Assembly: GCA_963841915.1 (NCBI GenBank)
Contig: CAWJEN010000005.1
Location: 992,001-1,056,000 of the forward strand
Origin: an uncultured Planctomycetota bacterium
GTDB lineage: Bacteria > Planctomycetota > Phycisphaerae > Tepidisphaerales > Tepidisphaeraceae
Reading direction: 5' to 3'
Length of the DNA: 64,000 bases
Below, piece after piece: positions 1-64,000 of the stretch (position 1 is the first letter of the stretch; the number at the start of each line of letters is the position of its first letter). The translations under genes and the position numbers were made by a program. A model generated the notes under the pieces. The model saw only the letters and a program-made list of their open reading frames with translations. It was not told the origin of the DNA and searched no databases.

Positions 1-1
1 C

Positions 2-808
2 CGGGCCAGAGGGTCGGCGACGAGCATCAAGTGCGCGTCGAATTTGCGGAGCGTCGGCCAGGGTCTGGCGATCTATGCCAATACCTACGGCGGTCAGTTG
101 CCGTTCGGTTACTGGGACGGCACAGCGCCGGGCACCGGTGGTTACAACGCAGACGCAGCTTCCGACTGGACGCTCCTCGTCAACGGAGAGCTCGACGATT
201 CGGACGGTTCCACCGTCGCAACAGCCACGCGGACCGGCAACATGCGCGAGTTCTTCCGCTGCCCCGTCGCACCGGTCGAAGCCACAGACGTCATCGCCCC
301 TACATACTCGGCCCACCCGCGGCTCATGCCCGACTTGGACATGCGTGATGCTTACGCCGAGCAGAGCGCCGCGGGTCCGAAGTACCTCAAGCCGTACAAG
401 CTTGCTCAGATCAAGGAGCCGACGGAGAAGGCCAACGTCTTCTGCGCCAGCATCCAGCCCGACGGCGGCGGTACGGGTCGCTACGCCGCCTCGCCGCACG
501 CATACCGGCTCGACGCCAGTCGCATTTCGCCCGGTTACCCCGTCGGGATCACCACGTGGCTGACCGACAACTACAACGTCGCGACCGTCACGTACCTGCG
601 GCCCGACGCGAACCTCGATATCTCAGCCGCCAACCCCGCGTCGCTCAACACCGATACGCCTGAGAACTGGGGCAACATCCGCTACCGCCACGGCGACGAC
701 GACAAGACCAACGTCCTGTTCGTCGATGGCCACACCAGCTCGTTCACCTTCAAAGACGCGACCGAGGGTCAGCTCAAGCGCAACAACGTCAACGTCTCGG
801 CCAACTAA
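2..808 (+). CDS. DUF1559-type / prepilin-like H-X9-DG protein (5'-truncated by window edge)
   Basis: Frame is open from base 2 (RARGSATSIKCASNLRSVGQGLAIYAN). C-terminal YRHGDDDKTNVLFVDGH motif. Confidence 0.85.
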   Translation, partial: RARGSATSIKCASNLRSVGQGLAIYANTYGGQLPFGYWDGTAPGTGGYNADAASDWTLLVNGELDDSDGSTVATATRTGNMREFFRCPVAPVEATDVIAPTYSAHPRLMPDLDMRDAYAEQSAAGPKYLKPYKLAQIKEPTEKANVFCASIQPDGGGTGRYAASPHAYRLDASRISPGYPVGITTWLTDNYNVATVTYLRPDANLDISAANPASLNTDTPENWGNIRYRHGDDDKTNVLFVDGHTSSFTFKDATEGQLKRNNVNVSAN

Positions 809-829
809 CCCACGTTCGGAGGAGTCGAC

Positions 830-2578
830 ATGAAGTTCTTTTTAAGCACCTTGTGCCTCGCCGCCCTCGCGGCAGGAAGCACGGCCACCATTGCCGCTGA
901 GGGCGAAACGCTCTACGCCGGCGTCGAAAACCTTCAGCGCAGCGGCACGTTGTCCGCCGATGAGGCGACCGTGGAGACCGTCGCTGTCGAGGGTGAATCA
1001 TTCACCACGGCTCGTCGCGTGACGACCCACGGCGCACCAAAGGAGCGGTGGGACATCGCGTTGGCCGAGGTCATTGATTTCGACGTCAAGCAGGGCGATG
1101 TCATCGCGCTGAGCTTCTCTGCCCGTACGGCAGAAGCGATGACCGAGCAGGGGCTGGTCTCGGTCGCGCTCGAGCAGAACTTCGAGCCGCACCGCAAGGT
1201 GGTCTCGGCCCAATTCGGCCCGCCCCGCGGGCAATGGCAGCAATATGACGTGCCGGTGGTCGCCCAGTACGACCTCGACGCCGGCGCTGCACAGGTGACG
1301 TTCCATCTTGGGTTCTCGCAGCAGACCGTTGATATCGCTGATCTGCGGATCGTCCGCTATGCGGCAGGGACCGACGTCACGACGCTGCCACGAACGCCCT
1401 TGTACTACCGCGGCATGGAAGACGATGCCGCCTGGCGAGTCGCGGCATTGGAACGGATCGAAGCTCATCGCAAGGCCGACCTGAAGATCGTCGTCATCAA
1501 CGCAGCCGGTAAGCCAATGGCGGATCAAGAGGTTCAGGTGACGATGGACCGGCTCGACTTCCAGCTCGGTGCCGCCGTGTCAGCCCGGGCGATCATCAGT
1601 TCTGGTGCGAAGGAAGACACGTACCGCAAGGTCATAGCTGATCATTTCAACACGATTGTCTTTGAAAACGACCTGAAGTGGCACGAAGACGCGGCGCGGC
1701 TCGACGACACGGAAGAGGCCATCGCATGGCTTGCCGAACGCGACATCGCCGTCCGCGGCCACGTGTTGTTGTGGCCGTCATATCGCTTCACGCCCAAGTT
1801 CCTCCAGGATCTTTCGCCTGAGGAAGTCCAGGCCGCGATCTACGACCGAATCGACACGCTCAGCGCCCGCTTCGCCGGCAGGCTCGTCGACTGGGACGTC
1901 ATCAACGAGCCGTACAACAACACGGACTACGAGAAACTGCTGGGCCGCGAGCTGTTCGTCGAGTGCTTCAAGCGGGCCCGCGCGGGCGATCCCCATGCCC
2001 GTCTGTTCCTCAACGACTGGGGCATCCTGTCGTCAGGCAACAAGACCGACACGGACCACCAGCAGCACTTCTACGACATGGTCCGCTACCTGCAGGACAA
2101 CGACGCCCCGATCGACGGTATCGGGTTTCAAGGCCACTTTGCGAGCACGCTGACGGAGCCGGAAAACCTGCTGGCGATCTATGACCGGTTTGCAGACTTG
2201 GGCCTGCCGATCGTGGTCTCGGAGTTCGACATCAGCATCGGCGACCGTGACGTGCAGGCGTCGTACATGCGGGACTTTCTGACGGCGGCGTTCAGCCACC
2301 GGTCCGTCGATGGCGTGCTGCAGTGGGGCTTCTACGAGAACCGCCACTGGCAGCCGCAGGCGGCGCTGTACGACAAGGACTGGAATCTGCTGCCGCACGG
2401 CAAGGTGTTCCTCGACCTGCTCGACGAATGGCGTACCGACGCCACGCTCACCACCGATAACGACGGCACCGCCACCCTGCGGGCTTACCGCGGCAACTAC
2501 ACGATCCAAATGGGACAACAGCGGGAAACGTTCACGCTGCCCGAGGAGGGTGCGACGCTCACGCTCACGATCCAGTGA
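830..2578 (+). CDS. Secreted GH10 endo-1,4-beta-xylanase-family protein with N-terminal CBM-like domain
   Basis: Signal peptide; FENDLKW, VRGHVLLW, WDVINEP, IDGIGFQGHF and VSEFD motifs; GGAGGAG RBS upstream. Confidence 0.9.
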   Translation: MKFFLSTLCLAALAAGSTATIAAEGETLYAGVENLQRSGTLSADEATVETVAVEGESFTTARRVTTHGAPKERWDIALAEVIDFDVKQGDVIALSFSARTAEAMTEQGLVSVALEQNFEPHRKVVSAQFGPPRGQWQQYDVPVVAQYDLDAGAAQVTFHLGFSQQTVDIADLRIVRYAAGTDVTTLPRTPLYYRGMEDDAAWRVAALERIEAHRKADLKIVVINAAGKPMADQEVQVTMDRLDFQLGAAVSARAIISSGAKEDTYRKVIADHFNTIVFENDLKWHEDAARLDDTEEAIAWLAERDIAVRGHVLLWPSYRFTPKFLQDLSPEEVQAAIYDRIDTLSARFAGRLVDWDVINEPYNNTDYEKLLGRELFVECFKRARAGDPHARLFLNDWGILSSGNKTDTDHQQHFYDMVRYLQDNDAPIDGIGFQGHFASTLTEPENLLAIYDRFADLGLPIVVSEFDISIGDRDVQASYMRDFLTAAFSHRSVDGVLQWGFYENRHWQPQAALYDKDWNLLPHGKVFLDLLDEWRTDATLTTDNDGTATLRAYRGNYTIQMGQQRETFTLPEEGATLTLTIQ

Positions 2579-2637
2579 GCGACGCACCGGCATCTATCTG
2601 TGGCCGATCCGTCGGCCGTTCAAAGGAGAAACGAACC

Positions 2638-3321
2638 ATGCGCAACACCATCCTGCTGACCCTCTCGCTCGCCACCGCGACGCTAACCCCGGCCGCTTCG
2701 GCTGACATCATTGCCGCCTACGACTTCGGCACGCCAAGCGCCAGCACCCTCGGCGCTACGACAATCGATGACGACGCGACCGCTACGTCCTTTACCGGCA
2801 GTCCCACGGTCAACGGCCAAGCCACCTCCGTCGTCGGCACGTCGCAGAACCAGGGCTACCCCGACGAGCCGTTTTTCATCATCAGCCGCGCCAGCACCAC
2901 GGAAGGGTCCGACCCGGCCAACGTCTACTTCGAGTTCACCGTTGCCGCCGATGCCGGCTTTGAGCTGGATCTGACGAGCCTCGACTTCGATGCCGCCCGT
3001 GGCGGCGGTGCAACGCCCCGGACCTACGACATCTTTACAAGCGTCGACGGCTTTGCGACCAGCGTCACAGGCGGCCCGGTTGAACTGGTAACTGCACGGC
3101 CCAACTTCACACCGATCAGCATCGACCTCACTGACGCGGCGTATCAGGATCTGTCGACGATTACGTTCCGCGTGAACATCTTCGCCCCGAACCCTGGCCA
3201 GAACATTGATTTTGACAACGTTGTCGTCAACGGCACGGTTGCCGCCGTTCCGGAGCCGGCCGCGATGTCGGCCGTCGGTGCCGGCCTCATGCTGGTTGGC
3301 CTGCGTCGCCGTGCTCACTGA
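2638..3321 (+). CDS. PEP-CTERM sorting-domain protein
   Basis: AAGGAG RBS before ATG 2638; signal peptide; VPEP + hydrophobic helix + RRRAH tail. Confidence 0.9.
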   Translation: MRNTILLTLSLATATLTPAASADIIAAYDFGTPSASTLGATTIDDDATATSFTGSPTVNGQATSVVGTSQNQGYPDEPFFIISRASTTEGSDPANVYFEFTVAADAGFELDLTSLDFDAARGGGATPRTYDIFTSVDGFATSVTGGPVELVTARPNFTPISIDLTDAAYQDLSTITFRVNIFAPNPGQNIDFDNVVVNGTVAAVPEPAAMSAVGAGLMLVGLRRRAH

Positions 3322-3343
3322 GCAAGGGTTTACCATTATCCTC

Positions 3344-3385
3344 AAAGAGGACGGCGTCCTTCGCGCGGGAAGGACGCCGTTCTTT
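3344..3385. terminator. Bidirectional intrinsic terminator
   Basis: ACGGCGTCCTTC / GAAGGACGCCGT stem flanked by A and T tracts, between convergent genes. Confidence 0.75.
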
Positions 3386-3387
3386 GA

Positions 3388-4278
3388 TTACTGCCGTGGC
3401 AGCAGAATTGTGAACGTCGCTCCACCACCTGCCGAACTGTTGGCGGTGACGGTGCCGTCGTGGGCGTCGATGATGCGACGCGTGATGGCCAAGCCCAGTC
3501 CCGTGCCGCCTTTGCGACGGGTGTAGTACGGGTCGAACAAGCGGGGCAGATCATTGGCAGCGATGCCGGGGCCGGTGTCGCTGACGTCTATTCGAACGGC
3601 CGCTCGCGTGGGCGGTGACAGGCGGTCAGGCCGCACCGTCAGCGTCACGCTGCCACCCTCGGGCGTAAACTGGATCGCGTTGAGCAGCAGATTCAACAGC
3701 GCCTGCCGAATCAGATTCTCGTCGACCTTGGCCGTCAGACTTGAGGCGTCGCCGATTGTCTTGGCGGTGACGCGCACCCTGGCTGCCGACGCCTGCGGCT
3801 CGAGGAAGTCGATGAGATCCTCGGCCACCTCGGCCAGCGGCGTGGGCTTGCGCTCAGGCTCGATGCGGCCGGCGTAGCGGAGGAAGCCGTCGAGAATTTC
3901 GCGGAGTCGGCCTGCTTCTTTGGTGACACCGTCAAGCCGCCGCCTCATGCGGCCGAGCACCTTCTTGCGTTCCTCCAGCTCGTCCGATCGCGGGACTGCC
4001 AGTCGGTCCATGCGGTCGTCGAGCTGCTCGCTGAGCAACTGCAGGTTGAGCTGCAGTGTGCTGAGCGGGTTCTTGATTTCGTGGGCGAGGCCGGCCGTGA
4101 GCATGCCGAGCTCGCCGAGCCGTTCTGCCCGGGCGGTACGGCGTTCAAGCTGAACGAATTTGCAAACGACGAAGATCGCCCCGATGCCGGCCGCGGCGAG
4201 CGTGACGGCCGCACCGACAATAAGGCCGTACCCGAAGGCGGCGGCAAGAACGGGCTGACTCAGGAAAGGAAGCGACAA
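3388..4278 (-). CDS. Sensor histidine kinase (N-terminal TM, HisKA + HATPase)
   Basis: LAHEIKNPL H-box, NLLLNAIQF N-box, DTGPGI, GGTGLGLAI. Confidence 0.9.
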   Translation of the reverse strand: MSLPFLSQPVLAAAFGYGLIVGAAVTLAAAGIGAIFVVCKFVQLERRTARAERLGELGMLTAGLAHEIKNPLSTLQLNLQLLSEQLDDRMDRLAVPRSDELEERKKVLGRMRRRLDGVTKEAGRLREILDGFLRYAGRIEPERKPTPLAEVAEDLIDFLEPQASAARVRVTAKTIGDASSLTAKVDENLIRQALLNLLLNAIQFTPEGGSVTLTVRPDRLSPPTRAAVRIDVSDTGPGIAANDLPRLFDPYYTRRKGGTGLGLAITRRIIDAHDGTVTANSSAGGGATFTILLPRQ

Positions 4279-4307
4279 CGCGAGACGCTAGAAGGCAAGA
4301 GCCGGCT

Positions 4308-4955
4308 TTAACCGACGTAGCCGTCATCGTCGTCATCGACCGGCAGGCCGTGGTCGATCTGCGACCGACCGACGGAGCCGACGGTCGAGCGGGTGGGTGC
4401 GCTACGGCCGTGTTCTTCGGGCGGTGCTTCGATGGAGGGGCGACGGCCGTAGCCGTTGCCGCCACCGCTGTTGGCGTAGTTGCCGTTCCCACCGTCGTTG
4501 CGGCGGGGCTTGTCGCGATGGCCTCCTTGTTTAGAGGCGGACTTGAAGCCGCCGTGCTGCTTGGCCGGGCCTTGTTGTGGCTGCCGTTTTGCGGGGCGAT
4601 CGGACTCCTGCTGGGGCTTCTTTTCGGACGGTTCCGGCGGGTCGAGGCGGCGGACGTCGATCGCGTGAAACCCTTTGTCGCCGCGACTCATGGAGTAGCT
4701 GACGGGCTCGCCGTCTTTAAGGGTGCGAAAGCCGTTGCCCCCGATGGCCGAGAAGTGAACGAAGACGTCTTCACCTTCGGGCCCGCCGATAAAGCCGAAC
4801 CCTTTCTTGACGTCGAACCACTTTACTTCGCCTTCGACACGTTCCTCATCGCCTTGGCTGTCATTGCTGGCGTGGTCGGTGGTAACGGCTGCTTCGGCCG
4901 ACACGGCCGACGATTCGGTTGTTTCTTCTTGCGGCATTTGGAAATCCTCGGGCAA
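4308..4955 (-). CDS. Cold-shock domain protein with long low-complexity C-terminal tail
   Basis: GEVKWFDVKKGFGFI and DVFVHFSAI (RNP1/RNP2). Start may be 4937. Confidence 0.88.
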   Translation of the reverse strand: MPEDFQMPQEETTESSAVSAEAAVTTDHASNDSQGDEERVEGEVKWFDVKKGFGFIGGPEGEDVFVHFSAIGGNGFRTLKDGEPVSYSMSRGDKGFHAIDVRRLDPPEPSEKKPQQESDRPAKRQPQQGPAKQHGGFKSASKQGGHRDKPRRNDGGNGNYANSGGGNGYGRRPSIEAPPEEHGRSAPTRSTVGSVGRSQIDHGLPVDDDDDGYVG

Positions 4956-5145
4956 AGCGCCCGCTTTTGCTACTGATGCTGACCGGTCCTTATAGCCCCA
5001 CGTCTCGGCCTCGTCTTGTCAGCGTAAGCCTTTGCTGCTGCGCCGCAAGGTCTTCACCACCTGGCACTGCAAGAAGCCGCCTCTGGATCATCGATCTCTT
5101 TGCCCGACCAGCACTTTGTCCCGCTCACCAGCTGCCTTCACCCGC

Positions 5146-5565
5146 GTGACCGATTTGCACCCGACCCATCCGTTAGTCCCGTCTGCTCCCACTCGGGGCC
5201 GGATCCTGCTTGTCGAGGACGAGCGGTCCACCCGCGACGCAATGACGCTTTTGCTGAGACGAAACGGCTGGACGACGGCTCCTGCCGAGGACGTGTCTCA
5301 AGCGTTGTCTGCTGTGTCCAACGGTGAGGAGTTTGAGGCGGTCATCATCGACGTGCATCTGCCCGACGGTGACGGCATTGAATTGGCCCGTAAGATCCGC
5401 AAGACCGTCGGCGACGGACCACGCATCGTCATACTCAGCGGTGACCACTCCGTCACGACCCTCGCTCGCCTTAATGACGTCGGCGTCGATCGCTTCATCG
5501 GCAAGCCGCTCAGTTTCGACGCCCTGCTGCATGCCCTCGACGGTGGCGGGCCAACGGACGAGTAA
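5146..5565 (+). CDS. Single-domain response regulator (receiver)
   Basis: ILLVEDE, IIDVHLPDGDG, ILSG, FIGKP. Start uncertain. Confidence 0.85.
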   Translation: MTDLHPTHPLVPSAPTRGRILLVEDERSTRDAMTLLLRRNGWTTAPAEDVSQALSAVSNGEEFEAVIIDVHLPDGDGIELARKIRKTVGDGPRIVILSGDHSVTTLARLNDVGVDRFIGKPLSFDALLHALDGGGPTDE

Positions 5566-5581
5566 GCCCTACGCTGACGCC

Positions 5582-6619
5582 ATGGCACGCGAGCGACTTG
5601 TTTCCGCTCAAGCGCAGGACAACGTCGAAAAGCGGGTCAATTTCGCCCTTCGGCCCGAGACGTTCGGCCAGTATGTCGGCCAGTCCGAACTGCTCCGCAA
5701 GCTCAAAATCGCCGTCCAGGCGGCCGAGGGGCGGGAAGAACCAGTCGACCACTGCCTTTTTCACGGTCCGCCGGGGTTGGGTAAGACCACGCTCGCACAC
5801 GTCATCGCCAACGAGATCGGCACCCGCGTTCACGTCACGACGGGTCCGGCCCTGACCAAGCCGGCAGACCTGGTGGGCGTGGTTTCCAATCTCGGGCATC
5901 GCGACGTTTTGTTCATCGACGAGATTCACCGCCTCAGCCGCGTGGTCGAGGAGTACCTGTACAGCGCGATGGAGGACTACAAGGTCGACATCACGCTCGA
6001 TGCCGGTGCGCACGCCCGGGTGATGACGATGAACGTCAAGCCGTTCACGCTGATCGGTGCGACGACGCGACTCGGGTTGCTGACAGCACCGATGCGGTCG
6101 CGCTTCGGACTGGTCGAGCACCTGGAGTTTTACCCGAAGGCCGACCTGGAGAAGATCTTGGCCGGGAGCGTCGAGAAGCTGAAGGTGGAGGCCGAGGCCG
6201 AAGCGTTGTCGGAACTGGCGGGGCGAAGCCGCGGGACGCCGCGGGTGGCGAATCGGCTGCTGAGGCGGGTCCGTGACTTTGCCGCCGTCGAGGCCGATGG
6301 CAGGCTGACGATCGACGTGACGAAGCGGTCGCTCGAGCTCGAAGGCATCGATGACCGCGGCCTCGACAATCAGGACCGGCAGATGCTGCTCTCGATCATC
6401 AACGTTTACGAGGGCGGCCCCGCAGGCGTCGATGCCATCGCCGCCACGCTGGGCGAAGAGCGTGACACGCTCGAAGATGTCGTCGAGCCGTTCCTGCTCC
6501 AGCAGGGATTGCTCACCCGCACCCGCCAAGGCAGGCGTGTCACCGCCAAGGCGTACGCGCACCTCGGCATCGCCTGCCCTTCACGCGACGACGAACAACC
6601 GTCGACCGACGCTGCGTGA
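5582..6619 (+). CDS. ruvB: Holliday junction branch migration helicase RuvB
   Basis: LRPETF, GPPGLGKTT, LFIDEIHRL, SRGTPRVANRLLRRVRD, EPFLLQQG. Confidence 0.97.
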   Translation: MARERLVSAQAQDNVEKRVNFALRPETFGQYVGQSELLRKLKIAVQAAEGREEPVDHCLFHGPPGLGKTTLAHVIANEIGTRVHVTTGPALTKPADLVGVVSNLGHRDVLFIDEIHRLSRVVEEYLYSAMEDYKVDITLDAGAHARVMTMNVKPFTLIGATTRLGLLTAPMRSRFGLVEHLEFYPKADLEKILAGSVEKLKVEAEAEALSELAGRSRGTPRVANRLLRRVRDFAAVEADGRLTIDVTKRSLELEGIDDRGLDNQDRQMLLSIINVYEGGPAGVDAIAATLGEERDTLEDVVEPFLLQQGLLTRTRQGRRVTAKAYAHLGIACPSRDDEQPSTDAA

Positions 6620-6700
6620 GCTAGACGATGCAAAGGTGGCTGCGGATCTGCGACCCGCAGCCAGGCTTCGCCGACTTCCTGCGCTGACAGCAAACAGGTT

Positions 6701-6919
6701 TCAGCTCGCCTCTTCGACCTCTGCCATGGCGACGATGGCTTGGGCGATCTTGACGTACTTGAGCTTGGCCAGCTCTTCGATGCTGTCGACGCCGAAGGCG
6801 TCTTTGAGGTGCTTGGCGTCACCCTCGCTCACACCTTGGATGGCGTGAACCGGAGCCCTTGCGATCTCGCGGAAGCTCTTGTCCTCGTACGACTTCATCA
6901 CGGCGTTGTTGATGTTCAT
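6701..6919 (-). CDS. Small conserved helix-hairpin-helix-like protein
   Basis: 72 aa, MNINNAVMKSYEDKS...APVHAIQGVSEGDAKHLKDAFGVDSIEELA, strong codon bias. Confidence 0.7.
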   Translation of the reverse strand: MNINNAVMKSYEDKSFREIARAPVHAIQGVSEGDAKHLKDAFGVDSIEELAKLKYVKIAQAIVAMAEVEEAS

Positions 6920-6951
6920 GGGGTTGCAAGATAACGACAAGGCGTTGACGG

Positions 6952-8166
6952 TCAACTTTCCATGCGGTCCAACTGGACGACGGCCAGTGGGCCGAAGATC
7001 AACACCGGCAGCCACGCCATCGTCGCCGGCCAACGCGACAGCAACGCGTCGGACAAGAACGGCGGTGGCTCTCGGGCGGCCATCTGGCACGCGAATGTCG
7101 CCCCCATGGCCAGGCCGACGACGATGAGTGTCCGCCTCGCCGCCAGGCGTAGTGCCCCGGGCTGCCGCGTCAGGACCGCAGGCACCGCCAGCAGGATGAG
7201 GACGAGGTTCATGAAGTGCCCGCTCAGCCGCGCGTGCTTGGCCCGCAGCAGGTCGGCCGACACGCCACCACCCGGGCGGCTCAGCAGATTGTGAATCTGT
7301 CGCGTGCTGAGCAGGTCGAAGTAGCTGCCACCGGCCCCGACGCTAAGGTCGGCGGCGTGGGCGAGCTCCAGATCGACAGGCCGTAGGGCCGTTTCCCAGA
7401 AGTCGAGCACCTGCGCGTCGGGCGGGCGGACGCCCGTCATGTCGCCTGCCCCGATGAGGTCGTCGACCCGGCGGCCGTTGGTAAGCTGCCATCCGCCGGC
7501 CGCCTCGTCGAAGAGCGCGATGTCTGCCGTCGTCAGCGACAACGTTCGGGCTTGCTCGTCTCGCCGAACGATCGTCACCAATTCTGCCTGCGGCACGACA
7601 TCCTCACCCGGCACGGCAGGCATGAATCGGCCTGCAAGAAAGACCTGACCATCACCGGCCTGCGTCGGCTCGATTGCGTACGCCTCCCGCTCCCCGGCGG
7701 CGGCCTCCCAACGCTCCAGTGTCAGCCAGCCGGCCAGACGTGGGATCACGAACTCCTGGTTGATCGGCTGAACAATCAGGTTGATCGCCAGCGACGCCAA
7801 CACCACCGGTGCCGCCACCCGCAGCAACGGAACACCGGCGGCCAGGAGCGCGGTGAGCTCGTTGAACCGACTCATCCGCATGAGCGTAAAGGCGGCGGCG
7901 ACGACCGGAATGACGCCCGCGAGCTGGCCGTAGATGAAGAGCGCCTGGGCGAGGTAGTAGCTGCCGATGCCCCGCATCCAGTCACCGAAGGTGGCGTCTT
8001 CGCCTCCACGGCCGAGCTCATCAAAGTTGAAGAACGCGTCCATCATCACGTAGAGCCCGATGAGAACCACGAGGGCAATGACGTAGTTCTTGAGGAACGA
8101 GCCGAGAATGTAGCGGTCGATCTGCGTCAACAGGGCAAGCGTAAGCGCAACGAGAACAGGCCGCAC
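6952..8166 (-). CDS. LptF/LptG family permease
   Basis: IDRYILGSFLK, RFNELTALLAAGVP, 3+3 TM layout around a periplasmic domain. Confidence 0.88.
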   Translation of the reverse strand: MRPVLVALTLALLTQIDRYILGSFLKNYVIALVVLIGLYVMMDAFFNFDELGRGGEDATFGDWMRGIGSYYLAQALFIYGQLAGVIPVVAAAFTLMRMSRFNELTALLAAGVPLLRVAAPVVLASLAINLIVQPINQEFVIPRLAGWLTLERWEAAAGEREAYAIEPTQAGDGQVFLAGRFMPAVPGEDVVPQAELVTIVRRDEQARTLSLTTADIALFDEAAGGWQLTNGRRVDDLIGAGDMTGVRPPDAQVLDFWETALRPVDLELAHAADLSVGAGGSYFDLLSTRQIHNLLSRPGGGVSADLLRAKHARLSGHFMNLVLILLAVPAVLTRQPGALRLAARRTLIVVGLAMGATFACQMAAREPPPFLSDALLSRWPATMAWLPVLIFGPLAVVQLDRMES

Positions 8167-8214
8167 CCGAAGGCGCGGCCCGTTGATTTGTGCGAAGCCG
8201 AAGCTTCAGCCGAT

Positions 8215-8829
8215 TCAGGCGCGACGACGACGCAGCATGGCGAGGCCGCCGAGACCGGCCATAGCGGCGGTGGTCGGCTCAGGGATGGCGATGAAGAAGT
8301 TCAGGACGTAATCGCCGCCAACATCGATGCCGCTGCTGACAGCGGTGTCGACGGTGGGTCCGAAGACGACTTGGAACTCACCGAGAACGGCCGTGTACTG
8401 GCCAGCGGCGAGGAAGGGGCCGTCTTCGCCGTCGGCGATGCCGTCGCCACCGAGGTTGAAGCTGTCGCCGAGCATCATGCCCGAACCGACACCAAAGCTC
8501 AGCGTGCTGTCGACGCCGATGCCGTCGTCGTCGTCGTTACCCACGAGCACGGTGGAGGCAGCATTAAAGATGCTGCCGGCGTAAAGACCGATTTCGGTGT
8601 CGAAGTCGGTGCCATTCGACGTGATGTCGAGGTAGTCACCCTCAGAGGCGTCGATCGACGTCGGCAGCGTGAACGTGACATAGACGAGCTCGTTGGGAGC
8701 AATGCTACCGGTGAGCGTGGTCGGAACGCGGCTCGGCGACGGCAGGACGCCGAGATCAATGACGACGGCCTGAGCCGTTGCGGTGGCTGCGGCAACGATG
8801 GCGCCGGCGGCAAGTAGTGTGGTCTTCAT
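8215..8829 (-). CDS. PEP-CTERM sorting-domain protein
   Basis: Signal peptide MKTTLLAAGA; DTEIGLY...NDDDD; IPEP-TM-RRRRA. Confidence 0.9.
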   Translation of the reverse strand: MKTTLLAAGAIVAAATATAQAVVIDLGVLPSPSRVPTTLTGSIAPNELVYVTFTLPTSIDASEGDYLDITSNGTDFDTEIGLYAGSIFNAASTVLVGNDDDDGIGVDSTLSFGVGSGMMLGDSFNLGGDGIADGEDGPFLAAGQYTAVLGEFQVVFGPTVDTAVSSGIDVGGDYVLNFFIAIPEPTTAAMAGLGGLAMLRRRRA

Positions 8830-9018
8830 GCGTGCTTCTTTCCCCTGAGGAATATGAAATTCGGTGTCTCTCCCGCTCCCGCACAAGCGGTGCCGCGGCT
8901 AAGGGCCGATCCCGGTTCGGGTATCAGCCTCGGCACCTTATCAGCCTTGGCCCTCCTGCTGCAAGCGCATATGCAAATTTTGCCACATCGCGCCAGGTGC
9001 AATCGTCTCCGGCCCGTT

Positions 9019-12000
9019 TCAGCGGGCCAAATCCAGCTCGCGGAGGCGAACGTTGCGGAACTCAACAGTCATCGGATCTGCACGTTCACCCACACCGTGA
9101 ACCTGCAGGGCGATGTGGCCGGCGTTGTCGACGGCGTCAAAGACGCTGGCTGCTGGGATGCCATTGATCCACGTCCGAATGACAGGGCCGCGGGCGACGA
9201 TGCGGACCTTGTTCCAGTCATCGGCCTTGTAAGCTCGGCGGGCGTAGGGTGCGTCTGAAAGCGGATAAAGCCACCCGCGGCGTCCTTCGTCGTAGAGCCC
9301 ACCCGACCAGCCACGGCTGCTCGGGTCCATCTCGACCTGGTAGCCGAACAGGCGGCCGTCCCGCTGGTCGATGCCGCCGCGGATGTCACTTCGGATCTGG
9401 ATGCCGCTGTTGAGCCCCGGGTGCTGCTTGACCTCGAGGAGCAGCTCGAAGTCGCCGTAGGTCTTCTTTGTCGTCAGGAACGTGTTGGGCGTGTTGGGGG
9501 CACTGGTGCCGGTGACGGTGCCGTTGTTCAGCTCGAAGGTGGCATTGCCGCCGCGGACGAGCCACGGGTCGAGCGAGTCATTCTCGAGCAGATCAACCCA
9601 ATGGCCCTCTGACGTGGTCGTCGGCTGCAGCGGGGCGATCCATATGTTGCGATACCGGACCGGTCCTTCTGCGTCCGTCGAGTGGTCCTGGAGCACGAGT
9701 GGCCCAACCTGCACCGGCTCACCGGTTGCGGCACGACTGCCGGTGGGCGTCTTCAGCTCGACATCGTCGTGAATCAGCGTGCCGTTGAGGTACGCGGTGA
9801 CGCGAGCGTTGGCGGTCTTCTTGCCGTTGTCGAACTCTGGGGCCTGGAACCAGATGTCGTACGCCTGCCAGGTGCCAGGCCCGGTCGACGCGTTGACATC
9901 GGCCGCCTTCTGCTTGTAGATCGCTCCGAGTTCGTCATCAGCGAGCTGTTCGTCGCCGGCAAGCGTGCCGAGCACTTGCAGCTCGTACAGGCCGTGCAGG
10001 TAGACGCCGCTGTTGCCTGCCTGTTGACCTTCGCCACCGGGCGGGCAGTAGAACTCGATGTGCAGGCGTGCATTGCCGAAGCTGTTCTTGCTGATGAAGT
10101 TACCGCCACCGACTTCGACGTAGCCGGGCAAGGCAAGCAGGTCGTCGCCTGTGCGATTGGCGGCTTTGCCGTCTGCGCCCTCATACTTGAAGGCGACGTC
10201 CGCCGACGCGCTGAGCAACGGCACCGCCTCGGCAGGCGGGAGAACGCCGACACCCACGCCTGTGGCCGGATCGACCGTTATCTCGCCCAGCGTTGCCGTT
10301 GCCGGGGCCACCTGGAGAGGCACTTCGTTAAGGGTGTACCAGGCCTCGGTCGACCAGATCTGCTCCCCGTCTGTGGCTGTCGGATCGGTACGAAGATAGA
10401 CGACGTTGCCGGCCTCGACGCCGTCGATGACGAGGCGAACACCCATGCCGTCTTCGTGCGGCGTAGCGGTCGATGCGGTCAGCGACACTTGGTCGATCTT
10501 CCTCCCGCCGTACGCCGCCGTGTGGACGTAGTGCCACTGCTTGAGCTGGTAATGGGTGGCATCGGCCAACCAATCCGGGTCGACAGGCTTGGTGAATCGC
10601 ACGTCGAAGCCGTCGGGCGTGGCTGACATCGAGTGGAACTCGAAGACGTCTGTGCCGTTAGGCGTGAGACGTTGCAGGCCGTATTTTGTGTCTCGCCACG
10701 CCCAGTTACCATTAGCTCCAATGCCGCCGGTGTAGAGCGAACCGTCGGGTCCCCATTCGAGGCGGTTGACGCCGCTTTCGAGGCCTTGCGTGAAGCGGAA
10801 GATCGCCCCTTGCCACTGGCCGTTGACGCGTTCGAGGAACAACCGCCGGATGCCGCCGTTCGTCAATTCGGCCATGTACATCTGCCCGGCAAAGGGTCCT
10901 TCTTCGATAAGCTGAACCTGCGTCGGTGAGTTGCTGACCTCGTTGTGCGGCAGATAGACCGCCGCCGGGCTGCGGGGCCGATCCGCAAAGACGCTTTCGT
11001 GTCCGCCTTCGGGGTAGTACTTCGCCAGTTTCGGCACGAAGCTCGTCACGTTGTAGTGCCCCAGAAAACGGCCGCTGACGACTTCCGCCATGAGACTCGT
11101 GCTCATCCACGAGCCCTGGTTGTCGAGGTACATCAGCGAACCTTCCGGCCCCCAGCCGAGTCCATTGGGCGTGCGGGTTCCACCGGCGATGACGCGGACG
11201 TCGTTCGTCTCGATGTCGATCTCCAGAATGCCGCCGCGCATGGGCCCGCTCGGCCCGGAATTGGTCGTCATGCCCTCCCAGGCCGGCGGTGCCATAGTGG
11301 TCGACAGCGCCGTGTAGAGCTTGCCGTCCCGGGCGAGCAGGCCGAAGACGAACTGGTGGTAGTTCCAACCTTCCCAGCCTTCTGCGACAACATCGTGCGT
11401 CTCGAAAAAGCCGTCGCCGTCCGTGTCGGTCAGCTTGATGATGCTTTTGCGGCTGGTGACATAAAGGTCGCCGTTGTAGACGCACATGCCGCTCGGCTCG
11501 TACAGGCCATCAGCGACGATTTCGACCGTCACGTCGGCCGGATCACCCGTCACGCCGGTCAGCGCGTGGAGCTTGTCGGATTCCTTTGCGTCGATGTCCG
11601 GCAGCGACGTTTCGGTCCGCTGCATGGGCGAGAACGTGCCGACGACAAGCCGCCCGTCCGGCAGAAACGCCATCGCGCCGACGAGCGGCTCGAACCCCTC
11701 GGGCCGGACCGTCGCCAGGTCCCACGCCGGGTGAACCGACGTCAGCGGCCGACCGTCACCGGGCCGCGTGTCATGGAGAATCTGCTTCTTGCCCGGCGAT
11801 GTGACGCGGGTCGGGTCGTCCTCGGTCAGCAACACCTCAGCGGGCACAAGTGCCCATTTCTCTGCACCGGGCACCTTCCATTCGAGCGTCAGTTGCCGCT
11901 GACCTCCGGAGTCGAAGTGATCGACCAGCAGCGGGACGAGCCCCGGCTGCAAGTCGATCGAGCCCGTCTGAACAGATCGACCCCGTTCGAGGCATTCGAT

Positions 12001-12369
12001 GACGACCTGACCGTTCAGCGTCAGCCGCCCGCCGTCGTCGATGGTCAGGCGGAAGTCGTACCGACCGGCTTCCTTGACATCGAGGAAGCCGGTCAGGGTC
12101 GAGATCGAGGAGCCGTCGACGTTGCTGAAGTCGCCACGGCTGCGGAAGTCGATGACGTCCCGCCGTTCGTCGATGTTGGGCGTCTGATCCTGAACGAGCC
12201 GGACCAACTTTGCCGGCTGATCGGCCACCTCGTATACGCGCAGCGTCACGCCTTGCACGAGACCTTCCCTGGTTGCCGCATCTTGGCCCAATGCCGGACG
12301 AGCGGCGAGCGACAGGATCACGGCCGAGAACGAGACGCTCAGCCACCGGAAGGTCCATCCATTCATCAC
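9019..12369 (-). CDS. Secreted multidomain protein: PA14 + beta-propeller (sugar dehydrogenase-like) + two DUF1080 (3-keto-disaccharide hydrolase-like) domains
   Basis: PA14-like TIDDGGRLTLNGQVVI; GTRTPNGL propeller motif; two NSG(V/I)...YE/QV...LQxH...V.(Y/F)RN(I/V) blocks. Confidence 0.8.
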   Translation of the reverse strand: MMNGWTFRWLSVSFSAVILSLAARPALGQDAATREGLVQGVTLRVYEVADQPAKLVRLVQDQTPNIDERRDVIDFRSRGDFSNVDGSSISTLTGFLDVKEAGRYDFRLTIDDGGRLTLNGQVVIECLERGRSVQTGSIDLQPGLVPLLVDHFDSGGQRQLTLEWKVPGAEKWALVPAEVLLTEDDPTRVTSPGKKQILHDTRPGDGRPLTSVHPAWDLATVRPEGFEPLVGAMAFLPDGRLVVGTFSPMQRTETSLPDIDAKESDKLHALTGVTGDPADVTVEIVADGLYEPSGMCVYNGDLYVTSRKSIIKLTDTDGDGFFETHDVVAEGWEGWNYHQFVFGLLARDGKLYTALSTTMAPPAWEGMTTNSGPSGPMRGGILEIDIETNDVRVIAGGTRTPNGLGWGPEGSLMYLDNQGSWMSTSLMAEVVSGRFLGHYNVTSFVPKLAKYYPEGGHESVFADRPRSPAAVYLPHNEVSNSPTQVQLIEEGPFAGQMYMAELTNGGIRRLFLERVNGQWQGAIFRFTQGLESGVNRLEWGPDGSLYTGGIGANGNWAWRDTKYGLQRLTPNGTDVFEFHSMSATPDGFDVRFTKPVDPDWLADATHYQLKQWHYVHTAAYGGRKIDQVSLTASTATPHEDGMGVRLVIDGVEAGNVVYLRTDPTATDGEQIWSTEAWYTLNEVPLQVAPATATLGEITVDPATGVGVGVLPPAEAVPLLSASADVAFKYEGADGKAANRTGDDLLALPGYVEVGGGNFISKNSFGNARLHIEFYCPPGGEGQQAGNSGVYLHGLYELQVLGTLAGDEQLADDELGAIYKQKAADVNASTGPGTWQAYDIWFQAPEFDNGKKTANARVTAYLNGTLIHDDVELKTPTGSRAATGEPVQVGPLVLQDHSTDAEGPVRYRNIWIAPLQPTTTSEGHWVDLLENDSLDPWLVRGGNATFELNNGTVTGTSAPNTPNTFLTTKKTYGDFELLLEVKQHPGLNSGIQIRSDIRGGIDQRDGRLFGYQVEMDPSSRGWSGGLYDEGRRGWLYPLSDAPYARRAYKADDWNKVRIVARGPVIRTWINGIPAASVFDAVDNAGHIALQVHGVGERADPMTVEFRNVRLRELDLAR

Positions 12370-12458
12370 GAGCCAAGCGTACTAAAAGCCACACCGTCGT
12401 GTCGGCAACACCGGTCTGCGGTAGACGTGGTGCTTTGGCAGCAAGAGAACCGACTGCA

Positions 12459-12531
<73 letters not shown>

Positions 12532-12610
12532 GAATAGCGGGCAACAGTGTAGCGCAAAGCCGCCCGCGGGCAACGGCCGCGGGCGGGTGAATTTTTATGC
12601 TTTGACCCTC

Positions 12611-15601
12611 TTAATCGTCGTCGGTGGCGAACAGGCTGGCAGACGGTGCGGCCAGCGTGCTGCCGAAGCTGCCGCGGAGCAGGGCGAAGTCGAGAATGCT
12701 CACCGTTCCATCGTAGTTGAAGTCGCCCTGACTGAACGTCCCGGCACTGCCAAAGTTGGACCGCAGGATCGCAAAGTCGAGGATCGAGACGGTGCGGTCT
12801 CGGTTGGCGTCACCGGCCAGCACGTAATCTGTGACGACGGCCGGAGCGGCCATGGCATCGGTCTGCAGCGTGAAGCGGTAATTGCCGTCGACGAGCAGCG
12901 TCGTGGCGGCGAAGGTGACGGTGTCGCTCGAAGCGTCGTAGGTCATCACGAACTCACCGGCGTCGATTACATCGTTTGTCGTCAGGTTCTCGACAAGCAG
13001 ATCATCAGTCGACATGCCGGCCGAAGCATCGCGATCAAAGGTAAATTGCACGGCAGCCATGTCGACGTCGAACAGGCTGGTCAAGACCGTCGGCGGCACC
13101 ACGCCGTCGGTGCTGCCGAGGTCGATTGTTACTACCTCACCACTGGGCGCGATGAGGTCGAGTCCGGCACCGTCGCCTGTGCCGATGCGGTCGCCCTCAA
13201 GGACTTGGCGGATGTTCTGCTGCGAGTCGGCGGGTACGACGAAGGCGTAGCGGCCGTCGGTATCGGTGGTGGTGCGGACGTCTCCGCCACCGTCGAGGGT
13301 GAGCGACCACTGCACGAGGTTGCCCTCGTCCACACCGGCATTGTCGGTCACGCGAAGCGTCCACACGCCGTTGATGGGCGAGCCGTTTAGGCCGCTGAGC
13401 GGCTCGTCTGGGCGGAACGCGCCGGTGTAGGGTGCGCTGCCGTCTGCGATTGCGGTGCTGGCACTGTCGCTGAAGGTGACGTCGGTCAGATCGTTGCCGC
13501 CCCCGCCGCGGCGGGCGAAGAGGTGCACCTCTTCGCCGTCGGGTGCCACCAGGAAGATGTCCAGGTCACCGACGAAGGTGTGTGTCAGGCTGAGGCCGAC
13601 GGTGACGTCTGTTACCGCACCCGACGCCTCGGCAAAGTCGAGGGTGCTGGTGGTGGTTGAGTTGTCGTTGATCGGGCTGCTGTCGAGTCTCGATTGCGAC
13701 ACTTCACCTTGACCGGGCTGGCCGTCGTTGTCGTTGTCGAGGTAGACGGACACGCCGGGCCGAACAGGCTCGGCAGCATCTTGCACGCCGTCACCGTCGA
13801 CATCGTCGAAGGCCACGCCGGTGAGGATGGTGCTCGTCGAGGAGGCGAAGACGACATTGGAGGCAAAGCCGGTCGGCCCGACCGTTACGACCGCCGACGC
13901 CGGCACGACCTGATCGGCTTGTGCGAGCACGCCGCTTGGGCCCGGCAGGGTTTGACGTCGCGTCTCGGTGTTCACCAGGCGAAGCGACTGAGTGCCCGGT
14001 TCGACACTCTCGATGGAGAAGCTGCCTTGTGCATCAGTGGTCGCCGAGGCCTCGCCGGTGTCAAACAGACTGTTGTCGTTAGCATCGTGGTAGATGATCG
14101 CACCTGCCAGGGCACCGTCATTGGCATCCCGCGTCCCGTTGCCGTTGACGTCATCAAAGGCGCTTCCATAGACGGCAGGGACGCCAGCAAGTTGCAACGC
14201 GTTGTTGGCGTTGAGACGACCGCCCGAAAGAATTGGTTTGTTACCCGTGGGGCTGTAGACGCTGACCGGGTCGGAGGTGTCGAGAATCGTCTGCTTGACC
14301 GCCTCGATCGACAGGCCCGGTGCGACGGAGTGGAGGAGTGCCACGACGCCACTGACGTGAGGCGTAGCCATGCTGGTTCCGGTCTTCGTGCCGTACCCGC
14401 CACCCGGAAGCGTGCTGAGTATTCCGACACCGGGAGCGGCAACGTCGACGCTGGTGAGCCCGTAGTTGGATGACGCGTACGCAGCGTCATTGCTGTCGGT
14501 TCCGGCGACGGCCAGGATGCCGGGCAGGTCGTAGCTGCTGGGGTAGTTAGGCGTGGCGTCGTTGTTGACGGGCGTGCCGAAGAAGCCAGACCCGTTACCG
14601 GCGGCCGCGGTGAAGAGCACGCCGGCGTTGTTATGAGCGAAAATGGCGTCTTCCAGCGCCTGATTGAACCCGCCACCGCCCCAGGAGTTGTTGCTGACGA
14701 CGATGTTCTCGCCGCGCTGTTTCATCATGGTGACGTAGTTGATCGCCTCGATGGCGTCTGCGGTGTCGCCGAAGCCGTCGTCGCCGAGGAACTTGAGCGC
14801 CATGATGCGGCTGTTCCACGACACACCGACGACGCCGATGCCGTTGTCACCGCGGGCGGCGATGGTGCCGGCGACGTGGGTGCCGTGACTCTCGCCGTCG
14901 AAGGGGTCGCTGTCGTCGTTGACAGTGTCGATGCCGTAGATGTCGTCGACGAAGCCGTTGTTGTCGTTGTCGATGCCGTCACCGGCGACTTCGCCCGGGT
15001 TGACCCACATGTTGGCCGCCAGGTCCGGGTGCGTGTAGTCGACGCCTGTGTCGATGACGGCTGTGATGACGCTGCTGCTGCCGGTTGAAATGTCCCAGGC
15101 CTCGGGCGCGTCGATGTCTGCGTCGTTGGCGTTGTTCAGGCCGTAAAGCTGGCCGTAGCTGGGATCGTTCGGCGTCGCTGCCGTGCTGTAGATGAAGTTC
15201 GGCTCGGCCGACAAGACGCCCGGTACGTTCTTCAGCGACGCCAGCAGGTCGCCCACGCTGATCGCGTTGCGGCCTGCGTTCTGCGGCACCTCGACAAGCA
15301 CCGCGCCACCGCCACCAAGGTGACTCGTCACCTGCGGTGCACCGGCGGCGTTACCAAAGTGATCGTCCAAAGCAGTCTCGACGACCTGGAGTTGCGTCGC
15401 ACGCTCATTCAGGTCCAGGTCACGATCGGCCGCATCAAAATGAACCTGTCGCCCTGGGCCGGCGGCGAGGTCGAATTGCACGATGGCCTCACCGGCCACC
15501 GCGTCGTAGGTGCTTCCGTGCCAAACGACCTGTTCGACGGCAAACTGAGCAGCCAAGAGGCGGCGGGCTTCAAGGACTTCGGGAGCAAAGGTTGGGGTCA
15601 T
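12611..15601 (-). CDS. S8 subtilisin-like serine protease with SdrD-B-like repeats, proprotein-convertase P domain and dockerin-like C-terminus
   Basis: LEARRLLA N-terminal motif; VIDTGVD, HGTHVAG, GTSMATPHV triad; HTFVGDL P-domain; GDANRD...GDFNYDG. Confidence 0.92.
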   Translation of the reverse strand: MTPTFAPEVLEARRLLAAQFAVEQVVWHGSTYDAVAGEAIVQFDLAAGPGRQVHFDAADRDLDLNERATQLQVVETALDDHFGNAAGAPQVTSHLGGGGAVLVEVPQNAGRNAISVGDLLASLKNVPGVLSAEPNFIYSTAATPNDPSYGQLYGLNNANDADIDAPEAWDISTGSSSVITAVIDTGVDYTHPDLAANMWVNPGEVAGDGIDNDNNGFVDDIYGIDTVNDDSDPFDGESHGTHVAGTIAARGDNGIGVVGVSWNSRIMALKFLGDDGFGDTADAIEAINYVTMMKQRGENIVVSNNSWGGGGFNQALEDAIFAHNNAGVLFTAAAGNGSGFFGTPVNNDATPNYPSSYDLPGILAVAGTDSNDAAYASSNYGLTSVDVAAPGVGILSTLPGGGYGTKTGTSMATPHVSGVVALLHSVAPGLSIEAVKQTILDTSDPVSVYSPTGNKPILSGGRLNANNALQLAGVPAVYGSAFDDVNGNGTRDANDGALAGAIIYHDANDNSLFDTGEASATTDAQGSFSIESVEPGTQSLRLVNTETRRQTLPGPSGVLAQADQVVPASAVVTVGPTGFASNVVFASSTSTILTGVAFDDVDGDGVQDAAEPVRPGVSVYLDNDNDGQPGQGEVSQSRLDSSPINDNSTTTSTLDFAEASGAVTDVTVGLSLTHTFVGDLDIFLVAPDGEEVHLFARRGGGGNDLTDVTFSDSASTAIADGSAPYTGAFRPDEPLSGLNGSPINGVWTLRVTDNAGVDEGNLVQWSLTLDGGGDVRTTTDTDGRYAFVVPADSQQNIRQVLEGDRIGTGDGAGLDLIAPSGEVVTIDLGSTDGVVPPTVLTSLFDVDMAAVQFTFDRDASAGMSTDDLLVENLTTNDVIDAGEFVMTYDASSDTVTFAATTLLVDGNYRFTLQTDAMAAPAVVTDYVLAGDANRDRTVSILDFAILRSNFGSAGTFSQGDFNYDGTVSILDFALLRGSFGSTLAAPSASLFATDDD

Positions 15602-15760
15602 CGTGTCGTTGGTCGGTAGGGTCGAGATGTCGCGTGGAAGGCGCGTTCTCGAACTTACTGATATTGAGGCAGGCTGCAACGGCCTTCGGCCAGACATTCT
15701 GACCGATCCATGCGAAGAGGGTGGTGGCGTTGAGGAACGCCGCTTCGGCTAGCGTGCTGC

Positions 15761-16549
15761 GTGATCCGCTTCTATCCGTTTCGGCGTGAACTGGCAGTCC
15801 CGCAGCCGGCGAAAGATGTGTACGTCAAGCGACCGACAGGACGCGGCTGGCCCGAGGAGTGTCCGCCGATTCGTGCCGCCAACGCAGCCGGCTTTGACCT
15901 TTTTGCCAACTTCGATGTCGCGTTCACGCGGCAAGGCGACGGCGACTGGCAGGTCGAGTCGAACACGGAGCTGTCGAGCGACTTCGACTGGACGCCCGAC
16001 GACGATGCGCCGGGTCGGCCGCTGACGCAGCGGTACGCGTGGCCTTGGGAGCGTGGCCAGACGCTGCCGCACGTCATCAGCGACGACGTGTACGAGGTCG
16101 TGCGACATCAAATGAAGGTCAGTACGTTCTTGTTCTTGGCAGCCGACGCCAACGAGACGGTCCTGTTCTGCGACCCGCCGAACGCGCCGCCGATGCACGA
16201 GCGTGGCTGGCGGGCGATGTCGGCGCTGGCGGAAATCGATTGGTATCCGGCAAGTTACCCGTGGCACGTCGTGCTCGAGCTCGATCCGCGTCGGGAGCGG
16301 GTCGAGATCAAGCAGGGCGAGGTGCTGTGCCGCCTGCTGCCGATGCGTCGCGACACATATTTTGCCCGGCCGATGAGCGACGGTGAGTTTGGCGACTTCT
16401 TCGACCGGGGCCAACGATGGCTGGCGACGCACGGCAAGGCCCACAACGCCGACGGTTGCCCGGCGACATCGTTGGGGGGCGACGCATTGGACATCACGCG
16501 CACCTACGTCAGGCAACAGGTTCGTAGCCGCTATGTCGTGCTTGACTGA
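15761..16549 (+). CDS. Hypothetical protein, DUF6065-like
   Basis: CPPIRAANAAGFDL, PPN...ALAEIDWYP, IKQGEVLCRLLP resemble DUF6065 (recognised by eye). Confidence 0.55.
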   Translation: MIRFYPFRRELAVPQPAKDVYVKRPTGRGWPEECPPIRAANAAGFDLFANFDVAFTRQGDGDWQVESNTELSSDFDWTPDDDAPGRPLTQRYAWPWERGQTLPHVISDDVYEVVRHQMKVSTFLFLAADANETVLFCDPPNAPPMHERGWRAMSALAEIDWYPASYPWHVVLELDPRRERVEIKQGEVLCRLLPMRRDTYFARPMSDGEFGDFFDRGQRWLATHGKAHNADGCPATSLGGDALDITRTYVRQQVRSRYVVLD

Positions 16550-16892
16550 AAGCCGGTGCGGCACCGGGCTTGTCTTCATCGTCTGCTCACGCATTCCAAA
16601 CCGCCCGCACATCCGCGGGTGGCGGTGCTGCTCTAGGTTGCGACGTGTCAGCGAAGCAGGGCAGCCCGATCCTCCTGAGCAGGCGGCCGAGCGTCGACAA
16701 CGTCCGACAAAAGCTGATGTTTCAGCACTGGCCGTGTCGACGTAGTGGACAGGCAGCCCTGTACGTCACGCCCGGCGTCTCGCGTGAGACGCAGCGTCAC
16801 ACATCACGCAGGGCGTTTGCCCCCATCACCACTGAGTCGAGGCTGCGTCGGGAGCGTCCCGTTCGTGACTCGGCCGCGGAGACGAAACAATC

Positions 16893-18314
16893 ATGAATCA
16901 ACGCACCCACACGACGCGTCGCCTGCAGGGCGTCGCACTAGCCGGCGCCGTCGTCGGCAGCCTTGCCGCCACGCATACCACCCAGGCCGCCGAACCGACG
17001 AGCGACGAGCTGCTCGCCCAGGCCAAGAAGTTGATCGCCCAGGCCGAAGCCAAGAAGGCCGACGAGGCCGTGCAAGCTGAGACGAAGGAAGCCGCGCTGG
17101 ACCGTGTTCTCGCCGACGCCGACCGCCGTAGCAGCTCGAGCCTCCCGGCGCTGATGCAGGTTGACGATCCGGATCCGTTCACCGCCGGCCATAATGGAAA
17201 GTTTCTGCTCGCCAGTGAAGACGGCCGATTCACGCTGAACCCGAATTTTCAGCTGCAGGTCCGCTACGTCGCCAACTTCAACAGCGTTGACGGTGCGGGC
17301 GAAACCGGCTTTGCTGAAGAGATCAACGAAGGCCTCGAGCTCCGCCGCGTGAAGATCGGCTTCAAAGGCAACGCTTACAGCAAGGACCTGACGTACGACA
17401 TCAAATTCGCCTTCAACCGCAACGCGGCTGTGACGGATGACGACCTCGTGCTCGAGAACGGCTTCATCGACTACACGCCTGCCAGTGGCTTCTTCGGTAA
17501 CGAGAACCTCGGCATTCGCATCGGCCAGTACAAGGACCCGACCTTCTTCGAAGAGGCAGTCAGCTCGACCCGCCAGCTCGCAGCCGACCGGTCGTTGCTC
17601 AACGAAACCCTCGCCGGTGGCCAGACCGACTTCATCCAAGGCGTCGGCCTGATCTACAAGGGTGACAAGGTCAAGGGATTGCTGTCGATCAACGACGGCC
17701 TGAACAGCGACAACACGGACTTCGCAGACGCCGTCGGCGTCAACCGTGGCGGCCTGGCCGGTCGTGTCGACGTCACGCTCTCCGGCGACGAGTCAGCCTT
17801 TAAAGACTTCACCGCACTTACCACAGAAACCGACAGCTCCCGCATCGGTGGTGGCTTCTTCCTCGACCTGACCGAAGTCGACGACGACTACGGCTACACG
17901 CTGCTGGCCACCATCGATTACAGCTACGAGACGGCAAATGGGCTCGGCCTGTTCCTGGCAGGCGTGGCTGAGCTCGAAGACGCAAGCACCGACACCGACG
18001 ACGACGACACCGCCAACTTTGGCGCGATTGCAAAGGTCAGCCAGGTGCTTGACAAGGAGAACGGCTGGGAAGTCTTTGGTCAGTACAACTTCATTCTGTT
18101 TGACGAAGAAGACGCCTCGGGCGAGGATCTTTACCACGAGGTCGTCGGTGGCGTGAATAAGTACTGGGTCGACCACAAGGTCAAGATGACCATCGATGCC
18201 GGTGTGCTGCCCGTCGGCAACCCGGGCTCGAACAGCGGCATCGGCTACCAGAGCGATGGTGGCAACGACGACCCGCAGTTGACGATTCGCGGCCAGTTCC
18301 AGCTTCTGCTGTAA
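16893..18314 (+). CDS. Outer-membrane porin (phosphate-selective porin O/P-like)
   Basis: Signal peptide, coiled coil, ELRRVKIGFKG, IRIGQYKDP, C-terminal QFQLLL beta-strand. Confidence 0.8.
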   Translation: MNQRTHTTRRLQGVALAGAVVGSLAATHTTQAAEPTSDELLAQAKKLIAQAEAKKADEAVQAETKEAALDRVLADADRRSSSSLPALMQVDDPDPFTAGHNGKFLLASEDGRFTLNPNFQLQVRYVANFNSVDGAGETGFAEEINEGLELRRVKIGFKGNAYSKDLTYDIKFAFNRNAAVTDDDLVLENGFIDYTPASGFFGNENLGIRIGQYKDPTFFEEAVSSTRQLAADRSLLNETLAGGQTDFIQGVGLIYKGDKVKGLLSINDGLNSDNTDFADAVGVNRGGLAGRVDVTLSGDESAFKDFTALTTETDSSRIGGGFFLDLTEVDDDYGYTLLATIDYSYETANGLGLFLAGVAELEDASTDTDDDDTANFGAIAKVSQVLDKENGWEVFGQYNFILFDEEDASGEDLYHEVVGGVNKYWVDHKVKMTIDAGVLPVGNPGSNSGIGYQSDGGNDDPQLTIRGQFQLLL

Positions 18315-18349
18315 GCCGGCCGTCCGAGCGGAGAATTGCGAATTACCTG

Positions 18350-18379
18350 CGACGCCCGCGGCATCAGCCGCGGGCGTCG
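18350..18379. terminator. Hairpin between convergent porin and nadB genes
   Basis: CGACGCCCGCGG / CCGCGGGCGTCG 12-bp stem; no clear U-tract. Confidence 0.5.
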
Positions 18380-18384
18380 TGCGT

Positions 18385-20076
18385 TCAGGCGGACGTGGCG
18401 ACGGGCTCGGGCGTCGGTGTCGTCATCGGCCGACTCCAGCGCAGGTGCATCCGCCAGTGCGCATCTTCGCGCTCAGGGTGATCAAGCCGATAGTGGACGC
18501 CGCGACTCTCCGTCCGGGCATGAGCCGCACCGGCGAGCAACCAGCCGACGGTGAGCATGTTCTGTAATTCCCATCCGTTCTGCGAGGCCTCCGGGTTGCC
18601 GTTGAGGCCGATCGTCTTGTCCATGACGTATCGGCCCCAAAACTCGATGATCTCGCGAGTTTCGGCCAGTCGGTCCCCCGTCCGCTCGATGCCGGCGTTT
18701 CGCCACATGACGCTGCGGAGGCTGCCCCGTACGTCACCGATGTCAAGCTCCGTGCGGTCGCTGGTCGGTTGATCGTGCCGAAGTTTTTGCGGGAAGGTTT
18801 CGGGCACGTCCGCACACGCCGCCGCGGCATGAACACCGGCGCGGTAGCCGTAGGCAAGGCCCTCGAGCAGCGAATTGCTAGCGAGACGATTAGCCCCATG
18901 AAGCCCGGTGCTGCTGCACTCACCGACGGCGTAGAGGCCGTCGATGTTGGTCATGCCGTCGTCACCCGTCGCCACGCCACCGATGTAGTAGTGGGCCGAC
19001 GGATGCACCGGAATCGGCTCCTTCGCCGGGTCGATCTCGAACTGCCCGCACAGTCGCATGATCGTCGGGAACCGCTTCTGGAACTTTGCCGCATCGAGGT
19101 GGCGGACGTCGAGGTAGACGTGCGTGTGGCCGGTGTTGCGAATTTGTTCGACGATGCCACGGCTGACGACGTCGCGCGGCGCAAGCTCGCCGTCGGTGTG
19201 GTAGTCGGTCATGAACCGGTACCCGTTCTTATCGATCAGGTGTCCGCCTTCGCCGCGAACGGCTTCGGTGACAAGCGCTCTCGCCGAGCCGGCGACGTAC
19301 AGCGTCGTCGGGTGGAACTGCATCATCTCTGCGTCCCGAAGGACAGCCCCTGCCCGGTAGGCCATCGCGTGTCCGTCTGCGGTGGCGATTTTCGGGTTCG
19401 TCGACTCTCGGAACAGCGTTCCCGCGCCGCCTGTGGCCAAGATGGTGCGCCTGGCCCACACCACGGTCAGCCGGCCGTCGATCATGGCAATTGCGCCGCA
19501 CGCAGCAGCGTCACGCTCAGGATCGGTGAGCACGTCGATGGCAAACGCCCGCTCGACGACGCTGATGTTTTCGCGTTCGCGGACGGTCCGAACGAGCGTG
19601 TTTGAGAGTTCGCGGCCGGTTGCGTCGCCGAATGCGTGGAGAATGCGGGCGACCGAGTGGCCGGCTTCGAGGCCGAAGGCGAGGTCGTGAGGGTTGCCCT
19701 GGGCGGCGTCCTTGTCGAAGTTCGCACCCCACGACAGCAGCTCCAGCACGCGGGCCGGCCCTTCTTCGACGGCGAGACGGACGGCGTGCTCGTTGCATAG
19801 CCCGGCACCGACTGCAATGGTGTCGTCTACGTGCGACTCAATTGAATCGAGCGGTGACAGCACGGCTGCGATGCCGCCTTGGGCGTACCAGGTATTGCTC
19901 TCGGCGACCGTGTCCTTGGCCAGAAGAATAACGTCGCGCCCGGCCTCGGCGGCGGCGATGGCGCTGCGAAGACCCGCCACACCGCCTCCGATTACTAGAA
20001 CGTCGCACTGGCGTTGTGGCAACCGGCCCGCCTTGAACGGCACGAGATACCGGCGGCCGGTGATGAGGTCAGACAT
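18385..20076 (-). CDS. nadB: L-aspartate oxidase
   Basis: GGGVAGL, AQGGIAA, QFHPT, TEAVRGEG, GLHGANRLASNSLLE, ESRGVHYR. Confidence 0.95.
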   Translation of the reverse strand: MSDLITGRRYLVPFKAGRLPQRQCDVLVIGGGVAGLRSAIAAAEAGRDVILLAKDTVAESNTWYAQGGIAAVLSPLDSIESHVDDTIAVGAGLCNEHAVRLAVEEGPARVLELLSWGANFDKDAAQGNPHDLAFGLEAGHSVARILHAFGDATGRELSNTLVRTVRERENISVVERAFAIDVLTDPERDAAACGAIAMIDGRLTVVWARRTILATGGAGTLFRESTNPKIATADGHAMAYRAGAVLRDAEMMQFHPTTLYVAGSARALVTEAVRGEGGHLIDKNGYRFMTDYHTDGELAPRDVVSRGIVEQIRNTGHTHVYLDVRHLDAAKFQKRFPTIMRLCGQFEIDPAKEPIPVHPSAHYYIGGVATGDDGMTNIDGLYAVGECSSTGLHGANRLASNSLLEGLAYGYRAGVHAAAACADVPETFPQKLRHDQPTSDRTELDIGDVRGSLRSVMWRNAGIERTGDRLAETREIIEFWGRYVMDKTIGLNGNPEASQNGWELQNMLTVGWLLAGAAHARTESRGVHYRLDHPEREDAHWRMHLRWSRPMTTPTPEPVATSA

Positions 20077-20131
20077 AGAGACGACGGTAGTTCCGGCAGC
20101 GACCCAATGTTTCACCTGGCGCCACTAGCCT

Positions 20132-21232
20132 GTGACGATGCGTCGCGTCTGCTTTGTTACGGGAACACGGGCTGAGTACGGGCTGATGCGGACGACGCTC
20201 GCCGCCATCCGGTCGGAGGCGGCGTTGGAGCTTCAGCTCATCGCGACGGGCGTTCACCTTGACCCGAGCCGCGGGCACACGGTCGACCAGCTCGATCAGA
20301 TCGACGCGATCGTGCCATGGCCGGTGGCGACAAGGCCAACAAGCCTCGCGGCGGCGACGGGTCGGGCATCAGCCGACATGGCCGAGGCACTCGAACGCTT
20401 GTCGACGGATGTGGTGCTCCTCGTCGGTGATCGCGTCGAAGCCCTTGCCGCAGCCATGGCGGGTCACTTGTCGAATCGCATCGTTGCGCACGTCCACGGC
20501 GGCGACCGGGCGGCGGGACAGGCTGACGACGCCATGCGGCACGCGATCACAAAGCTCGCTCACCTCCACTTTCCGGCCACGCCCGCCAGTGCCGATCGGG
20601 TGCTGAAGCTCGGTGAAGATCGTTGGCGCATCCACCAATGCGGCACTCCGGGAATCGACGGGATCGCTGAAGAGGCCGAACCGGCGGCCATTGCGTCGCC
20701 GTTCGCTTTGCTTGTTCTGCACCCGACGCGAGACAACGAAACGGCGGAGTACAGAGCCGCGGGCACGTTGCTTGAAGCGGTGCTTGATGTCGGCGTGCCG
20801 CGTGTGGAGGTCGTCTGGCCCAACGGTGATCTTGGAGCCGGTGGCATCACGCGGCGGTGGGACGAAGCGGCCGACGACGAACGCGTCCAAGTTCATCGCG
20901 ACCTGCCGCGGCCAACCTTTTTACGACTTATGCGGGATGCGGCGTTTTTGGCCGGAAATTCGTCGTCGGGCATCATCGAGGCGGCGACCTTCGGCACGCC
21001 GGTGCTCGACATCGGCCCACGCCAGGCCGGCCGGGAACGGTCGGACAACGTGATTCACGCCAACGAGGCGGATGTTCCTGTCGCCTTAGCCAACCTGTGG
21101 AACAATGCTCATCCTCGACGCTTCACCGGCACCAACGTCTACGGCGGCGGTGACGCGGGACAACGCATTTGCCGTGTGCTGGCAAGCTTCGACGACACCG
21201 CCACACTGCGTCACAAGCTCATCGCGTATTGA
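20132..21232 (+). CDS. neuC: UDP-N-acetylglucosamine 2-epimerase (hydrolysing, NeuC family)
   Basis: VTGTRAEYGL, GDRVE, HVHGGD, RHAITKLAHLHF, GNSSSGIIEA, RQAGRE. Confidence 0.9.
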   Translation: MTMRRVCFVTGTRAEYGLMRTTLAAIRSEAALELQLIATGVHLDPSRGHTVDQLDQIDAIVPWPVATRPTSLAAATGRASADMAEALERLSTDVVLLVGDRVEALAAAMAGHLSNRIVAHVHGGDRAAGQADDAMRHAITKLAHLHFPATPASADRVLKLGEDRWRIHQCGTPGIDGIAEEAEPAAIASPFALLVLHPTRDNETAEYRAAGTLLEAVLDVGVPRVEVVWPNGDLGAGGITRRWDEAADDERVQVHRDLPRPTFLRLMRDAAFLAGNSSSGIIEAATFGTPVLDIGPRQAGRERSDNVIHANEADVPVALANLWNNAHPRRFTGTNVYGGGDAGQRICRVLASFDDTATLRHKLIAY

Positions 21233-21238
21233 GCGTCA

Positions 21239-21703
21239 TCAGTCGTTCACATTGCCAAGATCTGCGTCACCATCGAGGGCCTCGGAAGAGGTATCAGGGT
21301 CGACGACTCCGATGCGGTTGTCCTGAAGATCGCGGACGGCGTCTTCAGCGCCAAACATGTCGAAGAGGCACACCAGGAACAAGATAGACACGACGATGGT
21401 CGTCACCGCCGGCAGTACGTTGCCGGCCCGCTCGTCGCCGATTGCCATGACGAGCCCGATGCCGGCAGCAATGACGGCCGTGAGGGCAACCACCGTCCCG
21501 GCCACATCCCAATCGAGCGCAAAGCACAAGATGAGCCCGATGACCGCAACCACCGTGGCGATGGCCGACGTGATGGTGACGTTGTTGTCATCGGTCGGCA
21601 GGACCTTGTCGTCGTTGTCGACGACGGTCTCGCGGCGGACATTCGACGGATCGGCGGCAGTGTGCTCGGTCGTGTAGTCGAGGCTCGGGTCGCGTTGGCT
21701 CAT
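21239..21703 (-). CDS. Hypothetical membrane protein (3 TM)
   Basis: Three hydrophobic helices, acidic termini; start overlaps the stop of the upstream gene. Confidence 0.7.
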   Translation of the reverse strand: MSQRDPSLDYTTEHTAADPSNVRRETVVDNDDKVLPTDDNNVTITSAIATVVAVIGLILCFALDWDVAGTVVALTAVIAAGIGLVMAIGDERAGNVLPAVTTIVVSILFLVCLFDMFGAEDAVRDLQDNRIGVVDPDTSSEALDGDADLGNVND

Positions 21704-22560
21704 GCGTTACGACTAGCAATGCCGGTGCCGTCGGGCTTGCCTGAGCGGGCCGAGGTGCGGGCTATCTCGAGTGCAGTGTCGGCCAGCCATTGATGGGCCT
21801 TCTCGCATGCATAGTCGACGTTTATCGTGCGGCGGTACTGCTCGAGGCGACGCATCGGGTCGCGTGTCTGCTTGGCGTCGTTCAGGAACGGCAGATGGAG
21901 CTGTTCCCAGAGATGCATCGTTTCGGCGAAAGTCGCCGCCGAGCCCGACCGCTCGCCGCGTGGTAGTTCGTCATCGGCCAGCACGAGCGAGAACGGTGGC
22001 AGCCGCTTGAGCAGCCCGCCGACCCCGAGGGATAGGGCCGTCTCTTGGGGCGGCAGCGCCACGTCGGCCGTCGGCACGACGGCGACGACTATGCGGCCGT
22101 CTTCGGTCAGCGGATAGGCGGCGGCGAGGTATGTTTCGACGAACAGGTTTTGATCGGCCGCGAGCTGTCGCACGGCTAGTGACGCCGCCAAGCTCGCCCG
22201 GCCGGCGACAAGCAACTGACCGTGCGGATACCGCCCGACAATGTCAGCGGCGTTGACGTCTTCTTCCTGTGTCGCCCACAGGTCGAGCCGCACGGTGCCC
22301 TCGCCGCAGATCTGTCGTCTCTGTCGACGGGCTTCCTGGAGCGGGAAGTAGAGCCGGCCAAGCGTGTCGAAGTCCTCGTGCTCGGCGGCAAGGGACTCTG
22401 CCGCCAGAAAGAGACGTTCGGCGTCGAGATATCGCGTTTCGATGAGCGCGGTTTGACCTTGCTCACAAGTTTCCTGAAGGTCGCTGGTCACAGCAAAACC
22501 TAGGGACGGCGGCGGCTTTGCGAACTCCAGGCGGCGGGCGTGGGATTTTGTGTTCGACAT
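21700..22560 (-). CDS. Hypothetical protein
   Basis: 286-aa ORF with normal composition; no recognised family. Confidence 0.7.
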   Translation of the reverse strand: MSNTKSHARRLEFAKPPPSLGFAVTSDLQETCEQGQTALIETRYLDAERLFLAAESLAAEHEDFDTLGRLYFPLQEARRQRRQICGEGTVRLDLWATQEEDVNAADIVGRYPHGQLLVAGRASLAASLAVRQLAADQNLFVETYLAAAYPLTEDGRIVVAVVPTADVALPPQETALSLGVGGLLKRLPPFSLVLADDELPRGERSGSAATFAETMHLWEQLHLPFLNDAKQTRDPMRRLEQYRRTINVDYACEKAHQWLADTALEIARTSARSGKPDGTGIASRNA

Positions 22561-22628
22561 GCTGCAGCTTTTGGGCTAGGCATTAGGCTTGGAGCGCGCG
22601 TCGCCTTTGTTGCGTCGCCAACCCTGTC

Positions 22629-24782
22629 ATGCAGCCTTTCGACACTGCCCCGACGCAGACCAAGCGGGCCGATACAAATGATCAACCGTCAGCCCGTGCC
22701 GAAATCGGCGGGGCATCAGCTGGTGGTGTGCCACCGGGCGACCAAGACGGAGCGTCATCCGCCGGCCAGAAGCCGCCTTTCGTCCCGGAGTATCTGCGGC
22801 GGTTCCTGGCGTACCTCAAGAGGTATCCGGTGCTGCTGTGTTTTGCCGTCCTGTCCGGCGTGTCGAAGCTAGTTCTGCAGTTTGCTTTTCCGGCAATCTT
22901 CGGCTTCATCGTCAACGAGGTCATCGTCACGGAGGGCGAAAGCGTCATGACCGACGCCGAGCGCGGCGAGTGGCTGTACAACCTGACGCTCATCACGCTG
23001 TTCGTGATCGTCCTCTACAGCATCGCGACGTTCTTCCGCAGCTACCTGACGGGGCAACTCGCCTTCCGCATCATCCGCGACATCCGCCAGGACCTGTTCG
23101 GCCACCTGCACCGACTCAGCCTGCACTTCTACTCGAAAGAGCGCACCGGCAGCATCGTCAGCCGCGTCATCACCGACATCTCCAATGCCGCCCAACTGGT
23201 TAATGGTGGCGTGGTGGCGGTGGTCATGGACCTCGGTGCGTTCGTCATCGGCGTCGGCCTGCTGCTGTGGATCAGCCCGCCGTTGACGCTGTTGGCGCTT
23301 GCGATCTTGCCGTTGTACGGCTTTCTCATCAACAAGCTCCGCCCACGCGTCCGCCACGCCGGTCGACTTGTGCAACGCTCGATCGGCAAGATCAGTGGCA
23401 ACGTGCAGGAACAGCTCGCGGGCATCGCTCTCGTCCAGTCCTCCGCCGCCGAGGAACGCGAGAGCGCTCGCTTCCAAAACGATACCGAGGAGCACTACGA
23501 CCGCGTCGTCCAGCAGAAGGTTCTGGCTTCCGTCACCGAAACCCTGGGTGAAACCCTCACCCGCGGCGGCACGGCTCTTGTCTTCCTGCTCGGTGGTTAC
23601 TTGTCGTACAAGCACGGGACCGTAAATGCGGGTGAATTAGTCATGTTCACCGGATGGCTCGGTGTGATGTACTTCCCGGTCCAGCGATTCGCCGAGATCA
23701 ACGTTGTCTTTCAGACGTGCATGGTGAGCATCGAACGCGTTTTCCGCGTCTTCGACATCACGCCCAAGATTCTCGAGCGACCAGACGCGTGGCCTCATCC
23801 GCCCGAGCGGGGAGAAGTTGAGTTTGAGAACGTCCGTTTCAGCTACGCCGACGATTCTGACGAGAGCCGTACCAGCCTCGGCCGTGAAGATGACAAGGGC
23901 GCACTCGACCCGCTGACGGGCAAAAGCGTCGACCCTGACCCACGTGGCAGGCCGCCTCTGATCGAGCTCGCCAGGAGCGAACGTCGCCGACTGGTACGCG
24001 AGGAATTGGCAAGGCAGATCAAGCTCGAGCGTCGCCGGGACAAGCTCAAGCGTGAAGGTCGTCTTCCGGGTCCGCCGCCTGTTCGGCGGCGTTGGGTGCT
24101 CGACGGCCTGTCGTTCCACGTCAAACAAGGCCAACGCGTCGCGCTCGTCGGCCCGTCAGGTAGCGGCAAGACCACGCTCGTCAGCCTGCTGCCACGTCTG
24201 TACGACGTCAGCGAAGGTGCCATCCGGATCGACGGCCGTGACGTGCGCGATTATCGGAAAAAGCCGCTCCGCGAATCGGTCGGCATCGTGCAGCAGGACA
24301 GCTTCTTGTTCAGCGGCACAGTGTATGACAACCTGCTCTACGGCCGCCCGGAGTCGAGCTACGACGAAGTGATCGACGCCGCCAAGGCCGCCAATGCAGA
24401 TGAATTTATTCGTGAGTTAGCCGACGGCTACGACACCATTCTCGGCGAGCGCGGCGTGAACCTGTCCGGCGGACAACGCCAGCGGCTCAGCATTGCCCGG
24501 GCAATTCTCAAGAACGCGCACATTCTGATCTTGGACGAAGCGACCAGTGCACTGGATGTCGAGAGTGAGCGGCTGGTGCAGGAAGCCTTGGAGCGACTGA
24601 TGCAGAATCGCACGAGCTTCATCATTGCCCACCGACTCAGCACGGTCCGGGACGCAGATCGCATCTTGGTCATCGACCGCGGCCGAGTGGCCGAGGACGG
24701 CACGCATGAGGAACTCGTTGCCGCCGACGGCCTGTACGCGATGCTCGCACGTCAGGCGTTCAAGGATCCGTCCGCAGGCTGA
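22629..24782 (+). CDS. ABC exporter, fused TMD + NBD (MsbA/Sav1866-like)
   Basis: TM helices; GPSGSGKTT, LSGGQRQR, ILDEATSALD, IAHRLST. Confidence 0.93.
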   Translation: MQPFDTAPTQTKRADTNDQPSARAEIGGASAGGVPPGDQDGASSAGQKPPFVPEYLRRFLAYLKRYPVLLCFAVLSGVSKLVLQFAFPAIFGFIVNEVIVTEGESVMTDAERGEWLYNLTLITLFVIVLYSIATFFRSYLTGQLAFRIIRDIRQDLFGHLHRLSLHFYSKERTGSIVSRVITDISNAAQLVNGGVVAVVMDLGAFVIGVGLLLWISPPLTLLALAILPLYGFLINKLRPRVRHAGRLVQRSIGKISGNVQEQLAGIALVQSSAAEERESARFQNDTEEHYDRVVQQKVLASVTETLGETLTRGGTALVFLLGGYLSYKHGTVNAGELVMFTGWLGVMYFPVQRFAEINVVFQTCMVSIERVFRVFDITPKILERPDAWPHPPERGEVEFENVRFSYADDSDESRTSLGREDDKGALDPLTGKSVDPDPRGRPPLIELARSERRRLVREELARQIKLERRRDKLKREGRLPGPPPVRRRWVLDGLSFHVKQGQRVALVGPSGSGKTTLVSLLPRLYDVSEGAIRIDGRDVRDYRKKPLRESVGIVQQDSFLFSGTVYDNLLYGRPESSYDEVIDAAKAANADEFIRELADGYDTILGERGVNLSGGQRQRLSIARAILKNAHILILDEATSALDVESERLVQEALERLMQNRTSFIIAHRLSTVRDADRILVIDRGRVAEDGTHEELVAADGLYAMLARQAFKDPSAG

Positions 24783-24791
24783 CGCGGACGG

Positions 24792-25328
24792 TCACGCCGC
24801 CAGAGGTGTGGTGCTGCTGTCGAACTCAACGGCAATCTCGCAGCCGGGCTGGTGCTGCTCATTGAGCACGCGGATGACTCGGCCGTAGGCATCCCACCCG
24901 CGGCCGCGGTCGTTGCCTTGGGGCGGGAAGAAGACCGTGACGCGCTCACCGACGTTGAGGCGTGTCTGGCTCTTGGCCCGCAGGCCACCGACGCTGACAT
25001 CTTCGATGTTGAGGTTCAGGAACGGCTCGCTGCGGACGTCTTCACCAGCTTCAAGCCGTCGGCCGCGGACGCGAAGACTCAGTGCCTGACGCGGGAAGAT
25101 GCGGCGATCGGCACCGGCAAGACGGGGTGCACTGTGGCTGGTGACGTCGTCGGCAAAGCCGATGCGGCCGGCAACTTCCGGGGCGTCGAGCTCTTCGTAA
25201 ACGTCGAGGTCGGGGGAAACGAGACGAAGCGAGGGGTGTGCGGCAACCATGATTCTTCCTTGAGCGTCGCCTTGTCTGCGTCGCGGCCGTCGTGGTCGCG
25301 GTGGTGTCAGCAGCGTGGCGTGTACCAA
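24792..25328 (-). CDS. PilZ-domain (c-di-GMP-binding) protein
   Basis: DRRIFPR (RxxxR) and DVSVGG (DxSxGG). Start may be 25250. Confidence 0.82.
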   Translation of the reverse strand: MVHATLLTPPRPRRPRRRQGDAQGRIMVAAHPSLRLVSPDLDVYEELDAPEVAGRIGFADDVTSHSAPRLAGADRRIFPRQALSLRVRGRRLEAGEDVRSEPFLNLNIEDVSVGGLRAKSQTRLNVGERVTVFFPPQGNDRGRGWDAYGRVIRVLNEQHQPGCEIAVEFDSSTTPLAA

Positions 25329-25472
25329 CTTTTTCGTCGTATCAGTGCGACAGCCTTACCTCGCGATGCAAGTTTCCCGAGCGATTTGCGGCCGGGTCAA
25401 TAACATCGCCCGCCGCACCATCGGCAACGCCGGTGTGTCCGCTGGCCCGTTGCGTCACGTCCGATCATCACC

Positions 25473-27044
25473 ATGTCAAACCGCCACGCTGCGTCCGCTT
25501 TTGTGCCCGGCACCGTCACCCTTGTCGGTGCCGGGCCTGGTGACCCGGGCTTGCTCACGATTCACGGCCGCGACGCCCTGGCGGCGGCGGACGTGGTGGT
25601 CTACGACGCGCTGGCCAATCCGGCTCTGCTGGACTTCGCACCACAGGCTCGACACCGCTTTGCAGGTAAGCGGGCCGAGCACCACTCGATGTCGCAGGAA
25701 CAGATCAACGACCTGCTCGTCAGCGAGGCCAAGGCAGGCCACGTCGTCGTGCGGCTCAAAGGCGGTGACCCGTTTGTCTTCGGTCGCGGCGGAGAAGAGG
25801 CAGAGGCTTGCGTGGCGGCGCAGGTGCCATTCAGTGTCGTACCAGGCATCACCGCCGCCGTCGCCGCGGCGGCGTACGCGGGTATTCCCGTGACGCATCG
25901 AGATCTCAACACGTCACTCACGCTTGTTACCGGGCACGAAAAAGACCGTAGCAAGCAGACGCCCCAAGCCGCCGCCCGAGACGAGGCGGGCAGTGAAGCA
26001 ACGGACTGGTCAGCCCTGGCCAAGTTGCCGTTGCTGTGCTTCTACATGGGCGTCAAGAGCCTGCCGACCATCGCGGCAAAGCTGACGGCTGCAGGCATGA
26101 GCGGCGTTACGCCCGCCGCGAGCGTGCAGTGGGGCACGACGCCGTGGCAGAAGACCGTCGTTGCCACACTCGACACCATCGCCGACGCCAACGATGCCGC
26201 CGGCCTGTCGAGTCCGGCCATCACCTACGTTGGCGAGGTCGTGCGTCTTCGCGAGCAGCTTCAATGGTTCGACAAGAGGCCGCTGTTCGGTAAGACGGTT
26301 GTCGTGACCCGTAGCCGCACGCAGGCAAGTGAGCTGTCGGCCAGGTTGAGCGCCCTCGGGGCTGAGGTGGTTGAAGCACCGACCATTGCCATCCAGGAGA
26401 CGCCCGACGGGTCCAGCGTGCGGACGGAGCTCGCTCGTATTAAGGCGGCCAACTATGACTGGATTCTTTTCACGAGCGGAAATGGGGTTCGGGCGACACG
26501 CGAGATCATGCGCACCAACGGCTATGACGCACGCCTCTTTGCCGGCTCGAAGGTCGGAGCGGTTGGCCCCGCTACGGCACGGGCGGTGCGGGAACTGCTC
26601 TGCATCGAGCCGGACCTCACGCCTGATCGGTACGACGGCGATGCCCTTGCTGATGAGCTCGGTGACGTCGCCGGGCGGTCGATCCTGCTCTTGCGGGCGG
26701 ACATCGGGCGTAGGTCGCTGATCGATGCGCTGCGAGAGCGTGGGGCACGCGTGGAAGATGTGGCGGTCTACGAAACCAAGCCTGTCGATACGTTACCGGC
26801 CCACGTCCGGGACCGCTTAGCCGACGCCGATGCCATCACTTTCACCAGCGGCAGCACCGCCACCAACTTTGCAAAGCTCGCGACCGTCCCGCAGAACGTC
26901 AAGCTCGTCAGCATCGGCCCGACCACGTCGGCGGCGATGCGGGCGGCGGGGCTGCGGGTCGATGCCGAGGCTGATGAGGCGACGATCGAAGCACTGACGC
27001 AAGCCGCTCAGCAGTTGCTGGCGGAACCTTTGGACCAGTCGTGA
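25473..27044 (+). CDS. cobA: Uroporphyrinogen-III C-methyltransferase / synthase fusion (CobA-HemD)
   Basis: VGAGPGDPGLLT, RLKGGDPFVFGRGGEE; C-terminal HemD VVTRS...FTSGNGV...IGPTT. Confidence 0.93.
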   Translation: MSNRHAASAFVPGTVTLVGAGPGDPGLLTIHGRDALAAADVVVYDALANPALLDFAPQARHRFAGKRAEHHSMSQEQINDLLVSEAKAGHVVVRLKGGDPFVFGRGGEEAEACVAAQVPFSVVPGITAAVAAAAYAGIPVTHRDLNTSLTLVTGHEKDRSKQTPQAAARDEAGSEATDWSALAKLPLLCFYMGVKSLPTIAAKLTAAGMSGVTPAASVQWGTTPWQKTVVATLDTIADANDAAGLSSPAITYVGEVVRLREQLQWFDKRPLFGKTVVVTRSRTQASELSARLSALGAEVVEAPTIAIQETPDGSSVRTELARIKAANYDWILFTSGNGVRATREIMRTNGYDARLFAGSKVGAVGPATARAVRELLCIEPDLTPDRYDGDALADELGDVAGRSILLLRADIGRRSLIDALRERGARVEDVAVYETKPVDTLPAHVRDRLADADAITFTSGSTATNFAKLATVPQNVKLVSIGPTTSAAMRAAGLRVDAEADEATIEALTQAAQQLLAEPLDQS

Positions 27045-27054
27045 GGCTTCCGGC

Positions 27055-27960
27055 TCAGGCTTCTTCGCCCGAGTCAGGAGCCTGGCCGTGGTCGAGCAGG
27101 AATTGGACGCGTTGCAGCCCGGCATCGTCGCCGCAGTACTTGCTCAGCAGCCGCTTGGCCCGCGAGATGCCCGTGCGACGGCTGACGTGCAGAACGACGA
27201 TTGCCTCGCAGTTCAGCCGTGGCAGATAACCGGCAAAGTCTGCGGCATGCAGGTGCCGGCCGGCCTTGGCCGTTCGCAGGTGGTCGTCTTCATAAAACGT
27301 GCACTCGGTCAGCAGAATCTGTGACTCGACGACATCCGGGTCCTTCCAGACCGGGCCCGGACCGGTGTCGCCAAGATAGGTCACGACCGGCACCTCGCGG
27401 ACGTACTGGATCTCGGTGCCGGCTTCCTTGAGCTTGCGGATGGCCTCGCCGTCGAGGTCGCGGTACTCGTCTTTGAGCTTGTGCCGGATCTGCAGGGCGG
27501 CGTAGCCGAGGCTCGGGCCGCCGTGGTGCGTGCGAACGGCCCGGATACCGAAATCTTTGCGGACGCGGTACATCTGACCGGGCCGCATCTCGATGAGGTC
27601 GTATGGCGTCTGCTGACGCTCTATGCGACGCCACGACAGCAGCATGTCGTCGACCGCGTCGGCAATTTCGTAGGGCACCAGGATGGTCGGCGGCTTGAGC
27701 CCCTGGAAGTGGCGCTGACTAATGTAGTAAGCCAAGCCCGCTACGTGGTCCATATGACCGTGGGAGATGCAAAGGATGTCACTGTTGAGCGAAAACTGCG
27801 GCGCTCGGCCGATGTCGAAACAGATATTGAGCTCAGGCACCTGGACGACCGTCTCTTCACCGGCCACGCTGTAGCCGCAGACCGTGAACGGCCCGAAGGT
27901 CAGCTTGGCGAACTTCTGCGTGACGAGCGAACGATCTGGAGTCTCGGGCAGGCTCGCCAT
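27055..27960 (-). CDS. MBL-fold metallohydrolase, short tRNase Z-like
   Basis: SHGHMDH, YLGDT, TECTF, HLH, LHVSRR and a KLKDEY exosite-like segment. Confidence 0.8.
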   Translation of the reverse strand: MASLPETPDRSLVTQKFAKLTFGPFTVCGYSVAGEETVVQVPELNICFDIGRAPQFSLNSDILCISHGHMDHVAGLAYYISQRHFQGLKPPTILVPYEIADAVDDMLLSWRRIERQQTPYDLIEMRPGQMYRVRKDFGIRAVRTHHGGPSLGYAALQIRHKLKDEYRDLDGEAIRKLKEAGTEIQYVREVPVVTYLGDTGPGPVWKDPDVVESQILLTECTFYEDDHLRTAKAGRHLHAADFAGYLPRLNCEAIVVLHVSRRTGISRAKRLLSKYCGDDAGLQRVQFLLDHGQAPDSGEEA

Positions 27961-28079
27961 GGGCGGCTGACACTAACCGGATGCATTCGGGCCGACAACG
28001 CGTGCACTGCCTGGTGCCTGCGTCAAATGTGATTCAGGACGTTCCGCGGTGCGATCGTGCGGGTTACGCTTGTTGCATC

Positions 28080-28676
28080 ATGGAGACGCAGAACCCACAG
28101 GCAGGCAGCACCAGCACCCCCGGCGTCGGGAAGACCAAGACGGAAGATCTTAAGGAAAAGGCTCAGGCCGTTGCGAGTCAGGCCGCCGACAAGGCCGGCG
28201 TTGCCGCCCAGGACGCCGCCGCCAAGCTCACAGCTGCAGCCAAAGAGCAGTTCCTGCTGCTTCGAGAGCGTGCGCCGGAAGTGCTCTACACGAGCGTCGA
28301 CGAAGCCGCAGCGAGCAACGCCCGCCGCACGGAAGCCAACCTTTCCTACTTCCGCGAGAACCCGTCGCTCATCTCTCGGCGGATCGCAGAACTCGACGAA
28401 GAATGGGACACGCGCCGCGTGCTGCAGGTTGCCACCTGCGGCCTGACGCTTGGTGGCTTCGTCCTGTCGCTGACCAAGAGCAGCCTCTGGCGTGTCCTGC
28501 CCGTCGCACTGGCAGCAGGCGGCTTGCACCACGGCATCACCGGCCAGAGCCCGGCAGAAGACCTCGTCCGCCGCCTCGGCTTCCGCACGCGTGACGAGAT
28601 CGAGTTCGAGCGCCGCGTGCTGATGAAGATTGAATTCCCGGGCGACGAGCTGCCACAGGTTCCGGTGACGATCTAA
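28080..28676 (+). CDS. Hypothetical protein, DUF2892-like membrane protein
   Basis: RIAELDEEWDTRRVL, two TM, RRLGFRTRDEI. Confidence 0.65.
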   Translation: METQNPQAGSTSTPGVGKTKTEDLKEKAQAVASQAADKAGVAAQDAAAKLTAAAKEQFLLLRERAPEVLYTSVDEAAASNARRTEANLSYFRENPSLISRRIAELDEEWDTRRVLQVATCGLTLGGFVLSLTKSSLWRVLPVALAAGGLHHGITGQSPAEDLVRRLGFRTRDEIEFERRVLMKIEFPGDELPQVPVTI

Positions 28677-28730
28677 GGCCAGTCGTTCCGTGGTATTGGA
28701 GGTGGGAAGCGGCACCTATACAGTCGCTGC

Positions 28731-29333
28731 ATGACCGGCCAGCTCATCGTCCTTTGCGGCCCGAGCGGCGTCGGCAAAAGCACCCTCAGCAAACTCATCT
28801 CCAGCGAACTCGGCGTCGCTTATGTCCCGGCAGTCACCACCCGCGAGCGACGCCCGGGCGACGATCGTGGAAAGGCGTACGAGCACGTCGACGAAGACAA
28901 CTTCTTCGACCGACTCGACACCGGCGAGTTCCTCGAGTACGCGCAGAATTACGACGAGTATTACGCAACGCCGAAGCACCCGGCCTTGGACCTTTTGGCA
29001 GAGGGTCGTGACGTGCTGCTCGAGATCGACGTGCAGGGCGCGTTACAGGTGCGGTTTCATTACCCGCGGGCGTTGCTCGTGTTCATCCTGCCGCCGGACG
29101 AGTCGGTGTTGAAAGAGCGTCTGATCGAGCGTGGCCGCGATGACGTGAGGCAGATCAACAAGCGGTTTCGCGCTGCCCGACGCGAGATTCACATGGCCAA
29201 AGGCAGCCGGGCGTTCGACCACATGGTCGTCAACGATGATCTCGATGACGCGGCCGCCGAATTGTACAAGCTTGTCCGCCACCGTCGCGGCGAACGTCAG
29301 GACGAGGCGGCGTTTCACGAGGTAAAGGACTGA
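28731..29333 (+). CDS. gmk: Guanylate kinase
   Basis: GPSGVGKST, TTRERRPG, LEIDVQGA, FILPP, VNDDLD. Confidence 0.95.
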   Translation: MTGQLIVLCGPSGVGKSTLSKLISSELGVAYVPAVTTRERRPGDDRGKAYEHVDEDNFFDRLDTGEFLEYAQNYDEYYATPKHPALDLLAEGRDVLLEIDVQGALQVRFHYPRALLVFILPPDESVLKERLIERGRDDVRQINKRFRAARREIHMAKGSRAFDHMVVNDDLDDAAAELYKLVRHRRGERQDEAAFHEVKD

Positions 29334-29401
29334 TGCCCCTACTAAGAACCCCGCCACAGCTACGCTGTGACGGGGTGGCGGAGGAGAAGGATCGGTTGCT
29401 C

Positions 29402-30958
29402 CTAATCCTTGGTAACCGTGGTAACCGAATAGGCGGGCAGCTCAATCGAGTCGCCGTCGAGCGTGGCGGTGTCGTGCTGCAGGTGCCTCATGCGGGCGAT
29501 CATTGTCGCCGGCTCGCCTTGCAGCATGTCGACCTTCATGCCCGAGTGGTCGCCGGAAAGCTTTACAGTTATCGGCTTGTCGCTGAAGTTCAGGAAGAGC
29601 ATGCCGTCGACAACTTCACCTTGAGAATCTTCAAACGCCCATCCGCTGACGGCGTCGTAGGTCGCGTCGCTGGCGGCGATGGTCGGGCTGTCGAGCTCGA
29701 GGTGGATGGCGGTGTCTCGGCCGTTCATCGCTTGACCGAACATGGACATGACCATGCCTGCAGCCGACAGCTCGCCGCGCTTGGTCGGCGACAGGTCGGG
29801 GTTGACGACCTGCTCCTGAAACCCGTCACTCTCGTTCCACATCGCCGGGTAGAGGTTGCCACCGGTGATGTTGTGGAAGTGAACCAACTCCACCCGCCCG
29901 CTGTCGAGGAAGGCGTCCATCGTTCCGGCAATGAGCAGCCCGTGAGCCCACGTGTTGCGGACAACGCCGACCCGATCATCGATGTTGAACTCGGTCAGCC
30001 AGATCGGCAGATCGTCGGGCAGATCAGCTTTCTTCATCAGCCGTTCCCACTCGATGTACGGCTGAGCCAGGACGGCGGCAACGCCTTGGGGCGTCTGGAG
30101 CTTGGCATAGATGGCCCTTTGATAGTCAGGGGTTCCCATCCGGTTGCCGCCCTCGCTCACGCCGCCGTTTTCGAAGTTGTTCGTGTCGAAGAATCCGTCG
30201 AGACCGTGGCCGACGTAGGTGTGCACGGTGATGGCGTCGATGACATTGCGGTCGAGCAGGTGAAGGGACTCCTTGTTCCAGAAGCGTCGCCTTTCGCTGT
30301 GGTGCGGCAGGCCACCGCTGCTGGCAACGGCTGCGACGCGAGCGTCGGGAAAGGCCTCTTTAAGCTGCTTCGCCCAATCGTTTGCGCCTTCGGCATACGC
30401 CGCCGGTGACGGGTATTTGTCTGTCACGAAGCTGTCGGCACCGGCACCAAAATACAGCTCGTTGCCCAGCTCGAGCAGTTTCACCGGTAGGCCCAGCGAC
30501 TCTGCCTTCTTCAGATGCTCGACGTGGACGCTCGGCTCGTAGTGAATCACGTTGAGCATGTAGACCGGCTCGAACCCGACCTTTCTAAATCCTTCTGCAA
30601 GATTCTCAAGGGAATAGCGGTTGCTCCCTTTGGATACGTTCCGCGTCCACTTGATCGTCTTGTCGTAGTCGATTGATCCCGGACCTTCGGCGGCAAACAC
30701 CCAGCCGCGGTCCCAGTCCCAAATATTTCCGAGGCTACCGGCCGGGAAGCGGACGGTGCCCGCGTTGAGCGCCTTCGTGCCTTCAACAAGATCGTCGTTG
30801 CTCCACGGCTCGCTGTAGCTCGTCAAGTTCCCGTTGAACCCGACAAAGGTGGGGGAAATGGTGTGAGATGCACCTGGCGACGCTTCGAGCGGGTCGGCGG
30901 CGAAGGTCGGGGTTGCCATGGCGGCGGCAGAAAGTAGAGCGGGAAGTAGGCGTTTCAT
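29402..30958 (-). CDS. Secreted clan GH-A glycoside hydrolase (GH51/GH79-like)
   Basis: Signal peptide; VRFPAGS, ELGNE (acid/base), WLTEFN (nucleophile); ELPAYSV C-terminus. Confidence 0.78.
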   Translation of the reverse strand: MKRLLPALLSAAAMATPTFAADPLEASPGASHTISPTFVGFNGNLTSYSEPWSNDDLVEGTKALNAGTVRFPAGSLGNIWDWDRGWVFAAEGPGSIDYDKTIKWTRNVSKGSNRYSLENLAEGFRKVGFEPVYMLNVIHYEPSVHVEHLKKAESLGLPVKLLELGNELYFGAGADSFVTDKYPSPAAYAEGANDWAKQLKEAFPDARVAAVASSGGLPHHSERRRFWNKESLHLLDRNVIDAITVHTYVGHGLDGFFDTNNFENGGVSEGGNRMGTPDYQRAIYAKLQTPQGVAAVLAQPYIEWERLMKKADLPDDLPIWLTEFNIDDRVGVVRNTWAHGLLIAGTMDAFLDSGRVELVHFHNITGGNLYPAMWNESDGFQEQVVNPDLSPTKRGELSAAGMVMSMFGQAMNGRDTAIHLELDSPTIAASDATYDAVSGWAFEDSQGEVVDGMLFLNFSDKPITVKLSGDHSGMKVDMLQGEPATMIARMRHLQHDTATLDGDSIELPAYSVTTVTKD

Positions 30959-30980
30959 AGCAAGCTCGTTATTGAAGAAG

Positions 30981-33575
30981 TTACTCACCGTCAGTGGCAA
31001 TGCTGCGACGCCACAAGCCGTTGCCGCGAGTCATCATGTAGAGCTCGGGCTCGAACACATCGCCCGGGCCGTCTCGATCGATGACCTTGCTGCGGACCGG
31101 GTAAGGCCAAGGCATGTCGGCCGTCATGTCACGGACATTTGTGACCTTCAGTGACGCGTCGACCGTCGCGGCGAACGTGCCGTCGGCCCGGCGGCCGTCG
31201 GCGTGGGTACTTGGATACGAGAAGAAGACGTCGACGCTGCCGTCGTCACGCGGCCACGCGTCGAGTCCGCGGAACTCGAGCCGCTGACCTTCCTCGAGCC
31301 ATGCCGGCCTGTCACGTAGCGAGGCGACGTCGTCGTACGTCACGAGCGTCTTGAACGTCTTGCCGTCGTCGTTGCTGCCGACGAGTGGCGGACGGTCGCC
31401 CGTGCCACCGGTGAAGATCAGGCGTGTGTCACCCGCGGCGACGACGGCGAGTTGCCGGCGTCCGTCGTACTCGGCATCGGGCGTGTCGGCCACAATGTCC
31501 CAACGCCAGTTACCCTTGGCAGCGTCATCGGCCTCGCCACGCCAGATCCGGCGGCCGATGTGGTCGAGGCACCAGACGACGTCCGCCTTGAGCGGGTCGA
31601 CGCGAAGGCTGTTGCCCTCGCTCGGGATGTGCGTCGGCGTCGGGCCGTCGAAGTAGATCGTCATCGGCGTTGCCTTGGGCAGCGGCGTGCCGGCGCGGAC
31701 GGCCTCGATCATCGCCGGCACGTCATCGACACGCCAGACGCCTCGGCCGAACGTGCCGATGTAGGCCGCCTTCGGGTCGTGCGGGTCGGCCACGATCTGG
31801 TTGTAAAGCAGGTGAGGCAAACCGGCGAGGTAGTCCTCGCTTCCGCCGATCTTGACCCACCGGTCTTCGACGCCCATCGTTTCCAGCGGCTTTGCCCAGA
31901 GTTCGCCTGTCTCGGCGTCGGAGCCCCAGCCAACAGCAACGTGTGCCAGCACGATCGGCGGCGTGGCACCGTGCGGCGGAAGGACGTTTGACGCATTGCT
32001 GCGTGACGAGATGCGGGGCGGCGGTTTCAGGTCGTTCGTCCAAGAGAATCCACCGTCGAAGCTCTCGTGCACGCAATTGTCAGCTACCGAATTGATGACG
32101 TACTCGCCCCACGCGGCACCATCGAAGACGAATTCGCTGTTCTGTCCACGCGTGCGATAGAAGGGGACGCTGTCGCCACCACCGGGCGCGTTCTTCATCG
32201 GAACTTGTCGAACAAGTCGCGTGTAGCGCGGCTGCCAATCGCTGCCCTGGGGGTCCTGCGACGGGTCGGTGACGTGCAGCGTCTGGCTGCTGGTCGCAAA
32301 GACGTGACCGCCCGCTTCACCCCACGCTTTGGGGGCGACGATGACGTTGTGGCTCATCACGCCCCATTTTTCCCAGCCGAGGTCGAAGCTCTCGTTGCTC
32401 CGGTCGACACCTTCTTCGAAGTCGTACCACATGACGCGCTGCCAGTCTGCCGACGGTGTGTCGCCGCTGAGGTCGACGACGAGACGCCAAAGCCCTTGCT
32501 GGGGCCGCCAGAAGCTGGCGAGCAGTTCGTGCCGATCCGTCGTGCTGCGGACGGCATCAAGCGTCGGCTTCATGAGGATGAGCTTGTCGATCTGCTGGAG
32601 CTCGTCAGGAAGCCCGCCACCCGATTGGTTGAGGTCGGTCCACGACACGGAGCCATCAAGCCGCGTGGCAAAGATGTGCGTCACGCCTTCGCCTCCGACG
32701 CTGCCGTCACGACCTGTCGTTACCGCCGCCGAGTTAGATCCGTGCGGGACGGTGTAGGTCGCGTACAGCCAGTCACCCGCCGGGCCGAGGGTCGCACCGA
32801 CGCAGTCACCGGCATCTTTCGGTGCTGCAATGTGCTTGAAGGTCTCGCCGCCGTCGCGTGTGACGAAGACGCCGGTTGCCGTCCCCAGCACGAAGGTGTC
32901 GGCATCGGTCGGATGGACATCGACGCTGAATCCGTCACGTCTACCTTCGCCCTCGGCGTAGCGGACACGCTCCCAATTGTCGCCGCCGTCTCGCGACAGA
33001 TAGAAGTCACGCTCGCCGAAGTTGCCGGGATACAACCCGTCGGCGACGAGCTGTTTCTTGTAACCGTGGCTGTCGCTCCAGCGGTGACCTTCGCCGGGTA
33101 GCGCGATGACTAGGTTCGCATCGAGCGGCGTGACGCCGATGACGCCGATGCTGTCCATCTTCCAGTCGGGCAGATCGATCCGACGGTGAGAACGGCCGGC
33201 ATTGTCGCTGACTTCGAGCGACGCGTCGGTCCCGACGAACAGGCGGTCCGGGTTCGTCGCGTGCGCGACGGCCGTGTTGACATAGCTGCTAGCCACGTCG
33301 CTGCCGATGTAGTGCCAGCTTTTGCCGTAGTCGTCGCTGCGATAGTGACCCTCCATGTCGCTCGAGAGGTAGAGCCTGCCGGGCAGGTTCGGGTCGAGCG
33401 TGATGTCCTGGATCGCACCGCCGGCTCCGGCATTAAGGTTCTGCCAGACGACGTCGTCCCAGCCGTCGTAGTCGCCGGAAGCTTGTTGGACTTGGGAACT
33501 TGGTTGGGCATGCGTGCAAGCGCTGGCACAAGCGACCACCAAGGCGGCCGCAACGCGGGGGAGCAGTTCTGTCAT
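30981..33575 (-). CDS. Secreted BNR/Asp-box beta-propeller protein (GH74/sialidase-like fold)
   Basis: Repeated SxDxGxxW boxes (SDDYGKSW, SRDGGDNW, TRDGGETF, SFDGGFSW, SNDDGKTF); TRGNGLWR end. Confidence 0.8.
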   Translation of the reverse strand: MTELLPRVAAALVVACASACTHAQPSSQVQQASGDYDGWDDVVWQNLNAGAGGAIQDITLDPNLPGRLYLSSDMEGHYRSDDYGKSWHYIGSDVASSYVNTAVAHATNPDRLFVGTDASLEVSDNAGRSHRRIDLPDWKMDSIGVIGVTPLDANLVIALPGEGHRWSDSHGYKKQLVADGLYPGNFGERDFYLSRDGGDNWERVRYAEGEGRRDGFSVDVHPTDADTFVLGTATGVFVTRDGGETFKHIAAPKDAGDCVGATLGPAGDWLYATYTVPHGSNSAAVTTGRDGSVGGEGVTHIFATRLDGSVSWTDLNQSGGGLPDELQQIDKLILMKPTLDAVRSTTDRHELLASFWRPQQGLWRLVVDLSGDTPSADWQRVMWYDFEEGVDRSNESFDLGWEKWGVMSHNVIVAPKAWGEAGGHVFATSSQTLHVTDPSQDPQGSDWQPRYTRLVRQVPMKNAPGGGDSVPFYRTRGQNSEFVFDGAAWGEYVINSVADNCVHESFDGGFSWTNDLKPPPRISSRSNASNVLPPHGATPPIVLAHVAVGWGSDAETGELWAKPLETMGVEDRWVKIGGSEDYLAGLPHLLYNQIVADPHDPKAAYIGTFGRGVWRVDDVPAMIEAVRAGTPLPKATPMTIYFDGPTPTHIPSEGNSLRVDPLKADVVWCLDHIGRRIWRGEADDAAKGNWRWDIVADTPDAEYDGRRQLAVVAAGDTRLIFTGGTGDRPPLVGSNDDGKTFKTLVTYDDVASLRDRPAWLEEGQRLEFRGLDAWPRDDGSVDVFFSYPSTHADGRRADGTFAATVDASLKVTNVRDMTADMPWPYPVRSKVIDRDGPGDVFEPELYMMTRGNGLWRRSIATDGE

Positions 33576-33680
33576 AAGGCCTCCTCAGGCAAGGGCCCGT
33601 TCGTGGGCCAGGCGTCGCCCTTCCAAGGGCAGAGAAACAAGAGCCGTCAGCCTTCGCTGTCGGCTCCCGGAAAGGGTCGA

Positions 33681-34214
33681 TCAGTCGATCAGTTTGACCT
33701 CGAAGTTGCGATACTTGTAAAGCGCGCCGTACTGCTTTTGGCCGTAGAAGAATTGGATTCGGCCGTCGTTCACCTCCGGATCAAAGATGAACTCGGCCTT
33801 GATCTTGTTCCAGCCGCCCGGGGTGTTCTGCCAGACACCTGTGGCAACCTTCTCATCGTCCGTACTCTTCTCGTTGTCAGCCTCCGGCACCGTGATAATG
33901 GTGCTCGCGCCGGGACCGCCTTGAGCCTCGACGGCGAAGACGTAACGCTTGCCAGCCTCCAGCTCAGGGAACATATCGGCAGGCAGCTTCATGACTGCCA
34001 TCGTCCACTCGTCGACGACAGTCGAGTCAAAGATGATGGTGTCGCTGTCGATCTTGAGCGCGTCGTCGCCGGCCTTAAGTGTCTTGCCATAACCGGGCAG
34101 GTTCGGGCCCTTCATCCAGACGGTGGTTTCTCCCAGATCTACAGCCGAAGCCGGAGCGGCGAGGAAGGCGGCCATCAGAACGGCGGCTGTCGCTATAAGT
34201 GTTTTGATCTTCAT
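33681..34214 (-). CDS. Small secreted protein, possibly a carbohydrate-binding beta-sandwich
   Basis: Signal peptide MKIKTLIATAAV; LEAGKRYVF...W..IKAEF...YRNFEV pattern. Confidence 0.6.
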   Translation of the reverse strand: MKIKTLIATAAVLMAAFLAAPASAVDLGETTVWMKGPNLPGYGKTLKAGDDALKIDSDTIIFDSTVVDEWTMAVMKLPADMFPELEAGKRYVFAVEAQGGPGASTIITVPEADNEKSTDDEKVATGVWQNTPGGWNKIKAEFIFDPEVNDGRIQFFYGQKQYGALYKYRNFEVKLID

Positions 34215-34248
34215 GTTTTGTGGTGGTACGAGCTTGAGGCGGTTCGGC

Positions 34249-34944
34249 CTAGCGGCGGCGGCGCAGCACGAGCGCCCCGATGCCAAGGACGCCTGCGACG
34301 GCCGACGGTTCCGGAACTGGTGTGACGGAAAGGCCCAGGTCGCGGACGCGAACCGAGCCGCCATCGGTGGCGACAATGCTCAGCGTCTGACCGGCAGCGA
34401 TTGTGAAGCCGATGTTCTGGAACGTGGGCGTGGACGAGCCACCCGTAAAGTCGCCGTAGGTGGCGCGTGACAGCGTCAGCATGTCGGTTCCGTTGCTGAT
34501 GACGATGCCCTCGGCGTCGGAGTTCACGTTCTGGACACGGACGATGTCGAGCACGATATCGACATCGCCTGGCGTCGAACCAGCACCGTTGAAGTCGTAC
34601 AACAGCGTCTCGAGGACGCCGTTGTTCATACTTGCTGTAGTCGTGTTGTCGAGATCCTGACCACCATCAATGAGGCTTTGCCCGACGGAGTCGACACCGA
34701 GCCCGCCACCCGAGCTGGCGACGGTTGCAGGCAGGCCGAGCGGAACCGGCAAGGTCAGGGCACTCGTTGCCGAGACGCCGACAGTGAAGTCGGTCATGGA
34801 TGTCGGATCGGTCAGAACTGTGGTCTGGCCGGAACCGTCAAGCATGCCGTTGCCAGACGAACTGAAGTTGACGAGTAGCGCTCCGTGGACCGAAGCGGCG
34901 GCGGCGAATGACGCTGTGGTAGCGATAGATGTGATCAGACGCAT
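34249..34944 (-). CDS. PEP-CTERM sorting-domain protein
   Basis: AGGAGG RBS, signal peptide, VPEP-TM-RRRR. Confidence 0.9.
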   Translation of the reverse strand: MRLITSIATTASFAAAASVHGALLVNFSSSGNGMLDGSGQTTVLTDPTSMTDFTVGVSATSALTLPVPLGLPATVASSGGGLGVDSVGQSLIDGGQDLDNTTTASMNNGVLETLLYDFNGAGSTPGDVDIVLDIVRVQNVNSDAEGIVISNGTDMLTLSRATYGDFTGGSSTPTFQNIGFTIAAGQTLSIVATDGGSVRVRDLGLSVTPVPEPSAVAGVLGIGALVLRRRR

Positions 34945-35046
34945 GATTCCTCCTACAAGACAGTGAGTGCAGCCCATCGACGGCAGCCGCGGAAAGCCGC
35001 TTGGCCGGTTGTTCACCGGCCGGTTGGTATGTTCTGCTGGTTCACC

Positions 35047-35694
35047 TCAACGGCGGCGACGCAGGCCGAGCAGGCCCATGCCAAGCAGGCTGGCGATCGA
35101 GGTCGGCTCTGGAATCGCGTTGACGGTAAAGTCGAGCGTGCGGATGCGATAGCTCTCGCCCTCGCCAACTCCGAGGACGACTGAGCCGCCATCGACGCTG
35201 AAGTTCGTCGCGACTGTGTCGTTCAGCGCGGAGAAGCTGCTGGTATCGCCGCCCACGGTGAGCGTGAGGGTTTCGCCATCGTCGCCGTTGAACAACGTGA
35301 AGCTGTTGAGCGTGACGTCGATGGGATTCATCATCGCGTCAGTGAAATCGAATCGAAGCATCTCTGTGTAGCTTCCACCTGACCCGACGACCGCCGGGTC
35401 ATTCTCGATCTCGCCGCCGTTGTCACCACCGGCTGAGTCGACACCGAGGCCGAAGTTGTTGTTGCCCAGGGCGGTGTTGTTATCAGGGTTGATAACGTTG
35501 CCACCGCGGCTGCCCGAGGACGTCAGCGTAACGAAGGTGCCATCGACACTCGCCGTAGCGACATTTGAACCTGCCCCATTATCGCTTACGAGTGCGCCGA
35601 ACTGGCCGTTCTGGGAGAAGTCGATAAGGGCGGCGTTAGCACCTGTCACGAGGGCGGTGGAAGCGATGACTGCGGCGATGGTCTTGATTTGCAT
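35047..35694 (-). CDS. PEP-CTERM sorting-domain protein
   Basis: GGGGAG RBS, signal peptide, IPEP-TM-RRRR. Confidence 0.9.
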   Translation of the reverse strand: MQIKTIAAVIASTALVTGANAALIDFSQNGQFGALVSDNGAGSNVATASVDGTFVTLTSSGSRGGNVINPDNNTALGNNNFGLGVDSAGGDNGGEIENDPAVVGSGGSYTEMLRFDFTDAMMNPIDVTLNSFTLFNGDDGETLTLTVGGDTSSFSALNDTVATNFSVDGGSVVLGVGEGESYRIRTLDFTVNAIPEPTSIASLLGMGLLGLRRRR

Positions 35695-35814
35695 TGCGGT
35701 ACTCCCCGATAAATCGCACGCTGCCGGCTGGCGAGCGAGCGTGATTAAGAGTGGCGGGGCACAACGTCACGCCGTCCTCCAAGAGTCAGGCTCGGCGGAT
35801 GCCGGCCAGAGGTA

Positions 35815-35850
35815 AGAATAACACAGCAATGCCCTGTGTCAACACTAACG
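35815..35850 (-). promoter_or_regulatory. Putative sigma70 promoter overlapped by palindromic operator
   Basis: TTGACA (35842-35837), 16 nt, TATTCT (35820-35815). The -35 lies inside GTGTTGACAC; same element at 41841-41876. Confidence 0.6.
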
Positions 35851-37461
35851 CTAGTTGTTACTGTGGAAGGCCTTCGGCAGCCACTGCTTCGACTTCGGGT
35901 TGCCCAAGCCGATTACCCAGGTCGCATCACCGGACGTCGGGCGCGACAGGGCGACCACGACTTCATGCTCGCCGGCGAGGAGGTCGACCATCGCCCACTG
36001 ATTCAGCGGCGTGCGGTGGAAACTCGGGGCCATGCGGCCCTCTTCCCGGCCGAGCAGGAGCTCGCCGTCGAGCCATACGCGGTGCGGCTGCGGGCTGTTG
36101 AACATGAACTGCTGACGCCCGGTTTCGTCGGCAGAGATGTGAAAACGCATCCGCATCAACAAGGTGGGCGCCTCAAAGGCGTCACTCGCGAGGCTGCCAG
36201 AGGTCCCGGTGAATCGCACGCTCTTGGCCGACGCGGGAAGCGTTGGGCATGGCGTCGGCATGCCAGGCGCACCAGGAAGGCCAAAGTGCTCCCTATAGCC
36301 TGGGCGGGTCCGCCAATCTTCAAAAGCAATCTCAGCCTCTAGGCCGAATGGTTTTGTATCCGTGGTCGGTTCGGCTGCCGGGCTTGGTCGACGGCCGCCG
36401 AGCTTCTCCCGAAGCATCAGCACCTGATCTGTAAAGTCGTCGAGCGTTTCCGGGTACTTCACGCCCGTCGGCGGCTTGACCTCTGGCGTGACGACAAGTT
36501 GACGACCAATGGGCTTGAGCCATTTTTCCCCGATGCAGTCGGGGTCGAGGATGCCCAACAATGCGCCGGCCGTCGCTCCGGTGCAGTCGGTGTCGCAGCC
36601 ACAATTGACTGCCGTGCAGATGGTTCGGCCGAAGTCGCCGTTGCCTTCGAGCCAACCGAGCATGGTGAAGCAGAGGTTCTGCGTCGTGTCGGTCATGTTG
36701 TCGCTGCCGTGGTGCTTGATGACGAGGCTGCGCACCTGTTGCCAGTCACCCGATTCGTCCCACCACGTGATGGTGTCCTGGATCGCCCGTGCCGTCCTGC
36801 CGTCTTGGGTGATGTGTTGCAACGCTGCTCGGATCATCGGTCGCGGGTCGTCAGCCGTCGTGTGGTTAAAGGCATCCGCCTGCAACGCGGCCAGAAACAC
36901 TTCTGCATCAACACCATCGCCGGCGTGGTCCAGCACGGCATCTTCCTTGGCATACAGCGCTGCAAGCTCCGGATCACCCGCGGCAAGACACGCCCAGATC
37001 TCGCTGCGGATCGCCGCGCCCATGCCGTTGGAGAACCAGTTGTCAAAGCTCCCCGACAGCGGCGGACGCAGGCCCAGCTTCAGGTTGCGGATCGCCACGC
37101 CGTACTCGTCGAATGGAAAGTCGACGTTCTCCAGGAACGCGTCTGCAATGACGTCGCGGTCGACCCGCAACGTCTCGCCGCGATTAAGCTGACCTTGTAG
37201 AACAGCGGCCCAAAGCACCTGCAGGTCGAGGTCGTCGTTCGGCAGCATCTCCTGCGGAATCGGGTCATAATAGGTCAGATCCAGCACCGTCGGCACCCCC
37301 TCGAAGGGCATACCCAGTGTGCCACCCACGGCCTTGCCGAGCCAACAGGCCATCACGCGGTCGCGGAAGCGAGACGGCTCCGTCGACCGCTTGGCTGACG
37401 CGGCTGGCTGCGGAGCAAGCCGGCTAAGGCCGGCGGGGCGATCTTTCTGGAGGAGCGTCAT
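35851..37461 (-). CDS. ADP-ribosylglycohydrolase-family protein with C-terminal beta-sandwich extension
   Basis: GKAVGGTLGMPFEG, PNDDLD, NGMGAAIRSE, GCDTDCTGATAGALLG. Confidence 0.88.
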   Translation of the reverse strand: MTLLQKDRPAGLSRLAPQPAASAKRSTEPSRFRDRVMACWLGKAVGGTLGMPFEGVPTVLDLTYYDPIPQEMLPNDDLDLQVLWAAVLQGQLNRGETLRVDRDVIADAFLENVDFPFDEYGVAIRNLKLGLRPPLSGSFDNWFSNGMGAAIRSEIWACLAAGDPELAALYAKEDAVLDHAGDGVDAEVFLAALQADAFNHTTADDPRPMIRAALQHITQDGRTARAIQDTITWWDESGDWQQVRSLVIKHHGSDNMTDTTQNLCFTMLGWLEGNGDFGRTICTAVNCGCDTDCTGATAGALLGILDPDCIGEKWLKPIGRQLVVTPEVKPPTGVKYPETLDDFTDQVLMLREKLGGRRPSPAAEPTTDTKPFGLEAEIAFEDWRTRPGYREHFGLPGAPGMPTPCPTLPASAKSVRFTGTSGSLASDAFEAPTLLMRMRFHISADETGRQQFMFNSPQPHRVWLDGELLLGREEGRMAPSFHRTPLNQWAMVDLLAGEHEVVVALSRPTSGDATWVIGLGNPKSKQWLPKAFHSNN

Positions 37462-37599
37462 GAGCGTGGGTCTTGGGCGGAGCGGCGGAAGCGGTCAACC
37501 TGTATTGTTACACGCACGGCGGCCTTGAGCAAGCGCTTGTTTGGCGGGCGTGGCAGGTTGGCGTGTACAGTGGTGGACCGGAACGCCCGGCCCACCTTC

Positions 37600-38778
37600 A
37601 TGAGCGGCAAATACTCCGACCTCCTGCAAATTGAGCCTGACAGCGGTGAGCCGCTTGTCAGGCAGATCCAACGCATGCTCCGCCGCGAGATCGGCGAGGG
37701 AAGATTACCCGCCGGGGAGCAGCTTCCGTCCATGCGACAGATCGCCGACGACCTGGGCGTCTCGCTCGGCATCGTCAAGCAGGCACTCAACACCCTCACC
37801 AGCGAAGGCTACCTCAAAAGCAGCCCGCGGCGGGGCGTCTTCGTCAGTCGGCCACGTTCCAGCGTCCGTGACGTCGCACTCGTCCTGCCGATGCTCACGA
37901 ACGAGCAGATGGTCCGCGTCATTGCCGGCGTGCGTAAGGGACTGGCCGGCACGAACCTGCGCCTCGTCATCCAGGCGGCCGACGCTGATTACGAGACAGA
38001 GCTGCACCTGCTGGAATACCTGGACCCGGCCCTTGTCGCTGGTGCCATCATCTACCCGCCGGGCGTTGCACAGAATGCCGAGCCGCTCGCCCGGCTGCGG
38101 GATCGTGGCATTCCCGTCGTCCAGGTCGTCCAGGCAATGGACTATTCATCCACCGATGCCGTCGTCGTTGACGGCTTCCAGCAGGGCCGCACGGCCATGA
38201 AGTACTTGCTGGACAAGGGCCACCGCCGCATCGGCTTCGTCGACACCACTGCCGATGCGGCGACGTTCGACGAAATTCGCGAAGGCATGCAGGCCGCGCT
38301 CGAAGCGACCGAGCTGTCGTGGGAAGACCTCCGCCGGGTCGCCCTCAGCGAGGCCGATCTCGACGCCGACACGCCTTGGGCCAACGGCGAGCGGGCGGCC
38401 AATCTGTTGCTGGGCAACGACCAACGGGCGAACCAACGGGACGATCAAGCCGACGACGGCGACGAAGACGACGACGGTCAGCTCACCGCGCTCATCGGCA
38501 TCAACCCGCATATCACGCTCGGCTGCTACCGTGCCGCTCGCGCTGCCGGTCGTAAGATCGGCATCGACATCAGCGTGCTGGCAATGGGGTCCGACCTGCC
38601 GACGTTTGCCCTGCTGCAGCCGTCGATCAGCGTCGTCGACTCACCCATGGAAGCCATCGGCGAGCGGGCGGCGAGGCGCCTCGTGAAGCTCATGGACGGA
38701 GAGAGCGACAGCAGCCGCGTCATCGAATTACCGCCCAAACTCGTCGAGCGAGAGAGCGTCCACTCCGTCGGCGGGTAG
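37600..38778 (+). CDS. GntR-HTH / LacI sugar-binding hybrid regulator (AraR-like)
   Basis: GEQLPSMRQIADDLGVS...RRGVFV; GHRRIGFV; ISVL...PSISVV...LVERES. Confidence 0.9.
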   Translation: MSGKYSDLLQIEPDSGEPLVRQIQRMLRREIGEGRLPAGEQLPSMRQIADDLGVSLGIVKQALNTLTSEGYLKSSPRRGVFVSRPRSSVRDVALVLPMLTNEQMVRVIAGVRKGLAGTNLRLVIQAADADYETELHLLEYLDPALVAGAIIYPPGVAQNAEPLARLRDRGIPVVQVVQAMDYSSTDAVVVDGFQQGRTAMKYLLDKGHRRIGFVDTTADAATFDEIREGMQAALEATELSWEDLRRVALSEADLDADTPWANGERAANLLLGNDQRANQRDDQADDGDEDDDGQLTALIGINPHITLGCYRAARAAGRKIGIDISVLAMGSDLPTFALLQPSISVVDSPMEAIGERAARRLVKLMDGESDSSRVIELPPKLVERESVHSVGG

Positions 38779-38973
38779 TCGGCCGTCGCGCATTTCCAGC
38801 CTCACGCGGACAACCTTCTGGAGTACCGTTACAGCTTTTTCTGGCCGCGGTGCGTGCTGTTGCGCACAATATTGGTCCAGCTGACAGTTTCGGTTCTCGC
38901 GATTGGATGACACAGCGAGGCAGTGTATTGACGCAGTCGTGACTTCTTCGCGACCATGCTCTACAAGAGTGTC

Positions 38974-40410
38974 ATGCCGCCGAACATTGTCTTTGTGTGC
39001 ACGGATGAAATGCGGGCCTCGGCGCTCGGTCGGCACGGCAACGTCTTCGACCCGACGCCTCACCTCGACAGCATCGCCGCCCGCGGCGCTGCCTTCTCGC
39101 GCTGTCATTGTGTTCACCCCAAGTGCACGCCCGAGCCGCACGAGCGTCCTCACCGGGCAGTACCCGCACGTCGGCGGGCACCGCACGCTCGACCTGCCGG
39201 CCCGCCTGAACGAACCCAATTGCGTCCGCGCACTCAAGGACGCCGGCTACGAAACCTGCCTCGTCGGGCGAAATCACGTCGTTGACGACGAGACGATGCC
39301 GATGACGTTCGACCACTGGCTTCGACCGAAGGCCGGGGTGCGACTCGATCCGCCGACGTGGTCGTGCGGCGTCGAGGGCAGCTACCTCTACGGTCGCGAC
39401 GACCGCCGGCTCGAGGAGACCAGCGACTACGTCCGCACCGCGGCGGCGTGTGATTGGATCGAACGACGCGACAAGAGCAAACCGTTCTTTATCTGGCTAA
39501 ACCTCGAGTTTCCGCACCCACCCTACGCCGTGACGGCGCCGAACTACGGGCGTATCGACCGGGCGACGATCGAGCTGCCGCCGCTGCACGCCGGGACGGA
39601 CAAGCCGCCCGCATTCGAGGTGCTCCGCAACGCCTACGGCACCGACGCCATGACCGAAGCCGATTGGCGTGAACTCGTCGCCGTCTACCACGAGATGTGC
39701 ATGGACTGCGACGATCGGGCGAAGGACCTCACCGACACGCTTGAACGTCTGGGGCTGACAGATGACACCATCTTCGTCCATTGGGCCGATCACGGCGACT
39801 TTGCCGGCACGTACGGGCTTCCGGAAAAGTGGGACACGGTTTTTGCCGATTGTCTGACGCGAGTGCCCTTGTCGATGACGGGCCCCGGCGTGCCGAAGGT
39901 CGAGTGTGATGCGCTCGTCGAGCTGATCGACGTCATGCCGACGTTGCTGGAACTCTGCGACGTCGACGGGTCCGGTCGGCATGCACGGCACGTCGCTGGT
40001 CGGCCTGATGAACGGCAAGGTCGACGCCGTCCGCGACGTCGCCTTCTGCCAAGGCGGGCAGGAAAAGTCGCTGCTTGATCGGACGGTCCCGCACCGCCAG
40101 AATCCGCGGCCGGCCCCGGCGTACTACCTCAAGCAGCTCGCCCTCGAGCGTGACCCGCACATCAACGCACGGGCCAAGAGCCTTGTTCGACGGCCGCTGG
40201 CGGTACGTCTGGCACCTGCCTCGCGAGACGGGTGGGCAAGCCTTCGAGGAGCTGTACGACACGGCGACCGATCCGGATGAGCTGACGAACCTCGCCCCGG
40301 CCGCCGCGGGCGAGTCTGCCGTGGCATTGCAACGGCTGCGAGTCCGGCTGATCGAGAAACTGGTCGAGACGGAGACGACGCTGCCTCTACAGGACCATCT
40401 CGAGGCGTAG
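38974..40410 (+). pseudogene. S1 formylglycine-dependent sulfatase interrupted by three +1 frameshifts (pseudogene or sequencing error)
   Basis: PNIVFVCTDEMR...CTP|SRTSVLTGQYPH...WADHGD...ELIDVMPTL...|MHGTSL...|FDGRWRY...ELYD...DPDELTNLA across four frame segments; removing 3 nt gives 478 codons. Confidence 0.88.
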
Positions 40411-40572
40411 AGCACGTCTGGGGTTGCGCGTTTCTCGCTCACAACGCTGTCGTAGCTGCGGTCCGCCGGACCCGACGTCTGCTAGCCTTGCAGGCGGCAT
40501 CGCTGCCACTGCTTTGTTCGGTGCCCCTGCTTGCCTCGGTGGAACTGTCTGGTCCGGTGAATCTGTCAGCTT

Positions 40573-40691
40573 CGGTGCCACTGCTTGACCACCTTCTGAG
40601 GTGGGCAACCAGTGTCTGCGACGGGTCGCAGTCATGCGCCCGTCGCAGACACTGGTTGCCCACCTCAGAAGGTGGTCAAGCAGTGGCACCG
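40573..40691. repeat. 53-bp perfect inverted repeat (REP-doublet-like)
   Basis: 40573-40625 is the exact reverse complement of 40639-40691; each arm is itself an imperfect hairpin. Confidence 0.92.
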
Positions 40692-40730
40692 GGCACTTGA
40701 CGGGCAGTCTTCTTCAGCACAAGGCGTAAG

Positions 40731-40799
40731 CAGCCGCGGCTCTACGAGCCGCAGGTCCGACTCTGAGACTCAGATTGTCGGCTCGTAGAGCCGCGGCTG
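40731..40799. repeat. 21-bp perfect inverted repeat containing GTAG + palindrome
   Basis: CAGCCGCGGCTCTACGAGCCG (40731-40751) / CGGCTCGTAGAGCCGCGGCTG (40779-40799). Confidence 0.88.
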
Positions 40800-40832
40800 G
40801 TCGGGAGATGTCGGCGTCGCAGCAGAACAAGA

Positions 40833-40862
40833 AACCGGCCGACCCTCGCGGGTCGGCCGGTT
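40833..40862 (-). terminator. Intrinsic terminator of the DUF1559 gene
   Basis: AACCGGCCGACCC / GGGTCGGCCGGTT stem followed by a T-rich tract on the minus strand. Confidence 0.75.
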
Positions 40863-40889
40863 AAAACTTGACAGCATGCGGCGAACGGA

Positions 40890-41768
40890 TCAGTTCGAGA
40901 AGGGCCAGGTCGACATCCCAACGTTGCCGTACCAGAAGGTGGTCTTGTGGGGGTCAGGCGTGCCACCCGGCGTGCCGTCGGCGGTGAAGCCGAAGGCGTC
41001 GTCGTTGTTGGGAACCTGATCCTTCTCCATGGCGGTGACGTGACCGTCAGCCCAGACAATATTGAGCTTCTCTCCAGCCTGGTAGTGCGGGGCCAACGCG
41101 CCGGGGAAGCGGACGTCGGATGGCGTGAAGTGCTCCGGCCAGACCGTGCGGGCGGGTCCGGTGATCTCGCCGGTCGCGTTGTTGACACCGAACACTGCAT
41201 CGAGGAGCAGGGCGACTTCGGTGCTGTTGCGGATCTGGCTGAACTTCTTCGGCTTCCACTTGTACTGGGTCGGGAACGCAGGGAAGGAGCTGAAGATGTC
41301 CGTGCCCCGCAGGTTCATGTTCAACGCCCACATGGAGTGATCGTGATTTGTCTGCTTGAACGGATCGACGTCAGGAACTGCCGGGCAGATCAGGAACTCG
41401 TTGACATCGGTGCTCGTCGCGTCCTCGATTTCCGTGCCGAGGTATGGGCGGATCAGGTACGACCACGACCCTTGCGTGGAAGCACCCCACTGGAGCCAGC
41501 TCGGCTGGCCAAGGTTGGTCGGGATGCTCTCGACGATGAGCGAGCCGTTGTACTCGTTGGCGTACATCTGCCAACCCGTGCTGATTTCCCGGCCGCGGGC
41601 CTGGCAAGTCACCTGCAAGGCAGATCCGCGGGCGCGGTTGAGCGTCGGCAGGAGAATCGAGATCAGCAACGCGATGATGCCGATGACGACGAGCAACTCG
41701 ACCAGCGTAAAGCCGCGACGAGTAACGGGGGCGGACGCTTTGGAAGGCGTAGTTCCGGCGTAAGTCAT
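40890..41768 (-). CDS. DUF1559-type / prepilin-like H-X9-DG protein
   Basis: GFTLVELLVVIGIIALLISILLPTL cleavage/N-methylation motif; NIVWADGHV; GAGGAGG RBS. Confidence 0.92.
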   Translation of the reverse strand: MTYAGTTPSKASAPVTRRGFTLVELLVVIGIIALLISILLPTLNRARGSALQVTCQARGREISTGWQMYANEYNGSLIVESIPTNLGQPSWLQWGASTQGSWSYLIRPYLGTEIEDATSTDVNEFLICPAVPDVDPFKQTNHDHSMWALNMNLRGTDIFSSFPAFPTQYKWKPKKFSQIRNSTEVALLLDAVFGVNNATGEITGPARTVWPEHFTPSDVRFPGALAPHYQAGEKLNIVWADGHVTAMEKDQVPNNDDAFGFTADGTPGGTPDPHKTTFWYGNVGMSTWPFSN

Positions 41769-41840
41769 GATGAACCTCCTCAGGTTGCGCCCCGGCCCGC
41801 CGAACAGTCGACGGTCCTCCAGGCGGCGTGTTCAAACGAA

Positions 41841-41876
41841 AGGCTACCACAATTCGGCGCTGTGTCAACACTGACG
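41841..41876 (-). promoter_or_regulatory. Putative sigma70 promoter overlapped by palindromic operator
   Basis: TTGACA (41868-41863), 16 nt, TAGCCT (41846-41841) with TG extension; CTGTGTCAACACT identical to 35834-35846. Confidence 0.6.
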
Positions 41877-41988
41877 ATCCACAGTCCTGCAAAAGATTCG
41901 ATTTTCTTCGCCGGCCACTGATTTACTTGCTGTTTAGGCGACGCATTGTCATGATACAGGACGCGACCAGCCGGTCGTTTCCTCCGTT

Positions 41989-44900
41989 ATGGCCGACACC
42001 GCACCCTCCGATTTTGCCTTTCTTCAGTTCGCCGCCCCAAGGATTGCAGAGGCTCATCGGCGGGTCGGTCAGGCCATCTGGGTCGATGTCGCCGCCGATC
42101 TTCGTCTCCAGGCGGCGGCAGCGACGCACGAGCATCGGACGGCCGTCGAGGCCGACAAGCTCGCGTACGAGGCCATCGATGTCCAGACGCTTCCGCTGAC
42201 GTGGGGCCGAAAATGGCAGCAAAAGTGGTGGCGACTGACTCTGACGGAACCGACGGCGACAGACCTTTACCTGCGGTGGCACGATCAGGCCGAGGCGACG
42301 ATCTATGACGGGCAGTTACCCTTTTACGGCTTCGACGCAGGTCATCATCACGCGCCGCTTCCTGCTGGTAAGACGACGTTCGGCATCGAAAGCACCTGCC
42401 AGAACGCAGCGATCTGGGTGCCGAATGCCAAGTACGGCTTGAGCGAGTCCGGTAGCGTGTTTCGCGGCGTGTCGTTGTGCCGTCGCGACGAGGCGGCGTG
42501 GCAATTGTGGCACGACCTCGACGTGCTGATCGACCTGTGCCGCATCCTGCATCGGCAGACGGAGCCGAAGTACGAGCAGCGGACGCACGGCGCGGGCGAC
42601 TTGTTCGACCCGGTCGGGTTCAGGCCGCCGATCGAGTCGTGCCACCCGATGCTGCGGATCGTGCTGCGTCGGCTCGCTACGGCAGTTGATGTGCTGGATC
42701 GGGATGGTGCCGAAGCGGCAACCGTGGTGACGGGCGACCTGTTCGCCTCGCTGCCAGCCTCGTCGTGGGCGCCCGACGCGGTGTTGACGGGACACGCGCA
42801 CATCGATTTGATCTGGAAGTGGCCCGAGCGAACGGGCGAGGCCAAGGCCGTCCACACCTTTGCCAATGCGTTGTCGATGTTGGAGCAGTACCCGGAGATG
42901 ACGTTCGGCTACAGCCAACCGGCCAGCTACGAGGCCGTGCTTCGGCGGTCACCCGAGGTGATGGCCAAAGTGGACGAGCAGATCGAAGCAAGCCGCTGGG
43001 AAGTGGCCGGTGGGATGTACGTCGAGAGCGACACGGAGATCGCCTGCGGCGAGGCGTTGCTGCGGAGCGTCGAGATCGGCTGCGACGAGGTCGAGCGCCT
43101 GAGTGGTGAAGCGGCCGACCTTCGTGTGGCTGCCGGACGTGTTCGGGTACAGCGGCGTGTTGCCGACGATTCTGGAGGGGTTTGGCATCACGAGCTTCTT
43201 CACGACGAAGCTGCACTGGAGTCGTTGGACGCGGTTCCCGTACACGAGCTTCAATTGGCTCGGCAACGACGGCAGTTCGGTGACGACGCACATTGCACGG
43301 CAGCACTACAACCTCGAGTCGCGGCCGGGCGATCTGGATTTGGCGCAGCGGGATCATCTGCAGGTGGCCGACCACGGGGCGATGCTTTTGCCGACGGGCT
43401 TTGGTGACGGCGGCGGTGGGCCGACGCCGTCGATGGCCGAGCGGGCGCGGCGACTGGCGAACCTCGCCGAGATGCCTCGAACGAGGTGGGGCCGGATCGA
43501 CGACTTTTTCGCGGATTTGCAGAAACGACGTGACGTGCTGCCGACGTGGCGTGGCGAGATGTACGTCGAAGGACACAAGGCAACGCTGACAACGAACGGC
43601 CGTCTGAAGGCGACGTACCGGGCGGCAGAGCGGGCGCTGCAGGCGTGGGAGGCGGTGCGTTGTGCCAAGGGCGGTGGGCCGATTCCAATCGAACCTTGGA
43701 AGCGGGTCGTCTTCACGCAGTTTCACGACGTCATCACCGGCACGAGCGTGCAGGAGGCGTACGAGGAGTTGCTGCCCGAGCTGGAGCAACTCGCAGCAGA
43801 CGCGCTGGCCGCGGCGAGGCACGAGCTGACAGACGACAGCGGCCAAAGCGACTGCGTGTTCAATCCGCTGCCAATGTCGCGACTGGCGGAGGTCGATGGA
43901 AAGCTGGTGACGCTGCCGGCCCTGGCGGGCGTAGCGGTAAGCGAGCTGAAGGCGCTCCACGCACAGCCGACGCGGCAAGCCGGGTTGCGGCTGACCAACG
44001 AGCGGGTCGACGTTTCTTTTACAGAAGACGGCACGATCGCGTCGCTCGAGATCGACGGCGAATCAGTGGCAACCCGTGGCGAGTGCGGCAGGTTGACGGT
44101 GGCGCCGGATCATCCGCCGGCGCACGACGCGTGGGACACAGAAGCTTCGAGCTTTGCTGCGGCGGTGCCGTTGACGGCACTCAGGCAGGTTGATGGCGAC
44201 CGTGACGAAATCGCGTTCGCTGGCCAAACCCCCGGCGGAAGTGACGTGACGGTCCGCTACCGGTTGTCGCCCATGAGCCCGGTCGTGGAGGTCTGTTGGG
44301 AGCTGGATTGGAAGGAGACACAACGCATTGTGCGGGCGAGCTTTGCGACCGGCTACGACGGCGAGAGTGCCCGGTATGGCGCGCCGTTCGGAAGCTGCCT
44401 GCGGTCGCAGCGCGGCGGCACGTTGGCGGAGGCGGCGCAATACGAGAATCCGATGAGTCGTTGGTCGATCGCCCTCGATGGCGGTCAGCGACGCGGGCTG
44501 TTCCTGGTGACGAAAGACAAGTATGCTGGTGGCTGCCGGGACGGGACGCTGTCGCTGACGTTGCTCCGTTCGCCGCTTTACAACGACACGCACGACGAGC
44601 GTCAGCTTCGCGACCTCGACGCCTATGGCGGGACGGCATGGCAGACGCACACGGACTTGTGCCGCCACGAGATCCACGCGGCCATCGGGCTGTTCAACTG
44701 CGACGCACCGGCGGATGAGCAGCCGGCGACGCTGGCCGACACGCTCTACACGCCGCCGATCCGATATCGGGGTCGACCGTGCGATGCGGGTCTGGGCGAT
44801 GTCGCCTGGCCGACTGGTGTGACAGCCGCCTGGGCTAAGCCGGTCGATGCGGCTTCGTGGTTGCTCCGATGTCACGACACGCTCGGCACCGGCGGGACGC

Positions 44901-45001
44901 TCGACGTGCCGAACGCGGTCGCCTGCCGAGCCGACGGCCAAGCTACCGACGCGTCGCCGCTCAAACCGTACGGGATCGCGACGTTGAAGCTCACGCGGTG
45001 A
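41989..45001 (+). pseudogene. GH38 alpha-mannosidase-family gene with one +1 frameshift near 43105-43108 (pseudogene or sequencing error)
   Basis: GHAHIDLIWKW, GGMYVESD...GEALLR | WLPDVFGYS, GFGDGGGGP, QFHDVITGTS, LTLLRSP; removing 1 nt gives 1004 codons. Confidence 0.9.
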
Positions 45002-45854
45002 TCCGCTCGATCCGCACGATGCGATCGAGCTTGAACGTCCGCCGATCGTCACGCATGCGGCAGTAGGCGATGAGCGTGCCCGTTCCGCGGAAGCGACGAA
45101 TCTCCAGCGGCTCGATCTCGCGGCACGTCTCTTTGCGGCGGGCGTCGAGGTAGGTCATCCGCACCATCTGCCGGGATTCGAGGGCTTCGATCAGCTCCGG
45201 TGGCAAGTCAGGCCCGACCTCGTCGACCGACGAGTCGATCGGCATCGGGCCGCCTTGCGATTGGATTGCGTTCAAGAGCGAACAGCCGAAGCCGCCTTGC
45301 GGTTCGAGCAGCTTTTTCAGCGTTTCACCCGTCGTCACGGCATCGGCGAGTGCGCGGTGGGCGTCGGTTGGCATGACGCCCAATCGCCGGCTCAGCTTCT
45401 GCAGGCCGTTGCCCCCGCGGCCGAAGCGACGGCGGGCGATCTTGACCGTGTCGAGCACGTGCGGGTTACCAAGCTCGGCCGTCAGCGACGTGCCGCCACG
45501 CCGAAACTCTGCCGACAGGAAGCCGAGGTCGAATCGCACATTGTGCCCGACGACGATCGCGTCGGCCATGAAGTCGACTACTTCGTCAAGCCGTTCTTCG
45601 AAGGTCGGCTGGCCGTCGACCATGTCCTGCGAGATGCCGGTGAGCGTGACGATGCTTCCAGGAATCCGCCGATGCGGGTCGATAAGACGGCTCAGATCGC
45701 GTCGGCTGCCGTCGGGCTCATAGCGGGCCACGCCCACTTCGGTCACGCGGTCGCCGAAGCGTGGGCTCGAGCCGGTCGTCTCGACGTCGACCACGGCAAC
45801 GGGCACGTCGCAGAGTCGGCTCAGCAGGGACAGCGTCGAAGGCACAACATCCAC
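44991..45854 (-). CDS. DEDDh (DnaQ-like) 3'-5' exonuclease fused to a C-terminal WYL domain
   Basis: DVETTG, GHNVRFD, HRALADA; then MTYLD...REIEP...LIAYC...RTFKLDRI. Start uncertain. Confidence 0.88.
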   Translation of the reverse strand: MDVVPSTLSLLSRLCDVPVAVVDVETTGSSPRFGDRVTEVGVARYEPDGSRRDLSRLIDPHRRIPGSIVTLTGISQDMVDGQPTFEERLDEVVDFMADAIVVGHNVRFDLGFLSAEFRRGGTSLTAELGNPHVLDTVKIARRRFGRGGNGLQKLSRRLGVMPTDAHRALADAVTTGETLKKLLEPQGGFGCSLLNAIQSQGGPMPIDSSVDEVGPDLPPELIEALESRQMVRMTYLDARRKETCREIEPLEIRRFRGTGTLIAYCRMRDDRRTFKLDRIVRIERITA

Positions 45855-45882
45855 CGTACGCCGCGTCGGCCCGGCAGGATCG

Positions 45883-47106
45883 CTACCGCGGCGCGTCGAT
45901 CGGCAGGCCAGGGGTCGGCGTGCTGGTGGCGTCCCGTTCGTCGGCGCGTGGCGTGCGGATCCAATCCCGTTGCCGCTTGAACACAAAGGCCGCTTGGTTC
46001 GGGATGCGACGCAACAGATACGACGGCAGCCCCAGCAGCACCGACGGCGGCACGTCGCGTCGCAGGTGCACCAGCCACGTCAACGCCAATGCCAACGACA
46101 GCAGCACGAGGCAGCCAAGCGCTATTCCCGTCGCCGTCGCGGCCAGGGGTCCGACGCCGCCCAGCAGCAGCACCCGCAGACTCGTCAGCAACACGATGAG
46201 CGTCAGCCCGCCGCACAGCACTGTTAGCGGCTGCACCGCGTGATCGAGCGCAGCGGCGATGAGCTTCAGGTCGCCCTTCGCGATGCCGCGAATCAACATG
46301 CCCGGCGTTGCCAACAGCACGGCCATGTGGCCGTGTTCCCAACGACGTCGCTGCGTCGCGGCGTCGTCATCGTCGCCAGGCAGTTCGCCGTTGAAGCGGG
46401 CGGCGGGGCAATAGAGCGGGTGTTCGCCGCGGTCGCACAGGTTCAGACCCAGCCGCATGTCCTCGACAAGGTCACCTGTCGCCAGCGGCATCTCGCGGGC
46501 GAGCCCGCCGCTGAATGCCATGCCGCTCCCGAGCAGCGGGCAGGGCAACCCTGCCTGCCACAGACCCAGCGGCCTGACGTGGTTCTTGAGGACAAGGGCG
46601 AAACGACTGACGTGATCCCGCCGCGACGGATCGGGTGGCAGCGACATGAGATACCGGCCCTGCGCCGGTCGTTTCGTCGACAGGCACTGCCTGGCCAAGG
46701 CTGCCACCGCGCCGGGCTCGGCCGTCACGTCGGCATCGTTGAAGATGACGACCGGCGGCACGTCGCCCGTCGCCGCCAGCTCCCTCATGCCAGCGTCGAG
46801 GGCATACCCCTTGCCGCGACAATCATCATTGCGACGCTCGAGGCACTGGGCCCCTGCCTGCCTCGCGACGGCGGCAGTGGCGTCGTTGCAGTTGTCGGCC
46901 ACGACGAGCAACCGGTCGCCGTGCTCAAAATCAAGCTGCGCCGCCAGCGAGGCCAACGTTGCCGGCAACAGCGCTTCCTCGTTGTGGGCCGGCACGATGA
47001 CGGCCACACCCGGCTTGGCACCGGGCTCGGTTGGAGCGTTGCGACGCAACGCGATCGTCGATGCCAGGACCTCGGCAGCAAGCACGAAGACCGGCACCGC
47101 AAGCAC
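45883..47106 (-). CDS. Family 2 glycosyltransferase
   Basis: IVPAHNEE, ADNCND, GKGYAL, DAD, VED, QRRRW. True start probably slightly upstream. Confidence 0.9.
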   Translation of the reverse strand: MLAVPVFVLAAEVLASTIALRRNAPTEPGAKPGVAVIVPAHNEEALLPATLASLAAQLDFEHGDRLLVVADNCNDATAAVARQAGAQCLERRNDDCRGKGYALDAGMRELAATGDVPPVVIFNDADVTAEPGAVAALARQCLSTKRPAQGRYLMSLPPDPSRRDHVSRFALVLKNHVRPLGLWQAGLPCPLLGSGMAFSGGLAREMPLATGDLVEDMRLGLNLCDRGEHPLYCPAARFNGELPGDDDDAATQRRRWEHGHMAVLLATPGMLIRGIAKGDLKLIAAALDHAVQPLTVLCGGLTLIVLLTSLRVLLLGGVGPLAATATGIALGCLVLLSLALALTWLVHLRRDVPPSVLLGLPSYLLRRIPNQAAFVFKRQRDWIRTPRADERDATSTPTPGLPIDAPR

Positions 47107-47385
47107 GGCGGCAACGACCAGGAGGATGACGTCGAGGGCGATCAGGGGGTGGTGGTCAAGCTACGTATCTCTATATCGGCGGCTCGGGTCCGCGGCTGTG
47201 CCGCTGAGACCCACCGGGGGCCACGAAGTGTACCACTCATGTGCGGGATCGCAGCGTGAGGCGTTCCGGCAGGATCGGCAGCGGGTTGCAGGCAATATGA
47301 CGCGCAGTAGGCCGCCACGCCACCCACCGAACCGCGCCGCGTCTGTGGGCAGCGTCCGGTAACCAGTCTCAGCCGTCGCGCAACG

Positions 47386-48603
47386 TTATTGCCCGAAGAG
47401 CTGCACCAGTTTCGCAGCCTCCAGCGTCGCATCGTGCCGCTGCCGAACGGCCGCCCGGCCGTCGTCGCCCATCTGCCTGAGCCGCTTCACAGGGGTCGCA
47501 AGGATCTGCTCCATCGCCCCTGCCAGCCGCTCAGGGTCACCCGGAGGGACGAGCAGGCTGTTGTCAGCCGTCGCCAGCTCCGGCATGCCTGCCACCGTCG
47601 TCGCCACGCAAGGCCGCGCAAGCGCCAGCGACTCCATCAGCACGACCGGCAATCCCTCGGCGAAGCTCGGCAGCAGCGTCGCCCGACAATCGAGCATGTG
47701 TTGTCGCACCTCGTCCCCACCCGCCAGCCCGTGCAGGATGACGTGTCGCTGCAACTCGCCGGCAGCAATCTCCTGCTCCAGTGGGCCTCGCAATGGTCCT
47801 TCGCCCACAAGGTCGACGCGGAAGTCGATCCCGCGATCGCGTAACAACTTTGCCGCCCGGACCAGCATGAGCTGTCCCTTCTGCTCCGCCAGTCGGCCGA
47901 CGCATGTGAACGACCGGCTGTTCTCATCGATCGGTGGCGGGGCGTCGTCGCTCAGGAACTTGTCGTCGACGCCGCAGTGGACGACCTCGACTTTGTCCCA
48001 GTCGCCGAAGTCGGTCCACCGCCAGAGCTGGCTTCTGCCGAACGAGCTGATAGCGACGGCAAACTTGCTGTGCCGCACCTTGCCACCGAGGTCGAGTCCG
48101 ACGGGATTGTCGAACTCTTCGGGGCCGTGGCAGGTGAAGCTAAAGGGCGGCCCGCCGAGCAGATGGCAAAGGCGAGCAACTTCGGTCGAGTTCGTGCCGA
48201 AGTGGGCGTGAACGTGCGTCGCCCCGCAGTTGTCGAGCATGCGGACGAGTGAGCAGGCCTCTGCAAGGTAGATCGAGTAGGCGTGCCGACGACTGGCGGC
48301 GAAGCGGGACGCCTTCCACGCCATCGCGGCGGCACGGGCGAATCTGCCGGGCCGCGTCAGGGCGATCTTGTTCACGTCAGCCGCAAGGCCGGCAGCGCCG
48401 CGTCCCAAAACGGCAGTCGTCTTGCCTCGCTCGGCCTCGTCGCGAGGGTCGGCCAGCTTGCCGTCGAATCGACGCAGCGTGAAGCGGCTGACGGTGTGCC
48501 CATCGGCCTCAATGGCGGCAATCTCACGTCGGATAAATGACTGGCTCGGCTGCGGGTACTGATTGACGAGATAAGCAACGTGCACGCCCCGTGTATCGAC
48601 CAA
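47386..48603 (-). CDS. Family 4 glycosyltransferase (WcaL-like)
   Basis: YPQPSQSFIRRE, HAHFGTN, VGRLAEQKG, EGLPVVLMES. Confidence 0.92.
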   Translation of the reverse strand: MVDTRGVHVAYLVNQYPQPSQSFIRREIAAIEADGHTVSRFTLRRFDGKLADPRDEAERGKTTAVLGRGAAGLAADVNKIALTRPGRFARAAAMAWKASRFAASRRHAYSIYLAEACSLVRMLDNCGATHVHAHFGTNSTEVARLCHLLGGPPFSFTCHGPEEFDNPVGLDLGGKVRHSKFAVAISSFGRSQLWRWTDFGDWDKVEVVHCGVDDKFLSDDAPPPIDENSRSFTCVGRLAEQKGQLMLVRAAKLLRDRGIDFRVDLVGEGPLRGPLEQEIAAGELQRHVILHGLAGGDEVRQHMLDCRATLLPSFAEGLPVVLMESLALARPCVATTVAGMPELATADNSLLVPPGDPERLAGAMEQILATPVKRLRQMGDDGRAAVRQRHDATLEAAKLVQLFGQ

Positions 48604-48665
48604 GTGAGGAGCGCTTCACCCAAAACAGGGTCATGATCGCCTGCCGCAGGGCATCGGAACGAGCT

Positions 48666-49148
48666 TTACGTCAGCTCGACACGATCAAAGGTGATGCCAC
48701 CAGGGTCGGGTCGGGCGAAGTAGCCGTCGATCCCGACGGTGCCGATGGCATGGCGAATGGTGTAGGCGGCGCGGACGAGGTCGGCCCGTTGGAGCTGTTC
48801 GGCGCTTTCGATCCGAACGCCCAGACGGTTGCCGTAAAACGCGCAGCCGCCGTGCTGGATGAGGACGACGCGTTCGAGCTTGTGGGCATCGACGAGGAAC
48901 TTCAGCTCGTCGAGCACGCCTTGTTCGGCGACGCGGGCCTGTGCGTAACCGGCCAGTGTCGCGGGTCCGCCGGGCAGGGCGACGCGGTCGTACTTGGGCA
49001 GCTTCAGGCCGCGATAGATGAAGTCGTCAAAGGCTTCACCGAATCGGCCGTCAGAGCAGTAAATGGCGGCGGCGTGGATGCGGTCGGCGTCGAAGCCGAT
49101 CGTCGACACGAACGGCAGAGAAACGTCGCTGGAAGCAAGCTGACACAT
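48666..49148 (-). CDS. Putative beta-carbonic-anhydrase-like zinc protein
   Basis: CSDGR (CxDxR), PGG and HGGC (HxxC) zinc-ligand pattern. Confidence 0.65.
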   Translation of the reverse strand: MCQLASSDVSLPFVSTIGFDADRIHAAAIYCSDGRFGEAFDDFIYRGLKLPKYDRVALPGGPATLAGYAQARVAEQGVLDELKFLVDAHKLERVVLIQHGGCAFYGNRLGVRIESAEQLQRADLVRAAYTIRHAIGTVGIDGYFARPDPGGITFDRVELT

Positions 49149-49207
49149 GAGCAGCGGCAGCCTATTACGGCTACCGCTGCCATTGAGTCAGGAGTCGGTC
49201 GACAGGC

Positions 49208-49417
49208 TCAGCTGGCCATGCGGGCCGGCTCTTCAGTCGGCTGACGCAGGGCCGGCCGGAATGCGTCTGTCGGCGGGGCCAGCGACTCGCGACGCGCCGG
49301 TGGCACGCGGAGCATCGTCTGGCAGTACTGGCAACGCACGACCTTGCCACGCACCTCGTCGGGCACCTTGAGAATCTTGCGGCAGCGGAGGTTCGGGCAG
49401 ATCAGTTGGCAGGACAT
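49208..49417 (-). CDS. Small zinc-ribbon protein
   Basis: CPNLRC...CQYC, 69 aa; GGKVVRC-type zinc-ribbon pattern (RGKVVRC). Confidence 0.75.
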   Translation of the reverse strand: MSCQLICPNLRCRKILKVPDEVRGKVVRCQYCQTMLRVPPARRESLAPPTDAFRPALRQPTEEPARMAS

Positions 49418-49728
49418 GATGCGTGAGTTCGTACAGGGGGCAATGCGGCGAAGGTGCCACGGCTGGTCGCGTCACCGCCTCGCGGGCGATCGGCCTAGCC
49501 ATGTATCGACCGGCAGCCGTTGAGACTTTGGCCGATGTGTCGGCCGACACACCGAAAAGTCACATCCACCCATGCGTCGGGCAAATGGGCAGGGCGGTTT
49601 TCTCCTTCAGAAGCAGGCACGATGGTGGTGATGCACGGGCGCTGCAGACGCCGGACACGCGTTCTGATAGCGCGACTGCGGGTCGCAGAGCCTGACCAAG
49701 TCTCGCCTGACGCATAACGACGTGTGGC

Positions 49729-51288
49729 TTACTGCTTCAGGCCCGATTTTGCGGCGAACGGGCGGTAGAGCGGGTCGCCGACGAGCACCATCTTCCAGCT
49801 GACGTGCGGGACCGTGGCCCAGTACGCTTCGGCCAAGGTCGCATCGCCTTTGAGCACGATCGGCAGGAACGCCCAAGGTGGTGGGAACGCGTTGAGGAAG
49901 GGCTCACTCACCGGGCCGACCGTCGCCGCTGCGCCGTCCATGAGCAGGCCGCGCGCCCAACCCTTTTCGCCTGCGTTGTGCAGACTGACCATTTCGTACG
50001 AAGCGACGTGGTACGCGACGGCCCCGCGGGCAAGGTCGAATGGGCGGTTGTAGTCGCGGAGCTGGTACCAGCCGACGTACATGGCGACGTTTTCGACGGC
50101 CGGCTCGTCATTCGCGCCGCGGGCAAAGACGGCGGGCTTGTCGTCGTGCACAACGGGCAGCGTTGCCGCCTGCTCTAACGCAGCAGCGAGGCGGCGGAGT
50201 TGTTCGTCGAACGGCGCGTAGCCGTCGGGCTTGCCGTTGGCGCCGGGCATGCGGAGGCCGCGCGAGTCGACGACGATGTTGCCGTCGAGGCCCTCGCGTT
50301 CGACAAGCAGGCTGTTGGCGATGAGGTCGCGGACGTGCTGTGGGGTGGGGCCGTCAAGGCGGGCGACCATGATGGCGTTGCCGTCGAGGCCGCTTTTGCC
50401 GCGTCCTCCTTGCAGCGGGTTGGGCAACCACAACGCCGCCGCCGGTGCCAGATCCGGCAGCGTTGCCAGTTCACTGTCGAACGAGCCGTCGGACTTGTCC
50501 TGCGTGAGGTGGCGAAGCTGCACGTTGATCAGTCCCGCGTACTGCACGAACGCCATCTGGCGACCGAGGGTGCGGGATATGTCTCGTTGTTCCGGCAGAT
50601 CGAGCCGCGTCACGGCCTCTTGAAGCTGTGCCGACTCGGCTTCGGTCAGCGGCCCGGCCCCGGCTTGCATCGGCTGAGCCATGCTTTGGCGAATGGAGCC
50701 GAGCGTCTGAATCAAGCTCGCTTTTTCGCCTTCGGTCAAGTCGTTCGCACCGGCCTGGATGAGCTGCTCGGCCACGGCCAGGCGGTTGAGCTCGAGCTGT
50801 AGAGGGCCGCTCAGATCGGGCAACTGCGGGACCGGCCGCCCGACTGCCTCGGCAGTGGTAGCCAACCGGTCGACCATCGGTCGCAACCGGGTCACGGCTT
50901 CGTCTGCTAATTGCTCGACCATCTGCCGTTCGGCCTGCTCGTCGGCGGTGAGCTTGATGCCGTCGACGCGCAGCGGCACGCCGAAGGTTGTGACGAGGCA
51001 AGACACGTCGGCCGTCAGACCGCGATCGGCAATGGCAGCCCGGAGCGGGCCGCGGACGCTGTGTTCAAATGCCTCACGCGACATCGCGTCGCCGGTCGGC
51101 AGGTCAAGCTCGACGACGCGACCGTCCGGCACGCCGCGTGTGCTGATATAGAAGTCGGCGATCTGGCGCGACTCCGGGACGTTCTTGTTGACGATCACTA
51201 GCAGATCGTCGGCCTCCAGCTTCGCACCTGCCTGCCGGCCGGTCAAAACGGTTACGATCAGGAACGACGCCAGGACGCGATGCAGCAC
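49729..51288 (-). CDS. TIGR03790-like secreted protein
   Basis: VNKNVPESRQIADFY, GVPLR, DSELA, MVARLDG, YVGWY, YHVASYE, GPVSEPFL, LVGDPLYRPF. Confidence 0.8.
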   Translation of the reverse strand: MLHRVLASFLIVTVLTGRQAGAKLEADDLLVIVNKNVPESRQIADFYISTRGVPDGRVVELDLPTGDAMSREAFEHSVRGPLRAAIADRGLTADVSCLVTTFGVPLRVDGIKLTADEQAERQMVEQLADEAVTRLRPMVDRLATTAEAVGRPVPQLPDLSGPLQLELNRLAVAEQLIQAGANDLTEGEKASLIQTLGSIRQSMAQPMQAGAGPLTEAESAQLQEAVTRLDLPEQRDISRTLGRQMAFVQYAGLINVQLRHLTQDKSDGSFDSELATLPDLAPAAALWLPNPLQGGRGKSGLDGNAIMVARLDGPTPQHVRDLIANSLLVEREGLDGNIVVDSRGLRMPGANGKPDGYAPFDEQLRRLAAALEQAATLPVVHDDKPAVFARGANDEPAVENVAMYVGWYQLRDYNRPFDLARGAVAYHVASYEMVSLHNAGEKGWARGLLMDGAAATVGPVSEPFLNAFPPPWAFLPIVLKGDATLAEAYWATVPHVSWKMVLVGDPLYRPFAAKSGLKQ

Positions 51289-51349
51289 GCCGAATCGTGC
51301 GGCAGTCCCGACGGCGAATCAACCCAACCCTCATTAAGCCATTCACGTC

Positions 51350-52300
51350 ATGAAACGCCCCGTCAAGATCGGCCTCGGCATCGTCGCGGCTGTCGTCGTC
51401 CTGCTGTTCGTTGCCGTCTTCGTCGTCCTGTCGCGGATCGACGGCATCGTGGAGCAAACCGTCGAGTCGCAAGGCACGTCGCAGCTCAATCTGCAGACGC
51501 TGCTGAGCGATGCCGACGTGTCGCTGTTCGGCGGCAGCGTCGCGCTCAACGGTTTGACCATCGCCAACCCGGAGGGTTACTCGGCAGAGCACCTCTTCGA
51601 GATGGGCCAGGTTCGCGTGGGCGTCGGCCTGACCGGGCTGACCGGCGACCCGCTGCGGATCGGCGAAATCGACATCAATTCGCCGGCGCTGACGATCGAA
51701 CGCGGCAGTGTCGGCGGCATGGCGGAGCAGCTACGGCTCAACCTGCAGGAGCTCATGGAACGGCTGGCCACTGATCCTGACGCAGAGACGACGATGCTGC
51801 TCATCGACCGCCTGACGGTGACGAACGCCCGCGTCGCCATTCGGCCGAACATCGAGGGGCTCGACGAGGAGTACGCCCTGACGTTGCCGGACATCACGCT
51901 GCGGGAGATCGGCACGGCTGAAGGTGCGCAAAATGGTGCTGAGATTGGTCGTGTCGTTGCCGACGTGGCGATGGCGCTGGCCAAGAAGGCGGCCGAGAGC
52001 GAGGACTTGCCACCGGAGGTGCGGGCAGTGCTGTCGGGCGACTTGTCGGCTATCTTGAGCAAGTACGGCGACGAGCTGTCGAACAAGGTGCGGGAAGAAC
52101 TTAACGATCAGCTCGACGGCTTGGGTGACAAGGTCGGCGGCGAAGCGGGCAAGGCGATCGACGACGTGCTCCAAGGTGCCGCCGGTGACGGGGCGAACGT
52201 GCGGGACAAGGCCGAAGACGCCGCCCGCGACGGCATCAAGAAGGGCATCGGTGGCCTGTTCGGCGGCGATAAAAAAGAGAACGACAAGAAGGACCAATAG
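51350..52300 (+). CDS. AsmA/DUF748-like envelope protein
   Basis: N-terminal TM anchor; VSLFGGSVALNGLTIANPEGY; LPDITLREIG. Confidence 0.7.
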   Translation: MKRPVKIGLGIVAAVVVLLFVAVFVVLSRIDGIVEQTVESQGTSQLNLQTLLSDADVSLFGGSVALNGLTIANPEGYSAEHLFEMGQVRVGVGLTGLTGDPLRIGEIDINSPALTIERGSVGGMAEQLRLNLQELMERLATDPDAETTMLLIDRLTVTNARVAIRPNIEGLDEEYALTLPDITLREIGTAEGAQNGAEIGRVVADVAMALAKKAAESEDLPPEVRAVLSGDLSAILSKYGDELSNKVREELNDQLDGLGDKVGGEAGKAIDDVLQGAAGDGANVRDKAEDAARDGIKKGIGGLFGGDKKENDKKDQ

Positions 52301-52348
52301 CGAGCAGACGCGGGTGCTCGACTTCCACCTGCTGCTGCTGGTGGCAAG

Positions 52349-52384
52349 ACAAGCACCTCAGACCCGAGGGTCTGAGGTGCTTGT
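52349..52384. terminator. Long hairpin, probable bidirectional terminator
   Basis: ACAAGCACCTCAGACCC / GGGTCTGAGGTGCTTGT perfect 17-bp inverted repeat. Confidence 0.8.
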
Positions 52385-52389
52385 TTGGT

Positions 52390-53463
52390 TCAAAAACCGC
52401 CCGGCATCCGTGCCAGATCCGCCGCCTGCTCGTGCCGGCGGGATCGACGGCATCCTTGGCGTCGGCGGTTGAGTTGTTCCGGCACACCTGAAGGCGGCGT
52501 GCCGGGAAAATCCGCCGGCCCGGGATCAGCGGGCGAGCGGAGGAAGTCGCGACCGGCAAAGCAACGTGGCGATCAGGCCGATGTTGCGGGCCGGCGGGTG
52601 CACCGGTGACGCCGCTGCGAGCTGACGCGGGAATCGTCTGCTCGCCCGTGCGTTCTACCCGGCGGCCGATGCGGTCGCGGGCCGCGCGGCTGGCGGGCAC
52701 GTCTGCGGGTGCCTGCCGTCGCGCGGTAAGGGGTGGCAAGACATCAAATCGGCAAGAGCAGCTCCGCTGCTGTTGTCAATTCGATGTCCTGCCCGGCATT
52801 CGCCGGGGGCGGCCGCTGCACAATCCCTGTGGGTCGGACGGCCTCGCGTGTCGCGGGCGACGTCCCCTCGGAATTGATTGACGCCACCGGCAACTGCCGC
52901 GTCTTTGTCTCTGCCCGACTCGCCCTCCGTGGAGGAGTCGCCGCTGGCTCCAAACCCGCTTCGCCCGTCGCAGATGCCCTGTGCCGGGGCGGCTGCGACG
53001 ATCGATGGGCCCGCAATCGACGGCTGGAACAAGTCCCGGCACGGCGAATTGCGGCGGCGTCTTCCCGTCCGTGGGAAGAGGCCGATAGAGCCTGAGGTGG
53101 CCAACATCCGTGTCGGCCCGGCTCGTTCAAAGACGCATGGGTGTGTCTGGTGTGACTCCTGGCCGGAGATCAGTGGGTGACGGCTGCGGCCACGGTGGCA
53201 CAGCTGCGTCGTGTTCCTTGCCCCCATCGCCTTGGCTGCGGAGGTGCCTGCCGGTGAAGGCAGTGGCACATCCTCGCGTCATGATCAAGCCCTTGGGCTG
53301 ACCGATGACGGGCGCTCGCGGCGGGGGCTGGCGGTGACACCAGCCTTGGTGTCGTTGCCGTTGTCTGGTTGTCGGGAAGACGGGCCATCCGTGCCGCGTC
53401 CTTAGTCTCTCCCGGTGCGGCAGTGCCGCTTCTCTCCGTGGGGCGATCCGTGCCCGTTCTGTC
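52390..53463 (-). ncRNA. Candidate CsrA/RsmA-sequestering RNA (CsrB/RsmZ-like), possibly the 3' extension of mraZ mRNA
   Basis: No credible ORF; 7x CACGGA, 2x CAAGGA, 1x CAGGGA and 1x TAAGGA on the minus strand only, many in hairpin loops. Boundaries approximate. Confidence 0.65.
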
Positions 53464-53985
53464 TCAAACTGCCTTCGCGGCGGCGGCCTTGTAGCGGTCT
53501 GCCAGCTGCGGGCGTTGCTTGTTCTTCAGGTCGAGGTAAGCTCGCCATTCGGCCCGGGGCCAAAGCTGCAAGTGGTTCTGGACACCGACCAGAACAACGT
53601 CGCGGCCGAGCCGCTCGCGGTCGACACTCGACTCGGACAAGACGACCCGGCCCGCCTTGTCCGGCGTGAGGCGAAGCGCCTGGCCGAAGAGGACGAGCAT
53701 GTAGTCGAGCTGGTCGGGATCGGGCACCGGGTCGGTCGTGCTGGGTGCGACGTTGCGGCGGTAGTAGTGTTCCGGATACAGCCACAGTTGATCGTTAGGC
53801 CCCGTGATGAGAATGAAGCTCGAACCATCCCGTGTCTCGTCGAGCGCCTTTCGGACGTCGGCAGGAATGAGGAGGCGGCCTTTTTCATCAATGGTGAGAT
53901 CGTGGTTGCCGATAAAGAACGGGCCGGGTGCCGGCTGTTCCAAAGCGGGTGGTTGTTCGGTCGGGCTCGTCGCTGACGTGGTCAC
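53464..53985 (-). CDS. mraZ: Division/cell-wall cluster transcriptional repressor MraZ
   Basis: FIGNHDLTIDEKGRLLIPA, LWLYP, DKAGRVVL, VVLVGVQNHLQLW (two SpoVT/AbrB repeats). Confidence 0.9.
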   Translation of the reverse strand: MTTSATSPTEQPPALEQPAPGPFFIGNHDLTIDEKGRLLIPADVRKALDETRDGSSFILITGPNDQLWLYPEHYYRRNVAPSTTDPVPDPDQLDYMLVLFGQALRLTPDKAGRVVLSESSVDRERLGRDVVLVGVQNHLQLWPRAEWRAYLDLKNKQRPQLADRYKAAAAKAV

Positions 53986-54039
53986 CTCGAGCTGGTCATC
54001 CCCGCGCTGCGTGGAAAGCCGCCGATGCGGCTTCGAGAT

Positions 54040-54092
54040 CCACTGGCTGGGCTGACGTGGGAGAGCTTACCACTCTGCCCCACTGATGCCAA
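54040..54092 (-). promoter_or_regulatory. mraZ sigma70 promoter with MraZ-box-like GTGG repeats
   Basis: TTGGCA (54092-54087), 17 nt, TAAGCT (54069-54064); GTGG at 54083-80 and 54073-70 (10-nt period), another in phase at 54043-40. Confidence 0.7.
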
Positions 54093-54399
54093 GGTCGGCT
54101 CTTTTTTCGTGACGTGTGGCTGCAACGTGCCGCAAACTTAGTAAGATCGCCCGCCCGCCCGTCATCCTAATCGCCTAACGAATAACGGTTTGCGAACTTA
54201 TCTACGACCCATCAAGAATGAATGCGGGGAGCCGTCGCTTTTCGCGGGGCCTGCCATTCCTTCTAACGAGGGATGACCAACGACCTGCTAGAGCAGCGTC
54301 GAACCCATCCGGTGGGGCGTCGGCCCACACGCCTCCAGCCGCCGTGGTGTGGTTCTGTCGGCACGAAACGACATGCGTGTCAGCAAAGACCAGTCGGCG

Positions 54400-54801
54400 T
54401 CAGAACACGAAGTGGGTCGCCATCCCACCGGCAGCCAACGCAAGAACAAGCAGCGACAGGCGACGAAGCGGGCGATGAAGCCGCACCACAAGCGGAGACA
54501 AAGCGTTCACCAGCAACGTGGTCATGAGGACCGGAATCGACGGGACAACGGGCCGAGCCAGCGACAGCGCCTCTGCTGTCAACAGGCAGCACACCAATAC
54601 GAACAGCACGGCCGCTGATCGCGGGGTGCTTGCCGCCTGTGTCGCAAGCAGCAGCACACTCACGACAAGCGTTGCCGAGACGGCCCCACCTGCGTCCTCA
54701 GGCCACGCGGCCACGCACAGCAATGCTGCCAGGCCCAGGCCCGCCAACAGCGCGAGCGCGGTTCGCTCACCGCTTGAAGAAGCTCTTGCCGTCGCCGTCA
54801 T
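54400..54801 (-). CDS. Hypothetical membrane protein
   Basis: Several hydrophobic helices; start uncertain. Confidence 0.5.
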   Translation of the reverse strand: MTATARASSSGERTALALLAGLGLAALLCVAAWPEDAGGAVSATLVVSVLLLATQAASTPRSAAVLFVLVCCLLTAEALSLARPVVPSIPVLMTTLLVNALSPLVVRLHRPLRRLSLLVLALAAGGMATHFVF

Positions 54802-56237
54802 ACTTGCTCAAGCGGTTGTGAACGTACAGCCCTTCGAGGAGCAACTCTCCGCACCCGGCGAGTACTTGCGGATCGTCGGGGTCCATCTGCAGTGCCCGGC
54901 AGATCGTCCGCGCACCGTCTTTCAGGCCGTCTACAAGGCCCATGTTGTCGACGAACTCCTTCGCCGGCAGCTCATCGTCGGCCGGAAAGCTGAGGTTGCC
55001 CTCGAACTGTTCGCTGATGCCGTCAAAATCGTCGGGCGTGGCGACGGTGTCAAAGACGTTCTTGATCGCCTCGCCGATGAGACTCTTGATGAGCTTGTCC
55101 TCGCTGGCGTCGTCCTCGGCGAGCGTCATCTCGACCTTGCCGCGGGAGCTGGCGACAAGGTGCTGCAGATCGCACGGCCGAACGGCGACACGCTCTTCAC
55201 CGGTGAGAATGCCGCGACGCTCGGCGTTGCTGACAGCAGCTTCAAGGTTGGCGATGCTCGTCCGCACAGATACACCCGACGCCTGGACTGACGTGCGGAC
55301 TGGTGCGGGCGAGGCGGACGACTTCCTCGATAATGAGCTGCATGAACGGCGGCACCACCACCCCGACACCGCTGCCCGAGACGCCCTCGTTGCGGTCGAG
55401 CCACGCATTCTCCCGGGCGATCTCGATGCCTTCCTGGGCGGTGCTGGGGTAGTGCGTCCGAATGACGGTGCCGATGCGGTCCTTGAGCGGCGTGACGATG
55501 CGGCCTCGGTTGGTGTAATCCTCCGGGTTGGCGCTGAACGTCAGGAAAACGTCGAGCTCGAGGCGGATCGGATAGCCGCGGATCTGCACGTCGCGCTCTT
55601 CGAGCACATTGAACAGACCGACCTGGATGCGTGGCGAGAGGTCAGGCAACTCGTTGATGGCAAAGATGCCACGGTTGGCCCGCGGGATCAGGCCGAAGTG
55701 CATCGTCGTCTCGTCGCTGAGGTAGCGGCCCTCTGCGTGCTTGACGAGGTCGATTTCGCCGATGAGGTCGGCGATGGTGACATCTGGTGTGGCGAGCTTC
55801 TCCTGATACCGCTCGCGGCGGTGGACCCACTCGATGGGCGTGTCATCGCCATGCTCGGTGATCTTGCGGCGGCCGACCTGCGTGGCCGGATGGATCGGGT
55901 CGTCGTTGAGTTCGAGCCCGCCGATGACGGGAATCCACTCATCGAGCAGGCCCGGCAGCATGCGGAGGATGCGTGTCTTGGCCTGGCCGCGAAGGCCCAG
56001 GAACAGCAAGTCGTGCTTGGCGAGCAGACCGTTAACGATCTGCGGGACGACGCTGTCGCGGTACCCGCGGATGCCGGGGAACAGGTCGCTGCCGTCGCGA
56101 AGCCGCTGGATGAGATTCTTGCGCAGCTCGTCCTTTACGGGAAGGAACTGATAGTCCGTCTCCTTCAGCTGGCCCAGAGTGGCCGCGGCAGGGTGGTGGC
56201 TGGTGGTCTGGTTGATGGGGTTGCTGGTGGCGGGCAT
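54767..56237 (-). pseudogene. Magnesium-chelatase-subunit-like AAA+ ATPase with one +1 frameshift near 55285-55287 (pseudogene or sequencing error)
   Basis: GLRGQAKTR, EKLATPD, INELPDL, ANPEDYTNRGRI...SPHVS|QASGVSVR...LEGLY; removing 1 nt gives 490 codons. Confidence 0.85.
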
Positions 56238-56341
56238 GGTTGCGTCGCTTTGATACGTCGGCCGACACAGGATGGTACGACGGCGGACTCTACTGAGCGG
56301 GGCGAGACGGATGGAACTCGTGAAAGTACAAGCGAATGAAC

Positions 56342-56374
56342 GCAAGCGGCACGGCCGATGGCCGTGCCGCTTGC
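56342..56374 (-). terminator. Hairpin terminator after PEP-CTERM gene
   Basis: GCAAGCGGCACGGCC / GGCCGTGCCGCTTGC 15-bp stem. Confidence 0.7.
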
Positions 56375-56393
56375 TGATTCAGATGGCGTTGGT

Positions 56394-57080
56394 TCAGCGC
56401 CTGCGACGCAGGGCGACGAGGCCCATCAGGCCGGCCGCACCGGCGGCCAGCGGCTCGGGGACCGGGATGGCGGTGGCACTGCCGGAGATATTCGCCGCCG
56501 CACCGCCGCCGACAGTGATCGTCAGGACGTTCGTGAGCGAATAACTGCCTACGACCGTCGTGTTGACGTCGCCGCTACCGGTCACCGTCGACTGGGGTGC
56601 CGACCCTGTGGCCGTTGCGGTCAGCAGGCCGGGCGTCGGGCCGACACCGAACGCAGTGTTGGAGTCGTCGATGAAGCTCTGGAACGTCACCGTCCTCGTC
56701 GGGATCGGGTTCGACCCACGATTGAGCGTGCCACCGAAGTCGCTGCTGAGGTGCACTGCACCGCTCGGGGCAGTGAAGTCGGTGTCCGTCACGCGGACGG
56801 TCAGCGTCGACTCGCCGGCAAAGAAGTTCGTGATCGAGATGTTGGTGACCTGCAAGGTCGCCTCGTTCGCGACGCCCGGGCTGTTCGACACAGCGGCTGT
56901 GACGTTGGCAATGTTGAAGTTGCCGACGGACCCGACTCCCGTGATGACTCCGTCGTTGTCGCCGTCCATGTAGACGGCCGTGTCGCCGCCGCTGGACACT
57001 TCGACGATGAACGCACCGCTTGCAATCGCAGGCACAGCGGCCATGGCAAGCAGGGTGGTGGTGATCAGTTTTGTGTGCAT
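56394..57080 (-). CDS. PEP-CTERM sorting-domain protein
   Basis: GGGAG RBS; signal peptide; VPEP-TM-RRRR. Confidence 0.9.
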   Translation of the reverse strand: MHTKLITTTLLAMAAVPAIASGAFIVEVSSGGDTAVYMDGDNDGVITGVGSVGNFNIANVTAAVSNSPGVANEATLQVTNISITNFFAGESTLTVRVTDTDFTAPSGAVHLSSDFGGTLNRGSNPIPTRTVTFQSFIDDSNTAFGVGPTPGLLTATATGSAPQSTVTGSGDVNTTVVGSYSLTNVLTITVGGGAAANISGSATAIPVPEPLAAGAAGLMGLVALRRRR

Positions 57081-57256
57081 TATCTCCCGTTTCCCCAGAA
57101 TAATCGGTGCAATCACCAATCGAGCTACATTCAGTGTCGGCCAAGTGCCGGCTGCCGCTTCATACGACAGTCACCACAGCATAGTCGGGCTCGGGCCTCT
57201 CGTGCAACCGGCAAACGCGTTGCGCGACATATTCATCGCACGCTCACATAGGCCGC

Positions 57257-58288
57257 CTAGCTGGTTGTGCCGGTTGTTTCGACTGGCACACTGTCACGCA
57301 GCTGCTCTATGGCTGCCTTTTGTTCGTCGTTGAGCAGGGTTGGCATGACGACCTTCAGGACAACGAACTGGTCGCCACGTTCGTCACCCTTTTGCATGCC
57401 TCGGCCCTTGATCCGAAGCTTGCGGCCGCTGCTGCTGCCGGGTGGGACGGTCAGCGTGATGTTGCCGTCGAGCGTCGGGACCTCGACCTTTCCACCCAGC
57501 AGGGCGTCCCAGACGCTGATCGACGCGTCACAGAGCACGTCGAGCCCATCCCGCCGAAAACGCGGGTGGTCGCGGACGGTGACGATTAAGATGAGATCAC
57601 CCGTCGTGCCGCCAGCTTTCTGGCCACGGCCACGCAGGCGGACACGCTGGCCGTCCTTGACACCTGCCGGGATCTTGGCCTCGACCTTCTCGCGCTCGCC
57701 TTGCGTCTTGAGCTGCACGGTTGTGCCGAAGGCGGCGTCGGTGAAGTCGATGGTGACCGGCACTTCGATGCTCAGATCCTGCGCCCGCGGCCTAGAGCGT
57801 GCGCCAGTCGCGTAGTCACCCGGGCCGGGCCTTGGGCGTTGCCCGCGTCGGCCGAACGGACCTGCCGAGCCGAAGAGGCCTTCGAAGACGTCACCGAAGC
57901 CGCTGTTCTTGAGATCTTCGAGGTCCTCAGGGTCGATGGTGCGTCCGCCGAACCCGCCCGGTGCTTGCCCGCCACCACCACCGCTGCGTCGGTAGGCCTC
58001 GAAGGGGTCAAAGCCCGGTCCGGCACCCGGCCTGCCGCCACCCATGCCACCGGGGCCACCCGCGCCGACGCCGGCGTGCCCGAACTGGTCATACATCTTG
58101 CGTTTGTCGGTGTCGCTGAGGACGTCGTAGGCCTCCTGGACTTCCTGAAACTTTCGGGCGGCGTCGGGGTCGTCCTTGTTGACGTCGGGGTGCAGTTTGC
58201 GGGCGAGCTTGCGGTGGGCCTTCTTGATCGCCGCGGCATCGGCAGATCGCGGGACTTCCAGAACGTCGTAGTAGTCGCGTGTGGCCAT
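57257..58288 (-). CDS. DnaJ-class chaperone lacking the zinc finger (CbpA-like)
   Basis: RDYYDVL, HPD, G/F-rich linker, KIPAGV...LRGRG, RGDQFV; no CxxCxGxG. Confidence 0.9.
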
Positions 58289-58373
58289 CGGGGACGTTCT
58301 TTATAGTGCCGTCCATGCCGGGCCGCCTATGCCCGTTGTGTCAAGCAGGTGCAACGCCTACGTTTGTGCGCAT

Positions 58374-59906
58374 ATGAGCGACTCCGCCAAAGGCACGCAG
58401 AAATTCGGCATCGTCGGCCTCGAAGTGATGGGCCGGAACATCGCCCTGAACATCGAGCGCAACGGCTACCCGATCGCCGTCTACAACCGAACGACAAGCA
58501 AGTCCGAGGAGTTCGTCGCCGACAATCCCGGCAAGAACATCGTCATGGGCAAGACCTACGAGGAGTTCGTCGACTCTCTCGAAAAGCCCCGTCGCATCCT
58601 CGTCATGGTCAAGGCCGGCAAGCCCGTCGACTACGTGCTCAATGACCTTAAGCCTTTGCTCGACAAGGACGACATGGTCATCGACGGCGGCAACTCACTC
58701 TTTACTGATACCGAACGTCGGGCCAAGGACATGGAAGCGGCAGGCTTCGGCTTCTTCGGTTGCGGCGTGTCAGGTGGCGAAGAAGGTGCACTCTGGGGCC
58801 CGTCGATGATGCCCGGTGGCACCGAGAAGCTCTACGACGAGGTCGACGAAATCCTCAAGAAGATCTCCGCCAAAGCTGAAGAAGACGGCGCGCCCTGCGT
58901 CACCTACCTCGGTAACGGTGGGGCGGGTCACTTCGTCAAGATGGTCCACAACGGCATCGAGTACGGCGACATGCAGCTCATCGCCGAGAGCTACGACCTG
59001 CTCAAGCGGGTCGGCGGGCTATCCAACACCGAGTTGGCCGACGTCTTCCGCGATTGGAACAAGGGCCAGGACCTGCAGTCGTTCCTGATCGACATCACCA
59101 TCGACATCTTCGCCTACGGCCAGGCCGCGGGCGACAAGGAAGATCTGATCGACCTCATCCGTGATGCCGCCAAGGCCAAGGGCACAGGTGCGTGGACGGT
59201 CCAGGCGGCGATGGATCTTGGCGTCAGCATCCCGACGATCGCCGAGGCCGTCATGGCCCGCAGCATCAGCGACCGCAAGGCCGAACGCGTCAAGGCCGAG
59301 GACGTGCTGAAGGGCCCCAAGCCCTCGACCGGCACCGGCATCGACAAGCAGCAGCTCATCAGCGACGTCCGGGCGGCGTTATACTGTTCGAAGATCTGCT
59401 CGTACGCCCAGGGCTTTACGCTCCTGCAGGCGGCCGACAAGGAGTACAACTTCGGCCTGCGGATCAAGGAAGTGGCCGGCATCTGGCGGGCGGGTTGCAT
59501 CATCCGGGCGGCCTTCCTGAACGACATCACCGCCGCGTTCGGCAAGCAGGAGGACTTGGCGAACCTGCTCATGACTGACCAGTTCGCCGGCGAGATCGCC
59601 GAACGGCAGGACGCGTGGCGTCGCATCGTCAAGCTCTCGGCCGAGCAGGGCGTGCCGACGCCGGGCTTCTCGACCAGCCTGGCCTACTACGACAGCTACC
59701 GCACCGCCCGGCTGCCGGCCAACCTCATTCAGGCCCAACGCGATTTCTTTGGCGCTCACACCTACGAACGGCTCGACAAGCCGGTCGGTGAGACATTCCA
59801 CACGCAGTGGAGCGACAAGCAACCGGCCCCGACCGAGGGCGGCGCAAGCACCAAGAGCAATGCAGCCGAAGAAGGCACGATGGCCGCCAATTGTGATGGC
59901 GACTGA
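58374..59906 (+). CDS. gnd: 6-phosphogluconate dehydrogenase, decarboxylating
   Basis: GLEVMG, YNRT, VSGGEEGA, VKMVHNGIEYGDMQ, KGTG.WT, QAQRDFFGAHTY. Confidence 0.97.
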   Translation: MSDSAKGTQKFGIVGLEVMGRNIALNIERNGYPIAVYNRTTSKSEEFVADNPGKNIVMGKTYEEFVDSLEKPRRILVMVKAGKPVDYVLNDLKPLLDKDDMVIDGGNSLFTDTERRAKDMEAAGFGFFGCGVSGGEEGALWGPSMMPGGTEKLYDEVDEILKKISAKAEEDGAPCVTYLGNGGAGHFVKMVHNGIEYGDMQLIAESYDLLKRVGGLSNTELADVFRDWNKGQDLQSFLIDITIDIFAYGQAAGDKEDLIDLIRDAAKAKGTGAWTVQAAMDLGVSIPTIAEAVMARSISDRKAERVKAEDVLKGPKPSTGTGIDKQQLISDVRAALYCSKICSYAQGFTLLQAADKEYNFGLRIKEVAGIWRAGCIIRAAFLNDITAAFGKQEDLANLLMTDQFAGEIAERQDAWRRIVKLSAEQGVPTPGFSTSLAYYDSYRTARLPANLIQAQRDFFGAHTYERLDKPVGETFHTQWSDKQPAPTEGGASTKSNAAEEGTMAANCDGD

Positions 59907-59915
59907 GTGAAAACT

Positions 59916-60371
59916 CTATTCGGCAGCGGCGTCGCGTTTCATCTGCTCGATGGATGGAAACGCCAAGGCGTCAGCCTGCGTGATCCACGTCATCACCTTC
60001 ACCTCGAGTCGACCCGCCTGAACAGACGGGTCGGCAGAGGCCAGTTCTGTGACAGTCTCGAGCGAGAGCGAGCCGTCGTACAGGCACATGCCACGCCAGC
60101 GATCGTCAAACTGATCGGCGAAGGGACCGGCAGCGAGGAGGTGCCCGGCCTCGGCCATCGCACGAAGATGGCCAAGGTGCGCTCGCTGCATGGCCATCGC
60201 CTCGGCAGGCGTGGCGGCAGGTGCATCTTCGGCCGCGGCAAGTAGGACAAAACGGTAGGTGTCGAAGGTCACCGGCGCGACCGTCGGTGCCGTCGTCGGC
60301 TGACCGAACGACATCGCCGCTGCGATAACGACGGCCATGAGAGACGCCGCGGCAAAGAGCTTTTGAGACAT
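59916..60371 (-). CDS. YciI-family protein with signal peptide
   Basis: RAHLGHL, AAGPF, ADPSVQAGRL. Confidence 0.8.
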   Translation of the reverse strand: MSQKLFAAASLMAVVIAAAMSFGQPTTAPTVAPVTFDTYRFVLLAAAEDAPAATPAEAMAMQRAHLGHLRAMAEAGHLLAAGPFADQFDDRWRGMCLYDGSLSLETVTELASADPSVQAGRLEVKVMTWITQADALAFPSIEQMKRDAAAE

Positions 60372-60675
60372 CCCTCCAAGGTACCTGCCGCGGCAGAGCC
60401 GGTGCAAGCCATGCGAAGCGAACGTGTCTACTGGCTGTTCCTCGCGAGTTCCGCTCGGATCTCGTCCTGCCGCTGGCGTCTCAGGGCCGCTAGGACAATG
60501 GGTACCCACAGCTGATTTTCAACAGATTCTCCCGCATCTGCCTGACATCACCGCCGCCAAGAAGAAGCTCAACGAGCATGAAGCCGCGGGAGTGAATCGT
60601 TGTCTATCACGCCAAAGTTGTAAAATGACAGCGTGTCCTGCGGCCGCGAGTCGGTGGTGGCACAAGATGGTCCGG

Positions 60676-61101
60676 CTAACGGAAGATGATCTGCAACTGT
60701 CCGTCGATTTCCGCCAGTCCGCCGGTCAATCCGGCGTCGGCCATCGCCTTCAGCAGCGCGTCTTCTCCCTCAATCATTTCAACATGCCGCAGCGTCGGAG
60801 GCGTATCGATCATTGCCACATGCTCGAACGTTGCGGGGGCAGGCGGTAGAGCGTTGACGTGTGACGGCTCGACGACCGCACGCGGAGCCGGTGCCTGGGC
60901 AATCGGGTGAGGCGCTCGAGACGATGGCATGATCGACCACACTAGTGCTGCCGTCGCTGCTGCCGCCGAGACGCTTAGCAGTGCAACGCCGGCCCTTCGC
61001 TTCCGCTGCCGCGTTCGGGCAGCAGACTGAGCGAGTTTCAGGATTTTGTCCCGACGCAAGGCACCATCGGCTGACAAAGTGGTGGTGTCGTTCATAGTCA
61101 T
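60676..61101 (-). CDS. Putative single-TM anti-sigma factor
   Basis: Start overlaps the ECF sigma stop; basic stretch then TM helix and Pro-rich linker. Confidence 0.55.
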   Translation of the reverse strand: MTMNDTTTLSADGALRRDKILKLAQSAARTRQRKRRAGVALLSVSAAAATAALVWSIMPSSRAPHPIAQAPAPRAVVEPSHVNALPPAPATFEHVAMIDTPPTLRHVEMIEGEDALLKAMADAGLTGGLAEIDGQLQIIFR

Positions 61102-61673
61102 CTCACTCCCATCGCGTTGGCCAGCCTCCGGAGAAGGCGTCGCAGCCGGCCGTCGACGGCTCCGGGACCCATTCCCGACGCATTTCCGACCTCGGTCAGA
61201 GTCTTTCCGTCTCCATAGCGGAGCGTCAGTAGGTTCCGCTCTGTGGCCGACAGCGTCGCCAGGGCGGCCGTCAGCTGTTCGATATCCTCGGGCGTTGCTC
61301 CTTCGTCTTTTGGTGCAAAAGCCGAGGCTTGATGACGTTGCTGCGTTTCATGCCGCGTCCGCCGTCGATCGCCGCGAAGGTGATCAAGGGCCGTGTTGAG
61401 CACAACACGTCGCACCCACCGGTCCCAATCTTCGACCGTCTGCATCGGCTTGCCATTGCGGACGATCTTGAGCGTGGCATCCTGGACGACGTCGAGTGCG
61501 CGCTGCTCGTCAAGGCCAGTGTGCTGTCGAACATCGGCGAGCATGCTGTCGAAACTCCGACGGTAGAACGCGTCGACCGCCCACGCCTCGCCGCGGCTCA
61601 GGGCAGCGGTGAGGCGGGGCGTGTCGTCGACACGATGGTTCGTCGGATCGGCCACGGCGGGTGCGGATGCCAC
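61098..61673 (-). CDS. ECF-type RNA polymerase sigma factor
   Basis: DVVQDATL, WVRRVVLNTALDHLR, L..LS..ER.LL.LRY...TLTEV. Confidence 0.88.
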   Translation of the reverse strand: MASAPAVADPTNHRVDDTPRLTAALSRGEAWAVDAFYRRSFDSMLADVRQHTGLDEQRALDVVQDATLKIVRNGKPMQTVEDWDRWVRRVVLNTALDHLRGDRRRTRHETQQRHQASAFAPKDEGATPEDIEQLTAALATLSATERNLLTLRYGDGKTLTEVGNASGMGPGAVDGRLRRLLRRLANAMGVR

Positions 61674-61676
61674 CGT

Positions 61677-62624
61677 TCAGGCGATCGGGCCGACGTCGCG
61701 GCTGGAATCGCGCGACTGCTGTTGCTGCCGCTCTCGCTTAAGCGTGTCCATCTCCTTCCGCAAGACCTCGATCTGTTCGCTGAGTTGACGGACGGCTTTG
61801 AGCGTCTCGGTGAGCTCCGCCTGAACCGCCCGCATTTGTTCCTGCGCCTGCCCTTGCGCCGCCTTCCGCTCTTCAAGAAACGCCTCTGCGGTCACGACCT
61901 GGCCCTTCGCCTTAGCGACCTGGTCCTTTGCCGCCTCGATCTGGTACGTGATCCTTTTGCGCGCCTCGGACGGGTCGGATGGTTGTGCTTTTGACCAGCT
62001 TTCAATGAGTTCGGTCACGGTGCCGAGCTGGTCCGCCTCACCGGTGACGAAAACCGCCCTTGCACCAGGATTGATTTTAACCGAAGGCGGTTCGCTGTCG
62101 CTGCCCATGGTCTCGGCGGCCATGTCCAGCAGACTCGCCAGGCTGGCGGCGGAATCGCCGTCATGGAGGCCCGGCACCACGCGAGCGAACACCCGTCGCG
62201 GCGGCTGCGACGCGTTCCAATCTTTCAGCATCAGCGCCCGAACCTTGATGATCGGCACGCTCACCATCGGAGGCTTTTCGATGATGAGCTTCGCCTCGCC
62301 GTCGCCGATCGTCTCTCCGTTGAGCAGCCAAAGGACTTCGGCGGCCGGAAGGCCACGCAGCTTCAACGCCGGAACCTTTAACGCCCCCGCCTCAGGCGTC
62401 ATCAGCAACGTCTGGAACTTGGGGTCCTTCGTCTCGAGTTCCTCGATGAGCTCATCCAGCGAGCCGCCTTCGAAGTTCAGCGACTCGATGATGTACTGCC
62501 GCCCCTGCTCGACAACCGGGGCCGGTGCAGACTGCGGCGTCTGGGCGAACGTGCTCGTCGCCAGTCCGCAGGCGGCGGCAATTGAAAAGAGTGTCGGCAG
62601 CTTGATGAGTTGCTTGTGCGTCAT
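61677..62624 (-). CDS. Secreted hypothetical protein with C-terminal coiled coil
   Basis: AGGAG RBS, signal peptide, SLNFEGGSLDELI, heptad-rich C-terminus. Confidence 0.7.
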   Translation of the reverse strand: MTHKQLIKLPTLFSIAAACGLATSTFAQTPQSAPAPVVEQGRQYIIESLNFEGGSLDELIEELETKDPKFQTLLMTPEAGALKVPALKLRGLPAAEVLWLLNGETIGDGEAKLIIEKPPMVSVPIIKVRALMLKDWNASQPPRRVFARVVPGLHDGDSAASLASLLDMAAETMGSDSEPPSVKINPGARAVFVTGEADQLGTVTELIESWSKAQPSDPSEARKRITYQIEAAKDQVAKAKGQVVTAEAFLEERKAAQGQAQEQMRAVQAELTETLKAVRQLSEQIEVLRKEMDTLKRERQQQQSRDSSRDVGPIA

Positions 62625-62882
62625 GAGAGTGCTCCTGGCAGAGTTCGGGTCGTGGCGAAGCTCGCGTCTTCGTCTGACCTGCTAACGCCGGCCGACGGAG
62701 AGTTTCGCGTGATCGGCCGGATTTACTTCCACTATCTTCTGCTCTCGGTGGAAGAACGGTGCAGCAATCGGCTTGCATGTTGACCGACGTCCGATATGCT
62801 CGTCGCCACGGCGGACACGAGGTCCGTCGTTTCATCCGACCATTCCGCCCTCACGGGCACCCGCTACACGGAGGTAGCCGCC

Positions 62883-63680
62883 ATGGCCGCACACACGACA
62901 TTCGCTTTCTACTCCCTGGCCGCGACCGCGCTACTCGCGGTCGGATGTGCCGACGCGATCACGTTCACCAAGAGCGACCGCGCCCGCGCCCGCATCGCCT
63001 TGACCGATGGTGATCATGAAACGGCCTCGGAAGTCTTCCAGCGGCAGGTTCAGAACAACCCGCGTGACTACCGCGCTCACGTCCACCTCGGTCAGGCTCG
63101 TTTGGCCGCCGGTAACGAGACAGCCGCCCTGCGGAGCTTCCGCACGGCGCTCGACGTCCTGCCGCTGACGCCGATTGGTCGCACCGACACCGAGTACCGC
63201 CAGCTCATCATCAACGAGTACGCCCGCACGCTGGCCGACGTCGACACGGACGGCACGATGACCGACGAGCTCGATCGTCGGGCCAAGGGCGATGTGACGA
63301 TGAAGTTGCTCGTCGCCCGCACGCACGGCGAAGCAGGCCGCCCCGACGCGGCCATCGCCAGCTTCCAGGAAGCCCGTCGCCTGGATCGTGAAGATCAGAT
63401 CGTCGCCAAGCAGTACGGCCTGTACCTCGAAAGCATTCGCCAGGACGCCGCCGCTGAAGAGGTGCTGCGTCGGGCCTACGCCCTCGACTCGCGAGACACC
63501 GAAGTCGCCGCCGCGCTGCGTCGACTGGGCATTGTTCCCGGCCCGGCGATCCTGAGTCGCAACGACCTGGCCAAGCCCAAGATTCCGCTGGGCCCGCTGC
63601 CCGAGGTCAAGCTCCACGACCCTGACGGAGAAGCCGACGAAGGCCGGCCGATGTCAGCATTCGACGACGAACTGAATTAG
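62883..63680 (+). CDS. TPR-repeat lipoprotein
   Basis: GGAGG RBS; lipobox-like AVGC; TPR-like helices. Confidence 0.78.
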   Translation: MAAHTTFAFYSLAATALLAVGCADAITFTKSDRARARIALTDGDHETASEVFQRQVQNNPRDYRAHVHLGQARLAAGNETAALRSFRTALDVLPLTPIGRTDTEYRQLIINEYARTLADVDTDGTMTDELDRRAKGDVTMKLLVARTHGEAGRPDAAIASFQEARRLDREDQIVAKQYGLYLESIRQDAAAEEVLRRAYALDSRDTEVAAALRRLGIVPGPAILSRNDLAKPKIPLGPLPEVKLHDPDGEADEGRPMSAFDDELN

Positions 63681-63698
63681 AAGCTCTCCGCACAGTCA

Positions 63699-63731
63699 AG
63701 GAAGCTGTCGCACTCGGTGCGACAGCTTCCT
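63699..63731 (+). terminator. Hairpin terminator
   Basis: AGGAAGCTGTCGCAC / GTGCGACAGCTTCCT 15-bp stem. Confidence 0.7.
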
Positions 63732-63798
63732 CTGCATTGGGCCCAGGGCCTGGTCCTTTGACCGAAGCGCCACCGGTCGCCCGGTTCTACGCTCTGGC

Positions 63799-64000
63799 AT
63801 GACGGTCGCCCCGACAGAAACCTTTACCACGCCAGTGCTCGAGAGGGTGCGGCTGCGCGACCTCCGGGCGGCCAGTGAGCAGGGGCGACGCGTCGCGATG
63901 CTTACCTGCTACGACTACACGACAGCCGTCCACCTGCAGCAGGCAGGCGTCGAGATGCTCCTCGTCGGTGACACCGCAGGCAGCGTCATCCTCGGTCACG
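63799..64000 (+). CDS. panB: 3-methyl-2-oxobutanoate hydroxymethyltransferase (3'-truncated by window edge)
   Basis: Own translation: ...RVAMLTCYDYTTAVHLQQAGVEMLLVGDTAGSVILGH. Confidence 0.9.
   Translation, partial: MTVAPTETFTTPVLERVRLRDLRAASEQGRRVAMLTCYDYTTAVHLQQAGVEMLLVGDTAGSVILGH

Follow-up and report, generated by a model that had tools for sequence, protein, structure and literature searches.

A GGA-motif-rich non-coding segment behind mraZ as a probable CsrA-binding RNA in Phycisphaerae

The 1.1 kb downstream of mraZ in this planctomycete genome is non-coding and carries, on the mraZ strand, a hairpin array of GGA motifs whose position after mraZ is, judging from the loci compared, common to relatives across Phycisphaerae. 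Taking these three properties together, we propose that the RNA read from this segment probably binds or soaks up CsrA. A more specific form of this proposal, to which we would give an even chance, is that the CsrA-site-rich segment is cotranscribed with mraZ, ends at a terminator with GGA in its loop and titrates CsrA as a built-in sponge. Coordinates refer to the window, by which we mean the whole stretch of 64,000 nucleotides that was analysed, and the features of the locus are as follows.

54040..54084, minus strand: three AGUGG/AGTGG repeats upstream of mraZ, read from the sequence, two of them spaced 10 nt
53464..53985, minus strand: mraZ, 173 aa (ORF list; PF02381 MraZ, E 5.2e-22, two domains)
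52395..53463, minus strand: candidate non-coding GGA-motif RNA body (motif counts; no periodicity or homologues)
53388..53455, minus strand: 5′ cluster of four sites (local folds and a fold of 53365-53463)
53441-53455, minus strand: GGGC-ACGGAUC-GCCC hairpin (unpaired probability 0.99)
53435-53439, minus strand: CACGGA, single-stranded (unpaired probability 0.46)
53399-53403, minus strand: UAAGGA, mostly paired (unpaired probability 0.06)
53388-53392, minus strand: GGC-ACGGAUG-GCC hairpin (unpaired probability 1.00)
53215..53219, minus strand: isolated CAAGGA outside a hairpin loop (unpaired probability 0.48)
53060..53118, minus strand: two strong hairpins at a distance of 39 nt, each with its GGA in the loop and wholly unpaired
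53099-53118, minus strand: GGCCGACA-CGGA-UGUUGGCC hairpin, GGA unpaired in the loop
53060-53079, minus strand: UCUUCCC-ACGGAC-GGGAAGA hairpin, GGA unpaired in the loop
52926..52930, minus strand: CACGGA tipping a CUCC/GGAG-type hairpin, in the loop (unpaired probability 0.86)
52824..52828, minus strand: CAGGGA in a weak candidate hairpin, outside any loop of the local minimum-energy fold (unpaired probability 0.38)
52396..52470, minus strand: 3′ terminal three-hairpin module with an outer closing stem (fold), comprising an AAGGAU-loop hairpin (52453-52457), a central GC hairpin and a CACGGAUG-loop hairpin (52407-52411)
52390..52417, minus strand: terminator-like 7-pair hairpin with CACGGA in the loop, then CGGUUUUUGA (consensus terminator scan)
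52349..52384, no strand assigned: long perfect hairpin of 14-16 pairs between convergent units (whole-region fold)
51350..52300, plus strand: convergent AsmA/DUF748-like gene bounding the locus (ORF list; PF05359 and PF05170 matches)

The non-coding nature of the segment, already claimed in the earlier note, was borne out by several comparisons. The range of GC by codon phase is 0.03-0.18 across 52380-53460, compared with 0.35-0.53 in the flanking genes; none of the nine ORFs of the stretch has a Pfam match; a 204-aa ORF within it retrieves itself alone in protein comparison; and a six-frame comparison of the region with the corresponding gaps of relatives gave a best E of 0.03. In many other families of the class, mraZ and rsmH are separated by a conserved small ORF of about 70-117 aa, no trace of which was detected in the region or the whole genome (best tblastn E 0.04 and profile E 0.026, in unrelated places). 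With codon periodicity, Pfam matches, protein homologues and any trace of this small ORF all absent, the reading of the segment as a broken gene was discarded.

Recounting both strands of 52390-53463 reproduced the previously noted motif numbers exactly. CACGGA occurs seven times on the minus strand, which is the mraZ strand (plus-strand TCCGTG at 52407, 52926, 53068, 53107, 53388, 53435 and 53447), and not at all on the plus strand; ANGGA as a whole stands at 11 against 0, the remaining minus-strand copies lying at 52453, 52824, 53215 and 53399. The suspected excess of CACGGA over chance also held, as dinucleotide-preserving shuffles of the region averaged 0.80 copies and none of 5000 reached seven; for ANGGA the shuffle mean was 4.03, and 11 of 5000 reached 11. 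GGA as such shows no enrichment (23 observed versus 22.1 expected), and the signal therefore resides in the context of the GGA. CACGGA occurs across the genome at 0.178 per kb per strand, and among strand-specific 1074-nt windows the region ranks second, behind a simple tandem repeat. That top window (C6:~380150) was considered as a second sponge and rejected as a plain (GGCACGGA)n repeat without hairpins; another candidate, C6:296731-298320 (ANGGA 16:2), proved to be low-GC sequence coding for a repeat protein, in which ACGGA represents Asp-Gly codons.

Local minimum-energy folds of the region place 7 of the 11 ANGGA within hairpin loops, in keeping with the loop presentation proposed in the earlier note, whereas, among the controls, loops held 35 of 300 random genomic ANGGA, 12 of 121 positions picked arbitrarily within the region, and 1 of 13 GGA lacking the A-N prefix. 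The individual hairpins named in that note fold as stated, with the exception of CAC-AGGGAUU-GUG, which is not favoured by local folding. The two strong hairpins lie in a segment (53050-53125) whose fold has a z-score of -3.43, with 1 of 200 shuffles equally stable; the local fold around 52926..52930 is no stabler than shuffles (z -0.47). In the 3′ terminal module, both GGA align with those of an equivalent module in three congeners (alignment A4). Under a strict hairpin rule (at least 4 consecutive pairs around a 4-8 nt loop) the region has 4 sites per 1.1 kb and does not rank first, the genome maximum being 5. Among the eight top windows by this rule, the region is the only one without clear codon periodicity, the others being six that are clearly coding and one (C6:274771-275870) with only weak periodicity.

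The GGA-rich stretch begins directly after the mraZ stop codon, or 12 nt past it, and a consensus scan found neither a promoter nor a terminator between them; 52395..53463 is probably a 3′ extension of the mraZ transcript. No sigma-70-type promoter match was found in 52200-54400, in a phylum whose promoters may deviate from that consensus. The repeats upstream of mraZ, which to our eye resemble MraZ boxes, may constitute an MraZ operator, and their surroundings are therefore a candidate promoter region for both mraZ and the RNA. At the opposite end, the GGA-loop hairpin (52417-52390) carries a U-run and a second strong hairpin lies beyond it; the latter has T-rich tails on both strands, matches the terminator scan in part and is probably a two-way terminator. 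The ORF list contains no minus-strand gene downstream of the candidate RNA.

A search of the genome for csrA and fliW, as the earlier note had advised, found both (PF02599, 88.8 bits, and PF02623, respectively) in a flgL-fliW-csrA-flagellin gene cluster; CsrA itself is a 129-aa protein encoded at C5:766030-766416. Directly before the flagellin ATG stand two CACGGA spaced 12 nt, of which the second overlaps the ribosome-binding site (GGAAGGA); two more stand immediately upstream of the csrA ATG; and the probable fliW ATG is preceded by two CACGGA plus a CAAGGA. Given these paired copies before the three starts, CACGGA is probably the local CsrA site, and a GGA site lies over the ribosome-binding site in both the flagellin and csrA leaders of this genome. 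In each of the 30 csrA leaders compared (29 relatives and this genome), one or more ANGGA lie no farther than 90 nt from the start, and most leaders, inspected by eye, have the ribosome-binding site and an upstream short hairpin with an A[ACGU]GGA loop, which argues that ANGGA in a hairpin is the lineage's own CsrA-type site.

Nucleotide similarity to the region is absent even within the genus (blastn against 40 relatives returned two short chance-level matches, and a sensitive local blastn a single 47-nt match), yet 8-14 sense ANGGA are retained; the motif content thus looks as if it were under selection, like that of known sponges. The earlier note had proposed inspecting the regions downstream of mraZ in relatives, and there the GGA-rich non-coding stretch is indeed kept. 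In an unbiased k-mer test of sense against antisense strands, which covered the mraZ-downstream gaps of 18 relatives but not that of this genome, the highest-ranking 5-mers were ACGGA (63:8 sense:antisense, at all 18 loci) and AAGGA (47:5), and the top 6-mer was CACGGA (36:1, in 16 of the 18). ANGGA totalled 168 on the sense strand versus 29 on the antisense strand. Hairpin loops contain 76 of these 168 sense copies, a figure whose hairpin control was drawn from this genome and not from the relatives.

A first class-wide tally of ANGGA was confounded by the small ORF mentioned above and was therefore redone with that ORF masked. Loop-presented A(N)GGA then stood at 7.4 per kb sense and 0.6 antisense in 68 csrA-positive loci and at 1.5 per kb in 16 csrA-negative loci; hairpin-presented A(N)GGA is thus about five times as frequent behind mraZ in csrA-bearing genomes as in those lacking csrA, in a comparison where csrA was lost independently just twice, the csrA-negative sequence amounts to 2.0 kb, and both the gap limits and the masking of ORFs are approximate. 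In the csrA-negative genome G143, mraZ and rsmH lie 5 nt apart, and its two csrA-positive sisters have gaps of 221-223 nt with 3 ANGGA each. In family f5, 8-10 GGA hairpins occupy 210-430 nt directly after mraZ (8 hairpins in about 210 nt, a density of the kind seen in sponges), followed by a long hairpin with U6/U9 that separates the array from rsmH in the manner of a terminator; this is the classic layout of a sponge. Outside the class, 39 loci of the phylum have coding sequence almost directly after mraZ, with median gaps of 0-120 nt.

Like CsrB/CsrC and RsmX/Y/Z of Gammaproteobacteria, the locus combines many loop-presented A(N)GGA in a candidate non-coding RNA with a GGA-bearing hairpin at its end that resembles a Rho-independent terminator, a cognate csrA in the genome, and fast sequence turnover in which motif number is kept; its motifs include the CANGGAUG form, which we take to be a high-affinity CsrA site. 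Unlike those RNAs, it adjoins mraZ with no promoter of its own detected, belongs to a FliW-type CsrA system in Planctomycetota and lacks an Rfam match: when 51000-55500 and the loci of six relatives were scanned by E-value against Rfam 15, no Csr/Rsm family came up, and the only matches were chance ones below threshold, none of them close to a gathering score. Sponges carry about 1 site per 20 nt (one GGA hairpin per 15-30 nt), whereas the 11 ANGGA in about 1.07 kb here amount to ~1 per 100 nt, about five times sparser than CsrB/RsmZ and nearer to a multi-site mRNA leader than to a canonical sponge. The original suggestion of a Csr-type sponge is partly supported, by the loop motifs, the presence of csrA, the CACGGA at its targets and the relatives; the density speaks against it.

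Such a density would also suit an element that acts in cis within the mraZ/dcw transcript and, on binding CsrA, governs stability, processing or read-through (e.g., by Rho-dependent termination) into rsmH and beyond. We consider this unlikely on balance; it is nevertheless a live rival, since the corresponding stretch of most related genera lies internally, as a spacer between mraZ and rsmH without a detected terminator. Members of family f1 outside the genus have mraZ, a spacer of 500-1300 nt, rsmH and then a gene for a LysM protein, with rsmH next (by Pfam) in 9 of 12 fetched loci and the other three showing ScpA, an ORF without a hit, or no submitted ORF; no sense-strand terminator was detected in the two f1 spacers scanned, an arrangement no less compatible with action in cis. 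CsrA-driven Rho termination is established for the E. coli pgaA leader (PMC4052769), and the sense strand here has C (36%) in excess of G (32%), although this bias is not general among relatives. The stretch resembles the pgaA and glgC leaders and CsrA-promoted Rho termination in having several GGA sites over an untranslated part of an operon, which in most relatives precedes rsmH, but differs in that no site covers the downstream ribosome-binding site and, in this genome, no downstream gene exists; the hag/flaA-type feature of a GGA over the next gene's ribosome-binding site is likewise absent, with no co-directional gene following. In f1 the last ANGGA lies >100 nt before rsmH and none covers the rsmH start, and in f5 the terminator-like hairpin stands between array and rsmH. 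Within this genus, convergent or unrelated genes follow the stretch and rsmH is on another contig, which rules out a 5′ leader here although the stretch has been kept; this genome has kept 11 sites despite two terminator-like hairpins and the lack of a same-strand gene beyond them. On a cis reading, with rsmH relocated in this genus, the remaining stretch would affect mraZ mRNA stability only, or be a relic.

It is also conceivable, though quite improbable, that the segment is a structured RNA or a platform for another RNA-binding factor, its (C)ACGGA(U) loops merely resembling CsrA sites. Apart from the lack of an Rfam match, this is encouraged by the f1 spacer, which contains a conserved four-helix module of roughly 80 nt with strong covariation in 21 sequences (96.5% of cells paired, compensatory change in 12 of 21 pairs, 0 of 500 shuffles as high). 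The first GGA of this module sits in a helix whose pairs are all kept and vary on one side only (G-C, G-U, A-U; 0 pairs with compensatory change), so that some GGA are not free sites. However, the covariance model of the module (R1) finds no significant copy in this genome, its best placement within the locus, at 52396..52470, scoring 7.4 bits (E 1), and is silent elsewhere; moreover, flagellin, csrA and fliW, the textbook CsrA targets, have the same motif at their ribosome-binding sites, and the motif in its loop-presented form is about five times rarer where csrA is absent. Decaying or functionless DNA, such as the remnant of a lost small ORF with a motif excess due to chance or composition, would agree with the small ORF found at this position in many other families and with the lack of sequence conservation even within the genus; we regard it as very improbable, given that neither region nor genome holds a trace of the ORF, that no shuffle reached the CACGGA count, that the same motifs are enriched in the gaps of all 18 relatives and that loop presentation is far above controls. 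Barely credible, in our judgement, is a DNA-level signal in which the TCCGTG/CACGGA repeats serve as operators for a DNA-binding protein such as MraZ: the motifs do run in one direction like direct-repeat operators and adjoin mraZ, but they are irregularly spaced over 1 kb, fall within strand-specific hairpins and recur in mRNA leaders at ribosome-binding sites, and upstream of mraZ, the expected place for an MraZ operator, there are other repeats (AGTGG, 10-nt spacing).

Under the CsrA-binding reading, an RNA segment of 1.07 kb would be cotranscribed with mraZ and end at 52417-52390, with about 11 A(N)GGA on display, of which 7 occupy short hairpin loops and several form pairs 11-46 nt apart. 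Such pairs could serve as binding sites for a CsrA dimer, and the mraZ transcript would then titrate CsrA in trans, so that free CsrA within the FliW-CsrA-flagellin module would follow mraZ promoter activity. We infer the link to cell-division control purely from position. Planctomycetota generally divide without FtsZ. An RNA of this kind would physically tie a global translation regulator to the mraZ/dcw operon. More tentatively, and with somewhat greater expectation of being wrong than right, we suggest that Phycisphaerae possess a dedicated Csr-type RNA antagonist behind mraZ that is driven by the MraZ promoter; an antagonist under an MraZ-controlled promoter would couple transcription of the division operon to CsrA-controlled flagellin synthesis and, if true, time flagellum building to the division cycle.

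The earlier note knew of no characterised example in such a genome, and a literature search likewise found no CsrA-antagonist RNA of this kind described for the group. About one bacterial genome in three encodes CsrA, and among Planctomycetota the protein is common (PMC13443453). Its RNA antagonists are known almost solely from Gammaproteobacteria. In other bacteria the antagonist is considered to be the protein FliW (PMC7652899, PMC4894983), and the latter source also states that FliW and CsrB/C-type sRNAs anti-correlate. If the proposal is true, no multi-site CsrA sponge would have been described before from outside Gammaproteobacteria, and this one would lie within a FliW-type system thought free of RNA antagonists, and a conserved multi-GGA RNA in such a lineage would, if real, show that sponge and FliW coexist. 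It would open post-transcriptional control in a poorly studied phylum to testing, and its signature (position after mraZ, strand-biased loop GGA, loss together with csrA) eases the finding of such loci in cultured relatives.

Untranslated parts of mRNAs that titrate CsrA may offer a further likeness, namely the flaA leader of Campylobacter jejuni, the fim 5′ UTR of Salmonella and FimR2 of E. coli; these have one or two sites or are short RNAs, whereas here about 11 sites extend over 1 kb behind the gene of a cell-division regulator, in a position conserved across the class. UpsM is likewise an unusually long untranslated RNA on the mraZ/dcw operon, but lies upstream of mraZ whereas the present region lies downstream; UpsM is not known to be GGA-rich and works via an sRNA and RNase E, not CsrA. 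The flaA leader is reported to act together with FliW (PMC4894983), FimR2 to derive from a 3′ UTR and antagonise CsrA (PMC9723502), and UpsM, which forms the long 5′ leader of the Rhodobacter sphaeroides dcw cluster, to have a regulatory part in cell division (PMC5089854).

The stretch that follows mraZ on its own strand, the minus strand (52390-53463; bare coordinates are positions in the window, which spans 992001-1056000 of contig C5 of the genome under study, G000), is non-coding. It lies among the following features.

53464-53985, minus strand: mraZ, bounding the region on its 5′ side
52417-52400, minus strand: the last CACGGA hairpin, with CGGUUUUUGA next, matching the terminator consensus
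52384-52349: a hairpin of 14-16 pairs, 3′ of the last CACGGA hairpin, which serves the convergent gene too
51350-52300, plus strand: the convergent AsmA/DUF748-like gene, about 1.16 kb from the mraZ stop codon

The range of GC content across codon phases is 0.03-0.18 in the region compared with 0.35-0.53 in adjacent genes, none of its nine ORFs matched Pfam, and the longest (204 aa) matched only itself among 5.8 billion proteins. Six-frame fragments compared with the equivalent regions of relatives gave a best E value of only 0.03, and Rfam holds no family for the region. The earlier note's statement that no protein-like ORF is present is thus borne out.

A recount in 52390-53463 was identical to the earlier one in number and position: the minus strand carries seven CACGGA and 11 ANGGA, and the plus strand lacks both motifs. 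The genome-wide rate of CACGGA is 0.178 per kb per strand; in dinucleotide-preserving shuffles of the region it averaged 0.80, and none of 5000 attained seven, while ANGGA averaged 4.03, with 11 of 5000 attaining 11. Plain GGA was not enriched in the region (23 observed vs 22.1 expected from shuffles), and the signal therefore lies in the context of GGA. When strand-specific 1074-nt windows were slid along the genome, a check of the kind that the earlier note had proposed for ANGGA, the region ranked second for CACGGA density, behind only a simple tandem repeat. That top window (contig C6 of the genome under study, G000:C6:380120-380300; about 3150-3290 of locus L003) is intergenic, upstream of a divergent ParA-like gene, and holds the 8-mer GGCACGGA in tandem (~13 copies) and then GGTGCGGA variants, without hairpin context.

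The motifs had also been described as loop-presented, and in local folds 7 of the 11 ANGGA do fall within hairpin loops (average unpaired probability 0.74). By comparison, 35 of 300 random genomic ANGGA (mean unpaired probability 0.44), 12 of 121 arbitrary positions of the region, and 1 of 13 GGA without the A-N prefix fell in hairpin loops. The double hairpin at 53050-53125 is far more stable than its shuffles (z = -3.43); the remaining sub-domains are not clearly so. Under a strict rule (at least four consecutive pairs closing a loop of 4-8 nt) the region has four sites per 1.1 kb, which puts it among the top 25 out of 72,574 windows sampled, for which the maximum was five. Among the eight top windows the region alone lacks clear codon periodicity, six being clearly coding and one (C6:274771-275870) weakly periodic. 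Two pairs of a ~25-nt palindromic element (GTGCCACGACACGGAGTGTCGTGGA and its near reverse complement) surround a short gene at G000:C6:275200-275900; the element looks like a REP- or MITE-type repeat.

No match to a sigma-70-type promoter was found anywhere in 52200-54400, and the first GGA hairpin begins 12 nt past the mraZ stop, which together make co-transcription with mraZ the simplest reading. The genome also encodes the presumptive ligand, as a gene in the following position.

G000:C5:766030-766416 (L004 3028-3417), minus strand: CsrA, 129 aa (PF02599, 88.8 bits)

Both csrA and fliW, the genes that the earlier note had named as worth looking for, are thus present, in a cluster of flagellin-like/FlgL, FliW, CsrA, and flagellin genes. 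CsrA consists of a canonical 52-residue domain and, C-terminal to it, a long tail rich in Pro, Ala, and Gln; a weak second CsrA-like match (29 bits) lies at C5:213172-213342. Two CACGGA lie directly 5′ of the ATG in the csrA leader and, 12 nt apart, in the flagellin leader, where the second overlaps the GGAAGGA ribosome-binding site; the probable fliW leader has two CACGGA and one CAAGGA 5′ of its ATG. Every one of 30 csrA leaders (29 relatives and G000; one row is an unpublished genome, G006, on which no result hangs) carries at least one ANGGA no more than 90 nt from the start. Inspected by eye, most csrA leaders across the class (L059-L087) have a AGGAAGGAG-type ribosome-binding site and, upstream, a short hairpin whose loop contains A[ACGU]GGA(U), which is the layout expected for CsrA autoregulation. 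CsrA is known to act on hag, flaA, and csrA leaders (PMC7652899, PMC13443453, and PMC4894983). Given this behavior and the motif in the csrA, flagellin, and fliW leaders, hairpin-presented A(N)GGA is very probably, by analogy, what CsrA reads in this lineage.

The earlier note had suggested inspecting mraZ-downstream regions in Phycisphaerae. The region itself had no blastn similarity to 40 relatives, those of the same genus included, and MraZ is only 47-60% identical within the genus. Nevertheless, 27 of 28 relatives' loci with enough sequence had more ANGGA on the sense (mraZ) strand than on the antisense within the 1200 nt after mraZ, and the remaining locus was tied. We compared all k-mers between strands in the 18 loci where a non-coding gap could be delimited, leaving G000 out. 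The top 5-mers were ACGGA (63 sense to 8 antisense, present in all 18 loci) and AAGGA (47:5); among 6-mers CACGGA led (36:1, in 16 of 18 loci). ANGGA summed to 168 sense vs 29 antisense, 76 of the 168 being in hairpin loops. Gene order in the family f1, outside the focal genus, is mraZ, a 500-1300 nt spacer, rsmH, and a LysM protein. Within the focal genus a spacer of 1.05-1.5 kb precedes a convergent AsmA-like, GGDEF, or amidohydrolase gene, and rsmH is located elsewhere (C6:1063873-1064748 in G000); the stretch therefore cannot be a 5′ leader there, although the motifs are kept.

Spacers of f1 share a conserved, strongly covarying four-helix element of ~80 nt with no Rfam match (alignment A3; e.g., L014:2368-2460, L024:2322-2415, and 17 other f1 loci), comprising an outer stem, a CACGGA-containing hairpin, a CCCUCG/CGAGGG hairpin, and a GGGC-A(N)GGAU-GCCC hairpin. 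A covariance model of this module, R1, found it in all 19 f1 genera outside the focal genus, in none of 11 loci from other families, and as weak matches in two of the five focal-genus genomes, G000 among the five (G001, 20.6-22.8 bits; G004, 18 bits). Across 21 sequences 96.5% of cells pair and 12 of 21 pairs show compensatory change, in an alignment that was fitted to R1 and is hence tilted toward structure; none of 500 shuffles attained these values, and slid controls collapsed. The first GGA is paired in helix 2 and the other lies in a loop, so not all GGA are free sites. No placement of R1 in G000 is significant; the best-scoring one (7.4 bits, E = 1) coincides exactly with the 3′ terminal three-hairpin module at 52396-52470. 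That module has the same architecture, and both its GGA line up with the G001, G003, and G004 modules in an alignment.

In the rest of the phylum, coding sequence follows mraZ almost at once in 39 analysable loci (median gaps 0-120 nt), the apparent exceptions being low-GC genomes in which the periodicity test is unreliable. Within the class we inspected the sequence downstream of mraZ in 84 loci. In f2, f3, f6, f8, f10, f11, f13, f64, f66, and one f4 locus (L130-L148, L151-L159, L164, L167-L169, L173-L176, L186-L187, and others) the interval between mraZ and rsmH holds a small conserved ORF (about 70-117 aa; recurring pattern RL..VQALGG.Y..V.FSPD); it is absent from f1 and undetectable anywhere in G000. 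The f2 copies have AAGGA as ribosome-binding site, displayed in the loop of a small hairpin. Among 151 class genomes csrA went undetected in 16 of 17 from f3, where the sole match is on a small contig from an assembly with 8% contamination, and also in G143 (f65), a complete genome whose two relatives carry csrA. With the small ORF masked first, 68 csrA-positive loci (34.1 kb) had 15.7 sense A(N)GGA per kb, 7.4 of them in hairpin loops, vs 3.7 and 0.6 antisense; 16 csrA-negative loci (2.0 kb) had 6.5 and 1.5 sense vs 2.0 and 0 antisense. The mraZ-rsmH gap is 5 nt in G143 and 221-223 nt, with three ANGGA each, in its csrA-positive sisters G211 and G218. This pattern fits a CsrA-dependent feature, on the strength of only two independent losses and little csrA-negative sequence. 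Family f5 (L189:594-840, L188) has 8-10 GC-AGGAU-GC-type hairpins with AGGAU or AAGGAU loops in the 210-430 nt directly after mraZ, and behind these a long GC hairpin with a U6 or U9 run, all ahead of rsmH; a simple terminator scan overlooked these terminator-like ends because their loops exceed 8 nt. The f5 array has the canonical Csr/Rsm sponge layout, and nowhere else does the feature look so clearly like a sponge.

The explanation that we favor for these results is that a CsrA-binding RNA would be made as a 3′ extension of the mraZ transcript and would titrate CsrA. We consider binding probable and a sponge function an evenly balanced prospect. Sites paired at spacings of 11-46 nt (sense positions 12/24, 60/71, 352/391, and 1006/1052) would suit bridging by a CsrA dimer, whose range is 10-63 nt. 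Upstream of mraZ are three AGTGG repeats (54040-54084, minus strand), two of them 10 nt apart, which we take to resemble MraZ boxes and which may be a MraZ operator; given these repeats and their spacing, MraZ would govern synthesis of the RNA, and transcription of the division operon would thereby be tied to CsrA-FliW-flagellin control. One may postulate instead that the sites act in cis on the mraZ/dcw transcript, a role in keeping with their low density and with most f1 relatives, in which the stretch is internal and no terminator was found; however, G000 has no downstream gene, sites are missing at the rsmH start, and f5 has terminator-like hairpins, and we regard this main rival as rather unlikely. 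A sponge role and a cis role are nonetheless compatible, not mutually exclusive.

The closest functional analogues of the RNA are CsrB/C and RsmX/Y/Z, and the closest in origin are mRNA-embedded antagonists, namely the flaA leader, the fim 5′ UTR, and the 3′ UTR-derived FimR2 (PMC4894983 and PMC9723502). It belongs to no described family, because it has no Rfam match and its site density in G000 is below that of Csr/Rsm sponges. Many CsrA-bearing bacteria have no CsrB/C-type sRNAs, and FliW anti-correlates with CsrB/C (both reported in PMC4894983). Searches of open-access papers and preprints on CsrA in Planctomycetes/Phycisphaerae, or on mraZ with CsrA, turned up nothing on this RNA, which would be of high interest if binding and transcription prove true. 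Elsewhere in the genome, G000:C6:296731-298320 mimics ANGGA-rich non-coding DNA; it is coding, with lower GC (about 55%), weak codon periodicity, and repeated DAFVARL-like units, and is probably a foreign beta-propeller-repeat protein.
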